A stretch of DNA of 64,000 nt from Antechinus flavipes (GCF_016432865.1 NC_067400.1:340566001-340630000), one strand, 5' to 3'; shown: positions 1 through 64,000, numbered from the stretch's first letter. Made by a program: numbers and translations. The notes: generated from the letters alone by a model not told the origin.

Positions 1-199
1 ATTATTAGAATTCTTAGCAGATCTATATCACATACAGGTGAACTGTCAAGGCAAATGTAAGTGAACAACTGTATGTCTCAGAAGACATTCTCCAAACAAG
101 TCAACTGTCAAAAGTATTTTACTCTTTTACATACCTTCTGAAAAGTTGGAATGAAGAATCACATTGCATGTGATTGTGAAATAGAAGTTATGAGATAGT

Positions 200-470
200 G
201 TCAAATTGGAAGAATAGTTACTTGTATATAGTGAAAGTGGAGCTGGTCAAGTGCAGAGTAGTATTAAATAAGTCTGGGAAGGTAGGTGGGAACTAGACTC
301 TAGAGGGCATTAAATGTCTGGTAAAGGAGTTTATATTATACCCCAAAGGCAATGGGGAGCCACAAAAATTTTTTTGAGTAGGGGAGTGATATATTCAGAC
401 TTAGGCTAAGGTAAGATTATTTTTGCAGCTATGTGGTTTCTATTGGAAAAGGAAGAGACAGCAGGTTGAA
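200..470 (-). mobile_element. L2 LINE fragment
   Basis: 'gaaggtaggtgggaactagactctagagggcattaaatgtctggtaaaggagttt...aggcaatggggagccac...ggggagtgatatattcagact' matches the typical antisense L2 3' region. Confidence 0.7.
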
Positions 471-849
471 GAACAGAATTTTGGAAAGGAGTGACTAATG
501 CTTTTTTGGGTGACTAATGGGTTTTTAATTAGCTAGTATATCACCCTCCATCACAGCCCCACTAGATATGGGTAAGTGTTGACACTGCCAGAAAATCAAA
601 TCACATAATTCTCAGCAAATATATCTTCACAGTTTTCAAACTGGTTGTTGGCAGACTCCTTTTCACTGCCATTGTAGATCTAAGAATATATCTCTCCAGA
701 TAGCTTTGTACCGTACAGAACAATCTCTTAGAGCCAAACCTGTTAAATCTCCTTTTCAGTGTTTTCAGGTACCTTGGGAAGTTTGAGGAGTTTCTTTTCT
801 CTGCCATTAAGCCTGACTGGTTGTGTTCCTCCAATTTTAGTGGTTTTCC

Positions 850-852
<3 letters not shown>

Positions 853-922
<70 letters not shown>
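853..922. repeat. (TC)n microsatellite, ~35 units
   Basis: Direct reading; abuts the T-rich tail of a minus-strand SINE. Confidence 0.98.
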
Positions 923-927
<5 letters not shown>

Positions 928-1060
928 GAGAGGCAGTTGGGGTTAAGTGTTTTGCCCAGGATCTTAAAGCTAGTAATTGTTAAATGTCTAAGACTGATTT
1001 GAACTCAGGTTCTCCTGATTCCAGGCCAGTTCTTTGTCCACTGTGCCATCTACCTGCTCC
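923..1060 (-). mobile_element. WSINE1-type CORE-SINE
   Basis: 'ggggttaagtgttttgcccagg...gatttgaactcagg...ccactgtgccatctacctgctcc' is the reverse complement of the GGGGCAGCTAGGTGG-headed marsupial SINE. Confidence 0.85.
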
Positions 1061-1366
1061 TACTCTATTTCTCTTTAACCAATTATTAACATTGACTATC
1101 TTTTACAAAGGTATATTTATTTCAAAGATATTATAATGAGAAAAATGTTTTAAGTATTTTCTTCAACACTTCAAACATAGAATCTCTCCTGTACCCACTG
1201 TGGGAGAAAGAGAAATTTTGCTCACACTATAACTTGGTTCCTGTATAGCACTGATTCCACCAATTCCATGTCTAAAGCCAGCATAGGATGAATAGTTCTC
1301 ATAAATGAAATTCTGAAATCCCTAAAAGGAGCACTTTTGGTGAAGGAGAAATGGGAGTGTTATTTC

Positions 1367-1368
<2 letters not shown>

Positions 1369-1400
<32 letters not shown>

Positions 1401-1533
1401 TTTTGCTGAAGTAATTGGGGTTAAGTGACTTGTCCAGGGTCACACAGCTAGGAAGTGTTAGGTGTCTGAGGACAGATTTAAACTCCGGTTTTTCCTGGCT
1501 TGCAGGGCTATGCACTGCACCACCTAGCTGCCT
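1369..1533 (-). mobile_element. WSINE1-type CORE-SINE with long poly(A) tail
   Basis: ~30-nt T run, then 'ggggttaagtgacttgtccagggtcacacagctagg...caccacctagctgcc'; GTTATTTC on both sides (1359-1366, 1542-1549) is a probable TSD. Confidence 0.9.
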
Positions 1534-1959
1534 GCGGGGGAGTTATTTCCAAAGACCATTGTGGTTACACAAAAAATTCCTTGATTAACTTAGATTTAAT
1601 AAAAACATGTGCAAAAAATGAAAGCAAGCACAGGTAATAGAGAGTAAATTGAAAAACTTAGTATGATCTTGTATGAATGGTATCCTAGAATATTAAAGCA
1701 AATAATAAGCAGATTGGCAAGAAACACTAAGAATTATAATAATGATTACAGTTTGAGATAGAATGATGATAACCTGGAAAAAATTATATCTTCTTTTTTA
1801 TTTCTCTGACATTCATTGGAATGGAAAGAGCAATAAAGGAAAAGAAAAATTGAAATTAAAGTGAAGAGATAATAGAATAGCTAGTTGCCTTTCATGAGTT
1901 TGTTACCAGGTTGAATGAATTATAATCCAAGATACTAAAATACCTGATGAATATAATTA

Positions 1960-2400
1960 ATGACTGGCAGCGATCTTTAAAAATGTTAATTGGAGCAGAG
2001 TATGTGAATTTAATGGAATATTATTATGTCATAAGAAATGACCTAAGGGATGGCTTAAGACATATGAATTTATGTAGAGTGAAATAAACAGAACTGAGGG
2101 GATGGGATATACAATAAAAACAACATTATAAAGAAAAACTACTTTTGAAAAGTTTACATTTTTTGAGTGATACAGTGACCAATCATGATTCTAGAGGACA
2201 AGTGAGAAAGTATTCTATCCACCTCTTGACAAAATATTGATGGATTTAAAATGTAAAATGAGACCTCAGCTTTTGGACGTGATCAATGTAGGGATTTGTA
2301 TCGTTTGACTATGCATATTGGTTAAAAAGGGCTTTTCTTTTTTCTTTTACATTGGAAACTAGTAAAAGAGAAAATAAATGCTTGTTAAGTGAAAATGATG
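1960..2400 (+). mobile_element. Old L1 3' end
   Basis: 'aatggaatatttattatgtcataagaaatga...gagtgaaataaacagaac' and the downstream 3' UTR motifs resemble other L1 3' ends in the window. Confidence 0.65.
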
Positions 2401-4039
2401 ATAAACAACAACAGTAACAAAAAGATTGGGAGATGCTGCAGGAAAGGAGGACAAGTATTCTGATTTGCTTTCTGGCAAAAGGTTTGGCGCAATAAGTGCG
2501 GGGTTGACTTATTAGTTTGTAGGAGGGCTGGACTTGGAGTTGTCTAATCCCGTTTTTGACATTAGCTGTGAGACATTAGACAAATCTCTGTAACAGTTGT
2601 TTCACAGATTTGGTATGTATGAGGAAAGTTCCTGCTAGACCTTGAATCACTATATAAAAATAAGCTATTTTAGATAAGATTGTGAGAACTTGAAAAGGAC
2701 CAAGAACACAAACTTATCCTTGTTCATCAAGAACCTCACTAGGAGAGCAAGTGATGGGTTGGTTTTATTGAAAATGAATCAAGTGTTTTATAATATTTGA
2801 CAATTCACTCGATTTGCTTAGATGCCAGGGTGAAAGCCCAGTAACATAAAAGGGAAGCAAAATGATACTTTTTAGTGGTAGTTAGGGGAAGGAAGAAGAG
2901 AAAACTTGATTGAATTTTTCTCATATTACTGGGTATTGGTTTTTTTTTCCTCTTGAGTTTCACCACAATTTAAAAGAGAGTAAGGTGACAGGAAGAGAAG
3001 GTATTGAGATAGTGACAAATACTATGTTCCTCGGTGGGGAAATTAATTGACCATTCTCCATATTTAGGAATTCCCTTTGGGTACCCAGATGGAAGGGTGA
3101 AAATCCGTAAAAGGAAGACAAAATAACACTTTTCAGTGATAGTTGAGAAAATGACTTAGATTTGTTTTTCAGAATTGCTTACTAGTGTACTTGGTGATGC
3201 AAGGAAAAATTTACATCTCCTCTCTCAGTATCCTAGATCCTAAACCCTGGCAGCAGAGAAAAAGAAACTGTACATTGCAGTGATACATCTAAGGCAAGTG
3301 CTGGGCAGGGGGAAAGGAAAACCTTTGAGTTAAAGATGAATTGCATTATTCCTCTTCCTATTTTGGAATGAATGTGACACATGTCAACATTTACCCATTG
3401 AATGTTACAGCTACAAGAGTCTTAGAGACTACCTAGTCCATTCTAATCATTTGACTGATGAGAAAAATGGAAGTACACAGCATCTCATAATAATAGTAGT
3501 ATAGCCAAATCAAGAGCCCTGGCCTCCTGATACTTCATTTAGTGAGGTCTTTTCAATTACATTTTAGTCATCCTCTCTCTCTCTCTCTTTAGAGATTTGT
3601 GATAATATGTGATGATCTCCATAACTTTGTGCAAGAATGTGTTGATGATAACATTCCTGGTGACCATTCAACATGAATCTCCAAGATCTCCATTTGAAAG
3701 CAATGAGGGACCGTGTAGCTTCATGGATTTATCTTCTAAGGACTGTATCAGTTGAGGGGTCAGAAATGGTAATATGTCAGTCTCAATGAAGAAATATCCC
3801 TGGAACATTTGTTCACTACAAAATTGATATCTCTGTTGTCAGGCTTTCAGAATTCTCTTAGACACAGAATTGTATCTGGAAAAAGAGAGAATAATTAGAG
3901 GCTATTGGATGTCTTCAATAAAGGATTTTCACTGGCTGATAAAGATAGAAGGATTGGACCTGAAAAGGAGAGAGAAGCTGCTGAATGGTGGTCACAAAGG
4001 GATGGTCTGAAATTGGGAGAGTAAGGGGAAGAAGGAATA

Positions 4040-4450
4040 CTCCTTCTAACCTCCAATATCCTGCCTCTAACTGCCTAGTAGACACCTTGAACTATATGTC
4101 TCATGGGCATCTTAAATTTAACATGTGTAAGATGAAACTCACACTTTTCTCCACTAGCCTCCCTTTTTCTTAATTTACCTATTACTGTGTTGAGAATAAT
4201 CAACTCCTCACTCTTTCTCACTGTAAACTCCCTCCTCCTCCATCCCATATATCTAGTCTGCTGCCAGCTTCTGTCCATCCTATCTTTGTGTAGCATCACT
4301 CTTACATGCCTATTTCTTTTCTCTGACTCTCCACTATTCTGGTACAAGATCACATTATCTCTTGCCCAGAACTATTGCAGAACGACTGCCTTCTGGTTAG
4401 TATCCCTCAAGTCCTTCCCCACTGTAGCCTCTCCTCTCCTCTGATGACAA
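4040..4450 (+). mobile_element. L2 LINE fragment
   Basis: 'ctaactgcctagtagacacc...gggcatcttaaatttaacatgtgtaagatgaaactc' is the L2 ORF2 3' region. Confidence 0.75.
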
Positions 4451-4599
4451 ATTTATACTTTCTTGTAAAAAATTATTTATACTTGTTTTTATTTAATATT
4501 TATTTCTAAATGCATTCCTATTTTTTCTCATCTAGTGAGCCATTCCTTGTAACATAAATTTTAAAAAGAAAGAAGAAGCTATTTAGCAAAATGAACCAT

Positions 4600-4805
4600 C
4601 AGGAAGTTTCATGGACTCATCTTCCTGAGATAAAATCTGGCTTCAGACATTTACTAGTGGTGTGATCCTGGGCAAGTTATTTAATCCTATTTACCTTTAA
4701 AATAAACTGGAGAAGGAAATGACAAACCACTCCAATATTTTTGACAAGAAAATCCTAAATGGGGTCATGAAGAGGTAGACATGATTAAACAACAGCAACA
4801 ACAAA
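4600..4805 (+). mobile_element. Mar1-type SINE (CORE body plus RTE-derived tail), nested in an old minus-strand L1 3' end (~4455-5130)
   Basis: CORE part, then 'ctggagaaggaaatgacaaaccactcc...aagaaaatcctaaatggggtcatgaagag...aacaacagcaacaac'. Confidence 0.8.
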
Positions 4806-5959
4806 TGAGCCATCAAATCTATTATGTTTTAATAGTGTATGCATCATTCCCAGATTGATAAAAAATGAACTTCTGGTTTCTTAATTCTTCTCCAGGGTTG
4901 AGGTTGATTATTATTATAACTGCATAGTAATTTGTCTTGTTTTATTATTCTTTCCAATTACACATTTTAGACACTGTGTATAGTATTTCCTTATTTTCCT
5001 TATTTGTTTTTGCATTAATTCATAGAAATCTTCCCAATTCTTCTAATTTATTGATTCTTACGGTACACTAATATTCTATTATGCTAAGTTACCGTGTTTT
5101 GTTTAATCATTCCAAAATAAATATTTGTTCTGTTAGTGTAGCATCCACAACATTTATTCAATTAAACAATCATAAACAAATGAAAATTTAGTTCACATTA
5201 AAGTAATGGGTAAATATTCAGTTTATAGAAAGTGTCAGATATGCTGTAGCTAAGGACTGCTGTCTGAATTCAAGGTAGTGAGAGTCCTGTGATCTAGGCC
5301 AAACAGATATGACTCACAGTTAGGAAGAATTTGAGCTAGAATCTTGAAGGATAAATAGAATTTGATTAGATATATGGACTGAGGAGAAGAGAAAATATTA
5401 ATGGCCTGAAATTTATTGGTAATAGAGGCTGTCTAGCTCTTCTCCTTTATCTTCACTGCTTAACACAAGCCTAGGGTTTAAAATGTTCAGGAAATAAATA
5501 TTCATAAATTAAGAGATGGAATGAACCCTAGAGGTCTTCTATGTGAATACAGTATTATAAATGAAGAAACTGAGGTCCTTCCCTTAAGTCACATTTAGAA
5601 CTTGAGATTCTCTGATTCCAAATTCAACATTATTTCTTTTATATCATGATGCTTTTTAATAGTACGCCCCCCCAAAATCTATATTACCTATTTATGTGTT
5701 AGGTTTCTGATTTACATTTGCTACAGATCTGCTTGTAGTAAGTAAACCTCTAGAGCTAGTGCAGATACTCACTTCCTAGTAGGGAAGTAAAGACCAAAGT
5801 AAAGTAAGAAGACTTCCCTCATTAGCTAATCTCTTCCTGATCCATCTCAGGTGCCATTAGAAAGGTTTGTTCAAGACTCTTGGAATGTAATCAGCTATGA
5901 CTAGGGATATAATAACTTCATTAGAGTTTGAAACAATTTCTATTTTTATTACTTGAGGT

Positions 5960-7370
5960 TTGTAAAGCCTGCATTTACTATTTCTATCTTTTTGCATTTG
6001 TTTGTAATTTTTTTGCCCTAGTACCTGATCAATTTTGCAAAAGTTTCATGTAGTGTTGTATAATCTTTTGATGTCCCATTTAGAAGATGTCATCAGTTTT
6101 TAAACTCTCATCTCTCCAGAAATTTGTTCAGTTTTATATTTTTCCTTTTTTTCACAGAATTCTTCAAAACTGAGAGAAAGATGTTGAAATCTTCTGTCAT
6201 TTTTACATTATTTTCTATGTCTTCTTGAAGCTCAGATAAAGTTTATAAATTTGGATGCTACGGCATTTGGTACATAAAAGCTTATTACTGATATTGGTTT
6301 ATTATTTATGTTTCTTTCAACATATTGTACTTTCATTTATATATATTTTTTATTTTTCAAATTTTTGCTTTTGCATTGTCAGATGTCAACATACTTCTGC
6401 TTTCTTGAATTAACTTATTGCATGGTAAATTGTTCTGTCTTCTCAATTTTATGCCTTTGGTTTTTAAATGTTTCTTGTAAGCAACAGATTGTTGAGTTTT
6501 GGTTTTCCAACAAGTCTTTCATTCTACTCTGTTTTATTGGATTATTTAATCCATTCACCTTTAAAGTTATTAATTAAATTTATATTTTCTTCTGTCTCTA
6601 AAATTAATTTTTTTGAATTTGTGATAACTTTTTTCTGTTATAAACACAATAATATGTTACTTCAGTTATATTAATTTTTTAGGAGACTTCTACTTCAATG
6701 GCTCTGATCCTCTCACTCCTGATATTCTCTTCTTATTCATTTCTGATTTCCCTTTGAATTTTCATTTATTAATTCTTTTTTTTCTCTTGTTTTTTTATGG
6801 TTTCATAATTTTAACCCATCTCCTTTTGCCCTCTCAATCAAGTAGATTCCCTCTTCCATGTCTCTCCTTTAACTTGTTTTGTTTGTTAGTTTTTTAAAAT
6901 TTCATTTTTTGTGCTCTTTGTGAAAAAAATATTTTTCTCACTTTTCATCATAAATCCTTTCATTTTGTCTACTTTAGAGGTTCATTCTCTCATTTATAAT
7001 CCTGGTCTTTCTCTTTTCATTCCTCATTGCTAGCCCTTGATTTGATCCCAGCATACCACATCCTTTACCCTCTTCATGTACCCTTCCATTGTAATGTCTC
7101 ATTAACCACCGCCACCACTAACACCATAACATTGATTCACTTGTAGTCAGTTTGTTGAATAATACTTTTTGCCCATCTCTTCACTGTTACCTTTGCTAGA
7201 TTTCTGCCTTCACCTGTGATTCCTTTAGAAAGAAATCTCTTAGTCACTTTGTTGCTGTTGCTATCTTTGTGTACTGCATTTATTTATTCCTCCTGCATTT
7301 TTGTTGTTTAGGGTGTTTGAGAAGCAAATAATCTCTTCACTTTTGATTTTCTTTCTAAAAAGTGTTCCAC
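5960..7370 (-). mobile_element. Old, decayed L1 (ORF2 endonuclease region and upstream sequence)
   Basis: T-rich antisense L1 text, e.g. 'gatcaattttgcaaaagtttcatgtagtg', 'atttggatgctacggcatttggtacata', 'ggattatttaatccattcacctttaaagt'. Confidence 0.65.
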
Positions 7371-7374
7371 TGCA

Positions 7375-8153
7375 ACACTAGTACATTATTGGTGGAGTTG
7401 TGAACGGATCCAACCATTCTGGAGAGAAATTTGGAATTATGCCAAAAGAGCTATCTAACTGTGCCTACCCCTTGATCCAGTAGTATCTCTACCAGTCCTG
7501 TATCCCAAAGAGATTATAAAAAAGGGAAAAGGACCCACATGTGCAAAAATATTTGTAGAAGCCCTGTTTGTAGTGACAAGAAACTAGAAACTGAATGGAT
7601 GCCCATCAGTTGGGGAATGACTAAGTTATGGTACATGAATGTTATGGAATATTATTGTTCATGAAACAATCAGCAGAATGATTTCAGAAAGGCCTGGAAA
7701 GACTTGTGAAATGATGCTAAGTGAAGTGAGTAGAACCAAGAGAACATTGTACACAGCAGTAACAAGATTATGTGATGATCAATTGTGACGGACTTGGCTC
7801 TTTTCAGCAATGAGGCGTTTCGGGCCATTTCTAATAAATTTGTGATGGACAGAGCCATCTGTATCCAGAAAGAGAACTATGGGGACTGAAGGTGGATTAC
7901 AACATAGTAAGTACACCTTTTTTGTTATTGTTTGCTTAATTTTTTTTCTCATTTTTTCCCTTTTTGATCTGATCTTTTTTGTTTAACATGATAAATGTGG
8001 AAACATGTTTAAAAGAGCTGCACATGTTTAACCTACATTGGATTACTTGCTGTCTAGAGGTGAGGAAAGGAAGAGAAAAATTTGGAACACAAGGTTTTGT
8101 AAGGGTGAATGTTGGAAACTATCTTTGCATGTATTTTGAAAATAAAAAAGCTA
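7375..8153 (+). mobile_element. 5'-truncated marsupial L1: ORF2 C-terminus and 3' UTR
   Basis: 'ttggtggagttgtgaacggatccaaccattctggagag...tatgccaaaagagcta'; ends at the poly(A) signal 'aataaaaaagcta'. Confidence 0.92.
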
Positions 8154-9335
8154 TTTTTTATTATTATAGCTTTTTATTTACAAAACATATGTATGAGTGA
8201 TTTTTCAACATTGACCCTTGCAAAACCTTCTGTTCCAACTTTTCCCTTCCTTTCCCCATCCCCTCCCCTAGATGGCAGGTTGTCCAATATATGTTAAATA
8301 TGTTAAACTATATGTAAAATCTAATATATGTATACATATTTATACAGTTATCTTGCTGCATAAGGAAAATCAGATCTAGAAAGAAAGAAAAAAACCTGAG
8401 AAGGAAAACAAAAATGCAAGCAAACAATAACAAAGAGTGGAAATGCTATGTTGTGGTCCACACTTATTTCCCACAGTTTTTTCTCTTGGTGTAGCTGATT
8501 CTCTTCTTTACTGAACAATTCGAACTGGTTTGAATCACCTCATTGTTGTGAAAAGAGCCACATCCATCAGAATTAATCATTGTATAATCTTCTTGTTGCT
8601 GTGTATAATGATCTCCTGGTTCTGCTTATTCCATTCAGCATCAGTGCATGTAAGTCTCTCCAGGTCTTTCTGAAATCATCCTGCTGGTCCTTTCTTACAA
8701 AACAATAATATTCCATAACATTCATATACCACAATTTATTCAGCCATTCTCCAATTGATGGTCATCTATTTAGTTTCCAGTTTCTTGCCACTACAAAGAG
8801 GGCTGCCATAAACATTTTTGCACATGTGGGTCCCTTTCCTTCTTTTATGATCTCTTTGGGATGTAAATCCAGTAGAAACACTGCTAGATTGAAGGATATG
8901 CACAGTTTGACAGCTTTTTAAGCATAGTTCCAAATTGTTCTCCAGAATGGCTGGATCCATTCACAACTCCACCAATAATGCATCAGTGTCCCAGTTTTCC
9001 CATATCCCCTCCAACATTTGTCATTATCTTTTCCTGTCAACTTATCCGATCTGACAGGTATGTAGTGGTATCTCAGAATTGTCTTAATTTGCATTTCTCT
9101 GATAAATAATGATTTGGAACACCTTTTCATATGACTAGAAAAAGTTTCAATTTCTTCGTCTGAAAATTGTCTGTTCATATTTTGACCATTTATCAATTGG
9201 AGAATTATTTGATTTCTTATAAATTTGAATCAATTCTCTACATATTTTGTAAATGAGGCCTTTATCAGAACCTTTGAATGTAAAAATGTTTTCCCAGTTT
9301 ATTGCATTAGTTTTGTTTGTACAAAAACTTTAATA
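8154..9335 (-). mobile_element. 5'-truncated marsupial L1: ORF2 C-terminus and 3' UTR
   Basis: Track ORF 8918..9196 reads ...HMKRCSKSLFIREMQIKTILRYHYIPVR...KCWRGYGKTGTLMHYWW, the L1 ORF2 cysteine-rich C-terminal region. Confidence 0.95.
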
Positions 9336-9344
9336 AAAAGTTAT

Positions 9345-10330
9345 TAATAAAAATTTAAAAACTGTTTCAAATTCTTCTTTATATTGAAATCTATCGTTTC
9401 CCCTGCATGATAAAACTCAGATCTGCAGAGTGGGTAACCCTGTCCTGCATTCTGAGGTCTGTTGTTGCTCTTCAGAGCACATTCTTCCATTCCCTCTGTT
9501 TTCGTTTTTTTTTTTTTTTTTTTAGTGTGTATATAGAATAGTTTTGTGTTATTCAAATGTCTATTCCTTTGTATTTTATCTTACTTCTAGCTTTAGTATC
9601 TTTTTTGTTAATTTGTCACTTGTGCTCTAGGTTTTTAATGGTTTTTTTCTTTATGTGGACATTGGAGGTTCAATTTTTTCCCTTATATTGCCTTGTTTTT
9701 CACTTTCTGACTAGTTCTCTTTTGATAGTGGTATTTCTTTGGGGAATCCCTTTATTGCAAAGTGACTTCAGCCTCTTTTCACACTGGGGATGCATTAGAT
9801 TATTTAATCATTAAGCATTTACTCAGTTCCAGGCACCAGGAACACAAAGATCAAAAAGAAAAAAAAAGGAAAGAAGGAAGGAAGAAAGAAAAAGAAAAAA
9901 GAAAAAAAAAGAAACCAACTCTACTTTCAAAGAATTTACATTCTATACCTGACCAGGAACCAGAAAGTTTTTATATTTGTAAAAAGGCTGTTTCTCTATT
10001 CTTTGAACAGGTATTTCTCTATACTTGCCTTCTCCTGAAAAGTTCTTCTGACCATCCTGGGATTTTGAAAACTTGAGAAGGTACTTTTCACTAGTCTGGT
10101 CCTTGCCTCAATTAACTTTTTAGAGCACAAAACTGGACCCACATGAATTTCGATCTTTTCTTCAAGCTTAGTGCAATCAAGCATACTGGGCATTCAGCCT
10201 GGTTTGTTCTTTCCTGACTGAGCTGAATAAGAGTTTCTGCAATCTTGGGGTTTATTATCCTGGGGGCCACCTCAGGCAGAAACAAGACTGATTTCTTTTC
10301 CTCCTCTTTACATGAATTGGCAGCCAATAT
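9345..10330 (-). mobile_element. Old L1 ORF1 fragments with an intervening L1 ORF2-like piece (~9503-9790) and an L2 tail (~9795-9950)
   Basis: Minus-strand peptides KLEEKIEIHVGP (ORF1 RRM region), QREWKNVL*RATTDLRMQDRVTHSADLSFIMQGK (ORF1 CTD-like) and NVHIKK...LEHK*QINK (ORF2 post-endonuclease-like). Confidence 0.65.
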
Positions 10331-11245
10331 CTGTTTCTTGTTGCTATGTTAGAGTCCTATGTGAATGAAGTATGCTGACAGAGTTCCTGCAACATGAATC
10401 CCTTTGATTCCAAAAGCATATATGTGTGTATGGGAAGGGGAAATGAAATGAGATAACACATTAAGGATTAATGTTCCCCAGTGTTAGTTCATAACGCTGT
10501 TATCTTATTAAATTTCTTACTTTCTTCCCCTCCATATGCAGTCAGTTCTAATTCTCCCTCATTTATGTAATTGCTCTTTTTTTCTTGAGAATTAGTGATG
10601 ACTGATGAAAATTTGGAATCTTCCAACTCATTGGCCAACCTGGAACCTGAAAGTCTGACTGTAATTGTTTCCAGGCACTATGGGTTTCCTCTGTTCCTTA
10701 GATGCCTTCATAATTTGACTATTAGGCAAAATTAGGCTGCCTTTGGATTTACCCATTCTCTCTTGTAGGAACAGATGTCCTCTCCAGGACAGAAGCTTGG
10801 TCAGAATTGATTCAGAGGTACAAACAATTGGTTTCTACTTCATCTGAGTCATTATATCCTGAGCTATTATCTAGTTCTGATAATTTTCCTGCAATTGGTG
10901 AGACGGTTTTCATCTCGAGGTCTGCTTTGCTGACTGTCCATCACTCCTTTATTCCTCCTCATGAGGGAGTTGGACTAACTTTCCAACAGACAATAGGTGG
11001 TTTTGATATATTATCTTTGCAGGACCCTGGCCATTCTCTGGGGCTATCTTGTAAACTGGCAGGTTGTCAAGTAGCCTTTCAGCCACTTGATAGGGGATAG
11101 CTTTCCATCAGCAGGCTTACCTATGTGTTTGTTCCATATTGAATTTTTTTTTCTTTTACAGAATGCTATCAACTCACTGAAGATCTTAACAATGAACTTG
11201 AGCATCTGAGTTTTTCTTAGCTAAGACCACAGCTGGGTAGAAAGA

Positions 11246-11475
11246 AGTAGCATGCTGGTAAAATTTTATTCTCTGAAAAAAAACAAAACAAAACAACAAA
11301 GCATCCACTGCACACTTTAAATTTAATCTGCACCATTAACATTTTTTCTATCACTTTCTTAAGTCTAGACAATCAACAAAGCAATAAATCATGCCTTAAT
11401 TATAGTGTTTGCTGATTTCTGAGGTGTAAGTACTCACACTGAAAATTCAACAATTGGTTTTCATAAGCTGGCTTA
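11246..11475. mobile_element. MER63-like hAT (Blackjack group) non-autonomous DNA transposon inserted in the Gypsy integrase
   Basis: 'gcacactttaaatttaatctgcaccattaacattttttctatcactttcttaagtctagacaatcaacaaagcaataaatc...gatttctgaggtgtaagtactcacactgaaaattcaacaattgg' matches my recollection of the MER63 consensus; decayed TIR 'agtagcatgctggta'. Confidence 0.75.
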
Positions 11476-12042
11476 CTGCCTGGTTGAAGATCTCTTTTAG
11501 CTAATTATGTAGACGAGATACACTGGTTGTTTCAATGGCTGCGCATCTCTGTATCTTCTCTGTGTCTTGAAGTCAAGTTGTTAATAGGTCAAATTAGTAG
11601 ACAAAAGTGACTTTTGCCCCCAAAGCAGTAATATTGGGTAAAGTCTGTGACCTCATTACTTGGGTATTATATACATATTTTAGAAATGTCACTGAACCTT
11701 TTGTTCAACTGTCAGGGTGCCCATCAGTTTAGCATTGTTTGACTGGAAAACTGAAATACGAGTCTTCCTGAAAATGCTAAATTCTAGTTTCCTTACTCCT
11801 GCTGAAGCCAAATCTCCTTAGGTAGCTTGCTTTCAAAGTCCCAGAGGGGCTGGAGTGGACCCAATCAAGTAAGGAGCAAAGAGAGAAACACTTGTCCTGT
11901 GGAACTTTTGCTACCAAAGAAGCTTTCTGATTCTTAGTTAGGTAGAGAATGTTGACTCCTTGAGAGAAGAGACTGTTTCTCTTTCCCCTTCTCCTTTTTT
12001 TTTTTTTTTTTGGTCTTTGTTTTCTCAGGCACCTAAAACATG

Positions 12043-12286
12043 ATGTTGGTCAGTTGTTTAATTGTCTGTGGCTCCATTTGGGGCTCTTCTTGGCAAAAAT
12101 ACTGAAGTGGTTTGCCCTTTCCTTCTCCAATTCATTTAACAAACGAGAAACTGAGGCAAATAAGGTTGATTGACTTGCCCAGGATGACACAACTAATAAG
12201 TGTCAGAAGCCAGATTTGGACTTATGAAGACACGCCTTCCTGACTTGAGACTCAGTATTCTACCTATAGTGCTACCTAGCTGCTCT
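12043..12286 (-). mobile_element. Mar1-type SINE, preceded by an L2 3' tip (~11945-12040), both inside the Gypsy integrase
   Basis: 'cttggcaaaaatactgaagtggtttgccctttccttctcc...gaaactgaggcaaataagg...gctacctagctgctc'. Confidence 0.85.
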
Positions 12287-13177
12287 TCCTAGAATATAGC
12301 CTCATGCATTCCAGATGAATGGATAGTCACTACCTATGCAGTTGCATTATCTTCCCACTTCCATTATCCACACCCACACATGTATTTATTTATTTTTCTT
12401 GAGAGACCAAAAAAAAAGTCTATACATAAAAATTCCAACAGTTTACTGATGTTTACATCCCTCACATATGCAGTGTGATTTTCTATCACTTTTATTTGAA
12501 CACATCATACACAAGTTTCATTCTTCTTATAGACATTCCTTACCATTTGGAACTAGAAAAACCTATTTCTTATTAACAGGCCCCTTCTCTTCATTTATGT
12601 CCAAACTTATTATAATTGTTGACATGCCGTAGGATTAAATGTTTTAGATATGATTGAATGAACAAGTAAAAAAAGCATTTATAAAGTGCTTAATATGTGC
12701 CAGGTACTCTATTAAGTGCTTGGGAAAAAAAAAAACAAAAAGAAAGCCAGTCATTCCCCTCAAGAAGCTTACATTCTAATAAAGGAAGACAATCTAAGCC
12801 CTAGCTAGATCCAGATTAGATCAGTCAATTGAAGGACTTTCCATTCCCCATCTCCCCCACCAATCAGCTTTTCAAGGCTGTCAAAGCCTGACTGTCTGCA
12901 TTGAAATTTTCCCTGCCAGAGTCTAAGTACCCCCTACTTACATGTGCCATGAATTGAACCCCAATTTATGTGCTGTTTCCCTCAATTAAAATATAAGCCA
13001 CTGTCTCAGTTTTCTGTTTTTGTCCCAGCACTTAGCTTGGCACATAAGAAGTACTTAATAAATGTTTTTCTGTTCCTTAAGGAAAGCTTAATCAAAACTA
13101 AAAGAAGCTATTCTGAAGCTGTGAAATGATAATTACCATTTTTCAGAGTCCCTGTCAAGTATAGGTATATAGGATTT

Positions 13178-13420
13178 CAATAACAATAGCTAACATTTAT
13201 ATAGTGCTTACTGTGTATCAGATGCTCTACAGCACTTTACAATTATTATCTCATTTAATCCTCACAATAATCATTGGGAGGAAGGTACTGCTATTATTCC
13301 TATTTGACAAATGAGGAAATTGGGGCAAGTTAAAATTTAGGTGACTTTGCCCAAGGTCATATAATTAGAAAGTGCCCGAGGTTGTATTTGAACTTTAGTT
13401 TTCCTGTTGCCAGACTCACC
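13178..13420 (-). mobile_element. MIR SINE
   Basis: 'aatagctaacatttatatagtgcttactgtg...tctcatttaatcctcacaataa...gacaaatgaggaaattggggc'. Confidence 0.85.
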
Positions 13421-13534
13421 TGACCACCTCAATGAGAAGTGAGTACTGATTTAGTGAAAATAGAAGCACAAAGGACTTCCTTTATAACTAAAGAGTTAGG
13501 ATTTAGTAGTTATTTTAGGAAATTTATACTATCA

Positions 13535-13772
13535 TTGCTAAGATACTTTGATCTCTTGGGATTCCATTTGGAGTTTTCTTGGGAAAGACACTAGACTGCT
13601 TTGCCATTTCCTTCTTCAGCCCATTTTATAGATGAGGTACTGAGACAAACAGGGTTAAGTGATTTGCCCAGGGTCACATAGCTAATAAGTGTCTGAGACC
13701 AGATTTGAACTCATAGAGATGTCTTCGTGATTCCAAGCCTTATAATCTATCTGCTGCACCACCTAGCTTCCC
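13535..13772 (-). mobile_element. Mar1-type SINE
   Basis: 'ccatttggagttttcttgggaaagac...ttgccatttccttcttcagcccattttatagatgagg...ctgcaccacctagcttccc'. Confidence 0.85.
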
Positions 13773-14745
13773 CTAGTTAATATTTAAGGTAGGATTTGAA
13801 CTCAGATTTTCCTGACTCCAGGTCAGTTGCTTTCTTTATTATTCTACCTACCTGCCTAAATGCTTTCTTATTTGCTGATTGTTTAATTGACTCTCAATGA
13901 GCCTCAGTTCCTTCATCCTTTGATTGTTCTCTTGTAGGGATTTTTGAAACTGAAAGGAAGGGAACCTGGACTTTGGTAAACACTACAGGGATAATTTTAA
14001 GAATAGAGAATCACTGACTTCAACAATCTTCCTAAAATTGGAGTATATCTTGAAGTCTTTGGTTTATATGGAGACTGACTACCCAGTGTCTTTCTGGAAA
14101 AAAAAATGCCTGAAAAAAAAACCTGCCAAGTGATTATCATTTGGTCAGTGCTATTTACAAGGACAGGATAGAGTGGATTTTTTTTTTCAACCATTAAAAA
14201 AATTCCCACCTGGTGACCTAACATTAATGAAATATTCATTTCATTTTCTTTCTGGTTAAACTTGTGTCTTGAAATGCTTTGTTGTATCTACTTAGGATGA
14301 TCAATGATGCCCTCCAGGGGAGGATTTCTCCAGTGGAATCCTGTGGAAGAGGACATTAAAATTGCATGAAGTCGCTCATATAATTTTAATGGCTATCAAA
14401 AGAGTTTAGGCTCAGATTGGAAAGAATTTAAACTTGGAACACTTTACTAGGGAAGGCTGACATAATATTGTATTGAGCTGACCCTACAAGGACCATTCAT
14501 GACATGCTCCAAGATGCAGTGTCAAAGACATATGACAATGTTTTCGGAGCTTCCTGTTCTACACAGGGGTTAGTCTTTCTAACTTAAGCCATTCTGGATC
14601 TAATATTTCTATGAGACAAGATAGTTGCATGGGTAATGTCACAGATGCAAAACTTGGGACTCAAATTCTTAGACTTTTGGTATTTGGAATAATCTATTTC
14701 TCTAGTATGGGTGAACGTAAGAGAACAGTGTATATGAATATCTAC

Positions 14746-14938
14746 CAGGGGTCCTCAAACTTTTAAAATAGGGGGCCAGTTCACTATCCCTCAGACTGTT
14801 GGAGGGCCGGACTATAGTAAAAACAAAAACTTTGTTTTGTGGGTCTTTAAATAAAGAAGCTTCGTAGCCCTGAGTGAGGGGGATAAACGTCCTCAGTTGC
14901 CGCATCTGGCCCGCAGACGGTAGTTTGAGGACCCCCTG
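14746..14938. mobile_element. OC1 (OposCharlie1)-type non-autonomous hAT MITE, copy 1
   Basis: TIRs CAGGGGTCCTCAAACT...AGTTTGAGGACCCC(C)TG, 193 bp; ~90% identical to the copy at 22189-22380. Confidence 0.85.
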
Positions 14939-15000
14939 ATTCTAGACTCTTGTTGTTTAGTTGATCTTAATTATGTCAGACTCTTTGTGACCTCATTTGT

Positions 15001-15149
15001 ATTTTTTTTTTTTTAGCTAAGGCAATTGGGGATAAGTGACTTGCCCAGGGTGACACAGCTAGGAAGTGTTAAGTGTCTGAATTCAGATTTGAACTCAGAT
15101 CCTCCTGCTGCAGGACTGGTGCTCTATCCATTGTGCTACCTAGCTGCTC
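15001..15149 (-). mobile_element. WSINE1-type SINE nested in a minus-strand Mar1-type SINE (~14951-15312)
   Basis: 10-bp TSD CCTCATTTGT at 14991-15000 and 15150-15159; T-run tail; canonical SINE body. Confidence 0.9.
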
Positions 15150-16519
15150 CCTCATTTGTTTTTTTTGGGGGGGCAAAGATATTAAAGGGGTTTGCCATTT
15201 CCTTCTTCAGCTCATTTTATAAACTAGGGAACTGAGGCAAAGTAATTTGCTCAGGATCACATAACTAGTAAGTGAGTGTCTGAGGCTTGAACTCAGGTCT
15301 TCCTGACTCCTAATTTCTTTAGAAAAGAAAAGAACAAATCACTTCACTATTTTTACCACTGAAAACTCCAAATGGGATTAGAATCAGATATGAGTAAAAG
15401 AAATGAACAATTTCTGGATTCCATGCCTAGCACCCTATCCCCTAACTGCCCCAATATCTAGACTTACCATATGAATAGTTTGCATCTTTCTTCTTTCCTG
15501 TGGGAATGGGGGTCTGTAGATGTGTTGGAAGGAGGGTGGGGGAGTTATTCACAGTATAGTGGGATGCTTCACTTGTTACACTTCAGGGCTTAAGTTCACA
15601 GAATTTGCTTTCCTCTACATCACGGGTTGACCAGAATATTCTATTGATCTGTACTGTTTAAGGATTTGTTTGGTAAGTGTGAACCCAAGCAAAGGGAAGC
15701 CCCCTCAGTTTATTTTTATCTCCTTTCTACCTCCACTTCCAATAATGTATCTGGAAGAACAGAAGGGGTTTTGGAACATCAGAGGGCTCTTGATAATTTA
15801 TCAGGACAGTAGCACCCACATGGGTAATGATGACTAGATGCAGTCTAGCCATGGTAGGTTAAAGTGGGAGGTACATGCTATGTCTTCCTAAGCCAGAGTG
15901 AGGTCTCCAACAGAAAGCCCTGAGCCGCGGACCAAAAAAATAGTTAACAGATTGACTCAAAGCTGGGGCACTAGCTATTTAGCTAAAAGTATATCCTTAG
16001 TGTCTTAAAGAGCTTAGTGCTTAAGGCAAAGAATCTTCTGCTGGAGATGAACATCATCTAGCTAAATTCTAGCAAAGTCTTTGAAAAGAAGAACATAGAT
16101 CATATAAGGGGAAAAAAACAAAGAAGGTTTTTGTTATTATAATTATTATTATTCCAAGAGAGGACTTTTGCTGGTTCACAACTAAAGATTACTTTTCTAA
16201 AAGCCTTGGGATATCAATCTAAAAGTTAAATAGAACATGTACTCAGTGTACAAAGGCTACTCTTCTCAAGTGAAATATATAGAAAGTTTTTCAGCAAGAA
16301 GTTAAAAACTAAAATTTTATTTTTTTCTAGACACATGGTGATTTGTCTAGTGGAAACATACTTGGCAGGGACCCTTAGTGGCAGAGCTGTGTCCAGAGGA
16401 GATATAGCTAACAAAACATTGTCCTATAGAGACTGCATTTAGTGGAGCAGTACATAGTGGAGATAATGTATCCACTGAAATAGTTTGTAGTGAGACCAAT
16501 GGGGACTGCTAAGAGGAAG

Positions 16520-16870
16520 ATGATAATATCTCTAGCATGTATTAAGACTGTTGGAGATGAATTCCAATAGAATTTTGATGGAAGTGCCATCTATATTCAG
16601 AGAGAACTATGGAGACTGCATGTGGATCACAACATAGTATTTTCCACCTTTTTGTTTGCATTTTTTCTTTCTTACTTTTTTTGATCTGATTTTTCTTGTG
16701 AAGCATGATGAATATAGAAATGTATTTAGAAGAATTGTACATATCTAACCTATATTGGATTGCATGTTGTCTGGGGATGGGAAAGAGGGAGGGAACAAAC
16801 TTTAATGAATGTGAAAATTATTTTTGCATGTATTTGGGAAAATGAAAAAATTAAAAATAAAAAAAAAACA
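16520..16870 (+). mobile_element. L1 3' UTR fragment
   Basis: 'gagagaactatggagactgcatgtggatcacaacatagtattt...' through to an A-rich tail; homologous to ~7860-8150. Confidence 0.8.
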
Positions 16871-18657
16871 GTATTTTTTAAAAAAGGAGCATTCACTCTT
16901 CCCAGTGACAGGTATTTGTTTTTTGGTGGAGAAAATGTACCTGAGATTTATGGAGAAAATGTTTTACTGTTATTCTTCTTAGTGTGATTTTTCATTAAAT
17001 GCCTTTGTATTTGAACTCAGGTCTACTTCAGAACCTCTACTCTATCCACTAGATATTGCCCAGTTGGCTTTCTTTCAAGGTTCACCTCATGTATAATCCA
17101 TTAGGTTTTCCCAGTCCTTTTAAAATTATTAAATATTCTTTCTTCTCCTCAAATAATTACATATATGTTATTTGTTTATATTTTGTATTCCTGAAACTAC
17201 AATGTGAACTTTTTGAATGGAGGCTGCTTTATTTTATTTTATTGTCTATGCAGAGTCATATACATAGTTAGTGCTTAATAAATGCTTACTGGATTAGATT
17301 GTAACAGTTCTGCTACTAATTAGTCATGTGATATTAGGATTAATCCCTCTTCTTTGGGAATGTGATAGAGTTGGACTAAATTCTTCTATGGTCCCTTTGA
17401 GTATAATATAATGTAATATAATATAATGCGATATATAATATATATGTTATATATATATATATTCTTGTACATTTGAAATCATATTTCAACAGAAAACCAA
17501 ACCAAACCAAACTATGAGTCTCAAACAGAATAACTAGGACCAGGCCCTCTAGTGGGTAGTTTAGCAGTTTAGGTTTGGATTTGGAAGGAAAAGAATAGCA
17601 GAGAAATGATAGTTAACAAACATATTGCATTATTTCAGATGAATGAAGCTCCTTGGATTCCCATTTTTTCATGGAGATATAGCAGGTGAAGAGTGTGTGT
17701 CGACTCACATGGCCTTGTAGAGTTTGACAATTTCAAGGAGTCTTTGTTATTTAAATTTTGGGCTTTTCCACCATAATATCATAATATCAAGCTGGGGAGT
17801 TGCTTCAAAGGTTCAAGGCATAGTCCTTTGGACCAATCAAGTCTTGTGGATGGTTTCATTACCTTTTAAGAAAAAACTAATCTCTGTGTCTAGGAACTTT
17901 TCAGTTTCCCTCATTATGCTTAGAACAAAGACAGAATTTATATTTTAATGATAGTCTTATGCTATGGCTTCTGATTGTACTGGTGGTGGATGTTGCTCCT
18001 ACTTAAATCACATTAATTTTTTGATCCTTAAATCAGAACAAATATAAATTTTCATTTCTCCTTTTATTATCTTGATGAATCATTTTTTAAAAGACATTAA
18101 CAATCAAAGAAATCACATGTAATAAACTAGGAATCAGATCTATAGAGAAAAAAAACAAAGAGAAAAAAGATAGCAAAATATTTTTTTGAACAGAATCTGA
18201 AATCAACGGGTGTTTCTTGAGTTATATGGAATCCTAATGTCAGATACAGAAAGAAGCCTTATTTGGGCCAAATTCTTGGTTAAAATGGAATTTTGTTTAC
18301 TAAAAAATTAAACTTATATATAGTTTTTTGCAAACAATTGTGATCTGAAGAAATCTGCCTTATATTTTTATTACACCAATTTTAACAGTTAAGAGAGACT
18401 GAAGATGTCACATTTAACATCTTCAATGTTAAATTGAAGGAAATAACAATAGCATAATAGGAAGTACAATGGTCATAAGAAGTAGGGCGATGGTGATCAG
18501 CCCCCAGCTCTCATTGGCTGGCCCTGTTTTGCTTTCAAGTCAATTTTATGAGAACCAGGGACATTGTGGAGATTTGAAAGAAATCCCTTCAACCTTAGTT
18601 TCATTTGGATCTTTTGCAGTTTGTTAAATGATATCTCAAGGATACTAAGGACCCAAG

Positions 18658-19187
18658 TATTAGGATTCTTACAAGGTACGAAGCCACTGGAATTGATAGA
18701 AACAATAATTATCTAATTTAGCATGGTGCTTAACAGTTCTCTAGTTCACTAATGTACTTAGTACTTATTAGAGTTCCACAAGATTCACATCTTTAAGAGA
18801 GCATATATAAGGGGAAGTGCACTAAAGAACAAGCCCACTAACCTACAAGCCCACTCTTGGAGGCAGAGTCAGATTCATTCCATTTTCCACCTTTGTGCTA
18901 GCTGGAGGCCAAAGTACAAACCTTTGGATTCAGAGACATTTGGAGGGAGCCAGAGTCAGAAGCTGGCAGAGGCAAAGGACTAGAGGCAAGATTTGGAAGG
19001 CCTCCAGAAAACTAGATGAGCCCCAAGTGAAGGAGATAAGATTTTTATGGAAAGAATAAAGGCTTTGGACTTTAACTCCTGGCTGCATTTGGGGTGATCA
19101 CTCTGAACTGAAAGGAAGGCTGCCTCCAGAAGCCCCCCAGGAAACCTGCTCCCAGAGAACAATATATTTTTAGAGAAGAACATTACA
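18658..19187 (+). mobile_element. Solo ERV LTR, 530 bp, with 6-bp TSD
   Basis: TSD CCCAAG at 18652-18657 and 19188-19193; starts TA (probably decayed TG) ttaggattcttacaagg and ends cattaCA; TATA-like 'gcatatataag' ~18801-18811; AATAAA ~19055. Confidence 0.85.
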
Positions 19188-19450
19188 CCCAAGTTAGTGA
19201 TCTAGAAATAGGAGAAGAGTAAGAAGGACTTTTGGAACATAAACCATCTAAGAATTTAGACTAAGAGAATCAAAGCAACAGCAGGAGAAAAAAAACTTCA
19301 AAAGAAAGATTTAAAAACACCTAAAGGTGATATTGTTAAAAAGTTAATTATTTCTCTGGGGACATCAAGTTTAAGACATAGCAGAATCTATTCCTATGTG
19401 GAAGAAGCTATATTGAAGTATTCCTAGTTCATAGTGTAGTTGAACCAACT

Positions 19451-19651
19451 CAGTGGTTCTCAAACTTTTGTTTTCAGTATCTTTATCCTATTAAAAATTA
19501 TTGAGGATCTCTCCAAAGAGTTTTTGTTTATTTGGGTTATATTTATAGACATTTACTATATTGGAAATAAAAACTATTTTTGAATTTGTAGACCCTCTAA
19601 CAGGATTTCAGAGATCCCCAGATTCTCTAGACAATACTTTAAGAACCACTG
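19451..19651. mobile_element. hAT-Charlie family MITE
   Basis: TIRs CAGTGGTTCTCAAA...TTTAAGAACCACTG; internal 'aaaaattattgaggatc...aaagagtttttgtttatttgggttata'. Confidence 0.8.
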
Positions 19652-22188
19652 ATGGAGCTTCATTCCAATCTACAGGTAGTAAGAGGCAACAGAGAGTAAT
19701 ATCAGCTTAGGGAAGTTGTATTGAAGGTGATGGGCAGCAGCTCAGCTGATGTGCTTAGGAGAGAGAAAGGACCAAATAAAGATGAGTGTGATTCTATTAT
19801 GAGTCTGTGGACAGTTTTTCAATACTGGATGTGTTATAGTGTCTCTGGTTGTGAAAATGTTCCCTTTCATGTGTGCTTTCTAAAATGTGTTTCCATACTT
19901 GTATGGAAAAATGGGAAGGACTGGAAACTCTCTCAGGACAGAGATTGTCTTTCTTATTATTTGTATCCCTAATGCTTAGTGTAGTGCCTGGCACTTAAGA
20001 AATGTTTATTGAATTGAATTGAAACTTTCTCGACATTTGTTTTGTTCTTCTAATTTGATGGAATGATGTAGTAAAAAGAGTATATGTTTCTGAATAAAAG
20101 ATCCATTTGAATGTTTCTTTAGAACTAGCTGTGTAATTTTGCCTAAATAACTTAATATCTCTGAGTCTCACTATATGCTTCTGCAAAATGAGAATAATAA
20201 TAGCATTTACCTGAAAGGTATATTTGAGAATAAAATGAGATAATGTGAGCTAATATTACTAAGGAGATTTTAGGAAAATTATTGTTATAATTATCATAAC
20301 TAATGATAGATGCCTTTTACTTTGAACTCTGGTTTATAAAATCAAATACATTGGTAGGGGCTCATGAACTATGGTTTTGGTGGATATTGACCTATAAAAT
20401 GCCTTAATTCTGCAGCAGCTTTCTGGGGACTCTGTGAGTGCAGCTCTGGATATTGTGTAAGGGTTTGACATGCCTTTATTCATTCCTCAGCGTGTAGCCA
20501 TGGGGGCAAAAAAGGAACCAAACTCAGCTTTGTCAGTAATCCGGGAATTTTTTACATAATTCATCCATCTATCAATTAATAAGTATTTATTATTTTTTTC
20601 CCTCTCCTTTCCATTACCCCCATTCTCTTTGCCTTGTGTCTGTCTTTTTCTGTTACTATTGTAATGATGCAGTACTTTGTAGAAAGAGAGAATGGTCACA
20701 TTACTCAGAGGGGATATAGATTCGTAGTCAGTCAGGGTATACTGGTTATATATGATACACTTCAGTTTTCCTATTTGGAAGAGTAACATTTATATCTAGG
20801 TTTCCTGTAAAGGTCGAAGCTTAGGGCAGTTAATGATAATTTTAAAAAATCCTGTTTGGATGTACCTCTCATTAAAATTTTTTCTATGCCCATCCAAATT
20901 TAAGATTTTAATATTGTCATAATAATAAAAAAGCCTCAGATATGCTTAAGAGAGTCTTTCCAATACAAGCCTCATCTAAGTGTGAAATGAAAGTCTTTGT
21001 TCCTTCTGAAAGGAATTTCAGGCACCAGTGAGTGGCTATAGGAGGAATATTTTTCCTCAGAGGGGTAATTCCCCAAGTTTCTGTGTAATTGGCCACTTAT
21101 GTAAAACTACTTTGGTGTAGGCTTGGTCCTATTCAAAAGTCTCCATATTTTACAAACACTACTATGGCACGTGTCAGTACATATGATGCTCTAGCCTCTG
21201 AATAGTGTAAACTCCTAGAATCAAAGGACGACATCAGAAAATAGCTCTGTTCAAGGGTCAGCTTTATATAGCTGAATCCAAAGGGGTCACACGCATCACA
21301 GAAAAACCATTCGATTAAGAATCAAAGGATTTGAGGTTTGAATAGGAGCTCTGCTTTTTGACTGTCTGAGTGACATTCAACAAGTCTTTATTTTTCTGGG
21401 GGGGAGAATTAGAAACTAGTTCCCTTTTAGTTCTACACTCTTTGAAACCTAAAAGGAATAGGATTAAACATCTGCAGAAATAACTCAGCCTGAGATGGTT
21501 TTTTAAAGATGTTGTTTCCTAAATTTCTGCAGAAGAGACCAATATGGAAGAAAGCCTTGATTTGAAGAGTAAAAACAAGAACAAACTATAATTTAGGAAA
21601 TTTTAATATGTTATAAAAGAGCCTTTACTGAAGGCAGAGATTCTTGGTGCATAGGCAGGAATATCAAAATAGGAATGTTGGAGGGTAAGAATTTGTTAGT
21701 ATGTCTTTGGCCTTGTTCAGGAGAAAGGTCCCTGAGTTTGATTCTAGGGCCACTGGACCTGTTTCTTTTGACAGAAAATTCTCTAAAATGGAGAGGAGTA
21801 GTTTATCAGGCTACCTTAGTCTGATGGAATTAACCCTTAATATCACCTGACTAGAGAGTCAGCTTGGCTAACATAGCAAATCTCTCAACCCCTCAGGGAC
21901 AGCAGACAACTTTTAAGACTGAAAGCTCAGATCTATATCTGGGGAGGGAGTTTTTACATCTAGAGTTCCCTTCATAGACTAAATCATAGGATTGGATAAG
22001 ATTTAATCTCTCTCTTATTCTGATTTCCTATTCGTTATGGAAATGTTGGATTACAGATTTTAATGCTCTGAAAAACTCCCCTCTATCCTCTATCCCCTCA
22101 CTACAGGGTTTGGAGGTAGTTGTGATGACACTGTAATAATTATTACTGGTGCCAGTGACCAGTATTGGGATTTGGGCCACATATGTCA

Positions 22189-22380
22189 CAGGGGTCCTCA
22201 AACTTTTTAAATAAGGGGCCAGTTCACTGTCCCTCAGACTGTTGGAGGGCCAGACTATAGTAAAAACAAAAACTTTGTTTTGTGGGCCTTTAAATAAAGA
22301 AACTTCATAGCCCTGGGTGAAGGGAATAAACGTCCTCAGCTGCTGAATCTGGCCCACGGGCCGTAGTTTAAGGACCCCTG
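22189..22380. mobile_element. OC1 (OposCharlie1)-type non-autonomous hAT MITE, copy 2
   Basis: TIRs CAGGGGTCCTCAAACT...AGTTTAAGGACCCCTG, 192 bp; near-identical to 14746-14938. Confidence 0.85.
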
Positions 22381-24529
22381 GCTTGCATTTTGGGGTAATA
22401 AACTATTATTCAGGTCTTTAAGTCAGTCTCTTGTGAATTTGGTTAGTGTAATTGATTTTTCACTGCCTGATTACCTCTGGGTAAATTGATAAGATTGAAT
22501 TTCTGAGCCTTTAGAGTTGAAGACTAGACTCTAGAAACTTGTTCACTTTTCCAAAGTACTCTTCCCCTGTGAGGCTCAACCTAACCAGCTCAATATTCTT
22601 TCTTTAACATCACCTTTCAGCTGCAATGTGACAACAATTCATTCTTATTATAGCACTTTGAGGTTAGCAATTCTCTCTCTCCACAATGCAGTAAGGTAGA
22701 TAGTGCAAACTTTATTTTACTCACTTAACAATTGAAAAACTGAAAGGGGTTAAATGCCTTGGCCAAGGTCACCCAACTAGTAATTATCAATATTGGGTTT
22801 CAAATGCAGGTCTAATTTCCCAATCCAACATTCTTGCCATTATATCATGCTGTGTTGCAAAAAAGTACTTTTTGGTATCAATTTTTAAAAATTACTGGAT
22901 TGGTTTCAGAATCCTTGTTATCTATTCCCCAATCTCTCTACAAAATTCCCCTGTCAGTACCTGAGAACAACTGGAATTCCAGGCCCATAGCCCAGTCCGA
23001 CTTCCTTTGTTATGCAGTTGTATCACCTAGGAAGCTGCTTTGTAATCCTTGGACCCCAGTGGTCTGCAGAATGACAGGATCTTGAAATTGGAAGAGTCAT
23101 TAAACATACAGCACCAAGCTCTCAGTGTAGCCAAGATGGCTCATGATTTCTGCCCAGACTGGACAAAGTCATATAAATTTATGCCAGCCTAGGCTGGACA
23201 TCTCTATGGTGTAATTTGAGAAGCATTTTAGAGGCTACTTGGCTTCCAAATATCTTCTCTCTTCCATTCTCTACCACAGTGCCTGAAATTTCATCATTTG
23301 AACATGGTTATCTTGGGTAGTCATTTTCCCTTGTTAAAATGCAAATATCCCATTTTAAGCTAGACTCAAACCAAACTATTCTATGGGTTTAGACTAGAAT
23401 ATGTCTAATATGATGAGGCATTTGTGGGCCATATCACATTTAACGAAGTTGGGTTTTTCAGCAATAAAAAGGAGATTTAATAAGTAATCAACACGGATTT
23501 AGGTGGATATGGGTACACTTTGCCTTTGTACCTGTCACACTGGCAGTCTCTGATGAGATAGATATGTTGATTTACAAGGCAATGAGGATTCTGTCAAGTC
23601 TGAGGAAGCCCATCTCTTTGTAGTCTGGGTTTTCTATGCCTTTGGTGACCAGAAAATCATGCCAATGTTTTGAGTTGTAAGGATCAATCCTAATCAAATC
23701 CAAAGAATAATTTTTTTTAAAGAAACCAACCCAAGCTCTGTGAAAGACACAATACTGCTCTATATAGTTCAGATCTTGAGAAGACAAACACTTTCAAAAA
23801 AGAAGTGTTTAACGGATTAATTCATTATTAGATTTAGGAAGGTGAGACTAGTTATCTCAGAAATTAGACACAGAAAAACTATTTTTTGATATGGGGATGA
23901 AGAGGGAATCCTAAATTAGAAGGCACTTCTGGGGAAGAGCAAGTTGAGTTTTGATTCTGCTACAGTGGAATCACTGGGTACCATGGCAGCACTGAGTGTT
24001 TTGGGAGAAGATGGGGAGATTTGGCTGCATAAAAGATAATCTAATCTACTTGATGTTACCAAGGACCAGCTTTAATCCAATCATGTCCTATATCCAAGAT
24101 ATTTGGCAGTAGATTTAAGAGAAATTGGCTATCAAGCACAAAGAGTTTCTCTTAGGCAAACACAAGTATTATATGCTAGCCTATCCCCTATTATTTTTCA
24201 TAGCTTACAGTACATGACTGCTCTTCAGAGGTCATGTTATTCATTCCCCACGTTTTTGTGTAGGTGATTATAGGGATAATTTTTAAAAAAGACTTCCAGG
24301 GAAGCAAGTTTCAATAGTTTACAATATTCAGTGGTTCATCTAGTTAGGCAATTCTGCTTGCTAATTCAATAAAAACCTTTCATTCTACAACTTAAGCCAT
24401 TTTCTTCTTTGTGCATTTCCTTTCTTCAAGCATCTTCTGTATCCTTTTCCCTTTGAGTGCTGGAGACATACATTCATATTCTATCTGACAAAAATCTATG
24501 ATATCAAAGTCACTTTAATAATAATTCTG

Positions 24530-25030
24530 TTGTTGAATTGTTTCAATCATATCCTATTCTCCATGATCTCATTGAGGATTTTCTTGGCAAAAATACAGGA
24601 ATGATTTGCTATCTTCTCCTCTAGCTCATTTTACAGGTGAGGAACTGAGGTAAACTGAGGGTTAAGTGATTAACAGGATCACACAGTAAGTATTTGAGGC
24701 TGGATTTGAACTCAGGTCCTTTTAACTCCAGGATCAGTGCCCTATTTATCCATTGCTCCATGTAACTGCTCAATAATAATAATAGCTAGCATTTATATGG
24801 TGTGACACCATATTCTAGGTACTGCACTAAGCATTTTACAAATATTTAATTGATCCTCACAACCTTGTGAGATAGGTATATATCATCCCCATTTTATGAT
24901 CAAGGAAATGGAGGCAAAAAGAGTTTAATTGACTTGCCTAGGTTCACAAAGCTAAATAAATGTGTCAGGTTGAATTTGAAATCAGGTCTTCCTGACTCCA
25001 GGCCCAGTTCTCTATTCACTGTGATACCTT
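24530..25030 (-). mobile_element. Adjacent Mar1-type SINE (~24530-24770) and MIR (~24775-25030)
   Basis: Two successive CORE bodies ('ggaactgagg...ttgaactcagg'); an RTE-like tail on the first and a MIR tail on the second. Confidence 0.8.
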
Positions 25031-26289
25031 GCTGAGTCCCAGTTTCTTTACTGTGAGGAGAAAAGATGGGGTAGAGAAGATGATGTTTAAGTTCTTCTCA
25101 GAACTAATGTTCCAAGGTTCTGTGATGTCACATCTCTAGCTGTTTTACTGACTTTATTATGGATAATATTCCAAGATTGGCAATGGAAATGATGGCATTG
25201 TTAGGGATGATCTCTTGTAGAACCTTAGATAAAAGACATGGTGTGGAAGGCACAAATTCTGGTTTATTGGCTGCTTCTTTCTCCTTCCCTGCCTCTGTCA
25301 CCCAGTTGAACATGAGAACATGAAGAAAATTTATAGATTATGGAGCTGATGATCTGTGATGAGGAAGTTAGTCCTTCCTAACAGAGATTGAAAGGGATTT
25401 GTACCCCATTTTGTGGATATTCATATTTGTATAGAGGGTGGAAAGCCGGAAACTGTACAGCAGCAAACTTTGGGAAGATTTTAAAAGCCCATTATGGCAA
25501 TTTCCAACTTTCAGGATATAGAACCCACCAAAGCAGCCTTACATTGGGACCCTTGCAGGGGTCTCTGAAAGGGGGACTTTTACTGTTTCTCAGGTGAATG
25601 GCTGCTTATAAATTGGTCTTTTCTAGGAAAAAAAGTATAACCACAAAGGTATTGTGGTGAACATCTGGCTGGGTCTTCCTCTCTTCTCCTCCTCTTGACC
25701 AGGTAGAGGAATAGAGATCCTCAGAGACCACAGCTTGCTGGGGCCATTTTGGTTCAAGACCTCTCTTATCCATCATCCTTTCCTCTAACTTCTCTTCTCA
25801 CTTGTGAAAAAACCACCTTGCTAGAGGGGCCTGTGGTTCACTTGTATTCAGAGGGAGAAAGAAGTCCTGGATTCCATTTTAAAGTTATCTGATTGTTAGG
25901 CAATTTATTTGGTTATTAACAAAAAATAAATCAGTATCAATTCATTTAGTCATGAAGTTAGAGATTTCTTTCTTCTCTCCATTCTAACAAGAGTGATTTC
26001 TGCTCTAAATTACGAAGGAAACTTTCTAGCCAGTTTTCTGCTATGTAGTTAGAAAAATAGTCTTTTCCTACAATAGCGCCCATTTACCATGACCAAAATA
26101 TACATAAGGAAATGCACGTGTCTGAATTGACCACAAATGTTTTCTCTCTGAAGAAAAATGAGATCAGAATAATAAAACAATCAGGAGCACCTTTGACAAC
26201 AAGCAACTGGAACAGGAGAGGGAATAAAATAAAGCAAGAGAAAATCTAATTTCCTTTTGTCAGTTTCTGGGAGGGAGTGTTTGGTTCTT

Positions 26290-26530
26290 TCCAGAGACAG
26301 CTAAGTAGCACAGCTGGATTTGGAGTAAAAAACATAACTTCACATCTGACTCCAGATACTAGTTATGTGACTAGTTATGGGCAAGTCACTTAAGTATTAT
26401 TTGCCTCTGTCCCTTCATTTGTAAAAATGGGACTCAAAATAGCATCTATCTCTTAGTTTTATTGTGAGATTAAATAAGGTAAATTTTGTAAAGTGCCTGG
26501 CACATTGTAGGTGTTATATAAATGCTTATT
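26290..26530 (+). mobile_element. MIR SINE
   Basis: 'gggcaagtcacttaag...tttgtaaaaatggg...gtgagattaaataagg...aaagtgcctggcacattgtagg...aaatgcttatt'. Confidence 0.8.
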
Positions 26531-28720
26531 TGTTTCCTTCCTCTTTCCAGAGGTGTTTATTGATGTTCATAAGCCATAGGCTAGTAAACCTCCACAAGCA
26601 GGGATAGCATCTATCTTTTTGATTCCCATTGATTTTTTTTTCTGTATGTTTCTCAATTGCTGCTGCTGTCACCATTATTGCCGTTGCTGTTCCCATATGC
26701 TAGCCCTTGAGGTACTCAGAGTTGCTAGGGTATAAAAAAAGCCCAGAAACTTTCATTGAAGTTGCTCCCTGTAGATCTTTCAAGTACTCATAAAGGCCTA
26801 TATTTAAGTGTAAGAGCTGTGTGCGTATGCTATATTTTGTCCTTGTAGGTTATGGGTGTCTACATTGGTCTAACTACATGTAACTTGTAGGGAGGCATGA
26901 ATAAATATTTCCAGAGTGTGCTCTATTCACCCTTCTCAAAGAAAGACTAATTTTTGCTTGGAAGAGAAGAAGGAGGTTGGAACCAGAGGTTGACAACTAC
27001 ATCTTCCTCAGAGAAGGGATATCAGGCTAGAATTGTATCTATTTGCCCTCTCTAATTATTCGTTAATCTCCGGAAGATAATTCTTAGTTTCAGGATGAGC
27101 TCTTAATCAATACCCCTTAAGAAAGAGAAAGGAATGCCTCCAGCTACATATCTGAAGCTTGAATCCCATTCCACCAAATTGCCAATTGATAGCAAACAGA
27201 AATCAGAAAATTTAAACAGATGAGAATATATTTCAGACAATATGAAGAGTGAATGAATTCTTCAACTGGGAGTGAAATATTTCATCTCAATCAAGAGTAT
27301 TATCAGATCTCACTCAGGAGAAATTTCTCCAAGTCTCTATCATACTAAATTGGGGAAAGACACATGATGGAAATTACCAATTCCTCTTATGTTAACTTCT
27401 TTCCAGTCTTCCTTTCCCTTTAGGAACCTGAAGGTTATCTGAAACCTTATATTTTTTCTTCAAGTTGGAAGCTGAAAGGCCAGGATGTCTCTTTTCCCAA
27501 ACTTTCACTAATTCCATCCCTCCTGCAGGAACAGAGTATCAAATAATCAACTTCTCCCAGAGAAGAGAGTTCCCTGAAGATGGTCTTTGAGACAAAGAAA
27601 AAGAAACACAAAACAAGGGACAAAAGCAGCCTCTAGTGCAGGATTGCCTAGAAAGTACCTGAGCCCCTAAACTTTGTATGGATGGAATTGATCTCAGAAG
27701 GTCAGGAAGGATCCTGTTTGCCCCAGGTCCTTCACTGGAATCCTATCTTGCTGCCTCATCTGCAGCACAGAAGGAAAGAGACTATCAGCTTGACACTGCC
27801 CTTTCTTTTAACTGCTGTGGTACCCTGCCTCCTGGCTGCTGTTATGCGGTAGACAGAATGGGAGGGAAATAACCAAGATAACCAAGGGACTACTCAGGTT
27901 CTTTCATGTCAGATTAGAATGCCAAGTCTTTTTAGAAATGAGTCAACACACAGTCAGAAATGCTTTTCCTCAAAACTTCCACATTGTTAATTGGATGTCA
28001 ATAGAGAATATCTGTGCATCATCTGTATAGCCTCCAGGAAGGGCAAATTTGAGCATGATCTTCTTATAAAAATTTTTTGGTCAAAAGTTTAAAGGTTTTG
28101 GATGTTATAGACTCACAATTGGTGAATGTGCCTCATGTGCACATGATACAGTCTGTACCTAGGATGGGCATAGGAAAATTTATGAAACCTGATTTGTCTT
28201 TAGAGTTGTTTCCTTTATTGGCTTTTGTGCCCCTTTTTTCTGTCTCTTCTGCCATCATGCCTTTTCTTTTTCTTCTTTCTGAGCAGGTTTCCAATTCCTT
28301 CCTACTCTCCTTATCCCAATGTCCTTTTCTTCATTAATTATAATGCACAAGTAATATTGAGGACATAGAATTTGGCTAAGTAAAAGGATGTGACTGCATT
28401 TTATGTAGTGGATGAAATTATAGATCCAGAGTCTTAAATTCTAGGTTTGTCTTCCAGCTCTGCCATATACTAGCTCTGTAACTGTAACATAACATCCCCT
28501 ATAGTGGGATAGTAGTTCCTTGATTAAACTTCTGCCATCTGGGAGCATCCTGAAGAGGTAGATATCAGGTATCTTCTGGTGTGAAGAGTAAGATCAGAAG
28601 CCATAGCCACCAGAGTGTGGAATGATCTTCTTCCCATTATACTCTGCTGTTAATAATTTTTCTTATGCTGGGTTTAAAAAGGAGAGTGTTAAGGAGAAAT
28701 ATGTTTTTACATTTGGGAAG

Positions 28721-28722
<2 letters not shown>

Positions 28723-28764
<42 letters not shown>

Positions 28765-28850
28765 AACAAATATTCTTTCTTATTTCCAACCCTCATGTGT
28801 GTTTGTGTTTGTGTTTGTGTGTGTGTGTGAAACAGAGAGAGAAAGAGAAT
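28723..28850. repeat. Compound microsatellite: (TC)18, (TG/TGTT)n and short (GA)n
   Basis: Direct reading: TC at 28723-28758, TG-rich at 28797-28829, GA at ~28834-28848. Confidence 0.95.
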
Positions 28851-31079
28851 CTTAACGACACTGTCACTCCAAAAACTTGGGTGCAAACCATACTGTTGTA
28901 ATGGGATTTATAATTTTCATGTTAATAGGTATATCATATGTATAATAATCATACTAACTATTTAGATTTATTGGAACTTCCTTACTTTGCAGGAAACTCT
29001 GATTTGGAAGCTGAAATCTCAGTCAACACACTGTTGTTGAAACGACTAATCCAATCCCCTGATATATTAACAATCCCAGTTTTTGCAACTGCCAAATGAA
29101 CCAAAGCAGGTGCCTTATTTTTGTTTCTGCCATGCTAACTGTGGTTCTGTGCACTGCTGAACAATCACAAGGCTCATTAACCCTAACAACTTGGAAACGA
29201 TGTACTTAAAATCCAAAATGTCTGTGTTGGGGTCCAGTCATTCATAGATTTCAGACTTTAAAACCTACTTCTACCATAAGTGGGTGAGTCCCCCTTTTTA
29301 GGAAGAGGAACTCCATTTACACGCTATTTTCCTCCCTTTGAAATTAAACGTCTATCTGATTCCTAACTCTCCTATCTCTAGCTTAATCTGTTCAGCTCTA
29401 GCCATCCACAGGTTAGAGGCCGGTTTGGTCCAATTGACATTTAAATTGTTGGCAATACAAATAATCATGATGTAATTGTGGTATTAAGCATAGACTTCAT
29501 GGACAAATATTTAAAGGGATAGGCATCTAATTGTAGGAGTCCCCTTTGTATTTCCTTCTTCCTTCTGTTTTTAGAGGGAAAAATGGGAGATAAATCAGCT
29601 GGCTTTTGTTAAGGAGCAAGGAAGAATTTATCATATCACATGCCTATCTACATGTCCATCAGCTCTTAGCAGTCTCAGGCTTATATTTGGTTAGCACCTG
29701 ATCTTCATCAATCTTTCTATGTTCTTTAGCTCTTGATCGTCAGCAGAGTGTTGGGGTGGGGGAGAGTTAGGAGGAGGAGGATGAGTTTTACCCTAATCCG
29801 TTCTCCCTTTCCCCTCAGTTTGCTATAGCTGCTTCTCTTAAACAGAATAGAAACCCGTGTGATGTCTTTGTTTGCTTCTTTTTGGAAAAAGTCTCATCAA
29901 AAGCCAAACGGGAGTGGAGGACCTTTCAACTTCTGAAACACCCATGTTCTTCTTGTCTACCTGTCTCGAACTTCCCTGTTCAAGCTTCACTTTCCTTTAA
30001 AGGAGAAGTTGTATTAGATACTTTATAAAGTCTTTTCCACAATGGATATTCTTTGATTCTGTAAATGGGAATGAGCCTTGTGAACAAAGCATGTATTTGG
30101 AGCTAGGGAGGAGACTAATCTGGATTGGGCAATTAAGATTTATGCTAGAGACCTTTGTGAAAGATGGAATGGGGTCAGATTAACCGCTGCCTCATATTAG
30201 CTCCATCCAGCCTTGTTTTATATGCTAGTTGACATCATCTGACATCATTCTCCCTAAATATCCGGTCCAGCTGATTGAAGCTCCAAAGGGAGCTTATCCC
30301 TTCATCCCTGGTGCTTCCCATCCCACTCCAGCCCCGCAGCCCTCAGGGAGTAGAGATCTGGGCATCCATTCAGGCTCCAATAGCCGCTCCTTCACATCAG
30401 GTTGTCAACCAAGGGCCTGGAGTTAACTGTAGGTGGCCCCTTTTGGTGCCAGGCCAATATTAGACTAATGAGGGCTTCCAGAATGCTTCCTGTTTGTCAC
30501 CATCCAAAGCTAACTGGCCTCCAGCTGGAGAGTGAACAATAATGAGCTCCGTGCCAGGAGCACTTGGACCTCACATGAAAGCAGTGACTGCATACGTAAC
30601 CCTGCTAAGTGCCTTGGGTCTCTCTGTGTTCCTGACACACACACACACATACGTATATCATTTGGATTTCCTTCATCCTCTAATAGGGGCCAGTACAAAT
30701 AATTGGAGCTCAGTGCTATTGGCATTTGCATCTAGGAAACTGTCATTTAAGCTTTCTTGTCAGCGGGAAATAAATTGCTACAGAGTTGAGACAGATGATG
30801 GAAGGAAAAAAAAAACACCGAAAACTGGGGCTGACAGAGTTATCTGGGAGCCCAGGGTTATATAGATAACTTTTTCATGACCAAAAGAGAGAATTTTTAA
30901 GGAGAAGTAAACATGTCCAAAGTATAAGTACATTTTTCTTCCCTTCACTTGCCTCTCATTCAAACTTTCTGTGGTTATCATTATCTTTCCCGTAACTCCA
31001 TATCCATTGTTTTGCCAAGTCCTAATTTTGTTTCCATGGTAGCTATCACATTCATCCTGTTCTCTCCACTTTTTGTCAA

Positions 31080-31440
31080 TCTACAATTATTTATTAAAGG
31101 TTTATTACATGCTAAGCTCTGGGGATTCAAAGACAAAAAAAAAAAAAGAAGAGATAGTTTATACCCTAAAGGAGCTTCCATTCTATTGGGAGAGACAACA
31201 TGGTAAGTAAATATAAAACAAATGAACAGTAAACACAAAGTAATGTGAGAAGAAAAGCACTGATCTAACAGCTAGATGGGATCAGGTAACACCTCATAGA
31301 GAAGGTAGAATTTGAAATTAGATTTTTAGGAAGATAGGAATTGTAAGAGGTAGGAATGAAGAAGATGTGCATTCCAGTTATGGGAGTCAATCTCTGCAGA
31401 GGCACAGAGAAAGTGGATATTATGTTTTGTAGAAGATAGT
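31080..31440 (-). mobile_element. L2 3' region
   Basis: 'atttattaaagg...ctggggattcaaagacaaaa...aaggagcttccattctattggg'. Confidence 0.75.
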
Positions 31441-31519
31441 GGTATTGGGTTATGGAGAGGAGAGCTGGGCTAAACCATTTTACTCATTCTCTTCTCCTTT
31501 TCCTTTTTGTAGGTCAGAG

Positions 31520-32985
31520 ACTCTTTAAATTTTTTTAAAATTATTTTTCATTTAAAAGATATATTTCAATTATTAACCATTTTTTCTTGACCATTCATCC
31601 CTTCTCCCTTCTGCACTCATTTCTGGAGGGGAGGGTGGGGGATTCCAACAACTTGGTTCAATTAAACCTAGTCAAGCAAAAAAAAAACCCATATTGTTCA
31701 TATTCCCAAAGTAGTCCGCATCTTGATATATAACCTCTCCTTCAAGAGAGGGAAAGCATTCTTTGTCATTGGTCCTTGGAATTGATCACTGTTCATTTTG
31801 ACAATATTAACGTTTAGTATTAATTATTCTCCAGAGTCTGTTCACATCAGCCTGTTTTAGTTCATACAAATCTACGCAGGATTCTCTGAAATCTCCTCTT
31901 TCTTCATTTCTTTTAGCACAATAGTATTCCAGTATTCTAGTAGTATGCCATAGTGTGTTTGACCATTCTCCAATTAAAATTTTTGCTGTTACCAAAAAAA
32001 AATCTTTGTATATATAAGATTTTTTCTTTTTCTACTTTCTCTGATATCTTTGAGGGTGTAAATCTAGTAATTATGTCACAAAGGGTATGCACAATTTAAT
32101 AATTTTTGGGGAAAATTACTTTCCAAAATGGCTGGACCAATTATGTCACTAACACTATATCCATGTGCCTCTTTTTTTGTATAGCTCCTCCAAATTTTTT
32201 TTTTTTTGCCAATCTGATGAGTCTGAAGTAAAACCACATAGCTACTTTGATTTACATTTTTATAGTGATTTGAACTATTTTTTTTTCATATGGCTTCTCA
32301 GGGGAGATAGTTTGGCTTTTTACCATTGAGAACTGCCTGCCTGGTTATATTCTCTGGCCATTTATCAACAAAGGGAATAGCTTTTATTCCTATATATTTG
32401 AATAAATTCTCTATATATCTCAGAGAGGAAAACTTTATCAGAGGAACTTGCAACAAAATTTTTTCCCCAAGAAAACTTTCTTTTCTATTCTTATCTGTAT
32501 TGATTAAAAAAAATCATCAAAGTTGCCCAATTAAACTTTTGTGATCTTTTAGTTTTGTGTTTTAGTCATGAATACATCCTCTATCATGATCTGAAAAAAA
32601 ATTCTTATTTATGCTTCTAATCTGTTGATATGATCTTTTCTACCCAGGTCATGTATGCATTTGGAACTTATCTGAAGAGGTGTAAAAGGTGTTGGTATAA
32701 ATTTAATTTATAGAAAATTGCTGTTTAGTGCTTCCAGAAGATTTTTTCAAATGTGTCCTTACCCTGGTAGCTAGGATCTTTGATTTTGTGGAACACTAGG
32801 ATGTAAGATTTGTTTGTTTCCTTATTTTATGTATCTGATCTTTTCCATTGATTGTCCTCTCTATTTTATAGTCAATAAAAATATTTTGATGATTACTGAT
32901 TTTTAGCATAATTTGAAATCTTACACAGCTAGCATACTTTTCTTCCCACTTTTTTTCATTATTTCCCTTGAGATTCTTGCCATGA
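31520..32985 (-). mobile_element. Old L1 3' portion (ORF2 C-terminus and UTR), decayed
   Basis: Antisense L1 motifs 'ttgaccattctccaatt', 'ttccaaaatggctggaccaatt', 'gccaatctgatgagtctgaagtaaaacc', 'agtcaataaaaatattttgatgattactg'. Confidence 0.75.
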
Positions 32986-34559
32986 TGATGTACTATAGTC
33001 TTTCCATCTCCCTTTTTAGAGTTTTGGAGAAGTTTATTACTAGATTTGGTCTTGTGGTCACTCTATGTGTTTAGAACCTGGATACTAGATACTCTCTTGG
33101 ACTCCTAGAAATAGAGAATAGACCTACGATTCCTATTTTGGGGATGGGAGTAATGATCATCAATTACAATTATGTGTTTTGTAGAGATAAATGCTACCAT
33201 TTACTTTACAGTATCCCAGTGGAAGCCTAGTCTTGATATTTATGTTGGGTATGCAATGTGATCCATAGCACTTTAGCTGGTGAAAAGAATGGCTCCTAAT
33301 GCAAGAAAATGAGGGGTGTGCTATGTAGAAAATGGCATCATATATTAGTGCTTTCTAACTGAGGAGACAGCCGCTTAATTTGTTAGTGCCCGAACCAAGG
33401 TAATCTCCTAAGAATAGCAATATGTCTGACCTATGAATCTTTAGACTTGGTCTTTGCAGGGAGGAATTCTGAGCTCCAAAGATTTCAAACAACAAGAAAC
33501 CTTAAAGAGCAATTTTAAAGTACAATTTCTTCATTTTGTAAATAAGAACAGAAACAGTGGTTTGTCCAAAGTCATAAAGGTAATAAGTAGCAGAGTCATA
33601 ATTCAACCTCAAGCCTTCTGATTGTCAATCTTTCCATTGTACCTCATGATTTCACAACCCAGAGTAAGAAAAGATTAACTAGTTGACACTAAGCTTTCTC
33701 TATGAGGTGCTCTATTGATATAACCTTCTTCTTAGATAGCATGATGGCCATTCTGTGCTTAACTGGGAACATTCCTCCAGACAGATACATAGTAGATCCA
33801 TATAAAAGAGATAAGACACATAGCCTTGAAGTTTTAGTTTTGGTGGAAATGGCTTGTATGGCAGCATTCCTGAGGACAAGGTTGATTCTGAGACCTGAAG
33901 TGGTTAAAGCATGATTTTTCATCACATAGAACACAAAATAATTAAAATATTTCTTTTTGCCTTAATATGAACTTGAAACACTCATTTTCTTCTCGCAAAG
34001 ATTTTTGTTTATTCAGTCATGTTATTCAGTCTATATGCATTTATTAAATGCTTACTGTATACAAATTGTGCTAAACTTTAGGGATAACAAGAAAGACAGA
34101 AATAGTCCCTACCTTCAAGGAGCTTATAGTCTCATGGGGTTGGGGAGAGAAAAACATGTAAATAACTGGGTAAATATAAGCTATATACATATTAGTTAGT
34201 AGATTACCTGAGAAGAAAAGGCTTCAGACACTGGAGAAATTAAGAAAGTCTGTTGTGATTTTATCTGATTATAAATTAGTCATGAATTAGTTGTGAGGGA
34301 GAATAGTTAGAATTTTGGATTTGATAATAGAAAAACCATGTTTACATTTTGGTACTAATACTTCCTAGCTATTAATTCACTTTCTCCTTTTGAATCTTAG
34401 TTTTTTTTTTCATTTTATAGATGGGTATAATGTTTATACTCCCTCACTGTTTGTGTTTTAGGTTTGTCATAAAGATCTAAGGAGATGCGGAAGAGAGGTC
34501 TTTTGTTAGACTGTAAATCTCAATAGAAAAATAAGTTATTCTGCTTTTTTTATAGGGAC

Positions 34560-35010
34560 ACAAAACTGTAAACTAAGGGAATGCTCCTCATCTGAGAAAT
34601 AACAAATTATGGTATGTGACTCTAATGGTATATTATTGGGCCATAAGAAATGATGAAAGGGAGAAACTTGGGAAGAATTATATAAACTGATACAGAGTAA
34701 GATAAGTGAAAATAGGAAAACAATATATAAGATACATTAATTTAAAGAGACAAATTTGAAAGACAAGAACTTTGATGATGTAATGACTAATAATGATTTC
34801 AGAGGAGTATGATGATTTATGTTTTTCACTTTGTGATGGAAAGATGATAGACTCAAGATGCATAATGAGACATATCTTTTAGAAATAGTCAATGTGGGAT
34901 TTGTTTTGCTTAATTATACATATTTGTTAGAGGGATTTTATTTTTCTTTTAAGGAAAGGGAGGTGAAAGGGAAAGAAAACAAATATTCATTAATAGAAAA
35001 ATAAAAAGTT
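34560..35010 (+). mobile_element. Old L1 3' end
   Basis: 'aacaaattatggtatgtgactctaatggtatattattgggccataagaaatgatgaa...' ending in an A-rich tail; homologous to 1960-2400. Confidence 0.7.
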
Positions 35011-35387
35011 AAAAAAAGAAATATAATCTATGACAATGATAATCATGTTTAGTCATCTTGATAATTACCTTGCTAATGTCATATACTTGCATGTTTTGAT
35101 GGGAGCCAGGAGAAAGGTTAAGGAGTAGGAATGCATAACGATATAGATGTGGGTAGTTAATAGAGGCTTGAAAAATCATAGGGTACACAGAATGATTGAA
35201 TTAATTAAGAGGCACAGGACAAAAAGAGGGAATCTTCAATTTCACATTTTTTAGCCAAGGGTTGTCAGGTTTATTTTAGCTGGCTTGGGACAAGTGGAAG
35301 TCATTCTCAGAAGTATCTTTCACAGTTCGTTGCAGCAACATGAAACATATTCTAAAAAGGTTTTGCATTCATTTAAAAAATTAACAC

Positions 35388-35875
35388 TACTGAAATGAGC
35401 AGGACCAGAAGATCATTATATACTTCAACAACAATACTAAATGATGATCAATTCTGATGGATGTGGCTCTCTTCAATAATGAGATGAACCAAATCAGTTC
35501 CATTTGTTCAAAATGAATAGAACCAGCTATACCCAGTGAAAGAACTCTGGGAAATGAGTGTGAACTGCTACATAGCATTTCCAATCCCTCTGTTTTTGTC
35601 CACTTGCATTTTTGATTTCCTTCTCAGGTTAATTTTACCTTATTTCAAAGTCCGATTCTTCTTGTACAGCAAAATAACTGTATGGCTACGTATACATATA
35701 CTGTATTTAACATATACTTTAACATATCTAACATGTCTGCCTGCCATCTGGAGAAGGGAGTGGGGAGAAGCAGGGGAAAAGCTGAAAAAGAGAGTTTTGC
35801 AAGGGTCAATGCTGGAAAATTACCCATGCATATATCTTGTAAGTAAAAAGCTATAATAAAAAAAAACTGTTAAAA
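35388..35875 (+). mobile_element. L1 3' UTR (younger subfamily)
   Basis: 'atgatcaattctgatggatgtggctctcttcaataatgag...gttttgcaagggtcaatgctggaaaattacc...taaaaagctataataaaaaaaa'. Confidence 0.9.
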
Positions 35876-36818
35876 AAATTAAAATTACTGATTTCCTTAT
35901 GTTAGTTTCCCTGTAGCATACATTTGAATTGTAACTTGCCATTTTAATGAATTAAGTTATTTTGTCGATTTAAATTTTGGTTTATGAAGAAAATGTTTAC
36001 TGTATTGAAGAAACCCCTTTCTTTGTGACTCATTTAGATTCTTTGTTTTGCCCTGTGTATGGATATACTAAAGAAGACAATAGAAGTTTCTTTCTTCCCT
36101 ACTATTATTTCAGAATTGCTGCTTAACTATACCCTTTCACAACATCTCTGCTTCAGACAAATATCAGCTTTTGGGAGCCAGTTACAATTTTTAGTTTGTT
36201 GAGAATTTTTTATTAAAGCTTTTTTTTTGTTTGTTTGCTTTCTTTTTGGTTTGAATCATTAAAAAGGAGCCTTTTAAAAATTGATCTTTCTGCCACTTTT
36301 GTATAAAACATAATGGGTTTGGGGCTCCTTTTTTCCTTAGTTGGAAGAAATTGCAAAATGGTATTCATACCTGATTTATAAATTTTTGAATAATGAACTG
36401 TTTTTAATGTACTGTTTTCTTTTTCTTTCTTAAAATGAGGGATGATATGGGAGCTTTGTTTCTAGAACATTTCTTACTGCAGTCTCCCTATATCAGATTA
36501 ACCCTGGCAGACATCATTCTGTTCAGTTAAACAGACTTTTATTAAACACCTACTACATGAAGATAATTTTAATTTAAATTTAATTTACAAACTGTACTTA
36601 CTATACCTTGACTCACAGGCGTATAGCATCAGGGGAAGAATATTGATATTAAAAATGTGAGCCTTTGTTTCAAGAAAAAACTTAGGTCATTAAAAATATT
36701 GTACTGTTTCTCAAGTTCATTGTCTATTTGCATTATTTGATCAAGGTATATGTCCTAATGGACCATTTCTATGGATTGTTCATCTAATTACATATAATAA
36801 TCTTTTTATATGGAAGTT

Positions 36819-37230
36819 TGTAAGGGGGCAGACAATTCTGCCCTCATTATGCCACTTGTTGGATGGCATACCTTCAGTGAGAGAATACTGAGATACCAAA
36901 GAAAGAAGAACTCATACCAGTTTGGTTATTAATAGGTTAATTAACTTGATTGGGATATTTAATGGAGTTTGCTCACAAGATGCCATTCATCCTGGGATGT
37001 AGCAAGACAAAGTGGATCCCTGCACAAATCCCAGGCAAGATCAGGTATTATACAGGAATAGAATAAAGAGGGTATAGGGATACTCTAGTAATAATAAAAA
37101 AAGAAATAATATGAACTCTTGGAACTAGACAAAGTGGCCATCTGGCTCTGGGATGGAGTCCCTCCTGGGCCTTTCTCAGAAGGCCTGGATTTCATTAGTG
37201 CAGTTAACTACTTCTCCTGATGGTCTTACA
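36819..37230 (-). mobile_element. Putative old solo LTR (~412 bp), family undetermined
   Basis: Perfect 6-bp inverted termini TGTAAG...CTTACA; a U5-like end on the minus strand; no TSD seen. Confidence 0.45.
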
Positions 37231-38164
37231 TATCTCTCATTTATTCATTAATTATTCATCTATTCATTTATCTACTCATTTGTTCATTTATTCACTTATT
37301 TCTTTTTGAGGCAATTGGGGTTAAGTGATTTATTCAGGGTGACATAGCTAGTAAGTATCTGAGAATTTGGGAAGATGAGTCTTTCTGATGTCTCGCTTAT
37401 ATGCTACTTACAATTCACCTACCCATTTCTTACTGCTTTCTCATCAGCATAATTGAGTTTTTGCTAAGCGGTATGCTCTTAATGAGGTAAAGGGATTCAG
37501 GTCAGTGACTTAGGAAAGTATTGAGCATTTAGAGGAATTCCATAATCTTACTAAGAGTTTAGAATAAAGGCCCAAGTATTCCAGGAAAAAACTCAGGAAA
37601 AAAACCTAATTTGAGACATTAATATATCTTAGGGTTTCTTTTAGCTAGTTGACTTGGGTTTGTATCATCAAAGGTAAAGTTGAGTCTTGGGGCTATTAAT
37701 CTAAAGCCTTAGCTGCCCTGTCCTTCTAGGGAAAGAAACCATACAGTAGTTTCACAATAGAGAGAAGAGAGTAGCAAGCACCCCATAAATCAATATATTA
37801 AACAGCTTGCCCAGTCATATCTCCTAGGATAGCATCATCTGGGGACATCAAAAGAGAACATGGGTGTCTCAGAACTATCAGACTAGTGATGTTCCCAAGA
37901 TGTGTATGCCTTCATGCATATAACTTGGCTACATGTGTTCCCTATGTATGTATTTTGGACATATGCTCTCTTCATTTGTTTTTCCCCTTGCTGGGGAAAA
38001 CTGATAGACTGGAGGAAAATTGAGTCTAGCATGCACCCTTATTTTGCTCTATACTTTGACTAAATGACTTTTGCTGGAAAATGTAATTTTGAAATACTTA
38101 TATTAATTTGAATTTTACCAGGACATGTGACAAAATATATTTTAACATCTATTGTGATTAAGGT

Positions 38165-38480
38165 AGAAAAGGAGGGGTTAAATGATAGGTCATTTAGGTA
38201 GATTTGTAACCAGTTGAATGAATGGACTCAAAGAATAATGGTTAATGAATAGATTGATGTCAGTTTTGGAGAATTGTTTCTAATGACATGCCAAAGGAAT
38301 TGATCACTTCAAGTTTTTTTTTTTTAACATCAATTTCTTGCTTATCTAACGTATGGAGACATGAAGCTGGGAGAGACTCTGAATGAATCAGGATCCAAAA
38401 TTCTAAGAGACTAGACATATAAATCATATCTAATAAGATAAAATTTAATAGGGGTAAATTTAAGGGTCTATGTTTAGATT
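38165..38480 (+). mobile_element. CR1/L3 LINE reverse-transcriptase fragment
   Basis: 'tagatttgtaaccagttgaatgaatggactcaaagaataatggttaatg...atgaagctgggag...aaaatttaataggggtaaatttaagggtcta' tracks the CR1 motifs RWI.NWL..RxQRVVING...KLG...KFN..KCKVL. Confidence 0.75.

Positions 38481-64000: not shown

Follow-up and report, generated by a model that had tools for sequence, protein, structure and literature searches.

A decayed Ty3/Gypsy integrase and its inverted partial duplicate in the genome of the marsupial Antechinus flavipes

Does a 64,000-nucleotide stretch of the Antechinus flavipes genome (NC_067400.1:340566001-340630000; hereafter the window) hold the remains of a Ty3/Gypsy integrase, and if so, to which lineage did the element belong and does any part of it still work? 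A first-pass annotation, made from the sequence alone, had read a near-complete integrase on the minus strand that was invisible to the ORF track. All of the peptides that it quoted are found in the three minus-strand frames at the places given: FGHK near 12600, LIRNRFF*...TCV*C at 12576-12500, LLEFLCIDF at ~12440-12414 and TKNQKASLVAKV at ~11940-11905, with DFESKL, MGTLTVEQK and NEVTDFTQYYCFG likewise where they had been placed. None of them lies within a minus-strand stop-free frame of at least 120 codons.

We evaluated the identity of the remnant by tblastn, by profile search and by frameshift-aware alignment. The main tblastn query was P0002 (CAM4573172.1, Caretta caretta, 1827 aa), which carries PNMA (PF14893), RVT_1, RT_RNaseH, Integrase_H2C2 and rve domains and is a complete Gypsy polyprotein. 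Its two matches in the window span 12594-12253 (E 2e-10) and 11233-10904 (E 1e-12), and with 187 relatives as queries every match fell within 10500-12700 on the minus strand. A profile built from 60 full-length relatives scored 67 bits on the C-terminal part and 25 bits on the zinc-binding part; the reversed window gave no more than 2.4 bits. Frameshift-aware alignment, in which an X is placed at each break, gave scores of 263, 312 and 348 under three penalty sets, whereas the maxima of the controls (n=17 per penalty set) were 37, 49 and 81. Under the middle set, turtle residues 1263-1644 align collinearly with window positions 12652-10903, with 142 of 374 columns identical; this spans nearly the whole turtle integrase, and "near-complete" is a fair description. 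The zinc-binding region, core and C-terminal module lie in that order. With a score of 312 against at most 49 in 17 controls, and a tail that matches turtle Gypsy polyproteins, the minus-strand remnant at ~12652-10903 is confirmed as a Ty3/Gypsy integrase.

Domain databases gave a thinner answer. The three raw minus-strand frames returned nothing relevant from Pfam, and the isolated zinc-binding piece had Integrase_H2C2 at E 0.41 as its sole relevant match. Of the profile matches that had been anticipated, Integrase_H2C2 was therefore barely recovered, while rve and the tail gave no match. Used as a lone query, the zinc-binding piece had none of seven protein-database candidates pass and no match in the PDB. 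Rfam placed no family in the window. The remnant and the features around it are as follows.

12298-12652, minus strand: integrase zinc-binding region and first core strands (E 2e-10; 25 bits; at least four stops)
11945-12297, no strand assigned: insertion 1, a multi-copy SINE plus an A-rich piece
11445-11944, minus strand: catalytic core and helical linker with many frameshifts (5-10, depending on the penalty set)
11219-11444, no strand assigned: insertion 2, a stretch without integrase homology in the frameshift-aware alignment
10952-11218, minus strand: end of the linker (five stops) and C-terminal GPY/F-type module (67 bits)
10808-10951, minus strand: weak onward polyprotein homology past the stop of the tail (tblastn and frameshift-aware alignment; alone not significant)
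10520-10533, minus strand: 14-nt purine run, a possible polypurine tract position (unproven; 25 such runs on the strand)
9797-10084, plus strand: inverted partial duplicate of 12067-11822 (minus strand), 75% identical over 237 columns

Depending on the penalty set, the integrase alignment holds 17 breaks in 332 codons, 27 in 397 or 26 in 404. Three zinc ligands, the second His and the two Cys, are kept, and the first His is lost at a frameshift. The first catalytic Asp, which had been read as retained, is present in the motif CIDF and is the only one of the three acidic residues of the catalytic triad that is left; the copy has lost the second Asp and the Glu, each of which is invariant across the relatives (60 of 60). 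An active integrase would carry the D-D-E triad and the HHCC ligands in one frame, and a domesticated gene would carry an intact open reading frame. The copy has neither, its 17-27 breaks leaving a longest open run of 52 codons without a Met. With these breaks, two insertions and one remaining catalytic residue, the earlier description of the copy as pseudogenised overall is upheld. The copy does nothing today as a protein, and nothing here shows any present-day work by this relic.

The SINE part of insertion 1 (~12046-12290) is 72-81% identical to four relatives elsewhere in the window, and we take it to be MAR1-like. The A-rich piece (~11957-12045) is presumably L2-like, a label for which in-window support is weak. 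As an interspersed repeat, the A-rich piece was not established, its best off-site scores being 40-52 against 33-46 for shuffled queries. Our bounds for insertion 1 (12297-11945) are close to the 11945-12290 proposed in the first-pass annotation. Those of insertion 2 vary with the penalties, at 11444-11219 or, under the strictest set, 11532-11234, and differ from the 11246-11475 given there.

A further feature at 9797-10084, absent from that annotation, is an inverted partial copy of the element. Its ~290 nt take in the A-rich piece from insertion 1 and ~140 nt from the integrase core. Taken alone, the coding part and the non-coding part were each reached by 0 of 400 controls. With a score of 65, the coding part also stands above all of 622 other tiles, which reach 37 at most. 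At its flanks homology ends sharply, 344 of 400 controls on the left and 314 of 400 on the right scoring as high. Both copies share the same non-coding junction and a frameshift at the same place, so the duplication postdates the interruption and death of the element. The two copies are 72% identical, with a K2P distance of ~0.36 over 111 columns. This distance makes the duplication old and the death of the element older still. The simplest mechanism is a local inverted duplication via template switching, and this is probably how the copy arose.

An alternative is that 9797-10084 is the independent insertion of a second, non-autonomous member of the same family. The distance between the copies is in keeping with such an event, as is the Asp that the second copy keeps at the second catalytic position, where the main copy has lost it. 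Two insertions from separate events would, however, have to carry the same non-coding piece, the same junction and a frameshift at the same position, lie only 1.7 kb apart and yet show homology that stops sharply at both ends. We regard independent insertion as unlikely, and continue with local inverted duplication as the preferred reading.

The first-pass annotation had singled out the end of the C-terminal module as still open. This tail, at 11107-10952 on the minus strand, is a 52-codon stop-free frame with a TGA on one side and a TAA on the other, and its length proved to be at chance level. When the observed breaks were placed at random, a run of at least 52 codons arose in 48-72% of placements (P 0.48-0.72), and the next longest open run in the remnant is 46 codons. 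The tail is probably simply the longest gap between random breaks. It has no Met, and none of the 12 AG sites examined is a strong splice acceptor, upstream pyrimidine content never exceeding 59%. Its stop is premature, the frame of its turtle relatives running ~200 residues further. Downstream of it, homology to the C-terminal extension of six relatives was not significant, with 13-138 of 200 controls scoring as high.

The sequence of the tail is nominally better preserved than the rest. It is 60% identical to the turtle protein, and 29 of its 49 columns are identical against 108 of 293 elsewhere (59% versus 37%; nominal Fisher P 0.004). Of the highly conserved columns, 17 of 23 are kept in the tail against 66 of 146 in the rest (P 0.013), even though in living relatives conservation is lower in the tail than in the core (0.54 versus 0.72). 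Because the window was chosen post hoc, this extra preservation is not significant once that choice is allowed for: a permutation of the best 50-column window, the sole test that removes it, gave P 0.16-0.20. On the evidence of the alignment, constraint on the tail would seem neither shown nor excluded.

Could the tail nevertheless have been co-opted and constrained, with a role as non-coding regulatory DNA the most plausible and one as a small coding exon less so? Conserved and exapted protein fossils of transposable elements, Gypsy among them, have been reported (PMC9004415), and the identity of 59% against 37% is of the kind that co-option would leave, the more so in a segment that living relatives conserve less than the core. 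Set against this are the chance-level length of the open run, the permutation result, the stops on both sides of a frame that has neither a Met nor an AG with more than 59% pyrimidines upstream among the 12 sites, and the lack of a Pfam match to the tail. We consider co-option improbable, and read the tail as a chance survivor of decay.

Public sequencing runs were compared with the stretch by shared words. In 18 of the 24 listed rows, which cover nine studies and six coded organisms (one of them possibly the source), 0.29-0.88 of its words recur. This corresponds to ~0.4-4% divergence, as a figure for the stretch as a whole and not for any one part of it. These shares across related organisms fit a fixed orthologous locus. 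No RNA run is among the listed matches; the share of 0.06 in two rows guessed to be RNA carries no weight.

We next consider the lineage of the element. With the tail as query, two of six candidates passed, both of them from sea turtles and 60% identical to it (E 4e-6 and 9e-6). When 1.84 billion representatives were searched without filtering, the tail had 65 matches, of which nine have Ty3-type pol or PNMA domains, 54 have no Pfam family and two have unrelated families. The gag of P0002 matches the solved PNMA2 at E 2e-38, and the best match of its pol is Ty3 at E 1e-95. Among 121 long comparison proteins, which a search with the turtle protein had collected, the turtle-type ones (n=4) score 326-344, whereas the other 117 score at most 269 (median 231). 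With the alignment guided by a profile built without turtles, identity of the fossil to the turtle-type rows is 41%, against a median of 34%.

The closest known elements, the turtle polyproteins P0002, P0001 (Lepidochelys kempii), P0068 (clustered with named turtle proteins, Trachemys XP_034630384.1 among them) and P0009 (UniRef100_A0A8C3HVE1, Chrysemys), have an integrase collinear with the fossil. They are 38-41% identical to it overall and 60% in the tail, the nearest of the 121. The turtle proteins are intact single frames of ~1830 residues with gag, RT and RNase H, whereas the fossil is a broken integrase alone. The loggerhead turtle protein cluster has 417 member sequences, and all 15 of those listed are from sea turtles. 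P0009, from the painted turtle, is only 423 aa long, and in it PNMA_N and the PNMA capsid are joined directly to the integrase C-terminal module; it would be a member of this lineage that has lost its interior but kept its frame open.

The fossil and the turtle-type rows group together with an SH-aLRT of 98 in a tree of 29 rows, all gathered as lineage relatives, that comprises the fossil and 28 sampled relatives, none of them a retroviral or GIN1/Ginger outgroup. Excluded were P0072, for its long branch, and P0001, whose sequence is that of P0002. The tree rests on profile-guided placement, and a second run reproduced both the aligned row and the tree; in a first tree, which was discarded, the fossil had a branch length of 10 that was attributed to misalignment. 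The branch of the fossil is long, at 2.1 changes per column, and its composition was flagged. The single alternative placement tested was not rejected (p-AU 0.19), and diagnostic sites favour the turtle by 13 to 5 (P 0.096). Judged by sequence comparison, the fossil is very likely Gypsy, and the turtle elements are the probable nearest among the relatives compared. The proposed kinship with elements that carry a PNMA-like gag is supported in that the nearest relatives are turtle polyproteins with PF14893 PNMA. The fossil's own gag is missing, and on this indirect basis it likely belongs to the PNMA-gag lineage.

Comparison with known elements places the fossil in familiar company. MamGyp-int, MamGypsy2-I and X1_LR-X4_LR (Repbase/Dfam) are, like the fossil, decayed Gypsy internal sequence in a mammal, a likeness of kind; the fossil may be one of these or come from a marsupial sister family that has no name yet. 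The marsupial PNMA-MS1/MS2 and Gypsy12_DR-related remnants (PMC3789554), together with Gypsy-30_Ami, which has served as a PNMA proxy (PMC11011659), belong to the same broad lineage by way of the turtle PNMA-type gag. They are gag-derived, whereas the fossil is the integrase end, so the PNMA link is indirect.

In its relatives the integrase follows RT and RNase H, whereas in the window it stands alone. No remnants of gag, protease, RT or RNase H were found in the window by tblastn with 187 proteins or with the 60-sequence profile, and no LTR pair was found there. Upstream of 12660 lie other multi-copy repeats. The loss of LTRs, primer binding site, polypurine tract and target-site duplication is what would be expected of a truncated old copy. 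Downstream of the purine run, to ~9700, are ~800 nt that have no other match in the window and are broken by the inverted duplicate. The purine run and these ~800 nt could be the decayed polypurine tract and 3' LTR, a reading that is unproven.

An integrase that stands alone, without RT, RNase H, gag or LTRs in the window, also invites the reading that the locus is not a direct retrotransposon insertion and instead a pseudogenised domesticated integrase gene of the GIN1, GIN2 or NYNRIN type, or a Ginger-type DNA transposon. GIN1, GIN2 and NYNRIN are likewise Gypsy-type integrase sequence in mammalian genomes, NYNRIN being a domesticated Gypsy pol segment (PMC9447858), and several relatives of the fossil are named "Gypsy retrotransposon integrase-like protein 1" in UniRef. 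The relatives so named are, however, full RT-RNase H-integrase polyproteins, the nearest proteins are the turtle polyproteins, and 0 of 10 tail matches looked up by name is a host gene. The weak homology also continues into the C-terminal extension of the polyprotein. Unlike the fossil, with its 17-27 breaks and two lost catalytic residues, the three genes keep an open frame. Such an origin is very improbable. An endogenous retrovirus integrase, for which one could cite the DDE fold common to both groups and the match of a foamy virus integrase to the turtle relative (E 2e-21), is scarcely credible, since the nearest matches are Gypsy (by best hits only), no retrovirus-specific integrase family is among the Pfam families shown for the 65 tail matches (for two proteins, the best five families only), identity to the turtle Gypsy integrase is 41% despite heavy decay and the zinc-binding region fits the Ty3-type Integrase_H2C2, if weakly (E 0.41).

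Other repeats were observed in the window. Two inverted long repeat fragments at 7369-7622 and 8742-8995, 81% complementary and 1.1 kb apart, have relatives at ~35400, 45200 and 50500-52700, and we take them to be LINE-1 3' parts on account of ORF2 motifs. Direct copies of 198 nt at 14738-14935 and 22181-22378 are 89% identical and 7.4 kb apart, and are a candidate younger repeat or small DNA transposon. Around an assembly gap, nested inverted arms at 62995-63213 and 63745-63989 (86% and 75% complementary), with relatives at 38827-38972 and 39557-39606, resemble the terminal inverted ends of a repeat, or else an artefact of assembly. Short SINE copies with poly(A) tails, presumably WSINE1-like and as such a pointer to an Australian marsupial, occur at 882-1007, 1360-1485, 14971-15096 and elsewhere. 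For host-gene context, the six frames of 50201-64000 were searched against Pfam, an insensitive test that returned 0 families.

These data allow us to propose a history for the locus. Most probably, an LTR retrotransposon of the PNMA-gag lineage of Ty3/Gypsy (Metaviridae) inserted in an early mammalian or marsupial ancestor and then decayed neutrally. In the order that we infer, the element would have inserted and its upstream part would then have disappeared or been overwritten by other repeats; next, an A-rich repeat piece would have landed in the integrase core; a ~290-nt piece across the junction of the A-rich piece and the core would have been copied, inverted, ~1.7 kb off, probably by template switching during repair or replication; and the SINE and the second insertion would also have landed in the element. 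If the MAR1-like and L2-like labels are right, the insertion is old. Mar1a,b,c are common to opossum, wallaby and devil (PMC3403934), and L2 movement ended more than 100 Ma (PMC4408412). In the integrase, 83 of 169 highly conserved columns survive, which suggests, as a rough figure, ~0.3 substitutions per site of decay. At a SINE rate of 0.0045 per My (PMC3403934) the age would be roughly ~70 My, and at half that rate 120-150 My. The range of ~70-150 My leans to a date after the marsupial-placental split without settling it.

Traces of Gypsy elements in the human genome are already described, as MamGyp-int, the MamGypLTR families and X1-X4_LR (PMC5753468) and as a further 83 Gypsy protein fossils of pre-amniote age, of which 80 were new to RepeatMasker (PMC9004415); among the genomes shown in Table 1 of the latter study there is no marsupial. 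In marsupials, Gypsy12_DR gag matches number 20 in the tammar and 14 in the opossum, mostly remnants, and transposition after the split has been argued (PMC3789554). Mammals are reported to keep just rare, highly fragmented Metaviridae remains, full-length lineages surviving in turtles (PMC3670739). The view that recognisable pol remnants are uncommon in mammals thus finds partial backing in PMC3670739, whereas a surprising rarity is at odds with the catalogues of such fossils in PMC5753468, PMC9004415 and PMC3789554. Among the papers covered by a literature search, none deals with this locus or, as such, with Gypsy integrase fossils of marsupials. The copy is an ordinary fossil of an already described class, and what is new here is the inverted duplicate.

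It had also been suggested that this copy could help to reconstruct a donor lineage for domesticated genes. The source of those genes is gag; the PNMA2 frame, for example, corresponds to the gag part of a MamGyp-int element (PMC9934673). With no gag end of its own and with relatives that are still intact, the fossil adds little on the donor. Reptile, amphibian and coelacanth elements have served as donor proxies (PMC11011659); as stand-ins for the PNMA donor, the intact turtle elements serve better than the fossil, and they are closer proxies than the fish elements compared here. On present evidence the fossil is not a gene candidate.

What the copy may bear on is the timing of these domestications, on which published accounts disagree, one tracing the PNMA genes of marsupials and placentals to a single domestication of remains already dead (PMC3670739) and another arguing for elements that were mobile after the split (PMC3789554). 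PNMA origin by one domestication in each ancestor has also been inferred (PMC11011659). A well-preserved insertion is a marker that can be dated according to whether opossum, diprotodonts, monotremes and placentals carry it at the orthologous site. It is possible, though doubtful, that the copy comes from an unnamed marsupial family of PNMA-gag-lineage Gypsy that was transposing after the marsupial-placental split and that marks the wave behind PNMA-MS1. Such a family, if real, would favour independent marsupial and eutherian origins of PNMA genes (PMC3789554, PMC11011659) over domestication from long-dead remains in the therian ancestor (PMC3670739).
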